A DNA stretch of 64,000 bases from Chthoniobacterales bacterium. GTDB lineage: Bacteria > Verrucomicrobiota > Verrucomicrobiia > Chthoniobacterales > Chthoniobacteraceae. The notes below the pieces were generated by a model that did not search any database, was not told the DNA's origin, and saw only the letters and a list, made by a program, of their open reading frames with translations. Positions 1-64,000 of the stretch are shown here, piece after piece (position 1 is the stretch's first letter; each line of letters starts with the position of its first letter). Location: contig JBBQZX010000003.1 in NCBI GenBank assembly GCA_038207335.1, positions 128,001 through 192,000 on the forward strand. The letters run 5' to 3'. Both the position numbers and the translations under genes were made by a program.

Positions 1-3000
1 CCGGCGAGAGTGAGGCCACCGGCACCGATGTTCACGATGGTGTCGGCGCTGTTCGCGCCGAGGCGATAGGTCGCGCCTCCACTGATGCTGAGCTGGTTCG
101 CCGTGATGCTTTGTCCGCTGCTGAGGTCCTGCAATCCAGCGGTGAAGGAGAGTGTGCCGCTGAGGTTGAGGTTGTTCACCGTCTGCAAGGTGGCGGTGTT
201 GATCGTGAGGTTCTTGAAGGCCTGGAAAAAATTCCCGCCAGTCCACGTTGCGCCTTGGTTGATCGTGACGCTTGTGTCCGGCGCGAATTGCCCCGCGGCG
301 GTCAACTGGAGGGTGCCGGCATTCGCGATGACGTCCCCACTGATGGCAGTGCCGCTGGTTTTCCCGAGCTGCAAGACGCCGGCGGTGATGGTGGTGAGGC
401 CGGTGAAGGTGTTGGGATCAGTGCCGCTGAGCAGCACGGTGCCGGCGCCAATTTTGGTGAGTCCGAAACCGGTGCCGATGATGGGCCCGCCGATCGTGAA
501 GGTGTTTGCTGTCGCATTGATCGCGACATTTCCCCCGAGGATGATCGGACTGTTGATCGCGCCGACCGCGCCTGCGCTATCGACGGCGTTGCCATTCCAG
601 ACCATTACGCGAGTGATATTCGTCCCCGTGGTCCCGCTGTAAAAGGCCGTGGTGCCGGCGCTGTAGGTGAAGGCTCCCGTGCCCTGCACGACCGAGGCGG
701 CTTCGATTTGCACCGAGCCGGCGGTGATGTCGAAGTCGCCAGGGGTGACCGTCGTTCCGACGATCGAGAATCGAGCGGCGCCAATTTTGGTGAGCTTGAA
801 GCCGGCGAGGTCGAGGGTTTCTCCGCCGCCGTTGGTGCGGATGTCGATGCGGTTCGTGCCGCCGATGGTGGCATTGCCCGAAAGCGTCAGGAAGCGCAGC
901 GATTGCAACTGATCGGCGGTGTTATTGACCAGCGCGCCGAGTCCGCCGACGCCAGTTCCCACAATGCGGATGACTTCCGAGCCGAGATTCTGGCCGCCAG
1001 TGGCGAGCGTGGCGCCGCTGAAGACGGTCGTATTCCCGGCGGTGGAGCCGAGCGCGGTGGCAGCACCGATACGGAGGGTGCCCGCGCTGATGACGATCGG
1101 GCCATCGAATGTGTTATTTGCCGCGATGGTGACTGTGTTCGTGCCGACCTTCGTGATGCCGCCACTGCCGCCGATGACATTCGCGACGTAAAAGTCGTCA
1201 GGGCGGGAGAGGACGAGCAGCGCGTTGTTGATGATCGGCCCGGAGCCGAACTGCCCCGCTCCGACGGTCGCTCCGTCGCCGAGTTGCAGCACGCCCGCGT
1301 TGATGCGCGTGACGCCGGAGTAGTCGTTTACCCCGCTGTTTGCGAGGACGAGGGTGCGCGCGCCGAGTTTCGTGAGGCCGGTGGTGCCGCTGAGTTTGCC
1401 CGGACCTGTGAAGAGGTAGTCGGCGGTCGGGTTGTTCACTGTCACCGCAGCCGGTGAGAGCGTGCTCGAGAGATTGACGACATTGCCGAGGACGCTCGGG
1501 TCATTGTCGAAAAGCACGGCATCGCTGCCGCCCGCGGTGCCTTCAATGTAGTTGGTGGCATTGCCGCTGCCGATTTCCTTCCAGTTCTGCGTGGCGGTGT
1601 CCCACGCGGAGCCGTTGGCCCCCGTCCAGCGCGGGTAGTCGATGGAGGCGATGTTCAAATCCACCGAGCTGTTCCCCGGGTTGTCCACGAGCGAAGCCGC
1701 AGCGCGCGGCGGGAGGATGAGATTGAGCGCTCCAAAGCCGGCGCCCCCGAGCGTCGTGTATTTGATGAGAGGGAAGCTTCCGGCGACCAAGTTCGCGCCG
1801 TTGAATGTCACGGTGACGCCGGAGTTCGGAGCGAAGGTGGCTGCAGTGATTACGGGTGCTGTCGCATTTCCCAGGATGCCGAAATCGAAGCTGAGGCCGG
1901 TGCTCCCGGCGTTGAGCGTGAGGGATGGCGCGCTGAAAGTCTGTCCTGCCGTGGCCACGCGGACTCCGAAACTCGCGCCGGACGCGACGGTGACCGAACT
2001 GCCGAAGGAGGCGGTATTCGTGAGGAGCCTTCCGGCGGAAACGGTCGTGGCTGCGGTGTAGGTATTCGCGCCATTGAGCACCCATGTGCCGGTGCCGTCT
2101 TTTGTGACGCCGAGCACATTTGTCGTGTTCTGGTCTTGGATCACGCCATTGGCCGTGCCATTGCCCGTACCGCTGAAAAGCGCCACCCGGCCGGCCATGT
2201 TGGGCGTGAGGTTGCCGTTGAGAGTGAGCGAGCCGCCGTTCAATAAAAAGCGCGTGCCGCCACCGCCGCTGGTAAGAGTGAAGTTGCCGTTGATGACGTT
2301 CGCTCCGGCTTCGTTGACGATCGCCGGTGCGTTGGGATTTCCGTTCAGCCCGTCGTTGCTCGTCGTGAAAGAAAATGATGCCGGGAGAATGATCGGACCG
2401 TTGCTCCCATCGAGACGCAGCAGCGGAGCGTTGTCCGTGCCTTGGTTCCCCACGATGGAGATCGTCTTGACGCCGCGTCCGAGCGAGTCGCTGCTCGTGA
2501 TTCGGATCGAGCCGTTGCTGTTACCCACCGAGACGTTGCCGGCGAAGGTATTCGTGCCGGTGAGCGTGAGGATGCCGGTCCCTGCTTTCGTCAGCGACCC
2601 AACCCCGCCGATGACGCTTGAGACCAGCACATTCGAGCCGTTCGTGTTTAAAGTGCCAGCGCCTGCCAGAGTCACGACGCGTCCGCTAATCGTGCTCGCA
2701 TTTCCGGCCGCCCAGCGGAGCGTGCCGCCGTTGAACGAGATCGGTGCGGACAAGTCGCCGATGTTGCCGAGATTGCTGAATTCAAGGATGCCGCCGTTGA
2801 CCGACAGCGTCCCGGTGAAGGTGTTGTTCGCCGTGAGAGTCCAAACGCTGGCACCCGACTTCGTGACTGAGGTCGCACCGCCGCTGTCACCGATCGAGGG
2901 ATTGAAAATATTCGCGCCCGTGTTCGTGCCCCCGATGGTCAGTGTGCGAGTGCCGCTTCCTGAAAATGCGACGGCACCGGTGTTTGAAAATGTAACGGGC

Positions 3001-3776
3001 GAGAGGCCGGAAGACTCGATCGCTCCGCCGAAATTCGTCACCGTGAACAGCCGGTCGGTCGAGACAGCAGCGCCCGTTGTCGTGCGGAACGTCCCTCCAT
3101 CGAGCACCAGATTGCTTGCCGCTGCGGACTGAGCGCCGACAGGGCTCGCCAGTCCGCCATTTGTCAAAGTCGGGACGACGAGCGCCACCGACCGGGCACT
3201 CAGCGCCCCGCCGATCGTAATGACACCTGTGTAGTCATTCGCCGTGTTGTTGAAATTTACGGTGCCCGTCGCCCCCGTGAGCGTCAGTCCTCCTGTGCCA
3301 TGGATCAGCGAGTCGAACGTGAAAATTCGCCCGGTTCCTGTCGTGGTATCGATCGTGGAATTCGCAGTCACCGTGAGCCCGCCCCCGAGCTTGGCCTCTT
3401 CCGGAACCGCCCCGGTGAGACTTTGACCGAGAAGACCTCCAGCGAGGATTAAGTTGTTCACGGTTGTCGGCCCCGCAGTTTTGAAACCGAAGGAGCCGCC
3501 TGCACTGATCGTCAGTGAGTCGCCGGCGAAAATCGCGCTCGTCGGATTCACTGGCGTGCGGAGCTGGAATGCCCCGGTGACGTAGTCGTTCCCAGCGCTC
3601 GGCGCCAGCCCATCCGACCAGTTGGTCCCGGTGTTGAATGAACTCACGCCGATGAGGTCATTGCCGGTTAAAAGCACGGTGGCCGCGATTCCTGCGCTGG
3701 CGAGAGCCGACGCAATCGTCGTGCTGAGAACGAACGTGGGACGTCGGGAAATGCGGGAGAGTTTGGACAATTTCAT
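1..3776 (-). CDS. Large secreted autotransporter-associated beta-strand repeat (PATR) protein, 3' end outside window
   Basis: Absent from the ORF track because it has no stop in the window. ATG at 3776 gives MKLSKLSRISRRPTFVLSTTIASALASAGIAA (signal-like). Repeated PATR units: VTKSGASVWTLTANNTFTG, LTKAGTGILTLTGTNTFAG, TKDGTGTWVLNGANTYTA, LTKLGARTLVLANSGVNDYSG, VTKVGTNTVTIAANNTFDG. Gly/Thr/Asn rich, >1250 aa. Confidence 0.9.
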   Translation of the reverse strand, partial: MKLSKLSRISRRPTFVLSTTIASALASAGIAATVLLTGNDLIGVSSFNTGTNWSDGLAPSAGNDYVTGAFQLRTPVNPTSAIFAGDSLTISAGGSFGFKTAGPTTVNNLILAGGLLGQSLTGAVPEEAKLGGGLTVTANSTIDTTTGTGRIFTFDSLIHGTGGLTLTGATGTVNFNNTANDYTGVITIGGALSARSVALVVPTLTNGGLASPVGAQSAAASNLVLDGGTFRTTTGAAVSTDRLFTVTNFGGAIESSGLSPVTFSNTGAVAFSGSGTRTLTIGGTNTGANIFNPSIGDSGGATSVTKSGASVWTLTANNTFTGTLSVNGGILEFSNLGNIGDLSAPISFNGGTLRWAAGNASTISGRVVTLAGAGTLNTNGSNVLVSSVIGGVGSLTKAGTGILTLTGTNTFAGNVSVGNSNGSIRITSSDSLGRGVKTISIVGNQGTDNAPLLRLDGSNGPIILPASFSFTTSNDGLNGNPNAPAIVNEAGANVINGNFTLTSGGGGTRFLLNGGSLTLNGNLTPNMAGRVALFSGTGNGTANGVIQDQNTTNVLGVTKDGTGTWVLNGANTYTAATTVSAGRLLTNTASFGSSVTVASGASFGVRVATAGQTFSAPSLTLNAGSTGLSFDFGILGNATAPVITAATFAPNSGVTVTFNGANLVAGSFPLIKYTTLGGAGFGALNLILPPRAAASLVDNPGNSSVDLNIASIDYPRWTGANGSAWDTATQNWKEIGSGNATNYIEGTAGGSDAVLFDNDPSVLGNVVNLSSTLSPAAVTVNNPTADYLFTGPGKLSGTTGLTKLGARTLVLANSGVNDYSGVTRINAGVLQLGDGATVGAGQFGSGPIINNALLVLSRPDDFYVANVIGGSGGITKVGTNTVTIAANNTFDGPIVISAGTLRIGAATALGSTAGNTTVFSGATLATGGQNLGSEVIRIVGTGVGGLGALVNNTADQLQSLRFLTLSGNATIGGTNRIDIRTNGGGETLDLAGFKLTKIGAARFSIVGTTVTPGDFDITAGSVQIEAASVVQGTGAFTYSAGTTAFYSGTTGTNITRVMVWNGNAVDSAGAVGAINSPIILGGNVAINATANTFTIGGPIIGTGFGLTKIGAGTVLLSGTDPNTFTGLTTITAGVLQLGKTSGTAISGDVIANAGTLQLTAAGQFAPDTSVTINQGATWTGGNFFQAFKNLTINTATLQTVNNLNLSGTLSFTAGLQDLSSGQSITANQLSISGGATYRLGANSADTIVNIGAGGLTLA

Positions 3777-3859
3777 GGATGTGTGACGGGGACGTTTGGC
3801 TGCCAAAATGCCGCGATCCGGGGAGAACCGCTCGGCAAAATGACAGTTGCGAAAGATAC

Positions 3860-3877
3860 GCAGAAATCGATCTCTGC
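3860..3877. promoter_or_regulatory. Palindromic operator candidate (LacI-like) upstream of the PATR gene
   Basis: GCAGAAATCGATCTCTGC, 8/9 symmetric around a central CG, about 85 bp upstream of the ATG. Confidence 0.35.
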
Positions 3878-3902
3878 AAATCGCGCGGCGTTGCGTTTGC
3901 CC

Positions 3903-5960
3903 TCAATACGCCCCGCTGATTTGCCACTCCTCGAGTAGGGCGCTGGGAATTTCGGCGAGGAAGCGGGAGGGGCGCTGGAGCATTTCGCCGTATCCGGCAT
4001 TCATGCGGAGGTGGGGGTAGGTGAGGTAAAGCTCATCCTTCGCGCGAGTCACGGCCACGTAGAAAAGTCGGCGCTCCTCCTCGATCGCATCGCTGCTTTC
4101 CAGCGAGCGCGAGGAGGGGAACATCCCATCCGCCAGCCAGATGACGAACACGACTTTCCACTCCAGCCCCTTCGCTTGGTGGACGCTGGAAAGTGTGACC
4201 ATTTCGTCGTCGGCGGCGCCCGCGGTGACGTCCGAGTCGAGGCTGGAGATGAGCGCGAGCTGGTCGAGGAATTCGGCGGCGCTCGTGTATTGCTTCGCGA
4301 AATTCGCGAGGGTCTGGAGGTCTTCGCGTCGCTGATCGTAGTTGGCGAATTCGGCCTTTGCGTAGTCTTCGTAGATCGCCTCGATCACGCTAGCGATCAT
4401 CTCGGCAGGCGGATTCGGCACGCCGCCGGGCGCGATTTCATCGAGAGTGTGGCAGAGCTGGTCCCAGCCCTTCTGGCTTTTCGCCGGGACTTTGAGCGGG
4501 CGCAGTTTGTCGATCGAAAACCCGATGGCTGCCGGCGGGGGGATGGGGTCGTCGTCAGTAGGAGCGTCCACTTTTTCCGCCGGAGGCGGCAGTTCGAAAA
4601 CGGCGCGCAAGGCATCCGCCCACATCAACTCGGCGGACCGCGCGCCGATGCCTGCGAGGAGGCGCACCATGCGCTTGAATGCAACCTCGTCGCGCGGGTT
4701 GACGACGTATTTCAAAAACGACGCGACATCCTTGATGTGCGTCTGCTCGAAGAACCGCAGGCCGCTCGTGAGCTGGAACGGGATGCCGTGCCGCGTGAAT
4801 TCCATCTGCACCTCCATCGAGTGGTAGTGAGCGCGGTAGAGGACGGCGATTTCGTCGAGCTCGATGCCCTCCTCGCGCAGGTCGAGCACGCGCTGGGCGA
4901 TGAATGCGGCCTGCTGATTCGAGTCGCCGAGGGGGACGAGGCCGGGTTTCATCGCGGCGGCGGGACGCGCGGAGATGAGTTCCTTCTTGAATTGGTGAAT
5001 GTTCGCCGCGATGGCGGCGTTCGCGACTTCGAGGATGTCCGGGACGCTGCGGTAGTTGATCTCGATTTTGTGCACCTGCGCGCCGGGATAGCGGCGCGGA
5101 AAATCGAGGATGTTTTTGAAATTCGCGCCGCGCCACGAGTAGATCGATTGCGCGTCGTCGCCGACGACCATGATATTTTTGTGATACGCGCCGAGGATGT
5201 CGATGAAGTCCGCCTGGAGGTGGTTCGTGTCCTGGTATTCATCGACGAGGACGAACTGGAACTGCCGCTGGTAGCGCTCACGGATGGCCTCGTGGGTCTG
5301 GAGCAGGCGCAGCGTTTTCTCGAGCAGGTCGTCGAAATCGAGCGAGTTGGCCTCGCGCTTTTTTGCCTCGTAACGCTTTTGGGCTTCGAGGATCTGCGGC
5401 GCGAATTCGAGGAAGTGGGGATATTTCTCGACGAGCACTTCGTCGATGGCGCGGCCTGTATTCAGTGAAAAACTGAACACGTCGGCGAGCACTTCGCCTT
5501 TCGGGAAGCGCTTGTCTTTCGTGTTGATGCCGAGCCGCGCGATGACTGCGTCGAGCAGGTCCTGCTGGTCCTCGCGGTCCATGATCGAGAAGCCGGGGGC
5601 GAAGCCGGCTTCGTTCGGATGGCGGCGCAGGATGCGATTTCCGATCGAGTGGAACGTGCCGCCCCACAGCCCCGCGATGTCGTTGGGCAGAAGGTTCGCG
5701 ACCCGCTCGAGCATTTCGCGCGCGGCTTTGTTCGTGAAAGTCAGCAGCAGAATGCTCTGCGGCATGACGCCATTTTCGATGAGATACGCGACGCGATAAG
5801 TCAGCGTGCGCGTCTTCCCGCTGCCCGCTCCGGCGATGACGAGCGCCGGTCCCGGTGGCGCGGTGACGGCGGCGTGTTGCTGCTCGTTGAGTTCGCTTTT
5901 GAAGTCGATGCGCGGCCCCGCGGGCGCAGCGTGGCGATCGAGCGAATACTGGCGGGCCAT
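3903..5960 (-). CDS. UvrD/PcrA/Rep family ATP-dependent DNA helicase
   Basis: AGAGSGKT Walker A, LTFTNKAA, VDEYQDTN, VGDDAQSIYSWRGA, NYRS, HQAKGLEW, EERRLFYVAVTRAK. Confidence 0.95.
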   Translation of the reverse strand: MARQYSLDRHAAPAGPRIDFKSELNEQQHAAVTAPPGPALVIAGAGSGKTRTLTYRVAYLIENGVMPQSILLLTFTNKAAREMLERVANLLPNDIAGLWGGTFHSIGNRILRRHPNEAGFAPGFSIMDREDQQDLLDAVIARLGINTKDKRFPKGEVLADVFSFSLNTGRAIDEVLVEKYPHFLEFAPQILEAQKRYEAKKREANSLDFDDLLEKTLRLLQTHEAIRERYQRQFQFVLVDEYQDTNHLQADFIDILGAYHKNIMVVGDDAQSIYSWRGANFKNILDFPRRYPGAQVHKIEINYRSVPDILEVANAAIAANIHQFKKELISARPAAAMKPGLVPLGDSNQQAAFIAQRVLDLREEGIELDEIAVLYRAHYHSMEVQMEFTRHGIPFQLTSGLRFFEQTHIKDVASFLKYVVNPRDEVAFKRMVRLLAGIGARSAELMWADALRAVFELPPPAEKVDAPTDDDPIPPPAAIGFSIDKLRPLKVPAKSQKGWDQLCHTLDEIAPGGVPNPPAEMIASVIEAIYEDYAKAEFANYDQRREDLQTLANFAKQYTSAAEFLDQLALISSLDSDVTAGAADDEMVTLSSVHQAKGLEWKVVFVIWLADGMFPSSRSLESSDAIEEERRLFYVAVTRAKDELYLTYPHLRMNAGYGEMLQRPSRFLAEIPSALLEEWQISGAY

Positions 5961-5972
5961 GCAACGTCGACG

Positions 5973-6893
5973 CTACTTCGCGGGTGCGAGCAGCTCGTTC
6001 AACACACGTGCGACGCGGTATCCGGCGAGGGCGATTTGGCGCTCGGCGATGTCGCGGGCGACGTGCGCAAATTCCGGCGTCAGCGTGATGACGTGCGTGT
6101 TGTCGCTCGGGTCGGCGTCGGCGGGATACGCGGATTTGCAACCGATCGCGTGGCTCTCGCGAGCCCACGATTCCGGCGTCTGGTCTTTCGCCAAATCGGG
6201 CAGCGACTCCGCCGGAAAACGCGCCGCGATTTTCGCCGCCTCAATCGCGATGATCCCTTCTCCCGGTGCGCTCGGACGCTCCACTTCATACGGCGCTTCC
6301 CATTCCTGACCGATGCGGCCGTCTCGTAAATCGAAGCGATACGACTTGTCCCAAAACGCGTGAAGATTCGGAATCGTGCCCGGCCAGAGGTCGGTGAAAG
6401 GCACGCCGTGAATCAGCACGCCATTGCCGCCGCGGTCGTCGCGATCGGTTGCGTGCAGCGGCTGATGCACGTCGCCGATGAGATGCATGAGCATGGCCAG
6501 CGCCTGCGAATCATCTGCCACGGCTGATTCGCGGCTCTTCAGCTTTTCCATCGCCTGCCCGATCGCCCACACGACATTCGGCGGTTCGGGTATCTCGACC
6601 GGCGTCGCGGCGTCGGAGCAGGGGAGCGTGACGTAGTGCCATTTCGCCCACGCGTAGCCTTTTTTCGAGCGCATGTCGTCCATCCACGCCCCGGCGGTGA
6701 CAAAGTTGTAGGGCTTGTGCTGGTTGTAGCTGTCGTCGAGTTGCGGCAGCAGCGCGGCGACCCGCTCGCGCACCTCCGGCTTCAAGTGCTCCCACGCGAT
6801 TTGATCGACGAGCATGTGCCCGGCGGCGTCCCAAGCGTGCGAGGTGGCGGTGAGAAAAAGCGCGACGAGCGCGACGAAGCGAGTGCGGTTCAT
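5973..6893 (-). CDS. Secreted S1/P1 nuclease
   Basis: Signal peptide, then WDAAGH, WMDD, WHY, HLIGDVHQPLH, DRGGN and NLHAFWD zinc-ligand motifs. Confidence 0.92.
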   Translation of the reverse strand: MNRTRFVALVALFLTATSHAWDAAGHMLVDQIAWEHLKPEVRERVAALLPQLDDSYNQHKPYNFVTAGAWMDDMRSKKGYAWAKWHYVTLPCSDAATPVEIPEPPNVVWAIGQAMEKLKSRESAVADDSQALAMLMHLIGDVHQPLHATDRDDRGGNGVLIHGVPFTDLWPGTIPNLHAFWDKSYRFDLRDGRIGQEWEAPYEVERPSAPGEGIIAIEAAKIAARFPAESLPDLAKDQTPESWARESHAIGCKSAYPADADPSDNTHVITLTPEFAHVARDIAERQIALAGYRVARVLNELLAPAK

Positions 6894-8365
6894 AGTTTGC
6901 GAATTTTGATCCCACGGAGCGCCGCGCGTGTGCGATACGCGGCGATGCCGAAGGGCGCGGACAGCTCGATCTCGCCGTGCCGCAGCGTGACTTTGCTGCC
7001 GGAAATATCAACGTTCACGACCTGCTCGTCGCCGATCCAAGCCGCGAGTTTTCCCGGCGTTACGCGCAGCCGGATGCGATACCATTTTCCACTCTCGAAG
7101 CGCATCGTCTGCGTCGTGGAATTCTCCGACGCGTCCTCCCCGTCGATGCTCGAGATGCCGACGAGCGCGCCGCCCCAGCCGCCGACCACCAGCGTGCAGT
7201 GCGAGTCGCCGACCGGCACCGTGAGCCCGCAGAAAAAGTCGCTGCCTTCGACACGCTTCGCCTCCAACTCGACTTCGTAATTCGTTTTCGGCGTCTCGCC
7301 CCTGTAATTCACCCCAGTCAGATCGTTACCCGGCTCAAGCACGATCGCGCCATTTTCCACAGCCACATCTCCCGCGCCGGAGAACCCCGTCGCCATCCAT
7401 CCAGTCAGCGTTTTTCCATCGAAAAGCTCCTCGGATTTCGTCGAACCGGGCGCGTTGAAAACCTCGCGCAATTGCGCGAGAATCGGCGGCACCGCAGTCC
7501 ACGGATCGGGCTTGGATTCATACTCGAGCGCCACCCAGCCCTGATAATTCGCTTCGCGCAAAATCTGCGCGATGCGCGCGTAATCCGTCGGCTGCTCCTC
7601 CGCCGCGCCCGCCGGTTTGATCACCGGCTTGATCTGCACATTCACCGCAAACGGTGCGCACTCCGCGAGCGACGCATACGGATCGGCCGTGTGAAAATTC
7701 CCCGTGTCGAGATTGATCCCAAACCACGGACTCTTCACCGCCCTCACGATTTCCAGCAGTACCGCAGGCTCCGCCACGATGCCGCCGTGGTTTTCCAGCC
7801 CGAGGAAAATGCCCCGCGAACCCGCATAGGCACAGCATTCCTCGATCGCCTCGACGCAAAGTTTCACCGCCTCGTCGTGCGCCGTTTCTTTCGGTGGCGC
7901 TCCCGCAAAAATCCGAATGTGTGGCGCGCCGAGCGTCGCCGCATAGCCGATCCACGTCTTCACCGAAGCGATCTCTTTGTCCCGCGCCTCGCCTTTCGGC
8001 AGCGCGAAATTATTCCCTACCGACGTCCCGCTGATCTCCACTCCGCGCAGAAACGCGTGCCGCCGCACCTCGCGCAGATACTCCTCCGTGAGCTCTTTAG
8101 GAAAGTAGTAGCTCGTGAGCTCCGCGCCCGCGCAGCCTTGATCCGCGCAGTAGTCGATGAAATCGAGAATGTCGATCTGCCGTTCAGCCGCCGCTTGCCG
8201 CGGACGATTCGAGTCCTTGAAAAAATCGCGAAACGAATACGCCGCGAGACTAAGGTTGAGGCGGGCAGCGCCGCCGCGTTTGAAGGGCTCGATCGCGAGC
8301 GCTCGCGACGCGATGAGCGCGCCACCGGTGAGCCGAATGAAATGCCTGCGGGAGAAGGGAATCAT
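6890..8365 (-). CDS. Tat-exported xylose-isomerase-like TIM barrel fused to C-terminal DUF1080 domain
   Basis: SRRHF Tat motif. LENHGG, INLDTGNF and LEYE barrel motifs. C-terminal LFDGKTLTGW...NYEVELE DUF1080. Start reassigned to ATG 8365. Confidence 0.85.
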   Translation of the reverse strand: MIPFSRRHFIRLTGGALIASRALAIEPFKRGGAARLNLSLAAYSFRDFFKDSNRPRQAAAERQIDILDFIDYCADQGCAGAELTSYYFPKELTEEYLREVRRHAFLRGVEISGTSVGNNFALPKGEARDKEIASVKTWIGYAATLGAPHIRIFAGAPPKETAHDEAVKLCVEAIEECCAYAGSRGIFLGLENHGGIVAEPAVLLEIVRAVKSPWFGINLDTGNFHTADPYASLAECAPFAVNVQIKPVIKPAGAAEEQPTDYARIAQILREANYQGWVALEYESKPDPWTAVPPILAQLREVFNAPGSTKSEELFDGKTLTGWMATGFSGAGDVAVENGAIVLEPGNDLTGVNYRGETPKTNYEVELEAKRVEGSDFFCGLTVPVGDSHCTLVVGGWGGALVGISSIDGEDASENSTTQTMRFESGKWYRIRLRVTPGKLAAWIGDEQVVNVDISGSKVTLRHGEIELSAPFGIAAYRTRAALRGIKIRKL

Positions 8366-8421
8366 CGCGGCATCTTGCGAAGCCCCGCGCCATGTGCAAT
8401 CGCGAAACCCGCCCGCGACGT

Positions 8422-11400
8422 TCACCGATCGACCGTGATGCTCAGCGCTTCGATCGACACGTTGCTCGCGTTGTTGTCGAGCCCTTGCATCATCGGGACG
8501 AAGAGCAATTCATCGCCCGCCGCGAGATCGACTTCGGCCTTCAATTCAACCGGCGAGCCATCGCGCGGCAGCGAGAACCAGGTGATCTCCGCCGCGCGTT
8601 GCGTGTCCCTTTTCCGGAGCGAAAGCGGGATGCTTTTTGCATTTCCTTCCCACGGCTTGCTGCGCGCACTGCCCGCGACTTTGTAACGCCCTGCGTTCGG
8701 CGCGATGAACGCGAGCGCCGGGATTTTCGGGAAGTTGAACTCGTTCCCGCCCCACGAACCGAGCGCTGCGAGATTCACCTTTCCATCCTCCACGCGTGCG
8801 CTCGGATGCCCGCCCTGCGAATGATCCGGCGCGGTCCAGACCGTGCCGTTCCAGACCATCGGCGAGTAGTTCGACGTGAGATTCGCGTCGCCCGGGTAGA
8901 GCCGGTCGAGCCGCCAAATCGGCTGCCCGTCCGCCGCTGCCGGATTCCCGGCGGCGTTCCCTTTCTCCCGCCCCTCCCACGCCGCAGGCAGTCTGTAGCC
9001 TTGATTCGCGGGCGGTGCAGTCGCGTCGCTGAGCGAAAGTGAGAAGTCCTTCAGCTTCAAATCGCCGCCCGCAAACATCCCGTCGATCTGCGGCAGCAGC
9101 GTCAGTTCGTCCCCAGCCGTCAGCTCCACGCTCCGGCCTTCCAGCGACGTCTCGGCATTGTTGGCGACCGTCACATCCACCACCTTTTCCACCATGCCTC
9201 CCGCGCGCTTCAGCAAATGCAGGGTCGTGTTATTTTTGCTGTCCCACATGCGCGCCGCCGCCGCGCCGTGCAGCGCGTAGGTGCCATCGCGCGGCGCGAT
9301 GAACGTCAGCCCCGCGGTGCGAAGATGTCGGTCATTCCCCGGCCCATGCGGAGCGCGCGTGCCAAAGGTCAGCGCGCCGTCTTTGAGTCCCGCGCCCGGC
9401 TGCCCGCCGAAGCCGCCGTCCTTCACATTCCAGTCCGTCCCCGTCCACGTCATCGCACGGAAATTTCCCGGCTTCTTCCAGTCGTCGGGCCACAATTGCT
9501 CCAGCTTCCACACCGGCTTCCCGTCCGCCATCGCCACGCTCCCCTCGCTTTCGCCCTTCGCTTTTCCCTCCCACACCGGCGGAAGCTTCCACACCGGAGC
9601 GGCTCCGCGTGCGGCCTGCGTCACAAAGCTCGCGTGCTTCCGATCCAGCGCCTCCATCGCTGCCAGCATCGCCTTTCCCGCCGTCTTCGCGCTCGTGTAG
9701 AGCAGCACCGGACGCCCCGTTTTCGACAGCACGATCCGTTTCGGAGCTGCGCTCGCATTTCCCATGATGTCCTCCGAGATCCACGCCGCGCCCATCGGCG
9801 GCAACTCCACCGCCGCGTCCCCTTTCGCGTCACGATCCGCGTACGCGATCACCACGCCGCGCCCATTTCGCAGATCCTGAAAAATCGCGAGATTCGCCCC
9901 CGGCGGCCGCACGAACCCGACCTCGTCGCTCTCGCCGATGTGGTGATTCAGCACATTCCACATCCCCACCAGCGGATTCGGATAACCATACCAGTCCCAC
10001 AGCATCTGCCCCGGCCCGCTGTAATCCCAAAAACTCTGCCCGTGATCCTCGTACGCGATGTGGAAAAGCACCGTCTTCTCCTGCCCCGAGATCGTCATTT
10101 CCGCCACACTGTCCGCTTGCTCGTTCGTGCTCTGCGCCGCCGTCAGGTGCGTGCACGCGATCGGCTCATCGACCGCGGTATTGGTAAAAGCCCACCCTTC
10201 ATTGAACCACAGCTCCACGTTCTTTCCGCCCGCCTCGTCCATGTTCTGCCGCATCCGCCGGATCGCCTGCGCATCCGCGAGCCAGCCCGCGTGGTAGTCG
10301 TGCCACGACATCACATCGATGAATTTCAGCCCGCCCGCGCGGAAAAAGAACCCGTTCACCGGGCTCGGAATCCCATACACGTTGTTCACCATGATCGGCT
10401 TTTTCGGCGCGTATTTCCGCAGCATGCGCGCGGTGCGAATCGTGAACTTCGCGTAAACCTCGCCCAGCTTCGCATCCAGCCACCGGTCGAATTCCGGCTC
10501 ATTCTCGATCTCGAAAATGATCGACTGTCCCGCGTAATGCTCCGCCGACGCGCGCACGAATTTATCCCAGACCGTCTCCGTCCCGAGATCGTCCCAGCGC
10601 GGATCCTCCGCCGCCCAGCGCATGTCCGTCGGGAGTGGACTTCCCTTTTCCATGATCCACTTTGGCGGCGGGTAAAGGACGAGGTGCGATGAAATCCCGT
10701 GCGACTCATTGCGGTCGAGCGCCTTGTCCTCCCAGTGAAAATCCCACGTCTTCACATCCTCGAGATTCGCCGGCTTCACGGGCAGATGATCCTCCCCATT
10801 CGCGTGCGGCTGCCACCGCGCCCAGCCGAACCCGATCAACTGCATCTTCTCGATCACCCCCAATCCGCCCGCAAACGACGCGCCGAAACGCTCGCGGAAA
10901 TCCGGCTTCGTCGCCGCCATCGGGTAGGGGATTGAGGTTAGGGGAAAGTCCGACCTGTCGATCTCCGCGCCCTTTTCATCCAGCGCCGAGAGCCGTGCAA
11001 AAACCAGCCCCGTCCGCGTCAGGGGCAGCGACGTCTTCGCCGCGAACGTCTTCCCCGGCGCAATCGTCACCTTCGCATCCACCGGTGCCGTCACAGCCTG
11101 CACGCCTTCATAATCCACGAGCTGCCACCGCACCGTCACCGTCCGCGGCTCGCTCCCCGGATTCGACACATGCGCCGCCATCTCTGCCGTCGCGCCTTTC
11201 TTAAAAGCATTGCCCCACGCGCTCTCCCATCCGCTCAGATTCGTGCAGTCCGCCACCACCTCCACCGCGCGCCGCGGCACATAAGCCGGCGTCCCCTCGC
11301 TCCCCACCGTCACCGTCACCCCATCGACTAGGATCGGCCGATCGTAGCCGCCGATCTGCACGAGGTAGTGCGGGAACGGCCAAAAGCCATCCGCCGGCAC

Positions 11401-11802
11401 ATCCGCCTTCCACGTAAACGACACTCGCTTCCACTCCGTCCCGATCTCCGCGCTCTGCTCCGCCTCGCGCTGCCAGAGCCGGTGCGCCTTCGTCCCCACC
11501 TCCCGCGCGCTCGGCGGCATCTGCACCCCCACGCGTCCCGGCGCCTCGCCTTTCACGAAAAAGGACACCGTCATCGGCTCCCCGCGCACTGCGACGAAAG
11601 GCGCGCTCATCACATTCCCCTTCGCGATCCGCAGCGCGTATTCACCGACGGCCGCATCCTTCACGAGCGTGTCATTTTTCGCATCGATCTGATGCCAATA
11701 CAGCAGCCCCCCCTCAAACGACCCATTCCGCAAAACATTCTCCGGCCCCGCAAAAGCAGAAGAGGCAAACACAACAGCAGCAAAGAAAGAGGATCGAAAC
11801 AT
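8422..11802 (-). CDS. Secreted multidomain glycoside hydrolase-like protein (CBM4/9-like domain, clan GH-A barrel, two duplicated C-terminal domains)
   Basis: Signal peptide MFRSSFFAAVVFASSAFA. NVLRNGSFEGG CBM-like start. IENEPE (acid/base) and WFNEGW (nucleophile-like) motifs. Confidence 0.7.
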   Translation of the reverse strand: MFRSSFFAAVVFASSAFAGPENVLRNGSFEGGLLYWHQIDAKNDTLVKDAAVGEYALRIAKGNVMSAPFVAVRGEPMTVSFFVKGEAPGRVGVQMPPSAREVGTKAHRLWQREAEQSAEIGTEWKRVSFTWKADVPADGFWPFPHYLVQIGGYDRPILVDGVTVTVGSEGTPAYVPRRAVEVVADCTNLSGWESAWGNAFKKGATAEMAAHVSNPGSEPRTVTVRWQLVDYEGVQAVTAPVDAKVTIAPGKTFAAKTSLPLTRTGLVFARLSALDEKGAEIDRSDFPLTSIPYPMAATKPDFRERFGASFAGGLGVIEKMQLIGFGWARWQPHANGEDHLPVKPANLEDVKTWDFHWEDKALDRNESHGISSHLVLYPPPKWIMEKGSPLPTDMRWAAEDPRWDDLGTETVWDKFVRASAEHYAGQSIIFEIENEPEFDRWLDAKLGEVYAKFTIRTARMLRKYAPKKPIMVNNVYGIPSPVNGFFFRAGGLKFIDVMSWHDYHAGWLADAQAIRRMRQNMDEAGGKNVELWFNEGWAFTNTAVDEPIACTHLTAAQSTNEQADSVAEMTISGQEKTVLFHIAYEDHGQSFWDYSGPGQMLWDWYGYPNPLVGMWNVLNHHIGESDEVGFVRPPGANLAIFQDLRNGRGVVIAYADRDAKGDAAVELPPMGAAWISEDIMGNASAAPKRIVLSKTGRPVLLYTSAKTAGKAMLAAMEALDRKHASFVTQAARGAAPVWKLPPVWEGKAKGESEGSVAMADGKPVWKLEQLWPDDWKKPGNFRAMTWTGTDWNVKDGGFGGQPGAGLKDGALTFGTRAPHGPGNDRHLRTAGLTFIAPRDGTYALHGAAAARMWDSKNNTTLHLLKRAGGMVEKVVDVTVANNAETSLEGRSVELTAGDELTLLPQIDGMFAGGDLKLKDFSLSLSDATAPPANQGYRLPAAWEGREKGNAAGNPAAADGQPIWRLDRLYPGDANLTSNYSPMVWNGTVWTAPDHSQGGHPSARVEDGKVNLAALGSWGGNEFNFPKIPALAFIAPNAGRYKVAGSARSKPWEGNAKSIPLSLRKRDTQRAAEITWFSLPRDGSPVELKAEVDLAAGDELLFVPMMQGLDNNASNVSIEALSITVDR

Positions 11803-12283
11803 AGCCCTGCATAACCATTGGCCTCTCCCTTCCGTAACCATTTTTTCCCTCCCGTAAAATCGCGCCTCAAACGCGCAGATCGGATCGAGTAAAGCTCGAG
11901 TCTCGTGCTACATATTCATAATCCCATCGGCAAAAAATGCCGGTGCCTTTTCGTCGCTGCCAAACGGCATTCGCAAAAATGCGTATCGGGGATTGCCACC
12001 CCCTGCTTAACGTGATACCCCCGATCACAGTTGTGTTCTGCACTGCACCCGTTGCCAGAACCGCCGGGTGACCTGCGATCACCCATCGCAGCGGCGCGCG
12101 ATCTTTCCACCCGCTTCCGCAAAGTGCGCAGTTTCCGGTTGACAACCTGCGCACCTCTGTGCAAATCCGCGCCCATCTCACCCGCGTCCGTGCAAGCGGC
12201 AGGCAGCACGGAGCGGAGTGCGACGCCACCGATTTTACCATGCGAAAGCAAGTAACAGCGCGGAGTGCAGCCCCGATGGCACG

Positions 12284-12610
12284 ATGATCCCCCGACGATG
12301 CGTCACGCGTGCGCTTCTCATCTTTTCCGCCTTCTGCGCCGGCTGCACATGGCACGCTTCCGATGGCTCGCGCCGCACTCTCATAGTCGGAATCGGCGTG
12401 CTGAAAGAGCAGGGGACGCCCGGTCAGGCCACGGTCTCCACCTCCACAACGCTCGGCCTCGCCGCGCAACTCGACACTCCGCGTTCTGGCCTCGCGCTCG
12501 GCTTTGCCAACTCCGTCACCACACGCATCCCCGCCGCCTGGAACGGCACCCTTCACATCGACCGCCAAAGCATCACCGCCAACCCCACGGCCCCACGCAC
12601 CCAGCCATGA
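12284..12610 (+). CDS. Small lipoprotein of unknown function (108 aa)
   Basis: MIPRRCVTRALLIFSAFCAGC signal with lipobox-like AGC. Its stop overlaps the next ATG (ATGA). Confidence 0.65.
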   Translation: MIPRRCVTRALLIFSAFCAGCTWHASDGSRRTLIVGIGVLKEQGTPGQATVSTSTTLGLAAQLDTPRSGLALGFANSVTTRIPAAWNGTLHIDRQSITANPTAPRTQP

Positions 12611-13368
12611 CACTCCGAACATTCCTCTTCTCCATCCTCCTCGCAGCGTTCTCAGCGGGCTGCGCCACGAATGGCTACATCACTAGCGGAGTGGCCACCG
12701 TCGTCGGCCTCGACGTGAGCGAAAACCCGAAGACGCAAATCCCGCATGTGAAATTCGGATACGCCCGCACCGGGCTTTACTACGTGCCGACGGGCAAGAC
12801 GGCTTATGGCGACCCGCGCCGGCAGGGCAGCGGCGATGCCGCGTCGAATCACGACTCAGTGAAGGACACGCCGAATGTCGTCAGCGAGATTTTCGTCCAC
12901 TCGAAATTTCTGTCCGAGGTCACGATCTCGGAGAAATTCGCGATCGGCGATGCGGCGGTGAAAAGCGACGCGGCGGTGACGAATTTCGCAAACGTCGCCC
13001 CGCAGCAGGTCGCATCCGGGGGCGGCGCGGTGACCGCCCCCGTGCGGATGGTTGTGACGCCCTCGCGCGAGCAGCGGCGGCAATTCGGAGCGGAAGACGC
13101 ACAATCACGCATCGACGATGCCACGCAGGAGAAGGCTGTGAGGAAGTTGCGTCTCGACACGAACGCCGCGTATCAGGCGCTGCCTCAAAGCGTGAAAGAC
13201 GAACCCGACTTCTACGTCGATGCCGTCAATGCGCTCCACCTCGGCGGCACGCCGGTGCAGAGCGCGAGCGAGGCGGAATATCTCAAGGCCTTCGACAAGG
13301 AACGATCGCCGGAAAATCTTCGCAACCTCCGCACCTTCCTCGACTCGAAAAAACCCAAGCAACGCTGA
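12607..13368 (+). CDS. Lipoprotein of unknown function (253 aa)
   Basis: MTLRTFLFSILLAAFSAGC lipobox (Cys19). Start reassigned from 12265 to 12607. Confidence 0.8.
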   Translation: MTLRTFLFSILLAAFSAGCATNGYITSGVATVVGLDVSENPKTQIPHVKFGYARTGLYYVPTGKTAYGDPRRQGSGDAASNHDSVKDTPNVVSEIFVHSKFLSEVTISEKFAIGDAAVKSDAAVTNFANVAPQQVASGGGAVTAPVRMVVTPSREQRRQFGAEDAQSRIDDATQEKAVRKLRLDTNAAYQALPQSVKDEPDFYVDAVNALHLGGTPVQSASEAEYLKAFDKERSPENLRNLRTFLDSKKPKQR

Positions 13369-13392
13369 CGCCCAACGCAACCCTTCCTCAAA

Positions 13393-14754
13393 ATGAACCC
13401 GCTCATCGAAACTGCCGTACTCGTGGAAGAAGAATGCACCTCGCGCGAGGTGCTCGCAAAGTCTCTCAACGAACTCCAGCAAACGAACCGCGAAATAGTT
13501 GCCTTCGGGCTCGGGCAATCGACCAAAGGAGACTTCAACGTCTATGACTACATCATCAACGGCAAGGCTCCGAAGCTCGGGGAAATTCTCGTCTTTCCCA
13601 TCGCCGCCGCCACCGCGGAGGCCGAGTTGCGCCGCATTCTCGCCGACCACACTATCATCTCCTACACCGAGGCCCTGATCGGTGGAAAAGTCGAGGACAT
13701 CCTCGTCGCGCGTGCTGGGGCGACTCTGAAGCTCACCGGCACCATGTCCACCTTCGGCGGCCCCACGGACACCGGCATGAAGCCGAATGAAGGCCTCGCG
13801 ATCGTGCGCGATTCCGACCTAGCGGCCGCGGAAATCGCCGCGCTCTTCATCGACCCCAAGCGTGGCGCAAAAGGGCGCAACTTGAAAAACGATGCAGCTC
13901 GCTACATCGCGTGCCGCTGGGTCTATAGCCAGACTCCGCGCGAATTCCTCCTCCGCACACTCGTCACCGTGCGCAATCCCGCCAGCGGCGTTTCGTTCCA
14001 AGCGCGCCCGGTCGATTGGGGTCCGTCGAAGACAACGGGCCGCGTCGCCGACCTTTCCGACAAACTCGCCGCCGACCTCGGTCTACACACCGACCAAGAG
14101 TGCGAAGTCTTCGTCCCGCTGCCGGGGCGTGTCGGCCTCGGCCTCGAGAAAATCGGCCGTGGCACCGACGCATTCCGGGACACGCTCGTCCGCGTGGCGC
14201 AGGGGCAGGCGGCGAAATATGAAGGCATCAACGAATCCAGCGAACCGCTGCGCTCGCGGATCAAAGGCTACTGGGACGAATGCAAAGGGGCGGGTTTCGC
14301 CAATTTCGACTTTGAAAATGTCGGCGTCGCATGGTCGGCCGCCTTCACCTCGTGGTGCATCCTCCAGGCGGGAGCAAGCGGAGCGGACTTCGCATTTTCA
14401 CCCAGACACTCCCACTACATTCGCAACGCCATCCAGCGCGCTCTGGCCAATCCCGCTGCCACATTCGTCGGCGTGCGGATTGAAGATTACGCGCCTCAGC
14501 CTGGCGACCTCATCCACATCAACCGTTCGAAGAGCGAGACTATCCAATACGACGACGCGGCGACCAGGGACAGCTACGAATCCCACTGTGCGATCGTCGT
14601 CGGCATCGGGAAAGACGAGCACGGCCCGTGCGCCTTTACCATCGGCGGTAACGAAAGCGACAGCGTCCGTACCCACCGAGTCGCGCTCCACGCCGACGGG
14701 AAAATCGTCCAAAAATCGCCCTTTCCCTACATCTGCGTTCTCCGCACGACGTGA
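13393..14754 (+). CDS. Putative peptidoglycan hydrolase: unknown N-domain, RlpA-like double-psi beta-barrel, DUF2272 (CHAP/NlpC-like) domain
   Basis: TFGGPTD...YIACRW...ARPVDWGP...GRVADLS (DPBB-like). AWSAAFTSW...HSHYI...PQPGDLI...SHCAIVV...IGGNESDSV (DUF2272-like). No signal peptide. Confidence 0.75.
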   Translation: MNPLIETAVLVEEECTSREVLAKSLNELQQTNREIVAFGLGQSTKGDFNVYDYIINGKAPKLGEILVFPIAAATAEAELRRILADHTIISYTEALIGGKVEDILVARAGATLKLTGTMSTFGGPTDTGMKPNEGLAIVRDSDLAAAEIAALFIDPKRGAKGRNLKNDAARYIACRWVYSQTPREFLLRTLVTVRNPASGVSFQARPVDWGPSKTTGRVADLSDKLAADLGLHTDQECEVFVPLPGRVGLGLEKIGRGTDAFRDTLVRVAQGQAAKYEGINESSEPLRSRIKGYWDECKGAGFANFDFENVGVAWSAAFTSWCILQAGASGADFAFSPRHSHYIRNAIQRALANPAATFVGVRIEDYAPQPGDLIHINRSKSETIQYDDAATRDSYESHCAIVVGIGKDEHGPCAFTIGGNESDSVRTHRVALHADGKIVQKSPFPYICVLRTT

Positions 14755-14761
14755 GGAAAAT

Positions 14762-14795
14762 TTTGAAACGCGGGAGCGAGCTCCCGCGCTTCAAA
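14762..14795. repeat. GC-rich palindrome / REP-like hairpin
   Basis: TTTGAA-A-CGCGGGAGC-GA-GCTCCCGCG-C-TTCAAA right after the 14754 stop. Confidence 0.55.
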
Positions 14796-14857
14796 GGCCA
14801 TCCCTCCACACATCAACGCCGCACCCGCTGCGCGACCTGCCGCGTCCTTTCACCCAC

Positions 14858-14898
14858 AAAAACAAATTGCCGACCGGGCGGACCCGGTCGGCGATTTG
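14858..14898 (-). terminator. Intrinsic terminator of rplA-rplJ-rplL
   Basis: Minus strand CAAATCGCCGACCGGG-TCCG-CCCGGTCGGCAATTTG followed by TTTTT. Confidence 0.8.
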
Positions 14899-14952
14899 AA
14901 GGAGACTCCAAACGGCGCGGAGGCCGGGCGGAGCATGAGTTGAAACGTCGAG

Positions 14953-15333
14953 TTACTTGATCTCGACCTTGGCGCCTGCCGCTTCGATCTTCTTCTTGAT
15001 CTCTTCGGCTTCTTCCTTGGTGATGCCCTCTTTGAGAGCCTTCGGAGCGCCTTCGACAAGGGCTTTCGCCTCCGCGAGACCGAGGCCGGCCACGCAAGCG
15101 CGGACTTCCTTGATGACGGAGATCTTGTTTGCGCCAGCTTCCTTGAGGATGACATCGAAGGACGTCTTCTCCTCGACAGGAGCGGCTGCGGCTCCACCAC
15201 CAGCGGGTGCGGCGGCTGCGACGGGTGCTGCGGCGCTGACGCCCCACTTGGTTTCGAGTGATTTCACGAGTTCAGCGACTTCGAGGACGGTGAGTCCGCT
15301 GAGCTGTTCGACGAGTGCGTTGGTATCTGCCAT
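14953..15333 (-). CDS. rplL: 50S ribosomal protein L7/L12
   Basis: [41 protein letters not shown]. Confidence 0.98.
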
Positions 15334-15506
15334 ATATCTGCTTTTTTGCGGTATCGTCGCGACCCGAGGCTTCGGGCCATTTCAGCCGGGCAGCCGCCCA
15401 GCCGACGAGGAACCATTGGTTTTGGTTTTGGTTTTTGGTGCGAGAGCCAATCGCGGCGCTCGCGGAGGTTTCGCAGGTCGCCCGGCGAAAAGGGTTGGAT
15501 TGAAGG

Positions 15507-16121
15507 TTATGCTGCGGGAGGGGCTTCCGGCTCGGGCGCTGGTGCCGCGGCTTCGGGTGCCGGAGCTGCAGCTTCCGGCTCAGCAGCGGCTGCCTCTGAC
15601 GCGGGCGCTTCGCCGCCGCCTTGGTCGGCCTTAGCCTGGAGGACGCGAGCCAACGCGGAGGCGGGCTCGTTGAGGGTGCGGACGAGTTTGCTCGCCGGGG
15701 CTTGCAGGACACCGAGGAGGGTGGCCAGCAGGACTTCGCGCGACGGGAGGTCGGCGATGGCGTCGATTTGCTCGGTGGTGACGACCATGCGATCGACGAC
15801 TCCGGTGCGGACGGACGGCTTCTTGAACTCGGCGGTGAAGGTCTTGAGGACCTTTGCAGCCGCAGCAACGTCTTTGTCGCCGATGACGATGGCGTTTTGC
15901 CCGCGCAGCTCGCCGAGTTCCGGGTAGCCGGCTTCTTTTGCGGCGCGCTTGAGGAAGGTGTTTTTGACGACGTGGCAGCGGGCACCGACATCGGCGAGGC
16001 GGTTGCGCAGGTCGCTGAAGCGCGAAACGGTGAGGCCGGTGTAATCGGCGACGAAGAGGAACGGTGAGCCGTTCAGCTTCTGCTGGAGGTCTTCTACGAT
16101 GACGACTTTATCAGGGTGCAT
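15507..16121 (-). CDS. rplJ: 50S ribosomal protein L10 with Ala/Pro/Glu-rich C-terminal tail
   Basis: DYTGLTV, LRNRL, VVKNTF, LPSREVLLA. Start ATG 16121. Confidence 0.96.
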   Translation of the reverse strand: MHPDKVVIVEDLQQKLNGSPFLFVADYTGLTVSRFSDLRNRLADVGARCHVVKNTFLKRAAKEAGYPELGELRGQNAIVIGDKDVAAAAKVLKTFTAEFKKPSVRTGVVDRMVVTTEQIDAIADLPSREVLLATLLGVLQAPASKLVRTLNEPASALARVLQAKADQGGGEAPASEAAAAEPEAAAPAPEAAAPAPEPEAPPAA

Positions 16122-16140
16122 GTGCGTGTGTGGCTCCGGT

Positions 16141-16842
16141 TTAAGACTTGAGGAAGGGGCTCGCATCGACGCGCACCCCGGGGGACATGGTGGCCGCGAG
16201 GGTCACGTTCTCGACGAATTTGCCCTTCGCGCTGGCGGGCCGCGCTTTCACGACGGCGTCGATGACGGCCGAACCGTTATCGGTGAGCGCCTGCGCTTCA
16301 AAGGAGATCTTGCCGACTGGCACGGCGCAGTTGCCGTTTTTGTCGAGCTTGAATTCGACGCGTCCGGCTTTCACTTCGCGCACTGCTTTCGCAGTGTCTT
16401 CGGTGACGGTGCCGGTCTTCGGGTTCGGCATGAGCCCGCGAGGCCCGAGGACTTTGCCGAGTTTCCGCACTTCGGCCATGCAGGCCGGGGTGGCAACCGC
16501 GACGTCGAAGTCCTGAAAGCCACCGACGCACTTCTCGATCAGGTCCTTGTAGCCGACGTATTCCGCGCCGGCGTCCTTTGCCGCACGCGCTGCATCGCCT
16601 TCTGCGAAGACGAGGACGCGGACGACTTTGCCCGAGCCGTGGGGCAGGGGACAGGTGCCGCGGACCATTTGGTCGGACTGGCGAGGATCGACTCCGAGGC
16701 GGAACGAGAGGGTGACCGTCTGGTCAAACTTCGGGGCCGGGAAGGCTTTGAGGACCGTGATGGCCTCTGCGAGCGAGTAGCTCTTCTTTGCGTCCACCTT
16801 TTCGGCGGCGGCGCGATACCGTTTGCTGCGTTTGGTTTGCAT
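16141..16842 (-). CDS. rplA: 50S ribosomal protein L1
   Basis: [40 protein letters not shown]. Confidence 0.98.
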
Positions 16843-16850
16843 GATGTGGT

Positions 16851-16879
16851 GCAGTGCGAACGAGTGTGAACTCTCCTGC
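16851..16879 (-). promoter_or_regulatory. L1-binding mRNA leader (autoregulatory site)
   Basis: Minus strand GCAG-GA-GAGT-TCAC-ACTC-GTTCGCA-CTGC: two helices around an asymmetric GA/7-nt internal loop, 8 nt before the rplA ATG. Same topology as known L1 mRNA targets. Confidence 0.7.
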
Positions 16880-16904
16880 TGTTAGGGTTTGAAAAAGGGC
16901 GCGC

Positions 16905-16932
16905 AGCATCAGCGTGCGCGGAACGAATGCAA
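16905..16932 (-). promoter_or_regulatory. Putative sigma70-type promoter of rplA
   Basis: TTGCAT-N16-GATGCT followed by a GC-rich discriminator GCGCGCCC. Confidence 0.4.
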
Positions 16933-17011
16933 GCAGAATCTCGCATTGCGCGATTTTTCCCCCATGCGGGGGAAGGGCGCCGGTCTGGAGTGTCTGCGGC
17001 CTAGAGCGGCG

Positions 17012-18385
17012 TCAGGATTTGTATTCCTGATTTTTCACGATGCCGGGCTCGGGGACCGGGTAGCGGCCGTTCTTGTCGGAGGCGACCGGTGGCGGGCTGT
17101 CCATCGTGAATTTATCCGCGTCGGGGGCGAAGGCTTGCGGGCAGTTGAGCATGTCGTCCCACGAGATTTCCTGCCCGGTGTGCGCGGCCATGCGGCCCAT
17201 GGAGGTGGCGACGCTGGCATCGACGCCACGCTTGACTTCGTTGTATGGGCGGTCTTCGCGAATGGCGGATACGAGTGCGTCCCATTCGTTCTGGTAGGGA
17301 TTCGAGGTGTCGGTGCTCTGCCAGATCATGTTTGCGCGGTCTTGCGCCTGGCCTTTGTAGGTGCTCGACGGGGTGCCGCAGTCGCCATTTTTCGAGATGA
17401 CTGCGAGGCCTTTCGTGCCGTGCGCGTAGCTGGAGTAGAGGGGCAGGGCGCCGACCATGCAGCGACCGTCCATGAGGAATTTCGTGTTGTCGGCGAAGGT
17501 GTATTCGACGGCGTAGCTGTCGAAGTTCTGATCGACGTAGTCGTAGCGGTAGTGCCGTCCGCCGAGCGCCTGGGCTTTGACGGGCCACGCGTTTTTCATC
17601 CAGCAGCAGTGGTCGATGTGATGGATGTAGAAGTCGCTGTAGCAGCCGCCGCTCGCCCAGATGAAGCTGTGGAAGCGGCTGATCTGCCAGAGCAGTTCGC
17701 TCGGAGTGCCGGGCCATTTTTCGGAGAAAGCGGACGCGAGCGGGCCCGCCATGCGGTAGCCGCGCATGAGGGTGATGTCGCCGATTTCGCCATTCTGAAT
17801 GCGGTCGTGGAGCTCGATGAGCGCCTTGCTGTGGCGCGACATGAGGCCAACGCCGACCTTGAGGTTCTTCTTCTCGGACTGCTCGGCGAGCGCATACATT
17901 TTCTTCGCGCTCGGCCCGTCGGCGATGAGCGGCTTTTCCATGAAGACGTTGAGGCCTTTCTCGATGGCGTAGGCAAAGTGGACCCAGCGGAAGGCGAGCG
18001 GCGTGGTGAAGATGGCGATGCTGCCGGGCTTGAGCGCGTCCATGGCGTGCTTGTAGCCGTCGAAGCCGATGAACTGCCGATCTTGCGGTACGTCCATGCG
18101 GTCGGCGTGAACGTTCTTCAATGTGTCGTGGCTGGTCTTGAGACGCTTTTCAAAGACGTCGGCCATGGCGACGAGCTTGAGAGGCGGGCCGGAGACGGAG
18201 AGTGCGTTGTCGGCAGCGCCGGTGCCGCGCCCTCCGCAGCCGACGAGGGCGACCTGAATGGTGTTGTCCTCGGCGGCGTGGACGAATGGGATTTTCACTC
18301 CGGCGAGCGCGGAGACGGCGGCGATTTTCGTCGTGGTCTTGATGAAGTGACGACGGGTGGAGGACGGATCGGTGGGTAGGATCAT
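17012..18385 (-). CDS. Tat-exported Gfo/Idh/MocA family oxidoreductase
   Basis: TRRHFIK Tat motif, ALVGCGGRGTGA Rossmann motif, VFMEKP. Confidence 0.92.
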   Translation of the reverse strand: MILPTDPSSTRRHFIKTTTKIAAVSALAGVKIPFVHAAEDNTIQVALVGCGGRGTGAADNALSVSGPPLKLVAMADVFEKRLKTSHDTLKNVHADRMDVPQDRQFIGFDGYKHAMDALKPGSIAIFTTPLAFRWVHFAYAIEKGLNVFMEKPLIADGPSAKKMYALAEQSEKKNLKVGVGLMSRHSKALIELHDRIQNGEIGDITLMRGYRMAGPLASAFSEKWPGTPSELLWQISRFHSFIWASGGCYSDFYIHHIDHCCWMKNAWPVKAQALGGRHYRYDYVDQNFDSYAVEYTFADNTKFLMDGRCMVGALPLYSSYAHGTKGLAVISKNGDCGTPSSTYKGQAQDRANMIWQSTDTSNPYQNEWDALVSAIREDRPYNEVKRGVDASVATSMGRMAAHTGQEISWDDMLNCPQAFAPDADKFTMDSPPPVASDKNGRYPVPEPGIVKNQEYKS

Positions 18386-18487
18386 GGTGAGAGGGTGAGT
18401 GTGAGGCGTGGGTCGGGTCAACCGCGCACGCAGAAAAACGAAAGGCTATTCGTCATTCACGAGAGGTGATTTTCGCCGCTCGTGCGG

Positions 18488-19087
18488 CTACAAAACTCCG
18501 TGCGCCGCGAGGTCGGCGAGGAGGGCGTCGTGGCGGTCGTGATGGTAGTGGTGGCAGACGAAGCCGAGGCTGCGCGCGGTCTCGATGTTCGGCAAAAGGT
18601 CGTCGATGAAGAATGTGCTGGCGGGCTCGATCGAGAGTTCGCGGCAGGCGATGTCGAAGATTTCGCGGCCCGGCTTCGAGGTTTTGACGGCGTAGCTGTA
18701 GATGCCCGCGGTGAATCGGGAAAAGAACGGGTATCGGCGGAAAACGTAGTCGCGGTGGATGTCGCCGGTGTTGCTCAAAAGGTAGAGCGGGTAGCGGCCG
18801 TGGAGCTGCTCGACGAGCGCGATCATCGGCTCGTTCGGCTCGAAGATTTCTTCCCACGCGGCGACGAAATCGGCCTCGGTGCCGGTGTAGCTGAGCACGT
18901 CGAAAGCGGCTCGCAGAAAGGCCGCGCGGTCGATCTGGCCGTCTTCGTATCCGATCTTAATGCGCTCGACGGCGGCGAGGATTTCGACGGGGTCGTGGAT
19001 TTTGCTGTGCGCGGCGACGGCTCGGAGTGCGAGCGAAAAGTCGAATCGCAGGAGGACGTTCCCGATGTCAAAAAGGACGGCGCGCAT
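18488..19087 (-). CDS. HAD-superfamily phosphatase (YihX-like)
   Basis: FDIGNVL, LLSNT, KP, FIDD motifs. Confidence 0.92.
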   Translation of the reverse strand: MRAVLFDIGNVLLRFDFSLALRAVAAHSKIHDPVEILAAVERIKIGYEDGQIDRAAFLRAAFDVLSYTGTEADFVAAWEEIFEPNEPMIALVEQLHGRYPLYLLSNTGDIHRDYVFRRYPFFSRFTAGIYSYAVKTSKPGREIFDIACRELSIEPASTFFIDDLLPNIETARSLGFVCHHYHHDRHDALLADLAAHGVL

Positions 19088-19100
19088 TTGAAAACGAGGT

Positions 19101-20180
19101 TCAGGATTTTCCGCTGACGAATGCCGCGATCTTCAGGGCGGCGTCGGGGCGACTGAGTTGGGTAATGTTTTTCTCCCACTCACGCCACTCGCGCGCGTCG
19201 TCGGCGAAGAGTCGTGAGGTCGTCTCGGCGAGGCGCGCGGTGGTGGGGCAGAGTTCGCCGCAGCGGTTCTCGATGAGCAGGCGCGCGTTGCCTTCCTCCT
19301 GGCCCGGGATGACCTGCGTCATGAGCATCGGCGTGCACGCGGCGATCGTCTCTTGCACGGCTGCACCGCCGGCTTTTCCGATGAGAAGATGATGCGTCAT
19401 CAGCAGCTCGGGCATCCGGTCGGTCCAGCCATGAATCTCGATGGGACGGCCATTCGCGGCCGATTCGATGCGCGCGCGGAGCGCCTCGTCCTTGCCGACG
19501 GTGACGGTGAGATGGATGCGCGGGATTTCCAAAAGGCGCGCGACGATTCCGGGCGCGGCGGCCTTGCCGGCATTGATCATGAAGAGCACGCGCGGCGGCG
19601 TCTCGGCGCTCGGCGAGGGGCGAGCGGGGCGGTCGTTCGCGAATTTCGGCGGCACGGGAAATCCGAGCACGCGCAGCTTTTCCTCGGGCACTCCGGCGCG
19701 CGCCATAACGCGGGAGGTGTCGGCATTTGCGACGATGAATGTGTCGCTCGCGCAGCGGTGCCAGACTCTGTTGATGGTGATCGAATCGGTGACGACTGTG
19801 TGGACTGCAAAAGGCGGATTTTTTCCCGAGAAGATGCGCTCGATGAAGTAGCCGTATGCCGGATAAACCGAGATCACGGCGGACGGCTTTTTCGCGGCCA
19901 GTGCGGCGGCGAGTGCGCGCTGGACTTTGCCGAGAAAGGGGAGTGTGAGCGGGACGATCGGCAGCTTGTCGATGAGCCAAAATGCGGCGGCCCAGACGTG
20001 CGGCGCGCGATTGATGAGGCCGATGTAGGCGCGGCGGCTGCGATCGTACGAGGCGTCGCCGACGAGAGCGAATGCGTCGCAGATCTCCGACTCAACGCCG
20101 AGCAGCGTGAACGCTGCGTGGAGCCCGCGCGCGGCGGCGTTGTGACCTTCGCCGTATCCGGCGGTGAGGATGAGAATCAT
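19101..20180 (-). CDS. MGDG synthase / UgtP-like GT28 glycosyltransferase
   Basis: TAGYGEGHNAAA, VVTD, IGKAGG, PGQEEGNA. Start ATG 20180. Confidence 0.88.
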   Translation of the reverse strand: MILILTAGYGEGHNAAARGLHAAFTLLGVESEICDAFALVGDASYDRSRRAYIGLINRAPHVWAAAFWLIDKLPIVPLTLPFLGKVQRALAAALAAKKPSAVISVYPAYGYFIERIFSGKNPPFAVHTVVTDSITINRVWHRCASDTFIVANADTSRVMARAGVPEEKLRVLGFPVPPKFANDRPARPSPSAETPPRVLFMINAGKAAAPGIVARLLEIPRIHLTVTVGKDEALRARIESAANGRPIEIHGWTDRMPELLMTHHLLIGKAGGAAVQETIAACTPMLMTQVIPGQEEGNARLLIENRCGELCPTTARLAETTSRLFADDAREWREWEKNITQLSRPDAALKIAAFVSGKS

Positions 20181-20336
20181 GGTGAAAACTGCGGAGTGAG
20201 CCGGGCGCCGGAGCAATAGGGAAGCAGGAATGCGAGCGAACACGGGCGATCGCCGCGAAACGAAAAGCCTCTGCCTCGCGTTCCTGCTCGGCTTTATTGC
20301 ACGCATGGAGCAGGAAGGGCGGTGCGCTTCCCCGAG

Positions 20337-20357
20337 TTTCCACTTTCCACTTTCCAC
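20337..20357 (+). repeat. Heptamer tandem repeat (TTTCCAC)x3
   Basis: Three exact copies in the divergent intergenic region. Confidence 0.8.
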
Positions 20358-20394
20358 GGGTCACTCTAGCTTTCGAGTCAACCCCACTTCCTCC

Positions 20395-21072
20395 ATGAAA
20401 AAGTCCGCCTTCACTCTAATTGAACTTCTCGTCGTCATTGCGATTATCGCGCTCCTCGCAGGCATCGCATTGCCTGTTTTCCAAAAAGCGCAGGAAAGAG
20501 GTCGCGCGACAAACGATGCCGCGAACCTGCGGCAGGTCGGCCTCGGTTTGCAGGCGTATCTGCTGGATAACGACGACCAGATGTTCGCTATTGCGGGTGC
20601 TGCGGGGAGCGGGGGGTCTCCCGTGACTTGGCCTGTTACGATGCACGATAAGTACGTGACTAACTGGAAGGTGTTTCACTCGCCGTTTGACTCGCGCCCT
20701 GCTGTGGAAAAAGCGCCTGCGCCTGTCAGCTACGCGATCAACACGAATGTTTTCGCTCCTTCCGATCCATCGAAGAGCTCCTACAAAGGGAATGCATCCC
20801 AATTCGTCTCGCCCTCGGAATTGATCATGATGGCGCCGAATCCGGACAAGACGCCGAAGAAGGTTTCGTTCAGCGACACTTCCCTGCAAAATCCAATCCT
20901 CGAGCAGCCAAATCCCGGTTCCAAGCTCGGCACTCACAGCAACCGCAATCAGATCAATGTGCTTTACGGCGATGCCCATGTGGCTGGCCTGGTGTGGGGC
21001 GAATACTCCGATACCGCGTCGGAGGAAGGATTGCGCCGCTGGCAGCCGCTGGGCGCGTTGCCAACGCAGTAG
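20395..21072 (+). CDS. Prepilin-type N-terminal cleavage/methylation protein, H-X9-DG-like
   Basis: [36 protein letters not shown]-terminal H...NVLYGDAHV. Confidence 0.9.
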   Translation: MKKSAFTLIELLVVIAIIALLAGIALPVFQKAQERGRATNDAANLRQVGLGLQAYLLDNDDQMFAIAGAAGSGGSPVTWPVTMHDKYVTNWKVFHSPFDSRPAVEKAPAPVSYAINTNVFAPSDPSKSSYKGNASQFVSPSELIMMAPNPDKTPKKVSFSDTSLQNPILEQPNPGSKLGTHSNRNQINVLYGDAHVAGLVWGEYSDTASEEGLRRWQPLGALPTQ

Positions 21073-21075
21073 TTT

Positions 21076-21648
21076 TCAGTCCGCGAAATCGCGCTCCAAG
21101 TTGATGCACGCTGCGAGCATCCGCCGGTAGGTCGAGCGCGATATTTCTCTCGCCCCGAAAGTGCGCAGGTGGCTCGTGGACCACTGCGTATCGAGCAGCG
21201 CGAATTCCCGTTGCCGCAGCCGCTCGACGAGCCCGTACAGAGCGACTTTCGACGCATCGGTTACACGATGGAACATCGACTCGCCGAAAAACGCGCCGCC
21301 GATCGCGACGCCGTACAGTCCGCCCGCGAGTTGATCGCCGAGCCAGGTCTCCACCGAGTGCGCAACCCCGAGTCGATGCAACTCGCGGTAGCTTTTCGCA
21401 ATCTCGTCACTGATCCACGTTTCCTCCCGGTTTGCGCAGGCGCGCAAAACCTCGGGAAAAGCGGTATTCACGCGCACCTCGAATGTGCCTTTTTTCAACG
21501 TCCGCCGGAGTCCATGTGGCACGTGAAACGCATCGATTGGGATGATCGTGCGCGGGTCCGGCGAGAACCATCCGATCTCGCCCCCATCCATCGCCATCGG
21601 AAAAACGGAACTGCGGTAGGCGTGGATCAGCAGTTCGGGCGAAAGCAT
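21076..21648 (-). CDS. aat: Leucyl/phenylalanyl-tRNA--protein transferase
   Basis: AY..VFPM, WFSPDPR, TWI, AHSVETW, GGLYGV, FFGESMFH, DASKVAL. Confidence 0.93.
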   Translation of the reverse strand: MLSPELLIHAYRSSVFPMAMDGGEIGWFSPDPRTIIPIDAFHVPHGLRRTLKKGTFEVRVNTAFPEVLRACANREETWISDEIAKSYRELHRLGVAHSVETWLGDQLAGGLYGVAIGGAFFGESMFHRVTDASKVALYGLVERLRQREFALLDTQWSTSHLRTFGAREISRSTYRRMLAACINLERDFAD

Positions 21649-21761
21649 TTGGCACCGCGAGGAATGCCGCAGCCATGCGAAAAATCGAAGCAAGAAAAGA
21701 TGGAAGCCACCGGCATTGCGCCGCTCTTGCCACGCGCCGCGCGAGTGCCTATCACGACGCG

Positions 21762-21953
21762 ATGAAACCTTTTCTCGCCTCACTCCTCCTCGCCGGCGCG
21801 TGCATCGCCTTCGTCGGCTGCGAATCTGAACTCCCGTCCACCGAACAACCGGGCCAGAAACTCGAGCGCGGCCTCACTGGCCAGGGAACCGTCTATCAGC
21901 CCGACAAATCGAACGACCCGATCATCCGCGAAGAGACCCGCGTCGGCAACTAG
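21762..21953 (+). CDS. Small lipoprotein (63 aa) upstream of guaA
   Basis: [20 protein letters not shown] lipobox. Promoter TTGCCA-N17-TATCAC ends 6 nt before the ATG. Stop is 1 nt before the guaA start. Confidence 0.7.
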
Positions 21954-21954
21954 C

Positions 21955-23523
21955 ATGGCCGTCGCAGCAGCTTCAAAAGTCGTCATCCTCGATTTCGGCT
22001 CGCAGTACACGCAGGTCATCGCGCGCCGCGTCCGCGAGTGCCAGGTCTTCTCCGAGATCGTTCGCTACGATCTCCCGGCGGATGAAATCGTCGCGCTGAA
22101 GCCCGACGGGATCATCCTCAGCGGCGGCCCCGCCAGCGTGTATGGAAAAGACGCGCCGCAGCTCGATCCCGCGATCTTCGACATCGGTGTGCCCATCCTC
22201 GGCATCTGCTACGGGATGCAGCTCATGGCGCATCATCTCGGTGGAAAAGTGGAGCACTCCGAGCGCCGCGAATACGGTTCCGGCCAACTCACCGTCGTCG
22301 CGCCGGAGTGCCCTCTTTTTCACGGACTCGGCGAGCACGTCGATATTTGGAATTCGCACGGCGACAAGCTCACGAAAATCCCGCGCGGCTTCCGCGCGGC
22401 GGCGAAAACCGACAACTCCGAGTACGCCGCGATCGAGCATCCGAAGAAGCGTTTTTTTGGCCTGCAATTTCATCCCGAAGTGGCGCACATGCCGCGCGGA
22501 AAAGAACTCATCCAGAATTTCGTGTACGAAATTTGCGGATGCAAAATGGACTGGACGACGGGCTCTTTCATCGACCAGACGTGCGATGAAATCCGCGCTC
22601 AGGTCGGTGCCGATCACGTCATCCTCGGCCTCAGCGGCGGAGTCGATTCCAGCGTCGCGGCCGCGCTTTTGCACAAAGCGATTGGAGATCAACTGACGTG
22701 CGTTTTCGTCAATAACGGCCTGCTGCGCGCGAACGAAGCTGAGACCGTTCAGCGTGTCTTCGGCGACAACTTTCAACTGAAGCTCAAATACGTCGATGCC
22801 AGCGCGCGCTTCCTCAAAAAGCTCAAAGGGGTGACCGACCCCGAGCGCAAACGCAAAATCATCGGAAAGGAATTTGTGCGCGTGTTTGAAGACGCGACCA
22901 AGTCGCTGACCAAAACGGGCAAGTCGAAATTCAAGTTCCTCGCGCAGGGCACGCTTTATCCCGACGTGATCGAAAGCGTCGCCATCGGCGGCAATCCCGC
23001 CGCGCTCATCAAGTCGCACCACAACGTCGGCGGGCTGCCAAAGAACATGAAGTTCAAGCTCGTCGAGCCGCTGCGCCAGCTCTTCAAAGACGAGGTGCGG
23101 CTCGTCGGCGCGCAACTCGGCTTGCCGCCGGAAATCGTGCAGCGCCAGCCCTTTCCGGGCCCGGGCCTCGCCGTCCGCATCCTCGGCGACATCACCCGCG
23201 AGCGGCTCCGCATCCTGCGCGAGGCGGATACGATCGTCGTGAGTGAGATGAAGGCGAGCGACTGGTATTACAAAGTCTGGCAAAGCTTCGCCGTGCTGCT
23301 GCCGGTGCGCAGCGTCGGCGTGATGGGCGACGAGCGGACGTATGAAAACACAATCGCCGTCCGCATCGTCGAGAGCCAGGACGGCATGACCGCCGATTGG
23401 GTGCGGCTGCCGTATGAGCTGCTCGCGCGCATTTCCACGCGCATCATCAATGAGGTGAAAGGCGTGAATCGCGTCTGCTACGACATCTCGAGCAAGCCAC
23501 CCGCGACGATCGAGTGGGAATAG
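21955..23523 (+). CDS. guaA: GMP synthase (glutamine-hydrolysing)
   Basis: [49 protein letters not shown]. Confidence 0.99.
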
Positions 23524-23551
23524 GAATCCGCTGACCTAGGAGCTCGTGCCG

Positions 23552-25414
23552 CTATCTCAAGCCGGTCGCGTTGGAGCTGAAGGTTAGCCGATTGACCTGG
23601 AAAGCTGGGTTGGTGGAAATCGGAGTGAACTCCTTTTTGTCTAAGCCGATGATCTCGGCGATCACGACGATCCCGTTACTTTTGAGGCTCGGTCGCACCG
23701 TCCCGGCCAATGACGTGGACAAGGCGATGGGATCAAGAATCCAGAACTGCGTCGTCTGGCTTGCCGGCCCGCCCACGGGCAACACTCCGTCGAGTTGCGA
23801 GTTCGGGCCGAGCCCGGTCAACTCGAGGGTGACGCGGTCCCCATCGCGGTCGGTAAATTTCAGCGTCGTGCCGGAGAAGACCTTGAACATTTGCACGAGA
23901 TCGCCGCCCGGGCGGCGGTTGCGATTCCCATCGAGGAGATTGCCCGCGAGGTCTTTGACCCCTTCCGGCCGAGTGCGCGTGGCTCGCGAGCCATTGATGC
24001 GCAACGCCATGCGCTTGAAATTCGTCTGCATGAACGGCGTGAGCGTGAGCGTCACCTTGCGCCCGACGGAGTCGTAGACCGCCGATTCGAACGTCAGCAC
24101 TTGGTTTCTGCCGCGCTTCGGGACGGCCGTCAGCCGGTAGTTGTTCACGTTCGTCGCGGTGGTCGGATCCAAGTCTTCGTTGAAGTGAACCACGGCGCCG
24201 CTGATCCCGCGACTCGGCCCCGTCAGGCCGATGAATTCAACCAATGGCCCGACGAGGTCCGGACGGTCGTTCGCGTTGATCCGCAGCTCGGCGACGCTCG
24301 GTGAACCGAGCGTCCCCGGACCGGTGACGCCGGTGAGATAAAGTCCGACGAACTCGTCTTCTTCGGGAAAGATATCGTCCACCACCGGTACTTGGAACGT
24401 CTTGGTGTCCTCGCCCGGGCCGAAAGTCAACGTGCCCGCCGCCGTCGCGTAATCGCTCGCCGCCGAGGCCGTCCCGCTGAAAGTGCTGTATTGCACGGAA
24501 ACGGTCGTGTTGAGAAAGCCCTCGCGCTTTACCGTGATGACAGCGATGCCTCCACCCTCGCTGATCGCGTACTTCTCCGCTGAGAACGCGATCGTCGGCG
24601 CGACGGCGATATCGCGGATGGGAATGGTCCCATCGCCGATGGGTCCGTGCGAATCGCCCAAGCCCGTCAGCGGATCGACCGTCACGAGGACATACTCCAC
24701 GGGAGTGCCGGGGACGGCGTGTTTCCCGCCGGCGTAAGCCGTGCCATCCGAGGCGATGTCAAACCCGACGTGCGTGGCATTGACGACGCCAAAGTCCGCC
24801 GCAGAAAAGAGCGTTCCGTTGTTCGCCGGAGTCTGCAGGACGATCTGAAAAGTCGAATCATCGATCCCATAAAGCGCCGTCACGCCAGCCACCGCCGGTA
24901 GGTAAGCCACATCGCCGACGTTGGGATTCGCGCCCGCGTAGACATCACCGGCGTCGTAGGCGAGCGTGCCGTCCGTGTTCACCGAGCCAGTGTCAACGTT
25001 GATGCGGAGGTTCTGCTCAGCGTTGCTCACCACACGCAAACGATCGACGACGGGATTGAAATCGACGCCGAAATTCGACCCGTTCAGCGACGTGAAAGGG
25101 TCGGCACCGGAGGCTGTCAACGTCGCCACTTTCGTCGCGACTCCGGTTGCGGGATTGATTGTGTAGATCCCATTGCCATCGGTGATCGCGTAGAGTTGGC
25201 CATTTGCGGGTCGCACATCGATGCCCACGATGGCGTTGCCGGGATCCAATCCGGAGATCGGCTGGACGCTGAGAATGTTTTGCGGCACCGCCCCGTCCAC
25301 GACCAAAAGCCGACTCGGATTTTCATCCGTGAGCGCGTAAACGCTGACCGCTCGGGCGGAGGGCACGCATTGAGCGACGAATACAACCGCGAGAGAGCAG
25401 AGGATGGTTTTCAT
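23552..25414 (-). CDS. Secreted DUF4394 + Calx-beta domain protein
   Basis: Signal peptide. GIDVRPANGQLY and GVDFNPVVDRLRVVS (DUF4394). DY..AAGTLTFGPGEDTKT...DD..EEDE (Calx-beta). Confidence 0.85.
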   Translation of the reverse strand: MKTILCSLAVVFVAQCVPSARAVSVYALTDENPSRLLVVDGAVPQNILSVQPISGLDPGNAIVGIDVRPANGQLYAITDGNGIYTINPATGVATKVATLTASGADPFTSLNGSNFGVDFNPVVDRLRVVSNAEQNLRINVDTGSVNTDGTLAYDAGDVYAGANPNVGDVAYLPAVAGVTALYGIDDSTFQIVLQTPANNGTLFSAADFGVVNATHVGFDIASDGTAYAGGKHAVPGTPVEYVLVTVDPLTGLGDSHGPIGDGTIPIRDIAVAPTIAFSAEKYAISEGGGIAVITVKREGFLNTTVSVQYSTFSGTASAASDYATAAGTLTFGPGEDTKTFQVPVVDDIFPEEDEFVGLYLTGVTGPGTLGSPSVAELRINANDRPDLVGPLVEFIGLTGPSRGISGAVVHFNEDLDPTTATNVNNYRLTAVPKRGRNQVLTFESAVYDSVGRKVTLTLTPFMQTNFKRMALRINGSRATRTRPEGVKDLAGNLLDGNRNRRPGGDLVQMFKVFSGTTLKFTDRDGDRVTLELTGLGPNSQLDGVLPVGGPASQTTQFWILDPIALSTSLAGTVRPSLKSNGIVVIAEIIGLDKKEFTPISTNPAFQVNRLTFSSNATGLR

Positions 25415-25608
25415 GGGGTTTGTCGTGTTCCTTGAGCGAGCCTGAAGCGCGGAAGCAAGACCGCCCCGCACCGGCGGTGCAATTCGGCATCTGTGCATAC
25501 GCAAAAGTCAACTCCAGAATGCGTCGGCGCGATTCCAGCCTTCGCGGTGGGGGGCTATGCTCGCCGCGCTTGTCTCCCTGCGGTTCGAGCGGCAACGTGC
25601 GCGCCGTG

Positions 25609-26928
25609 ATGATGACACATCCTTGGATTTCACCCCGGCAATTTCTCTCCTCCGACTTCCGAGCAAGAGCGAGGCAAGCGCTGGAGGCTTGCTGGGGGCA
25701 CGCGTTGGTTCTGCTGATTCTCAGCATCCCCGCGCTAGCTGGGGAAATGGAATGGCCGCAATTTCGCGGCCCTACTGGCGAGGGGCTTTCCGCGGCGAAA
25801 CACGTCCCGGTCGCGTGGAGCGCGACTGAGCATGTCGCGTGGAAAGTCGAAGTCCCCGGAGCTGGCTGGTCGTCGCCACTCGTCTCGAAAAATCGCATCT
25901 ATCTCACCACCGCCGTCGCTCCCGCGGGCGGCGAACTCACGCTCCACGCGATGTGCTTCGACCTCGCGGACGGGCGCGTGATTTGGGACACCGAGGTATT
26001 CAAGCCCGAGCCCGGCAGTGCGGCGCGCATGCACCGCAAAAACTCACCCGCGAGTCCGTCGCCGATCGTCACGGGCGACCGCCTGTTCGTGCATTTCGGG
26101 CACATGGGCACCGCCGCGCTCGACCTCTCCGGCAAGGTCCTCTGGCAGCAAAATGAACTCACCTATGCGCCAGTCCACGGCACCGGCGGCTCGCCGATTC
26201 TCGTTGGTGACGAACTGGTTTTCAGCGCGGACGGCGAGCGCGATCCCTTCATCGCCGCGCTCGATGCAAAGACCGGTGCGATCAAGTGGAAGACCCCGCG
26301 CAACTCGCCTGCACACAAGCAGTTCTCCTTTTCCACACCGCTCGCGATCGAGGTCGGTGGCGTGCAGGAAATCATCAGCCCCGGCAGCGGCTTCGTCGGC
26401 GGGTATGCTCCCGGCGATGGCCACGAAATCTGGCGCGTGGCCTACGGCGAAGGCTACTCCGTCGTCCCGCGCCCGGTCTTCGCTCACGGCCTGCTTTTCG
26501 TCAGTTCGAGCTTCGACGTGCCGACGCTCTACGCGATCAAACCCGCCGGCGCGACCGGCGACTCCACAGCGACGAACATCGCGTGGACTCTGAAGAAAGG
26601 CGCGCCGCACACCGCCTCCACGCTCGTCCTCGGCGATGAAATTTATGTCGTCTCCGACGCCGGCATTGCCACCTGCGCCGATGCGAAAAGCGGCGAAGTC
26701 CACTGGACCGAACGCCTCGGCGGTAACTTCTCCGCGTCGCCCTTTGCCGCCGAAGACCGCATCTATTTTCAAAATGAAACCGGTACCACGAGTGTGGTGA
26801 AAGCTGACACTGCATTCACGCTTCTGCAGAAAAACGACCTCGGTGAACGAACCCTCGCATCGCCCGCGGTGATCGACGGCGCGGTCATCCTCCGCTCCGA
26901 AAATCACCTATGGAAAATCGCGGGGTAA
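25609..26928 (+). CDS. PQQ-like beta-propeller repeat protein (start uncertain)
   Basis: WPQFRGPTGEG, GWSSP and repeated ALD..G...W propeller blades. Confidence 0.88.
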   Translation: MMTHPWISPRQFLSSDFRARARQALEACWGHALVLLILSIPALAGEMEWPQFRGPTGEGLSAAKHVPVAWSATEHVAWKVEVPGAGWSSPLVSKNRIYLTTAVAPAGGELTLHAMCFDLADGRVIWDTEVFKPEPGSAARMHRKNSPASPSPIVTGDRLFVHFGHMGTAALDLSGKVLWQQNELTYAPVHGTGGSPILVGDELVFSADGERDPFIAALDAKTGAIKWKTPRNSPAHKQFSFSTPLAIEVGGVQEIISPGSGFVGGYAPGDGHEIWRVAYGEGYSVVPRPVFAHGLLFVSSSFDVPTLYAIKPAGATGDSTATNIAWTLKKGAPHTASTLVLGDEIYVVSDAGIATCADAKSGEVHWTERLGGNFSASPFAAEDRIYFQNETGTTSVVKADTAFTLLQKNDLGERTLASPAVIDGAVILRSENHLWKIAG

Positions 26929-26975
26929 CCGATGGTTCGGCGGCAAATCCTTGCCCGTTCCTCGTGCTTCTTTCC

Positions 26976-27440
26976 ATGATAGAATCATCCACCATCGTTC
27001 AAACTGCGCTGCAACATGCCGCAAGCATTCACGTCATTGTGCCGCGCGATGAGGTTCAAAATGTCATGGGGCCTACCATCGGCGAAGTCTTCCGAGCAGT
27101 TGCCGCGCAGGAGGTTTCGCTGACTGGCCCGTGGTTCACGCATCACTTCCGGAGACCTGGTGATACCTTCGATTTTGAAGCGTGCGTACCGGTCGCGACA
27201 CCTATCGCTCCGGTAGGCCGCGTGCAGCCCAGTCAATGGCCGGAAATGCGCGTCGTGCGCACTGTTTATCACGGGCCTTACGAAGGTCTCGGAGAGGCTT
27301 GGGCAGAGTTTCTCGATCGCATCGAAGCGGACGGGCTCAAGATTGCCGAAGACCTTTGGGAATGCTACCTCACTGGTCGCGAGTCGGATTCCGATCCGAC
27401 GCGATGGCGTACGCAACTCAGCAAGCGACTGCTGGACTAG
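26976..27440 (+). CDS. GyrI-like small-molecule-binding domain protein
   Basis: FEACVPV, YHGPYEGLGEAW, WECYLTG...D...WRT. Confidence 0.85.
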   Translation: MIESSTIVQTALQHAASIHVIVPRDEVQNVMGPTIGEVFRAVAAQEVSLTGPWFTHHFRRPGDTFDFEACVPVATPIAPVGRVQPSQWPEMRVVRTVYHGPYEGLGEAWAEFLDRIEADGLKIAEDLWECYLTGRESDSDPTRWRTQLSKRLLD

Positions 27441-27447
27441 GACTGCG

Positions 27448-28155
27448 ATGATGCGTCTTTGGATCGGAACTTCTGGATTCCAGTATCCTGAGTGGAAGGG
27501 GAAATTCTACCCGGAGAAGATGCCGTTGAGCAAGATGCTGTCCTCCTACGCCGAACGGCTGAGCAGCACGGAAAGCAACTACTCCTTTCGCACGATTCCG
27601 AGTCGCAAGACGATCGACAAATGGAGTGCAGCTACGCCGCCGGACTTTCGATTTAGCTTCAAGGCATTGCAGAGAATCACGCATTTCGCGCGGTTGAAGA
27701 ACTGCGCCGAGATCACGCGGGAATTTTACGATGGCATCGCACCGATGGGAGCGAAACTGGGAGCGATGCTATTTCAACTGCCGCCAAACTTCAAACGCGA
27801 CGTGGAGTTGTTGACTGCCTTTCTGAAGCAGCTTCCGAGAAATATGCGCGCGACCTTTGAGTTTCGCCATGAGTCTTGGTTCGAGGACGAAGTCTTTGCC
27901 TGTCTCCGCGACCACAGCGCTGCTCTCTGCATCGCGGAGGATGAGAAGCTCGCGACTCCGCCGGTGGTGACTGCGAGCTTCGGCTACCTGCGTTTGCGTC
28001 GCACCGACTACCAGCGCGCCGACATCGAGCGATGGGTTGAATTCGTGAAGAAGCAGACGATTTGGAATGAAGCGTTTGTCTATTTCAAACACGAAGAGAC
28101 GGGCGTCGGAGCGGAATTCGCTCTGGCATTCCAAGAATTGACAGCGGTGCGGTGA
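27448..28155 (+). CDS. DUF72 family protein
   Basis: IGTSGFQYPEW.G.FYP, ESNYSF, LFQLPP, EFRHESW, YLRLR. Confidence 0.92.
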   Translation: MMRLWIGTSGFQYPEWKGKFYPEKMPLSKMLSSYAERLSSTESNYSFRTIPSRKTIDKWSAATPPDFRFSFKALQRITHFARLKNCAEITREFYDGIAPMGAKLGAMLFQLPPNFKRDVELLTAFLKQLPRNMRATFEFRHESWFEDEVFACLRDHSAALCIAEDEKLATPPVVTASFGYLRLRRTDYQRADIERWVEFVKKQTIWNEAFVYFKHEETGVGAEFALAFQELTAVR

Positions 28156-28225
28156 CACGTTGCGACCAGAGGACTTGCGAGTTTGACAGGGCGCGGAGCG
28201 AGCGGGCAAAGTTGAGAACTTTCCC

Positions 28226-29668
28226 ATGAAAACGCCTCTCCCTGTCCTGCTCGCCACGATTGGTACAATCAGCCTCTCGGGCGCGCTAGCCATTGATTTC
28301 ACGAAGGATGTGCAGCCGATTTTGGAGGGGAATTGCGTGCGGTGTCACAATCCGAAAGGGACGGAATTTGAGAAAGGTGACACGGACCTCGACCTTTCGA
28401 CGCAGGCCACGGCGACGGAGTCCAAATCGACGATCGTCGCGGGTGATGCGTCGAAGAGTAAGCTCTACACGACGACGGTGCTGGGGGATGACGCGAAGAA
28501 GCTGATGCCGCCGAAGAACAAGGTCACGGGAGAGCTGGAGCGCTTGAGCAAAGAGGAGACGGAGACTTTGAAAAGCTGGATCAATGAAGGTGCAAAGTGG
28601 CCTGACGGTGTGACTTTGGTCGCCCGGAAAAAAGAGGTGAGCGGCAAAGGCGCGGGTGCGGAAGCGGCGCTGGTGATCGACATCGGCAAGAGGATCGAGA
28701 TGACTCCGGTGGTGGCGAGCGAGAAGGAGATGAAGTCGTATAAGCAAGTCATCGCGGGTTCCGACGTGAGCTACGAGATGCTGCCGATTCCGGGTGGAAA
28801 ATTCAAGATGGGCAGCCCCGATAGCGAGGTTGGGCACAACGCGGATGAGGCACCGGTGCATGAGGTGGAAATCTTGCCGTTCTGGATGGGGAAGTGCGAG
28901 GTGACTTGGAACGAATTCGAGCTTTTCATGTATCCGAATGAGGAGCGAAAGGCGCGCGAGACGAAGCTGCTGCCGAGCGAACTCAACGCGCTGACGGATG
29001 CGGTGACGCGGCCGACGCAGCCCTATGTCGAGATGAGCTTTGGGATGGGGAAGGATAACTACCCGGCGATCTCAATGACGCAGCACGCGGCTAACAAATA
29101 CTGCGAGTGGCTGAGCGCGAAGACCGGGCAGTTCTACCGTCTGCCGACCGAGGCGGAGTGGGAGTATGCGTGCCGTGCGGGGACCACGACGGCCTACTAC
29201 TGGGGCGACGACGCATCGAAAATCGGAGAGTATTGCTGGTGGGGGAAGAACGCGGATTTTAAGTATCAGAAAGTCGGTCAGAAGAAGCCCAACGCATGGG
29301 GACTGCACGACATGCTGGGCAATGTGGTCGAGTGGTGCATCGACCAATATGAGCCGAATTTCTACGCCAACTCTCCTGCGGTGAATCCGTGGAATAAGGC
29401 GACGAAGCCTTACCCGCACGTGGCGCGCGGAGGTTCATGGGACGATGACGATGCCGCGAAGCTGCGCTCGGCTGCAAGACGCGCATCGGACAAGACTTGG
29501 AAGATTCAGGATCCGCAACTCCCGAAGAGCATCTGGTATCACACGGATGCGCAGTTCCTAGGCTTCCGAATCGTGCGCCCGCTCCGCCCGGCGACGCCAG
29601 CTGAAATGCAGGCCTACTGGAACAGCGGCGTCGAGAAGGACAATCCCGGGCTGAACAAGGCGGAGTAA
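28226..29668 (+). CDS. Planctomycete-type cytochrome c fused to formylglycine-generating-enzyme-like (SUMF1) domain
   Basis: Signal peptide, DF..DVQPILE.NCVRCH heme motif, RLPTEAEWEYACRAG, PNAWGLHDMLGNVVEW, RGGSW, GFR. Confidence 0.9.
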   Translation: MKTPLPVLLATIGTISLSGALAIDFTKDVQPILEGNCVRCHNPKGTEFEKGDTDLDLSTQATATESKSTIVAGDASKSKLYTTTVLGDDAKKLMPPKNKVTGELERLSKEETETLKSWINEGAKWPDGVTLVARKKEVSGKGAGAEAALVIDIGKRIEMTPVVASEKEMKSYKQVIAGSDVSYEMLPIPGGKFKMGSPDSEVGHNADEAPVHEVEILPFWMGKCEVTWNEFELFMYPNEERKARETKLLPSELNALTDAVTRPTQPYVEMSFGMGKDNYPAISMTQHAANKYCEWLSAKTGQFYRLPTEAEWEYACRAGTTTAYYWGDDASKIGEYCWWGKNADFKYQKVGQKKPNAWGLHDMLGNVVEWCIDQYEPNFYANSPAVNPWNKATKPYPHVARGGSWDDDDAAKLRSAARRASDKTWKIQDPQLPKSIWYHTDAQFLGFRIVRPLRPATPAEMQAYWNSGVEKDNPGLNKAE

Positions 29669-29717
29669 GTCCGCGCAAGAAAGCTAATTGGCGGCTTAAC
29701 GGGAAGGGTGCCGCGTC

Positions 29718-30974
29718 CTACCGATCGCACTCGCCCATGACGAAATCGAGCGAGCCGAGGATGGCGACGACGTCGCTCATCATGTGGCCGGGGAGGATTT
29801 CGCTGAGGATGCTGAGATTGCAGAAAGACGGGGCGCGGATTTTCAGCCGGTGCGGGGTGCCGCCGCCTTTGCTGTTGATGTAGAAGCCGAGTTCGCCTTT
29901 CGGATTTTCCGCGCCGAAATAAATCTCGCCGGGCGGCACGTCGGGCCCCTCGGTGTGGATGATGAAATGGTGGATGAGCTCCTCCATTTTCGTGAGGACG
30001 GTGGTCTTCGGCGGCGCGAAATTTTTGGCGTCATCGACGTTGATCGGGCCGCCGGGGAGCCTGTCGAGAGCTTGCTCGAGGATGCGGACGGACTGCCGCA
30101 TTTCCTCCATGCGGACGAGGTATCGGTCGTAGCTGTCGCCAGCGCTGCCGATGGGAATGTCAAAGTCGTATTGCTCGTAGCCGAGATACGGGTGTTTTTT
30201 CCGCAGGTCGTGATCGACGCCGGAGCCGCGCAGATTCGGCCCGGAGAGGCCGAAGTCGACGGCCTGCTCTTTGGTGATGATACCGACGTCTTTGGTTCGA
30301 TCCACGAAGATGCGGTTGCGGCTGAGGAGGTTGTCGGTCTCGTCGATGACCGGGACGAATTCGCGCAGGAACTGGCGCAAGCCGGCGATGAATTGCTCGG
30401 AGATGTCCCGGATTTGGCCCCCGACACGCGTGTAGCTGGTCGTGAAGCGCGCGCCGGTGAGCAGCTCGCACAGGTTGTAGATTTTCTCGCGCTCGTTGAA
30501 GGTGTACATGAACACCGTGAGCGCGCCGGTATCCATGGCAAAAGCGCCGAGGCCGAGCAGGTGCGCGGAGATGCGCGACATTTCGCAGCAGATGACGCGG
30601 ATGGCCTGGCCGCGCGGCGGGATCGTCCACCCCATGAGCTTCTCGACGGCGAGGGCGTAGGCGACGTTGTTCGCGAGCGGGGCGAGGTAGTCGAGTCGGT
30701 CCGTGTAGGGCACGAACTGGTTGTAGTGCATGTTCTCCGCGATCTTTTCGTCGCCGCGATGCAGGTATCCGATGTCGGGAGTGGCCTTGGTGATGATCTC
30801 GCCATCCATCTCGAGCACGAGCCGGAGCACGCCGTGCGTGGCGGGGTGCGACGGGCCCATATTGAGGATGAGCTTTTCGCCGAGCATGTCCGTGGTGTGG
30901 CCGGAGTTTTCGAGGCCAGTCTGGATGCGGGCGAGCGTGTCGGGCGCTTCGATTTCTTGAGTGGTGAGAGCCAT
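29718..30974 (-). CDS. nuoD: NADH-quinone oxidoreductase subunit D
   Basis: NMGPSHPATHGVLRL, GYLHRG.EK, DRLDY, ENPKGELGFY, DFVMGECDR. Start ATG 30974. Confidence 0.96.
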   Translation of the reverse strand: MALTTQEIEAPDTLARIQTGLENSGHTTDMLGEKLILNMGPSHPATHGVLRLVLEMDGEIITKATPDIGYLHRGDEKIAENMHYNQFVPYTDRLDYLAPLANNVAYALAVEKLMGWTIPPRGQAIRVICCEMSRISAHLLGLGAFAMDTGALTVFMYTFNEREKIYNLCELLTGARFTTSYTRVGGQIRDISEQFIAGLRQFLREFVPVIDETDNLLSRNRIFVDRTKDVGIITKEQAVDFGLSGPNLRGSGVDHDLRKKHPYLGYEQYDFDIPIGSAGDSYDRYLVRMEEMRQSVRILEQALDRLPGGPINVDDAKNFAPPKTTVLTKMEELIHHFIIHTEGPDVPPGEIYFGAENPKGELGFYINSKGGGTPHRLKIRAPSFCNLSILSEILPGHMMSDVVAILGSLDFVMGECDR

Positions 30975-31002
30975 GTGGAGCGGCGCGAATGCGCGGTGGT
31001 GC

Positions 31003-31032
31003 AAGGTAGTTTTCGCGAAAGAACCCGCGCAA
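31003..31032 (-). promoter_or_regulatory. Putative promoter of nuoD
   Basis: Minus strand TTGCGC-N18-TACCTT. Confidence 0.4.
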
Positions 31033-31038
31033 GGGATT

Positions 31039-31056
31039 TTGTGAAAGATTTCACAA
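31039..31056. promoter_or_regulatory. Rex-type operator
   Basis: TTGTGAA-AGAT-TTCACAA, exact match to the Rex consensus TTGTGAA-N4-TTCACAA, between divergent nuoD and hydrolase genes. Confidence 0.7.
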
Positions 31057-31083
31057 GCGCGGTTTTTGGAGTAGATCGGCGGG

Positions 31084-31965
31084 ATGAAAATTCTCTCTCT
31101 TCTGTTCCTCGCCGTTTGCCTCGCAGGCGGGAGAGCTGTCGCTGTCGAAAGTGCGGATCATTCGGATTCCGCCGAGATCGTTTTGTGGCCGGGTGGCGCG
31201 CCGGGTTCGGAGGGGAAGACGGAGCCGGAGAAAGTGGTCACGTCAGCGAGCGGCGAGCGCACGGTTTCGTCGATTCACAAGCCGTCGATCACGCCATTCT
31301 TGCCTGCGAGAGGGAAGGCGAATGGCGCGGCGGTGCTGGTGATTCCGGGCGGAGGGCACAGCAAATTGTGCGTGGACCACGAGGGGTGCAATGTGGCGCG
31401 GTGGCTGGCGGAGCGGGGGATCGCGGCATTTGTGCTGAAGCATCGGCTCGCGCGTGAGGAAGGCTCGACTTACACAATCGAGGGCCACGCGCTGGCCGAC
31501 ACGCAGCGTGCGATGCGGCTGATCCGGTCGCGCGCGGGCGAGTGGGGGATCGATCCCGCGCGGCTGGGAGCGATCGGATTTTCCGCGGGCGGCGAACTCG
31601 TGGCGCTCGCCGCGATGCGCCCGGGCGAGGGGAGCGCGGATGCCGCGGACGCGATCGATCGGCTGAATGCGCGGCCTGCATTCCAAGCGCTGATCTATCC
31701 GGGGCGCTCCGGCGACATTCAGCCGGAAAAGGGCACGCCGCCCGCTTTCCTGGCGTGCTCGACGAATGATCGTAAAGACATCTCGGAGGGACTCGCCGAG
31801 GCTTATTTGCGTTTCAAGCGGGTCGGTGCATCCGCGGAGTTGCACGTCTATGCGACTGGTGGTCACGGCTTTGGACTGCGCGCGGGCATGACCGGACCGC
31901 TCGCCGGTTGGCCGGATCGCTTTTTGGAGTGGCTGGACAGCCAGCACTTTCTCGCTGCGAAATAG
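31084..31965 (+). CDS. Secreted alpha/beta hydrolase (acetyl-esterase-like)
   Basis: LWPGGAPG, VIPGGGH, IGFSAGG nucleophile elbow, GGHGFG. Confidence 0.9.
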   Translation: MKILSLLFLAVCLAGGRAVAVESADHSDSAEIVLWPGGAPGSEGKTEPEKVVTSASGERTVSSIHKPSITPFLPARGKANGAAVLVIPGGGHSKLCVDHEGCNVARWLAERGIAAFVLKHRLAREEGSTYTIEGHALADTQRAMRLIRSRAGEWGIDPARLGAIGFSAGGELVALAAMRPGEGSADAADAIDRLNARPAFQALIYPGRSGDIQPEKGTPPAFLACSTNDRKDISEGLAEAYLRFKRVGASAELHVYATGGHGFGLRAGMTGPLAGWPDRFLEWLDSQHFLAAK

Positions 31966-32014
31966 GCGTTGCGAGTTGAGCGGTTGGACGCGTTACACTT
32001 CAGAAAAACCAGCC

Positions 32015-32422
32015 ATGACCGAGCCTGAAACACCACTCACTGCACCAGCGCGCGGCGTAGAGCACGCGGGTGTCATCGACGCTCTCACGCACGATCCGGC
32101 GACTGGCATCGTCACGCTGCTCATGGTGGAGTCGAGGCCATGGGACGGGTCCGAACTGCAGCTTTTTCAGCTCCAGGAAAAGCTGAACGCCTACCTTTCT
32201 TTCGCGCTCGATGGCGAAATGGACGATGCCTACCCGGCGCTCGTCGGCAAGCCGCTGCTCATCCAACTCGACTGCGCGACCACGCCCGATGCGATGACGC
32301 GCAGCCTGTTGAAAATGGTGCGCGACCAAATCGCATTCCAAGGCATCGATCTGCAAGTCCGCGCCGCTGCGTCTGGCTCGGAAAGCTGCGGCACTGGCTG
32401 CGGCTGCGCAAAGCCAGAGTAA
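32015..32422 (+). CDS. Hypothetical protein (DUF6572-like) with Cys-rich tail
   Basis: GVEHAGVID, LQEKLNAYLSF..DG....YP, C-terminal CGTGCGC. Confidence 0.65.
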   Translation: MTEPETPLTAPARGVEHAGVIDALTHDPATGIVTLLMVESRPWDGSELQLFQLQEKLNAYLSFALDGEMDDAYPALVGKPLLIQLDCATTPDAMTRSLLKMVRDQIAFQGIDLQVRAAASGSESCGTGCGCAKPE

Positions 32423-32424
32423 TT

Positions 32425-32473
32425 GGGATCGCCGATCCCGGCTACAGCGGACGGAATCGTTGATCCCGGCGAC
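32425..32473 (-). repeat. Two tandem GTAG-type REP copies
   Basis: GGGATCGCCGATCCCGGCTAC (32425-32445) and degenerate CGGAATCGTTGATCCCGGCGAC (32452-32473) between convergent genes. Confidence 0.75.
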
Positions 32474-32475
32474 AA

Positions 32476-33504
32476 CTATTTTGCGTGCGACTGCTCGATG
32501 TGCGCTTTCAGCAAATCGCCGCCGAAGTCGTGCTCGAGGTCGCGCCAGATGCTGTGGACATGGTTCGCGTCGTTTTGCGTGTTGTCGTATTCAAGGATGA
32601 ACGTCTTTCCCTGCACGCGGTAGTAGTGCGGCTCGCCCCGCTCCAACCCGCCCGCCCACGCGAAGTCGATGTTCGCCAAGCCGCTCTTCTCGATTTTCGC
32701 CCACTCGTTCGCTGCCACATCGGGCCGATGCCGGTCGAGATACAACTTGATCAGCGTCTCGAGCGTCGTCCTTTGCTCCGCCGTCAGCGCGCTTTGCGCC
32801 ACACCTTCCGGGTGCGTCATGTCCGTCCGCTTTGGGTCGTTGATGATCTCTTTCGGCGTCTCGATTTGTAAAATCGCGGCTTTCTTTTGCTCAGCGTTCA
32901 GCGACTTCACGAGCGCGCGTCCGAGGTCTTCTTCTTCGCCGAGAATGCGCGTCCCGGCACGCGGCCCCTCGCGGACTTCGCCTGGATTCGTGCCGAAAAA
33001 GGACGGCGTCATCGCGGGCAGAGCATCGTCAGCAGCCGTGAAATTCAGCGACAGATGATGCCCCTCCAACCGCCAGCCCCAAGGCTCCTTCGTCCCCGGT
33101 TCGCCGAAGATCGACACAAAATACATCTCCGGGTCGCGCACCGCGCCGCCGGTTTTCCCCTTCTCCATTTCCTTCAAAACGGCCTCCAAGCTCATGATCG
33201 ACATCGCCTTGCTGTAGCCTGTGTGGCTCAGTCCCGTCGCGAGCAGCGCCTCTGCCAGCAGCCGCTGCTCCGGCGTCATTTCCTTCAGCGGCAGGCCTTT
33301 CCGCGCCCGCGGGATGAAGTGCCAATTCGAACGCTCCTCGTTCGTCATTTCGAAGCACGCCTTCGCCTTCTGCTCGGGCGTCAGCGTCACGAGAAAATTA
33401 TGCGCCGCCTGCGCCATCTCCCAAGTCGCGTCATGAGCGAGTAGCGGTGATGCGGAGAGGGTAAAAGCGAGAGCGGCGGCGAGGAGGCGGGTCATGGTGG
33501 GCAT
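32476..33504 (-). CDS. Secreted DUF3500 family protein
   Basis: ER..WHFIP..RKGL, WGWRLEGHHLSLNF, HYYRVQG..F..EYDNTQNDANHVHSIWRD..DFG. Confidence 0.9.
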   Translation of the reverse strand: MPTMTRLLAAALAFTLSASPLLAHDATWEMAQAAHNFLVTLTPEQKAKACFEMTNEERSNWHFIPRARKGLPLKEMTPEQRLLAEALLATGLSHTGYSKAMSIMSLEAVLKEMEKGKTGGAVRDPEMYFVSIFGEPGTKEPWGWRLEGHHLSLNFTAADDALPAMTPSFFGTNPGEVREGPRAGTRILGEEEDLGRALVKSLNAEQKKAAILQIETPKEIINDPKRTDMTHPEGVAQSALTAEQRTTLETLIKLYLDRHRPDVAANEWAKIEKSGLANIDFAWAGGLERGEPHYYRVQGKTFILEYDNTQNDANHVHSIWRDLEHDFGGDLLKAHIEQSHAK

Positions 33505-33617
33505 TGGGAGAGGCAGAGAAAAGCGCGAAACAGCGCGCGTCGGCAAGCTCCCAAATTGTCTGCTTCGTCAGTGCTCCAGACGCCCACCCGCGCCTGTGCC
33601 GCAGCGCGCGGAGGTTC

Positions 33618-33776
33618 TTAGCACAGCGCGCCGATGACGGGGCATCGCGGCACGAGCATTTCCCTCGCGAGCATCTCCACGCGTTGCGATTCCCACAACT
33701 CCCGAGCTTCCTTAAAGTCGATGGCGTGCTTGAGCTTGTTGCTCGCGCTTTTTGCGGGATCGAATTCAAACTCTAT
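33618..33776 (-). pseudogene. Degenerate BrnT-family toxin remnant
   Basis: (I)EFEFDPAKSASNKLKHAIDFKEARELW...PRCPVIG then a stop. ATA where the start Met is expected. C-terminal RIISAR-type motif and antitoxin absent. Confidence 0.7.
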
Positions 33777-33827
33777 TCCATCGAGCTCTAGACCCGGCTT
33801 TCTCATCCGCTTCAATTCAAAACCTTC

Positions 33828-34112
33828 ATGCCCCAGCTCCAGACCAATACTGACTCCGGCGCGCTGACGCCCGTGTTCATCCAGTTCGTCATGATGCAGC
33901 AGCAGCAGGCGCTGCTCGCGATGGGACGGCATCCCTCGGCGTCTGCGGGGGCTGCGCCCAAAAACCTGACGCTCGCCAAAGTGTTCATCGAGCAGCTCGC
34001 CATGATTCGCGAGAAGACCTCCGGAAACCTTACCGCCAGCGAGACGCAAATCCTCGAAAGCGCGCTCGCCAGCCTGCAGGACGCATACGTCCAGGCGAGG
34101 AAAAGCGCGTAG
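33828..34112 (+). CDS. DUF1844 family protein
   Basis: ALLAMG, NL..AK..IEQL.M..EKT.GNL...E...L...LQ..YV. Confidence 0.85.
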   Translation: MPQLQTNTDSGALTPVFIQFVMMQQQQALLAMGRHPSASAGAAPKNLTLAKVFIEQLAMIREKTSGNLTASETQILESALASLQDAYVQARKSA

Positions 34113-34175
34113 TCGGCCCGGCGCAAAACTCCGTTGCGGGAGCGAGCGGCGGCTGTAGTCTTCGCGCCCTTTTTT

Positions 34176-36914
34176 ATGAGCAACAAAGCGCCAGTGCCGG
34201 GTCAACGATGGGTCAGCGACAGCGAGCCAGAGCTCGGGCTCGGCATCGTGCTGAAGGCCGAGTTTGGGCGCGTCGAACTGCACTTCCCGGCGGCAAATGA
34301 GCAGCGGCAATACGCGCTGAAGACCGCGCCTCTGCGGCGCGTAGAATTCAAGGACGGCGACCGCATCAAGCTTCACTCCGGTGAGGATCTCGCGGTCGAT
34401 TCGGTGGAAGAGCGCGCCGGACTGTTTTTCTATCGCTGCGGGAAACGCGAAGTCGCCGAGGCGGAACTCTCAGACACCATCAGTTTCAGCAAGCCGGAGG
34501 AGCGTTTGCTCGCGGGGCAGGTGGATGATTTGAACACCTTCGACCTGCGCGTCGCCGCGCTACACCGGCGCAGCGAGATCGCGCAATCGCCCGTGCGCGG
34601 CTTCGTCGGCGGGCGCGTCGATCTGCTGACGCATCAGATGTTCATCGCCCGCGAAGTGGCTTCCCGCCTTGTTCCGCGCGTCCTGCTCGCCGACGAAGTC
34701 GGTCTTGGAAAGACCATCGAGGCCGGCCTTATCCTGACGCGGCTGCACCTCACCGGACGCGCCGGGCGCGTGCTCATTCTCGTGCCGGAGCCGCTCATTC
34801 ATCAGTGGTTTGTGGAGATGCTGCGGCGCTTCAACTTGCTCTTTAGTCTCTTCGACGAGGAGCGCTGCGCATCCATCGAGGCGGGCGACTCGGACGCCAA
34901 CCCCTTCCTCGACAGCCAGCTCGTCATTTGCAGCATCGCGTTCCTTTCCGAGAGCCGCGAACGCGCCTCGCAAGTCCTAGCAGCCGGTTGGGATTTGCTC
35001 GTGTGCGACGAGGCGCATCACCTCGAGTGGAGCGTGGAAAATGCGAGCCCGCAGTATCGTCTCGTCGAGGCGCTCGCAGCTCGCACGCCGGGTCTGCTTT
35101 TGCTCACGGCCACGCCGCAGCAGCTCGGGCCGGAGGGGCATTTTGCACGGCTCCGGCTGCTCGATCCAGAGCGCTACGGGAGCCTCGCGAGCTTCCTGGA
35201 GGAGTCGGAAAAATACGAGCAAGTCGCCGCCACGGTCGATCGCCTGCTGGCGGGGAAACCGCTTGGTAAGAAGGATCGCGAGCTTTTCACAAAAAACTCA
35301 GCGCGCGTCCGCAAGCTCGCGGACGAACTCGCCGCCGGCGACGAATCCGCCCGCGCGCGCCTCGTCGCTGGGCTCGTCGATGAGTTCGGCACCGGGCGCG
35401 TGATGTTCCGCAACACCCGCGCGGCGCTCGCCGGATTTCCGGAACGCAAAGCGCATCTCCTCCCGCTGGAAGTCGGGAAGACCGGCCTTCTCGATGCGAA
35501 AGTGAAGTGGCTCGTCGGCTTGCTCAAAGAACTGCGCGAGGAAAAAGTCCTCCTCATCTGTCGCACGCGGGAGATGGCGGAGGACATCTACGCTCGACTT
35601 CAGCGCGAGCTGAATGTGAAGACCGCGCTCTTCCACGAGGGCCTCACGCTCCTCCAGCGCGACCGCAACGCCGCGTTTTTTTCCGAGGTCGAGGGCGCGC
35701 GAATCCTCATCTGCTCGGAGATCGGCAGCGAGGGGCGCAACTTCCAGTTCGCTCATCACCTCGTCCTTTTCGACCTGCCGGAAGACCCCGAGTTGCTGGA
35801 GCAGCGCATCGGTCGCCTCGACCGCATCGGCCAGACCGCGCTCATTCAAATCCACGTTCCGTATTTTCCCGGCACCGAGTCCGAAGTCATGGCGCGTTGG
35901 TACCACGAGGGGCTCGGCGCTTTTGAAAAGAATCTGCACGGTGCCGCGGAGATCGTCGCGCAGCTCGCGCCGGACCTCGCCGCGCTGCTCGCGAAGCAAG
36001 ATGCGAAGCGACTCGCCGCGTTCATCGCCCGCTCCAACGAGCTCCGCGCAAGCATCGGCAAAAAGCTCGAGCGCGGACACGACCGACTGCTTGAGCTGAA
36101 CTCCTGCCGCCCTGAGCGCGCCGCCGGGATCATCGAGAAAATACGCGAACTCGACGCATCGCCCGCGCTCGAAAATTTCGCCACCGAGCTCTTCGACCAC
36201 TTCGGGGTGCAGGTGGATGAGCTCGGCAGCCGCACGATTCTCCTGAAGCCCGGCCACCTCATCACCGACGCCTTCCCTGCACTCCCGGAAGAGGGCATTT
36301 CCGTCACCCTCGACCGCCCGCGCGCGCTCAGCCGCGAGGACCTCGGCTTCCTGAGCTGGGATCACCCGATCCTCCGCGCCGCGCTCGATCTGCTGCTCGG
36401 GGGCGAAGCGGGCAACGCCGCATTCGGTGTCTGGAAGACGCCTGGAAAAGACGCAGTGCTGCTGGAAATCTACGCACTCGCGGAGTGCGTCGCGCCCGCT
36501 TCGCTGCACGTCGATCGGTTCCTCCCGGCGACGCCGCTGCGGATCGTGGTCGATCACGCACTCGCCGATCTTAGCGACGATGCCGAACTCGCCGGCGCGA
36601 CTTTGGAAAAGGGCAACGTCTTTCACCTGCTCGACAAAGGCCCCGTGAAGAAAAAAGTGCTCCCCGCCATGCTGGCAAAAGCGCAGGAACTGGCCGCGGT
36701 GAAAATGGCCGTGCTGGTGGAAGCCGCCGAATCCCGGATGCGAGTGCAGCTTCAAGACGAGATCGACCGCCTGGAAGCGCTTGCGGAAGTCAACGACCAC
36801 GTCCGCCCATCCGAAATCGCCGCCGCGAAAAAGCAAAAGTCCGACCTTCATGACGCGATCACGGCCGCCCGACTCCGGCTCGATGCTGTGCGGCTGATCC
36901 TCCGGATTCCGTAG
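34176..36914 (+). CDS. rapA: RNA polymerase-associated SNF2 ATPase RapA/HepA
   Basis: GQRWVSDSEPELGLG, LLADEVGLGKTIEAG, DEAHH, LLLTATPQQLG, CSEIGSEGRNFQFAHH, EQRIGRLDRIGQ. Confidence 0.96.
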   Translation: MSNKAPVPGQRWVSDSEPELGLGIVLKAEFGRVELHFPAANEQRQYALKTAPLRRVEFKDGDRIKLHSGEDLAVDSVEERAGLFFYRCGKREVAEAELSDTISFSKPEERLLAGQVDDLNTFDLRVAALHRRSEIAQSPVRGFVGGRVDLLTHQMFIAREVASRLVPRVLLADEVGLGKTIEAGLILTRLHLTGRAGRVLILVPEPLIHQWFVEMLRRFNLLFSLFDEERCASIEAGDSDANPFLDSQLVICSIAFLSESRERASQVLAAGWDLLVCDEAHHLEWSVENASPQYRLVEALAARTPGLLLLTATPQQLGPEGHFARLRLLDPERYGSLASFLEESEKYEQVAATVDRLLAGKPLGKKDRELFTKNSARVRKLADELAAGDESARARLVAGLVDEFGTGRVMFRNTRAALAGFPERKAHLLPLEVGKTGLLDAKVKWLVGLLKELREEKVLLICRTREMAEDIYARLQRELNVKTALFHEGLTLLQRDRNAAFFSEVEGARILICSEIGSEGRNFQFAHHLVLFDLPEDPELLEQRIGRLDRIGQTALIQIHVPYFPGTESEVMARWYHEGLGAFEKNLHGAAEIVAQLAPDLAALLAKQDAKRLAAFIARSNELRASIGKKLERGHDRLLELNSCRPERAAGIIEKIRELDASPALENFATELFDHFGVQVDELGSRTILLKPGHLITDAFPALPEEGISVTLDRPRALSREDLGFLSWDHPILRAALDLLLGGEAGNAAFGVWKTPGKDAVLLEIYALAECVAPASLHVDRFLPATPLRIVVDHALADLSDDAELAGATLEKGNVFHLLDKGPVKKKVLPAMLAKAQELAAVKMAVLVEAAESRMRVQLQDEIDRLEALAEVNDHVRPSEIAAAKKQKSDLHDAITAARLRLDAVRLILRIP

Positions 36915-36955
36915 CCCACGGAGCTTCAGTAATTCGCGGTTCAAACTTCCCGTCC

Positions 36956-38122
36956 ATGTCCGTAACCGCATCCCGTGATCTTCTCGAAAAGGTGCGTGCT
37001 GTCATCGATTCGGGCACATTTGTGAAGCTCACGCTCAGCCAACCGCGCGAGCGTGCCGGCGGCCTGCGCAATGTTTATGCCCGCCTCGTCGCTCTTCGCG
37101 ATGGGCACAAGCTCTCGCTTCTTTTCCGCCACGCCACGCGCGACGAGACGAAAAATTTCGATATCGCTGACGGCATCGTGCGGCTCACCGAGTTACTCGA
37201 GAGCGACTTCACGCGCGCCCATGTTTTCACCACCACCGGCGATTGGCAGTGGCGTGCGGATGGCTCGTTGCGGGCAAGTCGGCCGGCATTCACCGCTGCG
37301 CCAGAGCCCTCGCACGATCGGCAAAAATCACACCCCATCGCCGTCACCGCGCCTTTTCTCCAGAGCCTCGGAGTCACGAATTCCAGCGGCGAGACGCGCC
37401 CCGGCATGGCCGACAAGCTCAGGCAAATTCAACGTTTCACCGAGATCCTCGGCCACCTCGTGGATGCCTCGCCGCTGCGAGATCGCCGCGAGTTGCGCGT
37501 CCTCGATATGGGCGCGGGAAAGGGATACCTCACCTTCGCAACGCGCGAATTTTTTGCCGCGCGCGACGTGAGCGCAGAGATCATCGGCATCGAAACCCGC
37601 GCCGATCTCGTCGAAAAAACGAACCGCGCTGCGGACGAATGTGGCTTCACGAATCTTCGCTTCGAGCGCGGCACGATCGGTGAATGGCCCACTGACGTTC
37701 CTGCCGATTGCCTCATCGCACTCCATGCATGCGACACCGCGACCGACGACGCGCTGCACCACGGCATTCGCGCCGATGCGTCGCTCATTGTCACCGCTCC
37801 GTGTTGCCACCAGGAAATTCGGCAGCAACTCCAGCCGCCGACCGTCCTGCGCGAAGTCCTGCGACACGGCATCCTGTGCGAGCGCGAAGCCGAGATTTTG
37901 ACCGATGGAATTCGCGCGCTGCTGCTCGAAATCCACGGCTACAAAACCGACGTCTTCGAGTTCATCTCCACCGAGCACACCGGAAAAAATCTCATGATCG
38001 CCGCGACTAAGCGGGCGCAGCCGATCGACGCCGATCCTTTGCGCAAGCGGCTTCGCGAGTTGCTCGACTTCTACGGCATCCGCACGCAACACCTCGCGCG
38101 ACAGCTCGGCCTCGCGTCATGA
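36956..38122 (+). CDS. SAM-dependent methyltransferase (Methyltransf_32-like)
   Basis: K.RQI..F, DMGAGKGYLTF, ALHACDTATD, APCCH, EHTGKN. Confidence 0.9.
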   Translation: MSVTASRDLLEKVRAVIDSGTFVKLTLSQPRERAGGLRNVYARLVALRDGHKLSLLFRHATRDETKNFDIADGIVRLTELLESDFTRAHVFTTTGDWQWRADGSLRASRPAFTAAPEPSHDRQKSHPIAVTAPFLQSLGVTNSSGETRPGMADKLRQIQRFTEILGHLVDASPLRDRRELRVLDMGAGKGYLTFATREFFAARDVSAEIIGIETRADLVEKTNRAADECGFTNLRFERGTIGEWPTDVPADCLIALHACDTATDDALHHGIRADASLIVTAPCCHQEIRQQLQPPTVLREVLRHGILCEREAEILTDGIRALLLEIHGYKTDVFEFISTEHTGKNLMIAATKRAQPIDADPLRKRLRELLDFYGIRTQHLARQLGLAS

Positions 38123-39108
38123 CCCGCCACTTCACCGAAGCCGAATTCAAAGTCCTCCGCCGCCTCCGCGAGGGATTCCTCACCCGCACCGCCGGCCATT
38201 CTAACTACTGGCGCGACCCCGAAGACCTCGCGCTCTACGACACCACATTTGCCGAGCGCATAGGCTGGAAATGGGACGCCGTCCTGCGCGAACTCCAAAC
38301 TCGCGGCTGGCAGCCGCGCAGCCGCCGAATCGTCGATTGGGGCTGCGGCACCGGCATCGCGACCCGCCGCGTCCTTGCGCACTGGTCTCAGTTTTCCACC
38401 GTTTCATTCCACGATCGCGCCCCCGCCGCCGCGCGTTTCGCCGCCGACCGCGCGCGCGCCGATCACCCGCAAATCAAGACTGGCACAGGCGAAGTGGTCG
38501 ATGCCGACACGCTCCTCCTCCTCAGCCACGTCATCAACGAACTCCCGCCGCGCGAACTTTCCCGCCTCCTCCAGCTCGCGCGCAGTGCCGGCGAAATCCT
38601 CTGGGTCGAAGCAGGGGCGCGCGACGAAAGCCGCCGCCTCAGTGAAGTCCGCGACAGCCTCCTCCCGCACGGCTTCGCAGCCGTCGCCCCCTGCACGCAC
38701 CAAGCCGCCTGCGGGATGCTCGCTGCGAAAAATGAGCGGCACTGGTGCCACCATTTTGCCGCGCCGCCGAGCGAGGTTTTCCAAGATGCGCGCTGGCATC
38801 AATTCAGTGCCGAACTTGGCATCGACCTTCGCGCGCTGCCCTACAGCTTCCTCGTTCTCGAGCGCCCGCGCGACACCGCGCCGACCCCGCCCGGCTTCTC
38901 GCGAGTGATCGGCGAGCCCCGTGAATACAAAGGCTACGACAAAATCCTGAGCTGCCACGAGTCCGGCGTCGGCGAACTGATGCTGCAAAAACGAGATGAC
39001 CCCGCCCTCCTCCGCGAACTCCGGGAAGGCACGCCCGCTCCCGTCTATCGCTGGACCCTCCGCGACGGAAAGATCGTCGCCGCCGAGCCGCTTGCCATGG
39101 TGCGATGA
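38119..39108 (+). CDS. Rsm22/METTL17-like methyltransferase-fold protein
   Basis: DWGCGTG, VEAG, APCTHQAAC...WCH...YSFLVL...SC. ATGA overlap with the upstream gene. Confidence 0.75.
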   Translation: MTRHFTEAEFKVLRRLREGFLTRTAGHSNYWRDPEDLALYDTTFAERIGWKWDAVLRELQTRGWQPRSRRIVDWGCGTGIATRRVLAHWSQFSTVSFHDRAPAAARFAADRARADHPQIKTGTGEVVDADTLLLLSHVINELPPRELSRLLQLARSAGEILWVEAGARDESRRLSEVRDSLLPHGFAAVAPCTHQAACGMLAAKNERHWCHHFAAPPSEVFQDARWHQFSAELGIDLRALPYSFLVLERPRDTAPTPPGFSRVIGEPREYKGYDKILSCHESGVGELMLQKRDDPALLRELREGTPAPVYRWTLRDGKIVAAEPLAMVR

Positions 39109-39153
39109 GGTTCTGATTTGCACGCTGGCTGCGCCGATCCTAGCGTGCGCACC

Positions 39154-39612
39154 ATGAATATTCCCACCTTCACGAAAACCTTCGCCGTCGCGCTGCTTGC
39201 GGTGCTACCTCTCTCCGTCATGGCTGAAACCTCCACCGACAAGGGCGCTACATATCTCGCTGAAAACGCGAAGAAAGAAGGCGTCAAAACGACCGCGAGC
39301 GGGCTTCAGTACAAGGTCTTGAAGGAAGGCGACGGCGCGAGTCCGAAGGCGACGGACAAGGTGACGGTGCATTACCGCGGCACGCTGCTGAACGGCACTG
39401 AATTCGACAGCTCCTACAAGCGCGGCGAGCCCGCGACCTTTCCGCTGAACCGCGTGATCCCCGGCTGGACCGAAGGCGTGCAGCTCATGAAAATCGGCTC
39501 GAAATATCAATTCGTGATCCCGTCCAAGCTCGCGTACGGCGAGAGCGGCGGAGGACCGATCGGTCCGAACGAGACGCTGATCTTCGAGGTCGAGCTGCTG
39601 AAGATCAATTAG
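39154..39612 (+). CDS. FKBP-type peptidyl-prolyl isomerase, exported
   Basis: [41 protein letters not shown]. Confidence 0.96.
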
Positions 39613-39705
39613 AGCGGAGCCGCAGTTCGCACCCGTCGGACGGCGCGTGTTTAGTCTCGGCATTGGGACTTTGTAAAAGCGCGCCCGCCGCTCAATAGTC
39701 CGCGA

Positions 39706-40740
39706 ATGGAAACGCTCCAATCGCTCGGCATGGCGCTCGGCCTAGCCTCGCTCGCCGGGCTGAATCTTTACCTCACGGTTTTCGTCACCGGACTCGCGAT
39801 CCAGCAGGGCTGGATCGATGTCGCCATCACGCATCCCGACCTCGTCATTCTCGGCCATCCGGTCGTGCTCATCGTCACGGGGGTCCTCTATCTGCTCGAG
39901 TTTTTCGCGGATAAAGTGCCGTGGGTCGATTCGCTCTGGGATGCCGTGCATACTGTCATTCGGCCCATCGGCGCGGCGCTCCTCGCCATCCGCGTGCTCG
40001 GAAATCCCGACCCTGTTTTCGATGTCGTTGTCGCGCTGCTCGGCGGCAGCGTGGCGCTCATGGTGCATGGAATGAAGGCCGGCACGCGCCTCGTCGTGAA
40101 TCACTCGCCCGAGCCCTTTTCCAACATCGGCCTCAGTCTCGCCGAAGACGCCGCGGTCATCGGCGGCCTCGCGCTCATCCGGCACGATCCGGTGCTCGCG
40201 CTCATCGTGTTTTCCATCCTGCTGCTGGCGATCTGCTACTTCGGCCCGATCCTCTACCGCGCAGCGAAAGTGCAGCTCTGGCTCGTCTGGAAAAAGATCG
40301 GCTCACCCGCGGGCGAACAGCCCGCCGCCGAACTGACCCCATCGCTGCCTGCCGAGTTCGACGTGATTTTCCACGGCGCAAACGTCGCGGGTGAAAAGAT
40401 CGCGTGGACTGCGCCGTGCGTCAGCGGCTCGGCGCGCGGGATTTCAGGGAATCTTTTCGGGCACCTCATCGCGACGGATGAGCAGCCTGCAAAGCTCTGG
40501 TTCGTGGCGCACCGCGGCTGGCGGAAATTTTCGATCCAGCTTGATCTCGCTGGCTACAAAGTGGCGCACGAGCCGAAATTCCTGAGCGAAAACCTCGTCC
40601 TCTACAGCCTCGAAAAGGCTCCGAAATACCTCTTCGTATTTAACCGCACAGAAGGCCCGCTCGTCTCCGCAGTCGCGACCTCCCTCCGCGACCGCATCGG
40701 CGTCCCCGCCCCCGAGCCGCTCCCGGAACCCGCCCTGTAG
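39706..40740 (+). CDS. DUF4126 membrane protein with C-terminal soluble domain
   Basis: GLNLY, EFFADKVPWVDSLWDAVHT..RP, SPEPFSN..LSLAED. Confidence 0.9.
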   Translation: METLQSLGMALGLASLAGLNLYLTVFVTGLAIQQGWIDVAITHPDLVILGHPVVLIVTGVLYLLEFFADKVPWVDSLWDAVHTVIRPIGAALLAIRVLGNPDPVFDVVVALLGGSVALMVHGMKAGTRLVVNHSPEPFSNIGLSLAEDAAVIGGLALIRHDPVLALIVFSILLLAICYFGPILYRAAKVQLWLVWKKIGSPAGEQPAAELTPSLPAEFDVIFHGANVAGEKIAWTAPCVSGSARGISGNLFGHLIATDEQPAKLWFVAHRGWRKFSIQLDLAGYKVAHEPKFLSENLVLYSLEKAPKYLFVFNRTEGPLVSAVATSLRDRIGVPAPEPLPEPAL

Positions 40741-40759
40741 CCGGGATCGCCGCTCCCGG
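40737..40759 (+). repeat. GTAG-type REP copy
   Basis: GTAGCCGGGATCGCCGCTCCCGG overlapping the DUF4126 stop codon. Confidence 0.75.
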
Positions 40760-40777
40760 CAGGCGCGTGGCCGTGCC

Positions 40778-41470
40778 TCATTCCACGCCGAGCGCCGACG
40801 GCGACACCGTCCGGCACAGTTCGAGAAAATCGTCCCACCCCAACTCGATCCACCGGTCCGCGGCCTTCACATGCGCCAGCGTCGCCGCAGCCAGTTCGCT
40901 CGCCGCGCGCTCGATTTTTCGGCTGATCGTCGCCTCGCTGCAGTTGAAAATTTTCGCGAGCTCCGCCATTCGCAGCCCATCGCGATGCACGAGCTGTAGC
41001 ATCACGAAATCCTCCGGCGGGCACTCCCCGAACGCGGTCTGTACGGCCACTCGCAGAATTTCCAGCAGCGGCGGCTCCGCGCCTTTCTCGGGCGTATCCG
41101 CTGCCGGCTGAGCGCTCTCGTCGCTCAGCGCAGCGGCCCCGTCGGCCTCGACAATTTTGCTCCAACTTGCCGCCTTTCGGCGTCGCGAGATGAGGCGGTT
41201 GAAGACAACTGAGTTCAGCCATGTCAGCAGCGCCGCCGAGCCTTGATACCGCGACAGCGCAGCTGGTCTTCCCTGCTCGCCGACGAGGCAATCGGCCCAA
41301 AGCTGACCGACCAATTCCTCGGCCTCGGCAGCTTCCGCTCCGCGATGCACTAGATATGCCATCAGCGGATCCTCGAATCGTTTGCGAAATTCCGCGATGG
41401 CTCGCTCGTTCCCTTCGAGACAGCGCTGAGCGAGTTGAAAATCCGCTACGTGAGACAGGGGGGAATGCAC
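40778..41470 (-). CDS. ECF-type sigma-70 factor
   Basis: Region 2: LAQRCLEG.E.A...AEELV...YQGSAALLTWL..V..NRLIS..RK. Region 4 HTH: GLRMAELAKIFNCSEATISRKIERA. Confidence 0.85.
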   Translation of the reverse strand: MHSPLSHVADFQLAQRCLEGNERAIAEFRKRFEDPLMAYLVHRGAEAAEAEELVGQLWADCLVGEQGRPAALSRYQGSAALLTWLNSVVFNRLISRRRKAASWSKIVEADGAAALSDESAQPAADTPEKGAEPPLLEILRVAVQTAFGECPPEDFVMLQLVHRDGLRMAELAKIFNCSEATISRKIERAASELAAATLAHVKAADRWIELGWDDFLELCRTVSPSALGVE

Positions 41471-41770
41471 TCCCCGAAGAGTCGAGAATCCCGCAACGCA
41501 AGTTCAATGGAAAATCCTGACCCTGCCGTGATTTCAGGGATGTCTGCTGCGGGAGGAATTCAAGCCAAGCCGCCTCGTCAAGATCACGGCCCCTTGCCCC
41601 GCCAAAAATCAGATGAGCGCCAACCCCCATTCCTACTCCCCCCAGCCACCACCACCCTTTGCCACTGCCACCGCCACTCCCACGTCCGCACACTCGCTTT
41701 GACGCTCATCTGAATTTAAGGCCACCCCCGCAGCACTGTCCCCTCAACTGTTAGGCGCGCGAGATTCCGC

Positions 41771-41841
41771 TTCTTGCAAAAAAAGTCGCGATTCATGGAT
41801 TTTTTTTGGTGGCCTCGAATGCGACAGTTTTTTTGCAAGAA
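41771..41841. repeat. Long imperfect inverted repeat
   Basis: TTCTTGCAAAAAAA-GTCGC ... GCGAC-AG-TTTTTTTGCAAGAA, with perfect 14-bp outer arms. Confidence 0.8.
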
Positions 41842-41861
41842 CACGAATCTCAGGCGTCTAA
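41834..41861 (+). promoter_or_regulatory. ECF-type promoter candidate
   Basis: TGCAAG-N15-CGTCTAA ending 7 nt before ATG 41869. Confidence 0.45.
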
Positions 41862-41868
41862 CAAATAG

Positions 41869-42132
41869 ATGAATGACACGGACCCGAATGGCCTGAAGAC
41901 CCTACTCGACTTCCTCAACCGCATCGGTCCGGAGGTGTCCGGGCACGAAAGCCCCGAGCCGGATGCCGAAGCTGCGAAGCGGCTCGGGCGTTTCACGCGT
42001 GGTGAGGCCGACGAAGCGGAGCGACTGGAAATCTGCCAACTCCTCCACGAGCATCCCACATGGCTGCGCTGGGTGGCTGCGCAAATCAAGAGCGCCCGGC
42101 CCGGCAGATTCGCAAAACCCGCGACGGCCTGA
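41869..42132 (+). CDS. Small cytoplasmic protein, anti-sigma-domain-like
   Basis: 87 aa. LGRFTRGEADEAERLEICQLLHEHP resembles the N-terminal anti-sigma helices of FecR-type proteins. Confidence 0.55.
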   Translation: MNDTDPNGLKTLLDFLNRIGPEVSGHESPEPDAEAAKRLGRFTRGEADEAERLEICQLLHEHPTWLRWVAAQIKSARPGRFAKPATA

Positions 42133-42157
42133 CGCCGCGGCACGTCGAGTTGTAGTT

Positions 42158-42231
42158 GTAGCCAGGGTCGCCGATCCCGGCCGCTGGCCCGTCTCGGCAA
42201 ACCCTCCCGCCGGGATCATCGATCCTAGCTA
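42158..42231. repeat. Inverted REP doublet (REPIN-like)
   Basis: GTAGCCAGGGTCGCCGATCCCGG (42158-42180) and CCGGGATCATCGATCCTAGCTA (42210-42231). Confidence 0.75.
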
Positions 42232-42281
42232 AAAGAGCCCCCCCGGATCCGCGTCATCCGCGATCTTCTCCCGAAATCCGG

Positions 42282-44318
42282 CTACTTCGTTGCGAGCCCG
42301 ACGACCTCGGATGGGAAATAGTATTCCACATACCCGAGCATCATCTCATCCGTCGTCTGCGGGCCCCATTTCACCGTCTTGTTCGGGTCGGGATTCGCGG
42401 GGTTTTTGGCACTGTTGTCGAACCACCCGATCGCCCGCACCGTGCTCCCCGCGGGGATTGTCGGCGGCTCGGCATAACGGTACGCGAGCTGCCAGTTGAA
42501 GTCGTATCGTGGCACCTCCAGCAGCGTGCGCGCAGTTCCATCGGGCAGGATCGCCTCGTATCGGAACGCCTTCCCGCGCACGTGCATGTGCGGCATGAAG
42601 CCGAGCAGCTTTACCTCTTTCGGCACCGGGATCGTTGCGCTCTCGGCGTGATTTTCATCGCCCGGCGGGATGCTGAGCCGGTGTGCGCCGATGCCGATCG
42701 TCCGCACAATGTGCTCCGGTTTTTCCTTTGCGAAAAGCAGCCCGATCCGAATCTGGTCATGCGTCGCCGTGCCGTTCGGCGTGTAGTGGATTTGAAAGTG
42801 CAGCTTCGAGCCCGCAGGCAGCGGCTTCGCGAAGCCGTCGGGGTAAATGATGGAGTTGTTCCCCGGCACATACGCCGCGAAAAATCCGCTGAGCTGATCG
42901 AGCTTGTCCGCCACGCTCGCGTTCGGGCTTTTTGCGAAAATGAGGACGTGATGCACGACCTCGCGCGCCGTCGGCTGCACCTCGAAACCGCGCACCCACT
43001 TGTCCTCCGTCAACCCCGCATCGGCCTCCACATTTTGATAAGGCATCGTGCCCGTCGCCTTCACTTCGATCGGATTCGGGATTTGCACGATCGCGTCCGG
43101 CGTGCCGATTTGCCATTCGGTCGGCCACTGGCGCGGGAGCGGCGCGTCTTTCGGATCGCCGAGCGGCTTGCCCGCGTCGAGCCAAGCGAGGAGGTCGGCC
43201 TTATCACGCTCGGCGAGGGAACGGTCGTTGCTCCACGGCGAGTGCTGGCCGGCCGCGGGCGCTTTCGCAAACCACGGCGGCATGAGATCGCGGCTCACCA
43301 TTTTGCGGATCATCGCGGCTTTGGCATCCACCTGCTCCGCCGTTTCGAGAGGGAACGGCGCGACGCCGCCCGAGCGGTGGCATTGCTGGCAGTTCGCCTG
43401 CACGATGCGTGAGATGCGGTTGTGAAAAGTGGGCGCGTTCGTGGTTGCTGGCGCGGCTTTCAAATCGAGCAGACAGCCCGGCGCTTCGGTCGCGCGGATC
43501 GATGGCACGCGTCCGCTTTTCAGCGCCTCGATCGCGTCCGCGAGATAGGTGTGGCGCGGCGAGTCGAGCGCGTATCCGAGACCGTATTGGTCGTCGATCG
43601 CGCCGCGATAAATCAGCGTCCGCGCGCCATCGAGCAGGAATGAATCAGTCGTAGACATCGCACCGAGCGCGGCGGCTAGGGTGCCTTTCGGATCGAGCGC
43701 GCACGGTCCTGCGAGGCCCGCGGATTTCATCGCCGCGCGCAACTCCGCGGGCGTGTCGGTGGCGACTGGCGCGACGAGGAGCAGTTTTGCGTTTTGAGAA
43801 GCGAGCTTTTGCGAAATGGCCGCCAGCGTCGGCGCGTATTTTTTGCTCACCGGGCAGCTCGAGCTGAAGAGCGCGACGACCAGCGGCTTGCCCGCGCCGA
43901 GCTCGCCGAGCGTGTGTTTTTTTCCATCCAGATCGGTGAACGCCGCATCAGCGATCAGGCTGCCGACCATGTATTCACCGGCCTTCAGGAGCGATGCCTC
44001 CTCCCGCGGAGAGTCCGTCGGCAGAAACAGCGGTGGGGCAACTTCGCTCGGCGCGTCCTTCGGTTTCGCGGGATTTGCGAGCCGCCCGATGATCCGCATC
44101 GCCTCGTCGAGCGTGATGTCGCCATCGTTGTTTTCGTCGAGATTTTTCAGCCACGGCAGCGCGGCGTATTCGGCGGGTGAAAGCTTCCCGTCGCCATTCA
44201 CATCGAGCTCCTTGAATTTCCCCGCGATTCCCGCGAGCGCCTTTCCCTGCGCGGATGCCGAGTGGATCGAGGCGGAAAAGGCGAGCGCGGCGGCGAAGAA
44301 GGCGAGAGGAATTTTCAT
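42282..44318 (-). CDS. Exported EF-hand + redoxin + cytochrome c + copper-monooxygenase-like protein
   Basis: Signal peptide. DVNGDGKLS and DENNDGDIT EF-hands. SCPVS and YRGAIDDQY (redoxin). CQQCH heme site. VHHVL, QIHY, PHMHVRG, DEMM. Confidence 0.85.
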   Translation of the reverse strand: MKIPLAFFAAALAFSASIHSASAQGKALAGIAGKFKELDVNGDGKLSPAEYAALPWLKNLDENNDGDITLDEAMRIIGRLANPAKPKDAPSEVAPPLFLPTDSPREEASLLKAGEYMVGSLIADAAFTDLDGKKHTLGELGAGKPLVVALFSSSCPVSKKYAPTLAAISQKLASQNAKLLLVAPVATDTPAELRAAMKSAGLAGPCALDPKGTLAAALGAMSTTDSFLLDGARTLIYRGAIDDQYGLGYALDSPRHTYLADAIEALKSGRVPSIRATEAPGCLLDLKAAPATTNAPTFHNRISRIVQANCQQCHRSGGVAPFPLETAEQVDAKAAMIRKMVSRDLMPPWFAKAPAAGQHSPWSNDRSLAERDKADLLAWLDAGKPLGDPKDAPLPRQWPTEWQIGTPDAIVQIPNPIEVKATGTMPYQNVEADAGLTEDKWVRGFEVQPTAREVVHHVLIFAKSPNASVADKLDQLSGFFAAYVPGNNSIIYPDGFAKPLPAGSKLHFQIHYTPNGTATHDQIRIGLLFAKEKPEHIVRTIGIGAHRLSIPPGDENHAESATIPVPKEVKLLGFMPHMHVRGKAFRYEAILPDGTARTLLEVPRYDFNWQLAYRYAEPPTIPAGSTVRAIGWFDNSAKNPANPDPNKTVKWGPQTTDEMMLGYVEYYFPSEVVGLATK

Positions 44319-44329
44319 GTGCGGGGAAG

Positions 44330-44356
44330 AGACGTTGAGAAGGAGAGTCCGGTTAC
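44330..44356 (-). promoter_or_regulatory. ECF-type promoter candidate
   Basis: Minus strand GTAACC-N16-CGTCT, 11 nt before ATG 44318. Confidence 0.55.
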
Positions 44357-44547
44357 GCGGCTCGCTTTCATACACGCAACCTCACGGGCCGCAACCGGCT
44401 GCGATTTTTTCAGTACGAGAACAGAAAAGCAGGAAACGGGATGACCTCATCCGGCGCTGCTTCCGCGCTTTCTGTTTTCCTGCTTTCCTGCTTCATCCCA
44501 ACCGCGTGCGTTCTAATAAGGTCGCGCCCCAACCTGATTCGACTCTC

Positions 44548-45663
44548 ATGCCCACCGCCTCCCTCGCCTCCCAAGTCGCCACTCAACTCACCGGCGCGCG
44601 CAGCCGCCTCGAAAACTCGAAGGTCCTCGTCGGGCTCGACGGCTTCGTCGATACGATCCTGCACGTCGTCGCGCAGCGCGATTCCGCCACGAAATATCTG
44701 CGTATGGAAAAGATGGGCGACTTCGGCAGGAAGATCGGAGCGGCGGCGGGGCATAGCGCGAATTTCGAATTCGTCGCGCAGATGGTGAAGCTCGGCGGCA
44801 ACGGCCCGATCATGGCCCACGCGCTCGGCAGCTACGGCACGCCCATGACCTACATCGGCAATCTCGGCGCGCCGAATGTGCATCCGATTTTCGCCGATTT
44901 CGCGAGCCGCGCGACCGTGCATTCCATCGCCGAGCCGGGCTACACGGATGCGATCGAATTCGACGACGGCAAGCTGATGTTCGGCAAGCACGGGAGCCTC
45001 GGCGAAGTGAATTGGGCGAACCTCATCAAGCACGTCCCGGAGCCCGATCTCATCCGCATCATCGAGGAGTCGTCCCTAATTGCGCTGGTGAATTGGACCA
45101 TGCTCACGCACATGACCGCGATCTGGCAGAAGCTGCTCACGCGCGTCGCGCCGCAGCTCACGGGAGAGCGGCGCTGGCTTTTCATCGACCTCGCCGACCC
45201 GGCGAAACGCACGCGCGAAGACATCGCCGCCGCGCTGAAACAGGTGACGAAATTCGAGAAATATTTCCGCGTCATCCTCGGCCTGAATTTCGCCGAGAGC
45301 CGGCAGGTCGGCGAGGTGCTCGGCTTCGCCGCGCCCGATGAAACGTATGGCACCGTCACCCATCACGCGTCGCAGATTCGGGAGGTTTTGAAGATCGACA
45401 CCGTCGTGATCCACCCGACGCATTTCGCCGCCGCGAGCGATGCCGCGGGCTCGCAGCATGTCGTTGGGCCCTTCACCTCGAAGCCGAAAATCACGACCGG
45501 CGCCGGCGATCATTTCAACGCCGGCTTTTGCATCGGACGCCTCCTCGGGCTCGACATTGCCGCGAGCCTGCAAATCGGCGTCGCGACCTCCGGCTACTAC
45601 GTGCGAAATGCCAAAAGCCCCCGCCTCGACGACGTGCGGAAATTCCTAAAAGCGCTGGAATAA
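44548..45663 (+). CDS. PfkB/ribokinase-family carbohydrate kinase
   Basis: GLDGFVD, KLGGNGPIMA, TTGAGDHFNAGF. Confidence 0.88.
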   Translation: MPTASLASQVATQLTGARSRLENSKVLVGLDGFVDTILHVVAQRDSATKYLRMEKMGDFGRKIGAAAGHSANFEFVAQMVKLGGNGPIMAHALGSYGTPMTYIGNLGAPNVHPIFADFASRATVHSIAEPGYTDAIEFDDGKLMFGKHGSLGEVNWANLIKHVPEPDLIRIIEESSLIALVNWTMLTHMTAIWQKLLTRVAPQLTGERRWLFIDLADPAKRTREDIAAALKQVTKFEKYFRVILGLNFAESRQVGEVLGFAAPDETYGTVTHHASQIREVLKIDTVVIHPTHFAAASDAAGSQHVVGPFTSKPKITTGAGDHFNAGFCIGRLLGLDIAASLQIGVATSGYYVRNAKSPRLDDVRKFLKALE

Positions 45664-45680
45664 AAAGCGCCCGCCCCCCC

Positions 45681-46313
45681 TCACTCGCTCGACACCAACC
45701 CGGCGCGGATCGCATACCGCGTGAGGCTCGCGATGTCGTGGCAGTCGAGCTTTTGCATGATGCGCGAGCGGTGATTGTCCACGGTCTTCAGCGCGATCTT
45801 CAACTGCGCCGCGATCTCCTTGCTGCGCGCGCCCTCGGCGATCATCTGGAGAATCTCACTTTCGCGCAGCGTGATCGCGCGCGCCGGCTCTTGGCGCGTC
45901 CCGCCTCCCATGTGACCCGCGCTGAACGGCGTGAAATATCGCCGCCCCGCCGCCACCGCGCGGATCGCCTCGATCAACGTCGCGAGGTCGCACATTTTCT
46001 CCACGTATCCATGCGGGCACAGCGCCAGCGTCTGCGCGATTTTCTCGCGATCCGACGTGCCGGAGAAAATCACGATGCGCTGCTGCGGATGATGCTTCCG
46101 CAGTTCCCTCAGGGTCTCGATCCCGTGCAGATGCGGCAGCCCGAGATCGAGGATCACGAGGTCCGGCTGCGCACCCGCGCAGAGCCGCAGCGCCTCGATC
46201 CCATCGCCCGCCTCACCCGCGATTTTGAGGCCCTGCTCCGCGCCAAGCCTCGCCGCCAGCAATTGCCGGCAGGCCACATGATCTTCCACCAGCACGATTC
46301 GTTGGGTCATCAT
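45681..46313 (-). CDS. NarL/FixJ-family response regulator (REC + LuxR HTH), orphan
   Basis: LVEDH, DLVILDLGLP, ITLRESEILQMIAEG..SKEIA..L.I..KTV..HR..IM.KL. Confidence 0.93.
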   Translation of the reverse strand: MMTQRIVLVEDHVACRQLLAARLGAEQGLKIAGEAGDGIEALRLCAGAQPDLVILDLGLPHLHGIETLRELRKHHPQQRIVIFSGTSDREKIAQTLALCPHGYVEKMCDLATLIEAIRAVAAGRRYFTPFSAGHMGGGTRQEPARAITLRESEILQMIAEGARSKEIAAQLKIALKTVDNHRSRIMQKLDCHDIASLTRYAIRAGLVSSE

Positions 46314-46457
46314 CGCTCATCCTTTCGGTTCCGTCTTTTGGGTGAAAAGCGCAGCCCGTCGCGCCACCGCCGCGAGCACCGCCATCGGTGCGATCTTGTG
46401 TCAAAATCGCGCCTCCCCGGCAACCGCAAATCTCACCGAGAACGTGGGCTCGTTGTG

Positions 46458-46673
46458 AACCACAAAGGCACGAAGGGAGGCAACCGGAAGCGCCTTGCGT
46501 TTTGTGGCGGGAACCAACGGCCTCACCCCAAAACGAATTCCCGGAAGCGGGTTTCAGCGTTGAGGCAATTGGCAGAAACGCAGGTGCGGCGTTGATACGA
46601 ATCGCGCGTGCGGGTCGATGCGCATGGAGGACGGATGGGCGCGGCATCTTCGTGCCTTTACGCCTTGGTGGTT
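46458..46673. repeat. Inverted-repeat-bounded intergenic element
   Basis: AACCACAAAGGCACGAAG ... CTTCGTGCCTTTACGCCTTGGTGGTT. Perfect 12-bp IR at 46464-46475 / 46648-46659. Confidence 0.6.
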
Positions 46674-46704
46674 AGAAATACGCGATGTCTCGCGTGCAGG
46701 CCGG

Positions 46705-48015
46705 TCAGCGCGGGGTTTCGTTGAAGTAGATTTTGACGTTCTTCGTCGCGCGGCCGGAGGCGACGACGTCGAGCTTGCCGTCGCCGTTGAGGTCCGCGAG
46801 CTGAAGGTCTTCGCAAGCCATGTCCGTCGGATCGATCACCGTCTCGCGCCACCTCTCGCCCTGCGGATCGAGTGGCGTCCAGACTGCAACGCCGGTCGTG
46901 CTGTCGGCTTTGCCCGGCGACCCGCGCCAGCCGACGACGATCTCGTTGCCGCCGAGGCCGAGCAGATTGCCGCAGGCGAGGGCGTGGCCATCGCTGAGTT
47001 TTTCGGTGAGGATTTGCCGCCGCGCGGAGTCGGTGTGGTGCCAGTAGATTACGAGCGAATTTCCGTGCATCGGCTCGACGGCGGCGAAGAAATCGTTACC
47101 CACCCCTCGTAGTTGTCCCCAACGCAACTCGCCCGCGCCTCGGTATTCCGCTCGGTCGGCGGCGTCGGGAAAGGGCTGGAAGTAAGAGGGCTTCCACTGC
47201 CCATCTAGGTGATCACGCCCGGCGACGCCCTCCTTCCCCGCCAGAAGCACCGAGAACGCGACGTCATCCTTGCCGGGGATGACCTCGAAATTGTGCGTCA
47301 TGTGCATCGAGTCATCGACTAGCTCGGACTTCCACTCGCCCTTCGGATCGTTGAGCGGCGTAGGCGGGTGGTAGAGGAGGACGCGGACGCCGACGCCTTC
47401 GCCGTTTTTGTTGCCGCGACCGTGGAGCGGGACAACGACGAGGCCCCACGGGATTTTCACAGTCGCGAACTCCGCGGACGGACTGGCGGCGGCGTCCGTA
47501 GTCTGCGCGGCGTTCTCCGGTCCAAGTTTGATCCACTTCATCCGGTGCGTCGTCGGCTCGACGGCGGGGAATTTCACGGGCGTCCAGCGCTGAGTGCGGT
47601 CGGCGGGCGGGATCATGTAAAAGACCGCGCCGCTTTTTTCCGTGTCGCCGGGATTCCATTCGGCTCCGACTGCGAGTTCGCATTTTCCGTCGCCGTCGAT
47701 GTCCTGCGCGGCGAGACAGACGTTGTCGTGCTCGGTGAGATTCTCCGCGATGACGAATTTGTCCCACGGCTGCGGAGCGGGCTCAGTGGTGCCGGGCTTC
47801 GGCGGGCCGGGGTTGCGATACCAGACGATCTGTTTTTTATCCGCGAGGAGGATATCTAAGAGCTTGTCGCCATCGACATCCGCGACGGCGAGGCCGTAGC
47901 CGATTTGGATTTCGTCATCAATGGTGACAGCGCAAAATTTTGGCTCCGGCGGCTCCGCGGCGAGAAGCAAGGCAGGCGCGAGAAGCGTCACGAATGGGAG
48001 GATGCGGGGGTTCAT
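46705..48015 (-). CDS. Secreted FG-GAP/VCBS repeat beta-propeller protein
   Basis: ADVDGDKLLDI, DIDGDGKCEL, ADLNGDGKLDVV, EPMHGN. Confidence 0.88.
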   Translation of the reverse strand: MNPRILPFVTLLAPALLLAAEPPEPKFCAVTIDDEIQIGYGLAVADVDGDKLLDILLADKKQIVWYRNPGPPKPGTTEPAPQPWDKFVIAENLTEHDNVCLAAQDIDGDGKCELAVGAEWNPGDTEKSGAVFYMIPPADRTQRWTPVKFPAVEPTTHRMKWIKLGPENAAQTTDAAASPSAEFATVKIPWGLVVVPLHGRGNKNGEGVGVRVLLYHPPTPLNDPKGEWKSELVDDSMHMTHNFEVIPGKDDVAFSVLLAGKEGVAGRDHLDGQWKPSYFQPFPDAADRAEYRGAGELRWGQLRGVGNDFFAAVEPMHGNSLVIYWHHTDSARRQILTEKLSDGHALACGNLLGLGGNEIVVGWRGSPGKADSTTGVAVWTPLDPQGERWRETVIDPTDMACEDLQLADLNGDGKLDVVASGRATKNVKIYFNETPR

Positions 48016-48167
48016 TTTTGGTGGGGAAATTGTCGGCCTTTGCCGGAAAGGGCGGAAGAGAATTTAACCGCGCAGAGCGCCGCCGCGGTGATAAAATCCG
48101 ATTTTCCCCGCGCACTACGAGCCGCCGCTTTACTTCCCAAATCCGAAATTCTACTTCCTAAATCCCC

Positions 48168-48911
48168 ATGAGATTCGCCAATCAAGTCGCCATCGTCACC
48201 GGAGCGGGGCGCGGCCTCGGAAACGCCATCGCGCTGCGGCTCGCCAGCGAGGGCGCGCGCGTCGCGGTCGTCAGCCGCACGGAACAGAACGCGGTGCGGA
48301 CGGAGGAGGAGATCAACTCGAAATACGCCGGGCTCGCGAAGGCCTACGCGGTCGATGTCGCGGATCACGCGGCGGTGAAAAAACTCGTGGAGCAAATCCA
48401 CGTCGACTTTTCGCGCATCGACATCCTCGTGAACAACGCGGGGCTAACGCGCGACGGCCTCTCGATGCGGATGAGCGAGGCCGATTGGGACATCGTTCTC
48501 GATACGAATCTGAAGGGCGCGTTCAATTTCATCCAGGCCTGTGAGCGGCCGATGATCCGGCAGCGCAGCGGGCGCATCATCAATATCGCGAGCGTCGCGG
48601 GGCTCATTGGGAATGCGGGGCAGGCGAATTACGCGGCGTCGAAAGCCGGGCTGCTCGGGCTCACGAAATCGATCGCGCGTGAGCTCGCGAGCCGCGGGAT
48701 CACGAGTAACGCGGTCGCGCCCGGCTTCATCAAAACCGACATGACCGACGTGCTGCCCGAGGAGTTGCGGACAGGTGTTGCGAAGCAGATTCCGCTCGGC
48801 AGCTTCGGCGAGCCGGACGACATCGCGGCGGCGGTCGCATTCCTCGCGAGCGGCGAGGCGAAATACATCACCGGTCAGTGCCTGACGGTCGATGGCGGGA
48901 TGGTGATGTAG
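48168..48911 (+). CDS. fabG: 3-oxoacyl-ACP reductase
   Basis: TGAGRGLG, NNAGLTRD, GNAGQANYAASK, VAPGFI.TDMT, VDGGM. Confidence 0.93.
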   Translation: MRFANQVAIVTGAGRGLGNAIALRLASEGARVAVVSRTEQNAVRTEEEINSKYAGLAKAYAVDVADHAAVKKLVEQIHVDFSRIDILVNNAGLTRDGLSMRMSEADWDIVLDTNLKGAFNFIQACERPMIRQRSGRIINIASVAGLIGNAGQANYAASKAGLLGLTKSIARELASRGITSNAVAPGFIKTDMTDVLPEELRTGVAKQIPLGSFGEPDDIAAAVAFLASGEAKYITGQCLTVDGGMVM

Positions 48912-48964
48912 AATTTAGGATTTGCGACCTCGCGTCCGAGTCCTCAGCACCGAATCCTCATTTC

Positions 48965-49435
48965 ATGAAACTCTACTTCCTCCGGCACGCGAATGCGGAC
49001 ACCAAAGCGGCGACCGATGACGAGCGTCCGCTGTCCGAAAAAGGGATTGCGCAGGCGAAGCGGGCGGGGCGTTTTTGCCGGGAAAAGGGAATTCTGCCGG
49101 AGATCATTTTGAGCAGTCCGCTGGTGCGGGCACGGGAGACGGCGGAGAATTACGTGAGCGAGAATCCGGGCGGCCTGCTGGAGTTTGTGGAATTCCTAGC
49201 GAGCGGGATGCGGCCCGAGGACGGACTCGATGCGCTGAAGGATTACGCGAAATTCGAGAGCGTCATGATTGTCGGGCACGAGCCGGATTTCTCCGTGCTC
49301 GCGGCGCATCTCCTCGGGCTGCCCGACAATGCGAACATCACGATTCGCAAAGGCTCGCTGACGCTGCTCGACGTTCCGTTGCTGCGTGCGGGGAAGGCGG
49401 CGCTCGAGTATTCGCTGCCGTGCCGGCTGATGTGA
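48965..49435 (+). CDS. sixA: Phosphohistidine phosphatase
   Basis: LRHA.A, D.ERPL..KG, SSPLVRARETA, VGHEPD. Confidence 0.9.
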   Translation: MKLYFLRHANADTKAATDDERPLSEKGIAQAKRAGRFCREKGILPEIILSSPLVRARETAENYVSENPGGLLEFVEFLASGMRPEDGLDALKDYAKFESVMIVGHEPDFSVLAAHLLGLPDNANITIRKGSLTLLDVPLLRAGKAALEYSLPCRLM

Positions 49436-49449
49436 GCGAAGACAATAAT

Positions 49450-50145
49450 ATGGAAGCCAATCAAGTTCATCGAGTCGCCGATTTCGTCCCGCGAGCGGCG
49501 GCATTCATTTTGGAAAAAGCGCGTATCTCGATTTCCGAACGGGGGCTTTTTCGGCTCGCGCTCGCGGGCGGCGAGACGCCTGCCGCGATTTATTCCGAGC
49601 TGGCGCGCCTCGGACATGAGCTGTCTTGGGGGCACGTGCAGATTACATTTGGAGACGAACGGTGTGTGCCGCCCGACGATGCGCAGAGCAATTTTCTGAT
49701 GGCGAAAAACTCGCTCTTCGACCGCGTGGCGATCCCCGAAGGCAACGTTTTCCGTATCCGCGGCGAAGCGGAACCGAACACCGCCGCACTCGAATATGAG
49801 CACATGCTCGCCGCAGTCGCGGCGAGGCTCGGCGAGTCGCGATACGTCCACGATCTCGTGCTGCTCGGGCTCGGGCCGGACGGGCACACGGCGTCGCTTT
49901 TCCCCGGCTCGCCCGCGCTCGATGAGACTGAGCGAAACGTGATCCCGGCGATCGGCCCGAAACCGCCGCCGCAGCGCATCACGATGACATTCCCGCTGCT
50001 AAACGCCGCGCGGCACGTCTGCTTCCTCACGAAGGAATCCGGCAAAAAACCGGTGATCGACGACATCCTCGCAGGCCGTGGCGACCATCCCGCTGCGCGC
50101 GTCCGCCCGACTGCGGGCCAAGTGTCCTGGCTAATCGGCGTTTGA
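49450..50145 (+). CDS. pgl: 6-phosphogluconolactonase
   Basis: LAGGETP, GDERCVPPDD..SNF, LLGLGPDGHTASLFP, RITMT. Confidence 0.93.
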   Translation: MEANQVHRVADFVPRAAAFILEKARISISERGLFRLALAGGETPAAIYSELARLGHELSWGHVQITFGDERCVPPDDAQSNFLMAKNSLFDRVAIPEGNVFRIRGEAEPNTAALEYEHMLAAVAARLGESRYVHDLVLLGLGPDGHTASLFPGSPALDETERNVIPAIGPKPPPQRITMTFPLLNAARHVCFLTKESGKKPVIDDILAGRGDHPAARVRPTAGQVSWLIGV

Positions 50146-50165
50146 TCGCCGCGGCGCCCGCGACC

Positions 50166-51443
50166 TTAGCGCGTCATCGCGCGCTTCATCTGCCGGCCAG
50201 CTCTCGCGAGCTTTTGTACATCGATCCGCTCGCGCACTTTTTCCCAAATCCCCCGGCCCAATCCCGCAGCCAGCGGCACCGCCGCGAGCGCCAGTGCACG
50301 GGAGCCGTGCGCGACTTCCTGCGCAGGCGTGCGCAGCGGTTTCTCCGCTTTTTTCAAAAGAAGCCCGAGCACGTAACCGCCCGCGATCGACGCGATCACG
50401 CTCACCGCCGGGCTCTCGCGAAAGTAGCGAGGCACGTCGGCCATGCTCTTCGGAAAGTCCGCGGTTGGGGGGGGCGTGTAGATGGGAACCGGGACGATTG
50501 CGCCGGGAGACTCGTTCTTGCTCGGCGTGAGCCCCTGCTGTGCGCGCATTTCGGCGGTCACGGCCACGGCGTATTCATTGGGCTCGATCGTGAAGCCGGT
50601 TGCCTTCGCATAAATCTGAGTGAATTCCGCGCCGAAAAGCAGGATGCACGACGCATAGTAAACCCACAGCAGCAGCAGCACCACGGAGGCCGCCGCTCCA
50701 TAGGTCGAGGCGGTGCTTTCGCGGCCTAGGTAGAGCGAAAGTCCGAGCTTCCCGAGGTCGAACAGCAGCGCCGTCACGGCGGCACCGATCCAAACGTGTT
50801 TCCAGTCCACCGTCGTGTCCGGCAGGACTTTGAAGATCATTGCGAAGAGAAACGTGATGACGACGAAGGAGAGGAGAAATTCCGCGGTAGTCAAAATGAA
50901 CGGTGGCAGAGGCATGTGTCGGCCGAGGTAGTGGCTGAACCCCGTGAGTGCGGTGCTCATCAACAGCGAGATGAGCAGCAAAAAGCCAATCACTGCGACC
51001 ATTCCAAACGACAGGACACGCTGATGGAGAAAGCCTTTGAAGCCCAAACCCGGCTTGGACTTCACCTCCCAGATGGTGTTCAGCGCATCCTTAAGCTGGC
51101 CGAAGATTGCGGACGCGCCGAGTAGCAGCGTGAGGATGCCGACGATCGTCGCGATCTTGCTTTCGGATGGCTGACTCGCGCTTTTTACCATCGCTTGCAC
51201 GCCCTCGGCAGCCTTCGCGCCGAGCATGCCGGAAAGCTGTGTATCCAGCTCACCGGTGACCGCTTCCTGCCCGAGAAACAGTCCTGCAAGTGCGATCATG
51301 ATGACCAGCAGCGGCGCGATGGAAAACGTCGTGTAATAAGCGAGCGCCGCACTGAGCCGCAGCGCGTTGTCCTCCATCCACGCGTTGAAGGTGTCCTTCA
51401 ATAGTCCAAAAATGAAACGCCAGTCGCGCCAGTTGTTTTTCAC
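50166..51443 (-). CDS. YihY/virulence factor BrkB membrane protein with C-terminal extension
   Basis: SAALAYYT.FS.APLL, LN.IW, YGAAAS...LLLWVYY...LFGAE. GTG start 51443. Confidence 0.9.
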   Translation of the reverse strand: MKNNWRDWRFIFGLLKDTFNAWMEDNALRLSAALAYYTTFSIAPLLVIMIALAGLFLGQEAVTGELDTQLSGMLGAKAAEGVQAMVKSASQPSESKIATIVGILTLLLGASAIFGQLKDALNTIWEVKSKPGLGFKGFLHQRVLSFGMVAVIGFLLLISLLMSTALTGFSHYLGRHMPLPPFILTTAEFLLSFVVITFLFAMIFKVLPDTTVDWKHVWIGAAVTALLFDLGKLGLSLYLGRESTASTYGAAASVVLLLLWVYYASCILLFGAEFTQIYAKATGFTIEPNEYAVAVTAEMRAQQGLTPSKNESPGAIVPVPIYTPPPTADFPKSMADVPRYFRESPAVSVIASIAGGYVLGLLLKKAEKPLRTPAQEVAHGSRALALAAVPLAAGLGRGIWEKVRERIDVQKLARAGRQMKRAMTR

Positions 51444-51680
51444 AACGCCGAATCGGAGCGGGCGAACCCAATAGACGTATCGGAGACGTCCGCGGCCTTG
51501 ACTCGGCACGGCTTCGCGGGCCGGTCACGAGGGAGCAAACTCGGTGTTAAAAATCGCGCGGAGCCTCAGGCAATAGCGGTGTTCCGAGGCGCTTAGTGCT
51601 GGCGCGCGGGAGGATTGGCACGAGGAGAATGCTTGGCAGTTGGATTGAGGGCAAAGGTTTCGGCTTGTCGTGTGTATTGA

Positions 51681-51700
51681 ATATGCGTTTTCGTGCATAT
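51681..51700. promoter_or_regulatory. ArsR/SmtB-type operator candidate
   Basis: ATATGC-GTTTTCGT-GCATAT palindrome (ATATG-N10-CATAT), 38 bp upstream of the PEP-CTERM ATG. Confidence 0.55.
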
Positions 51701-51738
51701 GCGCGCCTGCGCAACTCTCAAAACCCACGTCTCAATCC

Positions 51739-52500
51739 ATGCTTACCTTCACCCTCTCCGATTCCCGCTTTGCGCGTTCATTTCACTCGGCTCGTCGTCT
51801 GAGCACCGTGATCTCGGCGATCGCGCTTTTCGGCGCTTCTGCGTTGCTCTCGCAGGCGGCACCGATCCTAGTTCCGAACTTTTCCTTCGAGAGTCCCGAC
51901 ATCGTCTATGCATCGGGAGGGCCAATCGATAGTTGGACCAAGATCGAGCCTCAGGCGCCGCAGGTGGGTCTCTTTGACAACCCACCGGTGAATTCGCCGC
52001 AGGGCGATCACATCGACAACCCGGATGGCGCGCAATTCGCCTTTGTCTTTGCCGGGCCGGGAATCGGACTTTTTCAGGAACTCACTACCACTTATCAAGC
52101 GGGCAAATATTACACCCTGACCGTGGCGGTCGGTGGTGGCGGCGGAAATATGGCCTACGGGACGACGCTCCAGTTGCGGCTATATTATTTGGATGCCCTG
52201 AATGTGAAAGTGAATCTCGCCACGAAGGACATTGTCTTCGATGCCGCGCTGGATGCGCTGGATCCGCAGCCGATCAATCATCTTTTCGACTACACGGCCT
52301 CGACGCCGGTGGCGATCACGTCGGCACTGGTGGGAAAAGCGATCGGGGTGGAGATTATTGGCACCGCGGGGGATGGAGGCGGGTATTGGGATGTGGATAA
52401 CGTCCGCGTAGAGGTGGTCCCTGAGCCGTCGGTCGTCGGCCTCCTCATGCTTGGTTTTGTAGGCGCTGGTCTAATTCGCCGGCGCCGCTCGGCCGCGTAG
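51739..52500 (+). CDS. PEP-CTERM sorting-domain surface protein
   Basis: Signal peptide, [18 protein letters not shown]-terminal VPEPS-hydrophobic-RRRR. Confidence 0.93.
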
Positions 52501-52523
52501 ATCGGTGCACAGCCCGACGAGTC

Positions 52524-53294
52524 GTGAAAATGCGCCGGGGCTTCACGCTCGTCGAACTGTTGGTCGTCATCGCGATCATCGGCACGCTGGCCGCGCTGCT
52601 GTTGCCTGCGCTGGAGCGCGTGCGCGATCAGGCGCGTTCGGCGGGCTGCATCTCGAACCTTCGCCAAATCGGATCAGGCATTTTCGCTTACGCGGGCGAC
52701 AACGAGAACAAGATCCCTTACGGCCCGAAGGCTCCTCCCTACACGAACGCGGCGAGCTTTTACCCCTCGACCGGCTCTCCCACGAGCCTCATTTCGCTGC
52801 AAGACGGCCGCCCCGTCGCGCTCGGACTGCTGTTGGAGAAATACCTCACGAATACACCGCGCGTGCTTTCCTGCCCGGGAAACGATCAGGGCCTTGAGGC
52901 CAGCCTGGAACTCGCGAAGGTGGGAAAGGCTCAGGCGCAGTGCGGCTACTACTATCGGCACGGCGGAAACGTGCAGATCTTCGATCCACGCGGAGGACTG
53001 GAGGAGCCGCCGCTTCATCTTTCTGCGCTCGGTGACAATCGCCGTGGGAAGCCAATACGCGCGCTGGTCATCGACACTCTTTTCGTCGCCCCGCCGGAAC
53101 TAAAATCTTTCAACGTTGTGAGTTTCACCAACCATCGGGAGAAAATCGCCAACATCCTCTTCACCGACGGGCATGTCGCGTCGCGCGCCAATGCCGATGC
53201 CCGGTTCTCAGTCGATCTGCGCGACCTCTCGCAGCTCCGCAGCGCTTTCGATAAAATTCTGAACGTCTTTGAAACGGCCGACGAGGAGCCGTAG
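52524..53294 (+). CDS. Prepilin-type N-terminal cleavage/methylation protein with H-X9-DG domain
   Basis: [28 protein letters not shown]...[10 protein letters not shown]. Confidence 0.93.
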
Positions 53295-53297
53295 CGG

Positions 53298-53603
53298 CTA
53301 ACAGGCCAACTGGTCGAAATCGAAAGTGCAGCAGCCGAAATCGAGGGTGCGTCCTTCATTTTGCAGGCGCTTCCGCACGCTCTCAACCACGTAATATTCT
53401 CGCCGGCTGCCATCCGGCCGCACCTTGACGATACCGGCCTCGCGCAGGATGCGCAGATGTTTGGAGATGTTGTACTGCGTGGAGTCGAGGGCGATGGAGA
53501 GTTCGTTCACGCCGCGCGGCTCGGCGAGCAGGGCCTTCACGATGCGAGTGCGGGAGCGTTCCGCGAGCGCCTTGAGGATGGAGGTGCAGTCTTTTTCCGG
53601 CAT
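53298..53603 (-). CDS. ArsR/SmtB family transcriptional regulator
   Basis: LKALA...R..I...L, V.EL...L...Q..IS.HL..LR.AG.V, C-terminal DFGCC...C. Confidence 0.9.
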   Translation of the reverse strand: MPEKDCTSILKALAERSRTRIVKALLAEPRGVNELSIALDSTQYNISKHLRILREAGIVKVRPDGSRREYYVVESVRKRLQNEGRTLDFGCCTFDFDQLAC

Positions 53604-53731
53604 CGCGAAGGCATGATACGGCTGGGCTGCGGGTATCGGCAAGGACAGGCAGCGGCGCACTATTCGATTGAACCGACGGCGCTTCCCGCGAGGATGCGCG
53701 CTCGTTTCCCGGCCCTCACTTTTCGCTTCCA

Positions 53732-55615
53732 TTGACTCGTCCGCAGCGCATCGAACTGCTCATTTTCACCGCCTGCTTTTTCGCGTTCGCGTACTTTCAC
53801 CAAGGCGGCGGGTGGAATCAAAACGGGCGCTTCGCCGAGGTGCGCGCGATGGCGGAGGAGGGGCGCTTCGCGGTCGATGATTTCATGATCTACGAGGTCG
53901 TGCCGGGCAGCGATGTGCTGCGGCGAAATCCCGTCGATCACGCGGAATACGAGCGCGGCGGGAAGCGCTTCCGCCTCTCGTGGGTGGACATGGAATGGAA
54001 TCTTTTCCCGATCAATACCGACCCGATGCCGGCCGGCGTGGAAAAGGCCGCGCTGATCGAGCCCGCAGTCTCCGGCGATCTCGGATACGTTCCGTGGACA
54101 GGCCACTTTCATCCGAACAAACCACCCGGCACATCGTTCATCGGGCTTCCCGCGTATTTCATCCTGATGCACGCGGAAAGGGCCATGGGCCTTGATCCCG
54201 ACCATTGGTGGGTGCTCACGCTGAATGCTTGGCTCACCACCGTTTGCAGCGTCGGCCTCATCTCCGCGCTTGGCTGTGTGCTCTTTTTCCGTCTCGCCCG
54301 CGAGCTCTCCGGCGGCGCGCTTTTGCCAGCGCTTTTGGCGACACTCACGCTCGCTTTTGGCACGACGTTTTTTCCGTTTGCCACGATATTTTTCGACCAT
54401 GCGCTGACCGCCTCGTTGCTCGTCGCGGCGTTCTATTTTCTCCGCTGCCGCGACTCGAAGATCGGCTGGCTTCTCGCGGGCATGTGCGCCGGATTCGCCG
54501 CGGTGACGAACTACATCGCCGCCGTCGCCGTGATTTTTCTCGGCCTCCACGCTCTGCTCGGCACGCGCCGTTTGCATTGGCGCGCGGCCGCATTTTTCAG
54601 CCTCGGCGTGCTCGGCCCGCTGCTCCTGATTTGCTGGTACGGCTGGGTCTGCTTCGGCTCGCCGTTCAAGATCAACAACGACTTTCAAAACCCGCTCTTC
54701 CGCGAGACGCGGCCCGCGCTGCTCGGCATGTTCGTCATCCCGCAGTCGATGGCCGAGTTCGCGAAACTCGGATACTTCGCCGGCCTTCTCACGGTCTCGC
54801 CCTTTCGCGGGCTGCTCTTTTTTTCGCCTGTCCTCGTGATGAGCGGATACGGCCTTTTCATCTGGCTCCGCGAAAAATCGCACCTCGCGGAGGCGCGCCT
54901 TTGCCTCGCGATCTTCGGCTTTTTCTTCCTCGTGAACATGACGTTCAACGGCTACCACGGCGGCTTCTCCGCGGGGCCGCGATACCTCGTGCCGGGGCTG
55001 CCTTTTCTCGCGCTGCCGCTCGTCGTGGCGTTCGCCCGCTGGAGGAAAACCACCGCCGCCCTCGCGCTCGTCGCGGGGTTCAACCAACTGCTCCTCACCG
55101 CGACCGACGCGCAAAATCCCGTCGGCGTAGGCGGCCACGCACGCGTCGAGGGGAAGCGCGAGGAGTGGGATTACAACCCGATCGCGGACTATGCCTGGCC
55201 GCTCTTTTTCCACGGCCGCGCGTGGCCGCTCCTCGAGCAGCAGATCGATTTGCAGATGGAAAAAGAGACCGACCGCATCGAGTCGCAGACCAGCGATCCG
55301 GCCGAGCAGCAGCGCGAGATCGAAGCCGTCCGCGCGGAGCTTCGCGACACTGTGCAACGTGGAGAGCCGTCGCCCTTTCTCCTCGCCTCCGTCGTCGGCC
55401 CCGTCTCGGTTGTTCCCATCGGCACGTTCGAGGGTCTCTTCACCTACGACTTCTTTCCGCCCAGCTCCGTTCAATGCCGCTGGGCCTCGTTCAACATCGG
55501 CGAATTCATCTTCCCGCAGAGCCGCTGGAGCCTCCTGCCGCTCCTGCTCGTGAGCGGAAGCCTCATCACGGGAGCCGTCTTTCTCTCGCGCCGCGCAGAC
55601 TCGGTCGCGCGCTGA
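53732..55615 (+). CDS. Polytopic membrane protein, probable GT-C (ArnT/PMT-like) glycosyltransferase
   Basis: About 11-13 hydrophobic segments, KPPG.S, PFAT.FFDH, RGLLFFSP, GPRYLVP. TTG start. Confidence 0.7.
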   Translation: MTRPQRIELLIFTACFFAFAYFHQGGGWNQNGRFAEVRAMAEEGRFAVDDFMIYEVVPGSDVLRRNPVDHAEYERGGKRFRLSWVDMEWNLFPINTDPMPAGVEKAALIEPAVSGDLGYVPWTGHFHPNKPPGTSFIGLPAYFILMHAERAMGLDPDHWWVLTLNAWLTTVCSVGLISALGCVLFFRLARELSGGALLPALLATLTLAFGTTFFPFATIFFDHALTASLLVAAFYFLRCRDSKIGWLLAGMCAGFAAVTNYIAAVAVIFLGLHALLGTRRLHWRAAAFFSLGVLGPLLLICWYGWVCFGSPFKINNDFQNPLFRETRPALLGMFVIPQSMAEFAKLGYFAGLLTVSPFRGLLFFSPVLVMSGYGLFIWLREKSHLAEARLCLAIFGFFFLVNMTFNGYHGGFSAGPRYLVPGLPFLALPLVVAFARWRKTTAALALVAGFNQLLLTATDAQNPVGVGGHARVEGKREEWDYNPIADYAWPLFFHGRAWPLLEQQIDLQMEKETDRIESQTSDPAEQQREIEAVRAELRDTVQRGEPSPFLLASVVGPVSVVPIGTFEGLFTYDFFPPSSVQCRWASFNIGEFIFPQSRWSLLPLLLVSGSLITGAVFLSRRADSVAR

Positions 55616-55687
55616 TTTTTCAAGATCTCGCGAGAAGCGGCGTGCAGGTCGAAATTGTCGCGGTCAAAAAAAAACTGAAATTATTTC

Positions 55688-55716
55688 TTGTCACGGTGCC
55701 GGAGTGCCCCTACAAA
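55688..55716 (+). promoter_or_regulatory. sigma70-type promoter of the rpsL operon
   Basis: TTGTCA-N17-TACAAA preceded by an AT-rich UP-like tract AAAAAAAAACTGAAATTATTT. Confidence 0.6.
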
Positions 55717-56009
55717 GCTCACCCCTTCGCGCTCTCCTGTGGTTTCCACCACACGCTCTCGCGGCTCTCGGATTCGTCCGGCGGGTCCCTGAGCGAGGTA
55801 CCCCGGGAGTCGTGGAATGGTTCGCAGTTCGCTGCGGAAAAGAATTTGAGCGCAGCACGGATTTTTCGCTTGCCAGGTCTGGCGATCCCTCTACTGTCCG
55901 CGCTCCCCGCCGCCGGTAGGTTCGCTCCTCATCGGCTTTGGCGGGTTTTTCATCCCCGGAAGTCGGGGGTGGATGGAGCGAAAAAAACAAAGACACTCAC
56001 TCACCTCGA

Positions 56010-56432
56010 ATGCCAACGATCAACCAGCTCGTCCGCAAAGGTCGCAAAAAGGTTTCCGTCAAATCGAAATCTCCCGCGCTGACCAATTGCCCGTTCCGCC
56101 GCGGCGTCTGCACGCAGGTCATGACGCGCACGCCGAAGAAGCCGAACTCTGCGCTGCGAAAAGTCGCGAAAGTCCGTCTCACCAATGGCTACGAGGTCAT
56201 CGCCTACATTCCCGGTGAAGGTCACAATTTGCAGGAGCATTCAATCGTCCTCGTCCGCGGCGGTCGCGTGAAAGATCTGCCCGGCGTCCGATATCACATC
56301 GTCCGCGGCACGCTCGACGCCCTCGGGGTGGATGGCCGCCGCCGCAGCCGTTCCAAATACGGAGCGAAGCGTCCGAAACCCGGTGCCGAGGCGGAAGCCA
56401 AGGGCAAGGGCGGAAAAGGCAAAAAGAAGTAA
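56010..56432 (+). CDS. rpsL: 30S ribosomal protein S12
   Basis: [31 protein letters not shown]. Confidence 0.99.
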
Positions 56433-56456
56433 TTTTCAAAATCACTCACCGCACAC

Positions 56457-56930
56457 ATGTCACGTCGTCGCCGAGTCATTCACAAAGAAGAGAAGCTGGA
56501 CAGCCGCTATGGCAGCCCGGTCGTCGCACGCCTCATCGCCACGGTGATGAAAAGCGGCAAGAAATCGCTCGCCGAGCGCATCGTCTATTCCGCAATCGAG
56601 GAAACTCGCGTCGGCACCGATGCAGTCGATCCGCTCGAGACGCTACACAAGGCGATGGACAACGTGAAACCGCGTCTTGAAGTCAAGAGCCGTCGCGTCG
56701 GTGGTGCGACCTATCAAGTCCCGATGGAAGTCCCCGCGGGTCGCCAAGTCGCGCTCGCGATGCGCTGGATCGTCGGCTTTGCTCAAAAGCGCAAAAGCAT
56801 CCCGCTCAAAAAGGCGCTCGCGAATGAGCTCAAGGAAGCCGCGGCAGGACAGGGAAACGCGATGAAAAAGCGCGACGACACCCACAAGATGGCTCAGGCG
56901 AACCGCGCCTTTGCGCACTTCCGCTTCTAG
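56457..56930 (+). CDS. rpsG: 30S ribosomal protein S7
   Basis: [34 protein letters not shown]. Confidence 0.99.
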
Positions 56931-56952
56931 AACGCTCAGACCTTTCCGCACT

Positions 56953-59121
56953 ATGCCCGCCGTCGCAGAAACCGCTGTCACAACGAACCCGAATTCCCCC
57001 AATCGAGCCTACCCGCTCGAAAGGACACGGAACATCGGCATCGCTGCGCACATCGATGCCGGCAAGACGACGCTGACCGAGCGCGTCCTTTTTTACACTG
57101 GCATGATCCATAAGATCGGCGAGGTGCATGAGGGCACGACTGTCACCGATTGGATGGAGCAGGAGCGCGAGCGCGGCATCACGATCACCTCGGCGGCGAC
57201 GACTTGCTTTTGGACTCAAAAGCCGGAACCCACGATTTACAAGGCGTATGACGGCATCAAGATGCGCGTCAATATCATCGACACTCCCGGCCACGTCGAT
57301 TTCACCGCGGAAGTCGAGCGCTCGCTTCGCGTGCTCGATGGCGCGATCGCCGTCTTCTGTGCGGTTGCCGGTGTGCAGCCGCAGTCCGAAACCGTCTGGC
57401 GTCAGGCGACGAAGTATAAAGTCCCGCGCATCGCGTTCGTCAACAAGATGGATCGCACTGGTGCCAACTTTGACAACGCGATCAATGACATGCGCACGAA
57501 GCTTGGGGCAAATGCCTGGCCCGTGCTGATCCCGCTCGGTCGCGAAGATTATCTCCGCGGCCAGCTCGATGTCATCAATAAGAAAGCGGTGATCTACTCG
57601 GACAGTGATGTCATGGGTTCGGTTTACACCATCGAGGAGATTCCGGCGGAATTCATCGACTTGGTGGACAAGGCTTATAACGATCTCGTGACCGCGATCT
57701 CTGATCTCGATGAAGAGATCGGGGAGGCATTCCTCGAGGAAAAGCCAATCAGCCCTGAAATGCTCAAGGCAGGCATCCGTCGCCAGACCATCGCCAATAA
57801 TTTCGTGCCTGTTGTCGGCGGCTCAGCTTTCAAGAACAAAGGCGTCCAATATCTCGTCGATGCAGTCATCGACTACCTCCCGAGTCCGATCGATATTCCT
57901 CCTGCGCGGGGCCAAGATCCTGACACCGGTGCACCTGTCGAGATAGCGTCGGATGACAATGCAAAGTTCTGCTCGTTGGCTTTCAAGCTCTGGAGCGATC
58001 CCTTCGTCGGCAAACTCGTCTTTTTCCGCATCTACAGCGGGAAGCTCACGAAAGGCGACACCGTCTATAATCCCCGCACGAACAAGCGCGATCGGATCAG
58101 CCGCCTGATTCAGATCCAGGCCGACAAGCGCGAAGACATCGACACGATCTACTCCGGCGACATCGCCGCCATCGTCGGCATTAAGAATGTCACCACCGGT
58201 GACACGCTTTGCGACGAAGACCGCACCATCCTTCTCGAGCCGCCGTCCTTCCCTGATCCCGTCATCTCGATGGCGATCGAGCCGAAGACCAAACTCGACC
58301 AGGAGAAGATGTCCCTCGCGCTTCAGCGTCTCGCGGAAGAGGACCCCACTTTTCGAGTCTTCACCAATGTGGACACTGGCCAGACGATCATCGCTGGAAT
58401 GGGTGAGCTTCACCTCGAAATCATCCGTGACCGGATGATGCGCGAGTTCAAGGTCGATGCAAACGCGGGAAAGCCTCAAATCGCTTACCGCGAGACGATT
58501 ACGAAGCCTGCGCAAGGCGACGGAAAGCTTATCAAGCAGTCCGGCGGTCGCGGTCAATACGGCCACGTCGTCGTCAATGTCCGTCCTGCCGAGCGCGGCA
58601 AGGGTCTCACGATCGAGAACGAAGTGGTCGGCGGAACGATCCCGAAAGAATACATCCCGGCCTGTAAAAAAGGCATCGAAGAAGCAGTGCTCAACGGTAT
58701 TGTCGGTGGATACCCCGTCATCGACGTCGAAGTCGATATCATCGACGGAAGCTACCACGACGTTGACTCGAATGAGCTGGCTTTCAAAATGGCCGCAATT
58801 TTCGCGGTGAAGGATGCCTTCAAGAAAGCGAACGCCATCCTGCTCGAGCCGATCATGAAGGTCGAGAACAGCACGCCGGATGAGTATCAGGGCGACATCA
58901 TGGGCGACCTGAACCGCCGTCGCGGCAAGATCATGAGCATCGAGTCGAAGAACAACCTGAGCATCATCACTGCCGAGGTCCCGCTCGCCGAGATGTTTGG
59001 ATACTCGACTGCGATCCGTTCGCTTTCAAAAGGCCGTTCGAGCTACTCGATGGAGCCCTCCCACTTTGAGCAAGTCCCAGCGCAAGTGCTGGCAGCCGTC
59101 CTCGACCAGAAAGGCAAGTAA
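56953..59121 (+). CDS. fusA: Elongation factor G
   Basis: [44 protein letters not shown]. Confidence 0.99.
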
Positions 59122-59126
59122 CATTT

Positions 59127-59435
59127 ATGACCGGACAACGCATACGCATCCGTCTCAAAGCATTCGACTTCCGAATGCTCGACACCTCCGCGGCTGAAAT
59201 CGTGGAGACGGCCAAACGCACGGGCGCACAGGTCGCCGGCCCGATTCCGCTCCCTACGCGGATCGAAAAGTTCACCGTCAACCGCTCCCCGCATGTCGAT
59301 AAAAAATCGATGGAGCAGTTTGAAATCCGCACCCACAAACGGCTGCTCGATATCATCGAGCCTACGGCCAAGACCGTGGATGAGCTCAAGAAGCTCAACC
59401 TCCCGGCTGGCGTGGACATCACCATCAAGATCTGA
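59127..59435 (+). CDS. rpsJ: 30S ribosomal protein S10
   Basis: [30 protein letters not shown]. Confidence 0.99.
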
Positions 59436-59449
59436 CGACCCGCACGAGC

Positions 59450-60100
59450 ATGAAAATCGGATTGCTAGGCAAAAAACTCGGGATGACCCGCGTCTATGAT
59501 GACAAGGGAACGGCGACTGCCGTGACTGTCATCGAAGCAGGTGGAAACACCGCGACGCAAATCAAGACTCAAGACACGGATGGCTATACTGCTGTGCAGG
59601 TTGGCTTCGACGCACAAAAGCCACAGCGTCTTCCGCAGCCCCTCATCGGGCACTTCAAAAAGTCCGGCAGCGAGCCCAAAAAGTTGATGAAGGAGTTTCG
59701 TCTCCCGGATGGCACGAGCCTCGAAGGCGCGATCGACTTGAGCGTCAATCAGTTCGCACCTGGTGATGTGGTCGATGTGATCGGCCAGTCGAAAGGCAAG
59801 GGATTCCAAGGTGTCGTGCGCAGGCACAACATGGACGGGCAGCCCATGTCGCACGGCTCGATGATGCACCGCCGAAATGGTGCAATCGGCAACCGTTCCA
59901 CTCCGGGCCGCATCTGGAAGAACATGGGAATGCCTGGTCACATGGGTGACGAGCGCGTGACCGTGCAGAACCTGCGAGTCCTTCAAGTGCGCGAAGCCGA
60001 AGGTCTCATCCTCATCACCGGCGCAGTCCCCGGCGCGAACGGCAGCTACGTCGTCGTCCGCCCCGCGAAGAAGGCCAAGAAAACGGAGGCCGCGAAATAA
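59450..60100 (+). CDS. rplC: 50S ribosomal protein L3
   Basis: [30 protein letters not shown]. Confidence 0.98.
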
Positions 60101-60714
60101 TGAGCGCAACAGTCCTAACATTTGAAGCCGCCAAGAAGGCGAACATCGCCGTCATCGAAAACGGCAAAGGCACGCAAGCTGTGCACGACGTGGTTGTCGC
60201 CATGCGCGCCGCCCGCCGCAGCGGAACGGCCAATACCAAGAGCAAGGCCGACGTAAACCTGAGCGGTGCCAAACCGTGGCGCCAAAAAGGCACCGGCCGC
60301 GCCCGCGCCGGATACAAGTCGTCCCCGGTTTGGGTTGGTGGTGGTGTCGTTTTCGGCCCGAAGCCGCGCGACTACACGAAGAAGGTTTCGAAGTCCACGC
60401 GCCGCCTCGCATTGCGCAAAGCGCTGAGCGCCCGCATCTCCGCTGGCGAAGTGCTTGTGGTTCCAGAGTTCGCGGTGTCCGAGCCCAAGACCAAAGCGTT
60501 CCTTGCTGCCGTCGCCGCGATTACACCGGAATCGAAAGTGCTCATCGTCAGCCGTGCTTTTGACGACAAGACCTACCTCGCGGGCCGTAATGTCCAGCCG
60601 ATGCTCCTGATGACTTCGGCAGAAGTGAACACCGAGCAGTTGCTCGGCTTCAAAGCGGTGATCGTGACCAACGACGCGCTCGAGCAATTTGCAGAAAGGA
60701 CTTCGATCCGATGA
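60100..60714 (+). CDS. rplD: 50S ribosomal protein L4
   Basis: [27 protein letters not shown]. Confidence 0.98.
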
Positions 60715-60998
60715 ATAATGAACCGTACGACATCGTTGAAACGGTCCGCCTGACTGAGAAGGCAACCCTTCTCGCTGAATCGCTCAACAAATACGTCTTC
60801 CGCGTCAATCCACGCGCCAATAAGGTACAGATCAAACAGGCGATCGAGACACTTTTCAAAAAGACTGTCGTGGCCGTCAACACCGCCAACTACGCGGGCA
60901 AAAAAAAGCGTGAGCGCACCGCATCTTACGGCCGCAAGGCTCACTGGAAGAAGGCGATCGTGACGCTGAAGGACGGCGACAAGATCGACCTCGCCTAA
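60711..60998 (+). CDS. rplW: 50S ribosomal protein L23
   Basis: TEKA, Y.F.V...[18 protein letters not shown]. Confidence 0.97.
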
Positions 60999-61011
60999 CC
61001 AAAGAACTGTC

Positions 61012-61863
61012 ATGGCACTCAAAACATTTCGTCCATTCACGCCGGCCAATCGCTACAAAGCGTTGCCGTCGTTCGAGGAGATCACCAAGTCGAAGCCGGA
61101 GAAGTCCCTTCTCGAAGTCAAGAAGCGCTCGGGTGGTCGTAACTCTTACGGTCGCATCACGACGCGTCACATCGGCGGCGGTCACAAGCAGAAGTATCGC
61201 ATCATCGACTTCAAGCGCCGCAAGCGTGGCATTGTCGCGGAAGTGATCGGGATCGAGTATGATCCGAACCGCACCGCTCGCATCGCGCTGCTTCAATACA
61301 CCGATGGTGAGAAGACTTACATCCTCGCTCCGGTCGGCCTTATGGTCGGCGCGAAGTTGAGCGCCGGTGAAAAGGCGGCGCCAGAAGTCGGCAACGCGCT
61401 TCCGCTGAAAAGCATTCCGCTCGGCACCTCGATCCACAACGTCGAACTCGTTCCAGGCAAAGGCGGACAAATCGCCCGCAGCGCCGGACAACTTGTCATC
61501 TTGAACAACCGCGAATCGGGATACGCCTTGGTGCGGATGCCGTCCGGTGAAATCCGCAAGATTCACGAAGAATGCTACGCCACGATCGGCCAAGTCGGTA
61601 ACGTCGAGCACATGAATGTCTCCTCGGGCAAAGCAGGCCGCAGCCGCTGGCAGGGTGTGCGTCCTACCGTCCGCGGTATGGTGATGAACCCGGTCGATCA
61701 CCCGATGGGTGGCGGACAGGGCAAGTCCAAAGGCGGTGGTGGTCGCCAGCATCCCGAGTCGCCTTGGGGTCAGCTCGCAAAGGGCTTCAAGACCCGTCGT
61801 AAACATCATCCGAGCAACGACTTCATCGTCGCCCGCCGGCCATCCAAGAAGAAGTCCAAGTAA
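61012..61863 (+). CDS. rplB: 50S ribosomal protein L2
   Basis: [37 protein letters not shown]. Confidence 0.99.
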
Positions 61864-61878
61864 CCCAATCTAGTAATT

Positions 61879-62157
61879 ATGGGACGTTCCCTTAAAAAAG
61901 GTCCTTTCGTCGAGCAGCACCTCTTCGAGAAAATGGACAAAATGAATGGCACAGGCGTCAAGAAGCCGATCAAGACTTGGTCGCGCCGATCGACGATCAC
62001 GCCAGAGTTCGTGGGCCACACCTTTTTGGTTCACAACGGCAAAATCTTTAACTCCGTGTTCGTCACGGAAAACATGGTGGGACACAAGCTTGGTGAATTT
62101 TCGCCCACGCGAATTTTCAAGAAGCATGGGTCGCACACCGCGAAGGTGACCAAGTAA
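61879..62157 (+). CDS. rpsS: 30S ribosomal protein S19
   Basis: [29 protein letters not shown]. Confidence 0.99.
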
Positions 62158-62176
62158 CCGGGACGGGAGCTTCGAT

Positions 62177-62995
62177 GTGGACCGGGCCAAATCCGAGTTC
62201 TTTGCATTGAAAACCTGCGTCCTCACCTTTGCGATTGGACTGCGTTTAGTGTCGGCAATGCCGGCAGCGCAAGTGGAAAGTTCTTTGACTGAATCAGAAA
62301 TTGAAAAGAGCGCCGATGCGCTGGCTTTCAAAGCGGCGTCCGACGAAGTGCGGGTGTTGCAAGCAAAGCTCGCGTCTTCGGAGACTTCGGTTGCCGGGCT
62401 TCAAAAGAGCCTGACGATCGCCAACAGCGAGTCTGAGGTCTTCCGGCGTCAAGCTGCGGAACTCAAGCTGCGACTTGAGACGCTCGGCATCGAAGCCGGG
62501 GCTCTGAATTCCGGGAAACTGGAGCAGCGCCTACTGCGAGCCGCGAATGACTTCAAGATCGTCGATGATGAACGCAAGTCGCTCAAGGAAGCGCTAATCC
62601 AGCTATCGGAAGCAGTCCTGACATTCCAAAAAAATGCAGTGACCACCGATGCCGATGCTCGCGTCGCACTTGAAGTCGAAATGCGAGGCACAGCCAGAGC
62701 GCTGGGAGTCGCGCCGCCGGCCGCAGTCATCGCCACGGCGGTGTCTCCGACACTGAGCGACGGTGCGGTCATAAGCATCAAAGACGACCTCGCACTCGTC
62801 GTTGCCAACTTTGGCACGGCGCAGGGAGTCAAAGTCGGGATGCCTTTCAAAGTGCAGCGCGAAGGCAACACGATCGGCACTGTCCAAGTCGTAGATGTGC
62901 GGGAGAAAATCTCCGGCGCAGTCATTCAAAATCTGAATTCAGAATCCGAGAGAATCAAAGTTGGCGACCGCCTCGTGGTGGATGCCAGGCAGTAA
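62177..62995 (+). CDS. Hypothetical coiled-coil protein with C-terminal beta domain, inserted in the S10 operon
   Basis: 272-aa ORF filling the rpsS-rplV gap (19 and 33 bp spacers). Hydrophobic N-terminus, heptad-rich middle, C-terminal VVANFG..QGVKVGM.F.V.R....IG.V.V.DV...S.A.I...IKVGD. Confidence 0.85.
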   Translation: MDRAKSEFFALKTCVLTFAIGLRLVSAMPAAQVESSLTESEIEKSADALAFKAASDEVRVLQAKLASSETSVAGLQKSLTIANSESEVFRRQAAELKLRLETLGIEAGALNSGKLEQRLLRAANDFKIVDDERKSLKEALIQLSEAVLTFQKNAVTTDADARVALEVEMRGTARALGVAPPAAVIATAVSPTLSDGAVISIKDDLALVVANFGTAQGVKVGMPFKVQREGNTIGTVQVVDVREKISGAVIQNLNSESERIKVGDRLVVDARQ

Positions 62996-63028
62996 AATTT
63001 CAGTCCTCAGAAAACCGTTCGAAACATC

Positions 63029-63505
63029 ATGCAGATCAGATCCATTTACCGAGGCGCACGCATCTCGGCCTTCAAGGCCCGGGAAGTCACGCGCGAGATT
63101 CAGGGCTTGCCCGTCGCGGCAGCGCTGGATGTTGTCGCGTTCAGCCCTAAAAAGGCGGCAGTGATGATCGCCAAAACGCTCAAGAGCGCGATCGCCAACG
63201 CCGAGAACAACAACAATCTCCGCGCCGATCGCCTGGTCGTGCAAGAAGCCACGGTGGGTGAGGGCCCGACCTTCAAGCGCTCGCAGCCCAAAGCTCGCGG
63301 CAGCGCCGGTCCGATCCGCAAACGGACGAGCCACATTCGGATCATCCTGACCGACGAGATCGAAATCAAGACCCGCACGAAAAGCCCGGCAACCAAGAAG
63401 CGCGCGGCGAAGTCCTCCAAAGCCAAGCAGCCGAAGGCCGAAGTCCAACCGAAGGCTGCCGCGGCTGACGAAACCCCCGCCGCCGAGAGCGCCACTCAAG
63501 AATAA
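63029..63505 (+). CDS. rplV: 50S ribosomal protein L22 with Lys/Ala-rich C-terminal extension
   Basis: RIS..KAR, LKSAIANAENN, GP..KR..P.ARG.A..IRKRTSHI. Confidence 0.97.
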   Translation: MQIRSIYRGARISAFKAREVTREIQGLPVAAALDVVAFSPKKAAVMIAKTLKSAIANAENNNNLRADRLVVQEATVGEGPTFKRSQPKARGSAGPIRKRTSHIRIILTDEIEIKTRTKSPATKKRAAKSSKAKQPKAEVQPKAAAADETPAAESATQE

Positions 63506-63508
63506 TTT

Positions 63509-64000
63509 ATGGGACAGAAAGTTAATCCAATCGGCTACCGTCTCGCAGTCAATCGCGACTGGCGCTCACGCTGGTATGCCTCGCCCAAGGAGTTGCCGGA
63601 CTTCCTGCATTCCGATCTCAAGATTCGCGCCTACGTCAAAGACAAGCTTCGTCTGGCGGCTGTGGCGCGCATCATCATCGAGCGCGCGTGGAATAGCATC
63701 CGCGTGACGATTCACACGGCACGGCCCGGGATCGTCATTGGACGGAAAGGCACCGAGATCGAGAAGATGACCGAGGAGATCGGCAAGATGTCGGGCGGCA
63801 AGTCGGTGAAGATCGACATTCAAGAAATCAAGACGCCGGAACTCGACGCACAGCTCGTTGCAGAGAACGTCGCGCTTCAAATGGAGCGCCGCATTTCCTT
63901 CCGCCGGGCGATGAAGAAGGCGCTGCAAACCACGATGGATTTCGGTGCAGACGGTATCAAAGTCCGCTGCGCCGGGCGTCTCGGCGGCGCGGAAATCAGC
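63509..64000 (+). CDS. rpsC: 30S ribosomal protein S3 (partial, runs off window)
   Basis: MGQKVNPIGYRL, HTARPGIVIGRKG.EIE, ERRISFRRAMK, GRLGGAEI. Confidence 0.98.
   Translation, partial: MGQKVNPIGYRLAVNRDWRSRWYASPKELPDFLHSDLKIRAYVKDKLRLAAVARIIIERAWNSIRVTIHTARPGIVIGRKGTEIEKMTEEIGKMSGGKSVKIDIQEIKTPELDAQLVAENVALQMERRISFRRAMKKALQTTMDFGADGIKVRCAGRLGGAEIS

Follow-up and report, generated by a model that had tools for sequence, protein, structure and literature searches.

Three co-oriented genes in a window of 64,000 nucleotides from a Chthoniobacterales bacterium (the window being the whole stretch of DNA that was analyzed) raise the question of how a predicted cell wall hydrolase without a signal peptide could reach peptidoglycan, and what the two lipoproteins encoded in front of it contribute. 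The initial annotation had proposed a new envelope system, in which the lipoproteins were an export pore or anchor, immunity proteins, or spanin-like lysis helpers, and this interpretation is partly supported. Together, the three genes represent a single copy of a modular lipoprotein/hydrolase cassette that recurs elsewhere (Table 1). The recurring unit of this cassette is a lipoprotein plus the N-terminal domain (“N-domain”) of the hydrolase, not the catalytic pair. The envelope system is real, recurrent, and probably undescribed, and its mechanism is putative.

Table 1. Features of the cassette and its 3' flank (positions are those of the window)
Feature	Position	Strand	Description
Gene 1 (G1)	12284-12610	+	108-aa lipoprotein, lipobox A-G-C21
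Gene 2 (G2)	12607-13368	+	253-aa lipoprotein, lipobox A-G-C19; conserved core, linker, and variable helical tail
G2 core	12661-13011	+	Residues 19 (Cys) to 135; four strands predicted, in two beta-hairpins
G2 C-terminal helical tail	13084-13347	+	About residues 160-247, pLDDT 84-97
Gene 3	13393-14754	+	453 aa, three-domain predicted wall hydrolase without signal
N-domain of gene 3	13393-13728	+	Residues 1-112, undescribed
RlpA-like DPBB domain	13729-14127	+	Residues 113-245; predicted glycan-cleaving
DUF2272 papain-like domain	14167-14751	+	Residues 259-453; Ser315, His398, Asn420
Stem-loop	14762-14795	.	15-bp stem directly 3' of gene 3; T-tail on minus (rplL) strand only
Second terminator-like hairpin	14869-14892	rplL strand	

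The gene arrangement of the initial annotation was reproduced, with agreement of positions and coding score, which was positive for all three genes when the codon model was derived from the own genome (G000). The ATGA overlap between genes 1 and 2 (12607 to 12610) and the spacing of 24 bp between genes 2 and 3 were also found. The GC content of 0.61 to 0.64 was similar to that of the flanking DNA, and each gene was present once in the 5.17-Mb genome. No sigma-70 consensus promoter above the cut-off appeared in a promoter scan of the locus. The lipoprotein signals in genes 1 and 2 and their absence from gene 3 were confirmed: the best 11-residue hydropathy at the N terminus was 2.3 to 2.4 for G1 and G2 versus 1.35 for gene 3, which has no hydrophobic N terminus according to the hydropathy scan. 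A domain scan of the three predicted proteins revealed no integral inner-membrane protein.

The product of gene 3 is predicted from its sequence to be a signal-less peptidoglycan hydrolase. Its DUF2272 assignment stood (Pfam match of residues 299 to 441, E 2.7e-28, 99.5 bits versus a curated cut-off of 27), albeit with Ser instead of Cys at the nucleophile position. In the available part of PMC10318531, DUF2272 is a papain-like family in which Ser replaces the catalytic Cys, with a speculative activity. Ser315, His398, and Asn420 were kept in 10 of 10 DUF2272 rows, one of which is a duplicate locus, and the domain is predicted to be an amidase or peptidase. The RlpA-like DPBB domain was recovered by a profile of its 17-sequence family, which matched PA4485 (4AVR) weakly with an E of 0.016, but not by direct Pfam detection; no match was found among GenBank phages. 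D208 was kept in 133 of 133 aligned rows and D220 in 132 of 133, and both align with the D-R-G-P and I-D-V-S motifs of PA4485. The catalytic domain of RlpA is its DPBB according to the accessible text of PMC6895207. Gene 3 differs from RlpA in not being a lipoprotein, in lacking a SPOR domain, and in the weak sequence match. A phage-like DPBB relative (L015) matched DPBB_1 with an E of 7.5e-4, and public proteins carry the DPBB domain fused to Amidase_2, Amidase_3, M15, CHAP, and PG-binding domains. Judged by the catalytic part, L010 is closest to gene 3, at 61 to 64% identity; its N-domain is 26% identical and its lipoprotein is helical.

The N-domain was overlooked by the initial annotation. 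No Pfam match and no usable match in the ESM Atlas were obtained for the N-domain of gene 3; a Trypco2 neighbor appeared there with a score of 0.76. Its halves of about 56 aa each align with an E of 0.0017 at a probability of 6%, and the domain possibly consists of two repeats of this size. BTRD1 was weakly matched by 4 of 21 N-domain members (best E 0.017), with gene 3 itself unmatched. The identity of the N-domain with a DUF4177-like small protein was considered, but the similarity was not significant.

With a 21-row profile, the N-domain was found in 29 of 151 Chthoniobacteraceae genomes; an earlier 9-row profile had retrieved G000 alone among 301 genomes of the phylum. Of 33 N-domain genes, a count that leaves out L036 as a duplicate of L016, 30 had a gene of a lipoprotein family directly upstream, 15 of the G2 type and 15 helical. 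The background in the own genome was 178 of 4,007 genes (4.4%). The ratio was 23 of 26 once the own locus and 6 G2-derived loci had been removed, and a helical lipoprotein was upstream in 8 of the 10 loci found by the N-domain profile alone. The remaining two of these ten are situated close to the start of a contig, and one of the two also has an assembly gap. The third exception, L044, contains an apparent outer-membrane beta-barrel in the upstream slot, as read by eye and with no Pfam match. These counts overstate the independence of the cassettes because the loci are kin.

A wall-hydrolase match, weak in several cases, was present in 28 of the 33 N-domain proteins and covered about ten kinds, whereas 3 proteins were without such a match and 2 were incomplete. 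The kinds included DPBB, DUF2272, CHAP, Amidase_2 and Amidase_3, M15, SLT, pesticin-like, and 3D domains, the Pesticin matches being weak and limited to two relatives. None of the 35 N-domain rows scored had a signal-like start. A separate search yielded 25 longer proteins, which were 23 Amidase_3 proteins, the gene 3 product, and an unannotated one. Six DPBB genes without an N-domain had neither lipoprotein family adjoining, and L016 contains two N-domain genes, each with its own G2. Mapped on the N-domain tree, the lipoprotein class changed 5 times versus 10.3 times in shuffled trees, indicating a clustered distribution that does not form single clades.

The lipoproteins themselves are uncharacterized. 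G1 and G2 gave no meaningful match in Pfam, NCBIfam, or PHROG. The G2 family comprises at least 436 clusters at 50% identity, with no recurring Pfam match among 149 members, no PDB sequence match for G2, and 30 unnamed clusters in the ESM Atlas (top score 0.96). An AlphaFold model of the G2 core contains four strands in two hairpins (pLDDT 77, pTM 0.60), and hydrophobic faces largely alternate along the predicted strands. According to this model, the core is a candidate subunit of an oligomeric pore. A linker rich in Pro and Ala connects it to the tail, which is a candidate docking site for the N-domain, itself a candidate trafficking or docking domain. No fold match was found for two monomer models of G2 (Foldseek, VIA; best Z 2.0), which does not imply a new fold. 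The sequence pattern of G1 is beta-rich. A profile comparison of G1 with G2, signal peptide included, gave a probability of 30% and an E of 5.6e-4 (hhalign).

In the loci examined, G1 was seen solely with gene-2-type lipoproteins. It preceded G2 in 25 of the 30 loci that were left after exclusion of the duplicates L036, L038, L041, and L019, and 3 of the 5 misses were contig edges; gene 1 is conserved. The identities of G1 and G2 covaried in 12 loci (rho 0.49, 2 of 2,000 permutations), for which shared descent alone would suffice. As the initial annotation had predicted, both lipoprotein families recur beside variable peptidoglycan hydrolases. Helical lipoproteins of unrelated families can take the place of G1 and G2. 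Located 3' of G2 in the 30 loci were an N-domain hydrolase in 14 cases, a protein of 56 to 66 aa in 9, as counted with a profile derived from the same nine proteins, and nothing recognized in 7, of which 4 end at a contig edge. In the Chthoniobacteraceae genomes with a strong G2 match, 11 of 11 adjoin an N-domain gene, and the twelfth is cut by the contig end. In Escherichia coli, an Asp at position +2 governs the sorting of lipoproteins to the inner versus the outer membrane. Since Asp +2 was nearly absent (1 of 149 G2 and 0 of 17 G1 sequences), G1 and G2 should be destined for the outer membrane by the E. coli rule.

Evaluation of the connection between the lipoproteins and the hydrolase needs to consider which parts are exchanged together. 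The lipoprotein slot is occupied by G2, usually with G1, or by unrelated helical lipoproteins. The comparison used 29 cassettes, with L036 (duplicate of L016) and L018 (incomplete) left out. Between L034, with a beta core, and the helical L055 and L057, the tails matched with E values of 4e-20 and 5e-18 and the N-domains were 64% and 48% identical, respectively, while cores and catalytic parts were unrelated. Likewise, L043 and L011/L045, which represent two helical classes, have tail and N-domain in common but unrelated cores and catalytic parts. Among 266 cross-class pairs, tail and N-domain were both related in 4, only the tail in 3, only the N-domain in 2, and neither in 257. Tail similarity across core classes correlated with that of the N-domain at a rho of 0.25, compared to -0.02 for the catalytic part and 0.02 for the core. 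L042 and L013 possess a closely related N-domain but gave no match to the helical tail, and the G2 tail of the own locus matched G2 tails only and none on helical lipoproteins. Exchange seems to have occurred both before and after the block of tail and N-domain, and the two may therefore be a cognate pair. Alternatively, adjacency on the DNA, that is, physical linkage alone, could be the cause of their co-transfer.

The favored explanation, held at somewhat less than even confidence, is that the lipoproteins form a membrane pore, dock the signal-less, predicted wall-cutting enzyme, and release it, most likely against neighboring cells. G1 and G2 would be exported by Sec, lipidated, and sent to the outer membrane. 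G2, aided by G1, would then oligomerize so that the two hairpins build a composite beta-barrel similar to that of CsgG. The helical tail of G2 would capture the N-domain, whose role would correspond to that of a trafficking domain in polymorphic toxins, and in the target wall the glycan would be cut by the DPBB domain and the peptide by the DUF2272 domain. Because no immunity gene exists in the cassette, a Gram-positive target or a shielded transit would be needed. Speaking against a pore are the missing inner-membrane protein, with the crossing of the inner membrane unexplained, four G2 loci without an adjacent hydrolase, and no structural match to CsgG or another pore. A more general version, an undescribed release system with a modular lipoprotein translocon, is doubtful: three unrelated lipid-anchored pore cores, the G1/G2 beta-hairpin core and two helical families, would be interchangeable, their tails would recognize the N-domain, and polymorphic signal-less hydrolases would cross the envelope without Sec, Tat, holin, or T6SS.

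CsgG, the curli secretion channel of the type VIII system, is an outer-membrane lipoprotein; in its nonamer, each subunit contributes four strands to a composite barrel of 36 strands (PMC4594475). The G2 core shares the number of four strands, which in G2 are predicted and arranged in two hairpins. However, G2 had no sequence match to CsgG (0 of 149 members at an E of 0.01), CsgG was absent from the fold-search results for the monomer model, and its size of 30 kDa contrasts with about 117 aa for the G2 core. Moreover, a Sec signal is missing from the proposed cargo of the cassette, and the slot can be filled by helical lipoproteins of unrelated families. At most, G2 may work like CsgG by analogy, and it is not a member of the CsgG family.

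The leading rival to the pore, although unlikely, is a self-lysis or release module of the T10SS or phage-lysis type. The lipoproteins would breach one of the producer's own membranes, possibly the inner one from its periplasmic side, gene 3 would be an endolysin acting on the own wall, and a subpopulation would free signal-less enzymes; an immunity gene would be unnecessary. DPBB relatives without other domains indeed occur in prophage-like lysis regions, once next to a Phage_holin_10 gene (L048, E 1.4e-14), and related cassettes include lipase 3, caspase, and other enzymes, some also encoding membrane proteins, which had no match in the own genome. T10SS lysis, as described in the accessible part of PMC10847048, likewise combines a signal-less wall hydrolase with envelope proteins outside of phages. 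The cassette differs from these systems by its dedicated N-domain and by far larger lipoproteins from unrelated families, and the three genes scanned contain neither a holin nor an i-spanin-type protein, which leaves the spanin-like helpers suggested initially unsupported. Spanin models of PHROG, Pfam, and NCBIfam had no match in the cassette, spanin families being poorly conserved. Also against self-lysis, the N-domain is missing from the prophage-like DPBB proteins, the pairing in L016 of each hydrolase with its own G2 would be superfluous, and G2 was absent from the viral contigs, GenBank phages, and plasmids searched, so that a phage origin of G2 was rejected. Neither the G1 nor the G2 profile matched the small, beta-rich lipoproteins that occur in prophage-like loci. 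It is improbable that the core machine is instead composed of G1, G2, and the small DUF4177-like protein, which would have its own function, for example in a surface structure or as a small bacteriocin, with the hydrolases as optional fused passengers. The small proteins followed G2 in 9 of 30 loci, in four of them (L029, L040, L069, and L070, of the Desulfobacterota type) with no adjacent hydrolase, 5 of the 7 scanned had weak DUF4177 matches (best E 3.8e-5), and an antibacterial DUF4177 peptide is reported in the available text of PMC11322243. This reading has to cope with hydrolases next in line in 3 of the 9 loci (L024, L027, and L039) and with the nonsignificant homology between small protein and N-domain.

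Two readings fit worst, immunity and housekeeping remodeling. Decidedly improbable is that the lipoproteins are the cognate immunity or inhibitor proteins of an antibacterial hydrolase that leaves the cell by another route. In the layout of T6SS effector-immunity pairs, a periplasmic lipoprotein adjoins a signal-less wall hydrolase; the cassette resembles this layout, and the pairing in L016 and the hypervariable tail would agree with it. Yet the tail tracks the N-domain and not the catalytic part, TssC was present in 6 of 29 N-domain genomes versus 21 of 122 others, with many genomes in both groups incomplete, and the 95%-complete own genome gave no TssC, sheath, or FHIPEP match. A further weakness of the immunity reading is that the same lipoprotein core occurs with catalytic domains that are unrelated to each other; of the roles offered initially, pore or anchor fits best. 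The least probable reading is an envelope-anchored scaffold for remodeling of the own wall, in which the lipoproteins tether and activate the hydrolase without a pore. RlpA, a DPBB lipoprotein, works after amidases in cell separation according to the accessible text of PMC6895207, and gene 3 would unite both activities. Opposed to remodeling are the patchy distribution among the Chthoniobacteraceae genomes, the free swapping of catalytic domains, the missing signal peptide, and the lack of the cassette at this site in two congeners.

Other known systems share parts of the layout. Colicins and pesticin with a lysis lipoprotein resemble the cassette in that a lipoprotein gene accompanies an antibacterial protein that is modular and signal-less. 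Lysis lipoproteins are about 30 to 50 aa long, and the cassette showed neither receptor nor translocation domains of colicins. Polymorphic toxins possess a constant N-terminal domain and a variable C-terminal enzyme, as does gene 3. DUF2272 has been placed among the Tse1-like amidases (PMC10318531), and TANFOR proteins provide a comparison for polymorphic toxins (PMC7073777). In contrast to polymorphic toxins and T6SS pairs, the cassette has no T6SS link, in keeping with the absence of nearby T6SS genes noted initially, and no downstream immunity gene. Its lipoprotein is encoded upstream and has an exchangeable core, and all C termini that were recognized are wall hydrolases.

Several export routes were rejected. 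A T6SS effector had no PF05943 or PF04984 match as a basis in G000 (94.7% complete), a T3SS or flagellar route had no FHIPEP match in this genome, and for co-export by Tat, a Tat-like motif was found in 0 of 170 G2 and 0 of 16 G1 signals. When six proteins were compared with the anti-phage defense models of PADLOC (2023 library), 0 of 6 matched at an E of 0.01.

A literature search on DUF2272, DUF4177, hydrolase secretion in Chthoniobacter, gene neighborhoods, and pesticin or lysis lipoproteins yielded no account of the cassette, in a literature where subscription papers were mostly outside reach and unnamed proteins are hard to find by word. The enzyme domains are of known kinds; what is new, as far as examined, is the swapping of four parts, the N-domain, and the families of the lipoproteins. 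If the pore explanation is true, the cassette would be a compact three-gene route for signal-less wall-lytic enzymes through the Gram-negative envelope, and its antibacterial proteins would be a new polymorphic class, present in Desulfobacterota and soil Verrucomicrobia. Also gained would be a new N-terminal marker domain and a role, open to testing, for the G2 family, which comprises at least 436 clusters and lacks a Pfam model; G2 itself would be a very small self-assembling beta-barrel. The natural swaps indicate that core, tail, N-domain, and enzyme are each exchangeable.

The surroundings of the cassette agreed only in part with the initial annotation. The label “glycoside hydrolase” for the divergent neighbor (8422 to 11841) is unconfirmed because a weak CBM_4_9 match is its sole domain match. 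The site of the cassette is variable, since two congeners have different genes behind rplL (rpoB in G007) and no cassette there. For the terminator on the rplL side, two terminator-like hairpins were found on the rplL strand, and the stem-loop next to gene 3 may be a shared end for the gene 3 and rplL transcripts.

Besides G1 and G2, the slot directly upstream of the hydrolase gene was also filled by two families of helical lipoproteins, neither of which gave a Pfam match and which carry moderately hydrophobic segments rich in Gly and Ala. A protein of 56-66 aa, weakly DUF4177-like, followed G2 at L024, L026, L027, L029, L030, L039, L040, L069, and L070, the hosts being, where named, Desulfobacterota-type and Omnitrophica genomes, with ExbB/ExbD/TonB-like genes next in line at L029 and L040. 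Unannotated membrane proteins in some sister cassettes are candidates for inner-membrane partners; a search for them (L060 and four others) in the genome of the window found no match.

Features in the window and at related loci (L0xx, other genomes)
Feature	Locus	Coordinates
Inverted repeat, 8 bp arms	window	12124-12131, 12147-12154
TTGACA, perfect	window	12139-12144
Divergent gene	window	8422-11841
rplL region	window	14829-15333
Membrane protein	L010	715-1938
Membrane protein	L012	4802-6133
Membrane protein	L024	5232-5558
Membrane protein	L044	2053-3069
Membrane protein	L060	2389-4179
Helical lipoprotein (at these four loci and others)	L010	3538-4620
Helical lipoprotein	L011	5377-6474
Helical lipoprotein	L017	4825-6126
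Helical lipoprotein	L055	3799-4854
DPBB fusion	L052	3045-6674
DPBB fusion	L054	4830-7871

About 140 bp 5' of gene 1, a TTGACA motif is enclosed by the arms of an inverted repeat read from the sequence, and this repeat (12124-12154) is possibly an operator across a −35 box. In a promoter scan, no site passed. The divergent neighbor encodes 1139 aa, with a weak CBM_4_9 match as its sole hit. No rpoB follows rplL, in contrast to the congener G007, and the DNA beyond the rplL terminator varies among three congeners. Near many related cassettes (L010, L034, L044, L051, L057, L063, L064), a gene that by eye resembles a response regulator was present, often divergently oriented; another frequent neighbor (L014, L023, L042, L045, L049, L051, L055-57, L064) is presumably 4-alpha-glucanotransferase-like.

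The DPBB domain also occurred outside the cassette. Standalone DPBB proteins of 130-190 aa in prophage-like regions (L015, L046, L048, L053), one of them adjoined by a Phage_holin_10 gene, gave no match to GenBank phages and are likely an unrecognized endolysin family. In proteins of >1000 aa (L052, L054), DPBB formed a C-terminal fusion, and one of these begins, as read by eye, like a P-loop NTPase.
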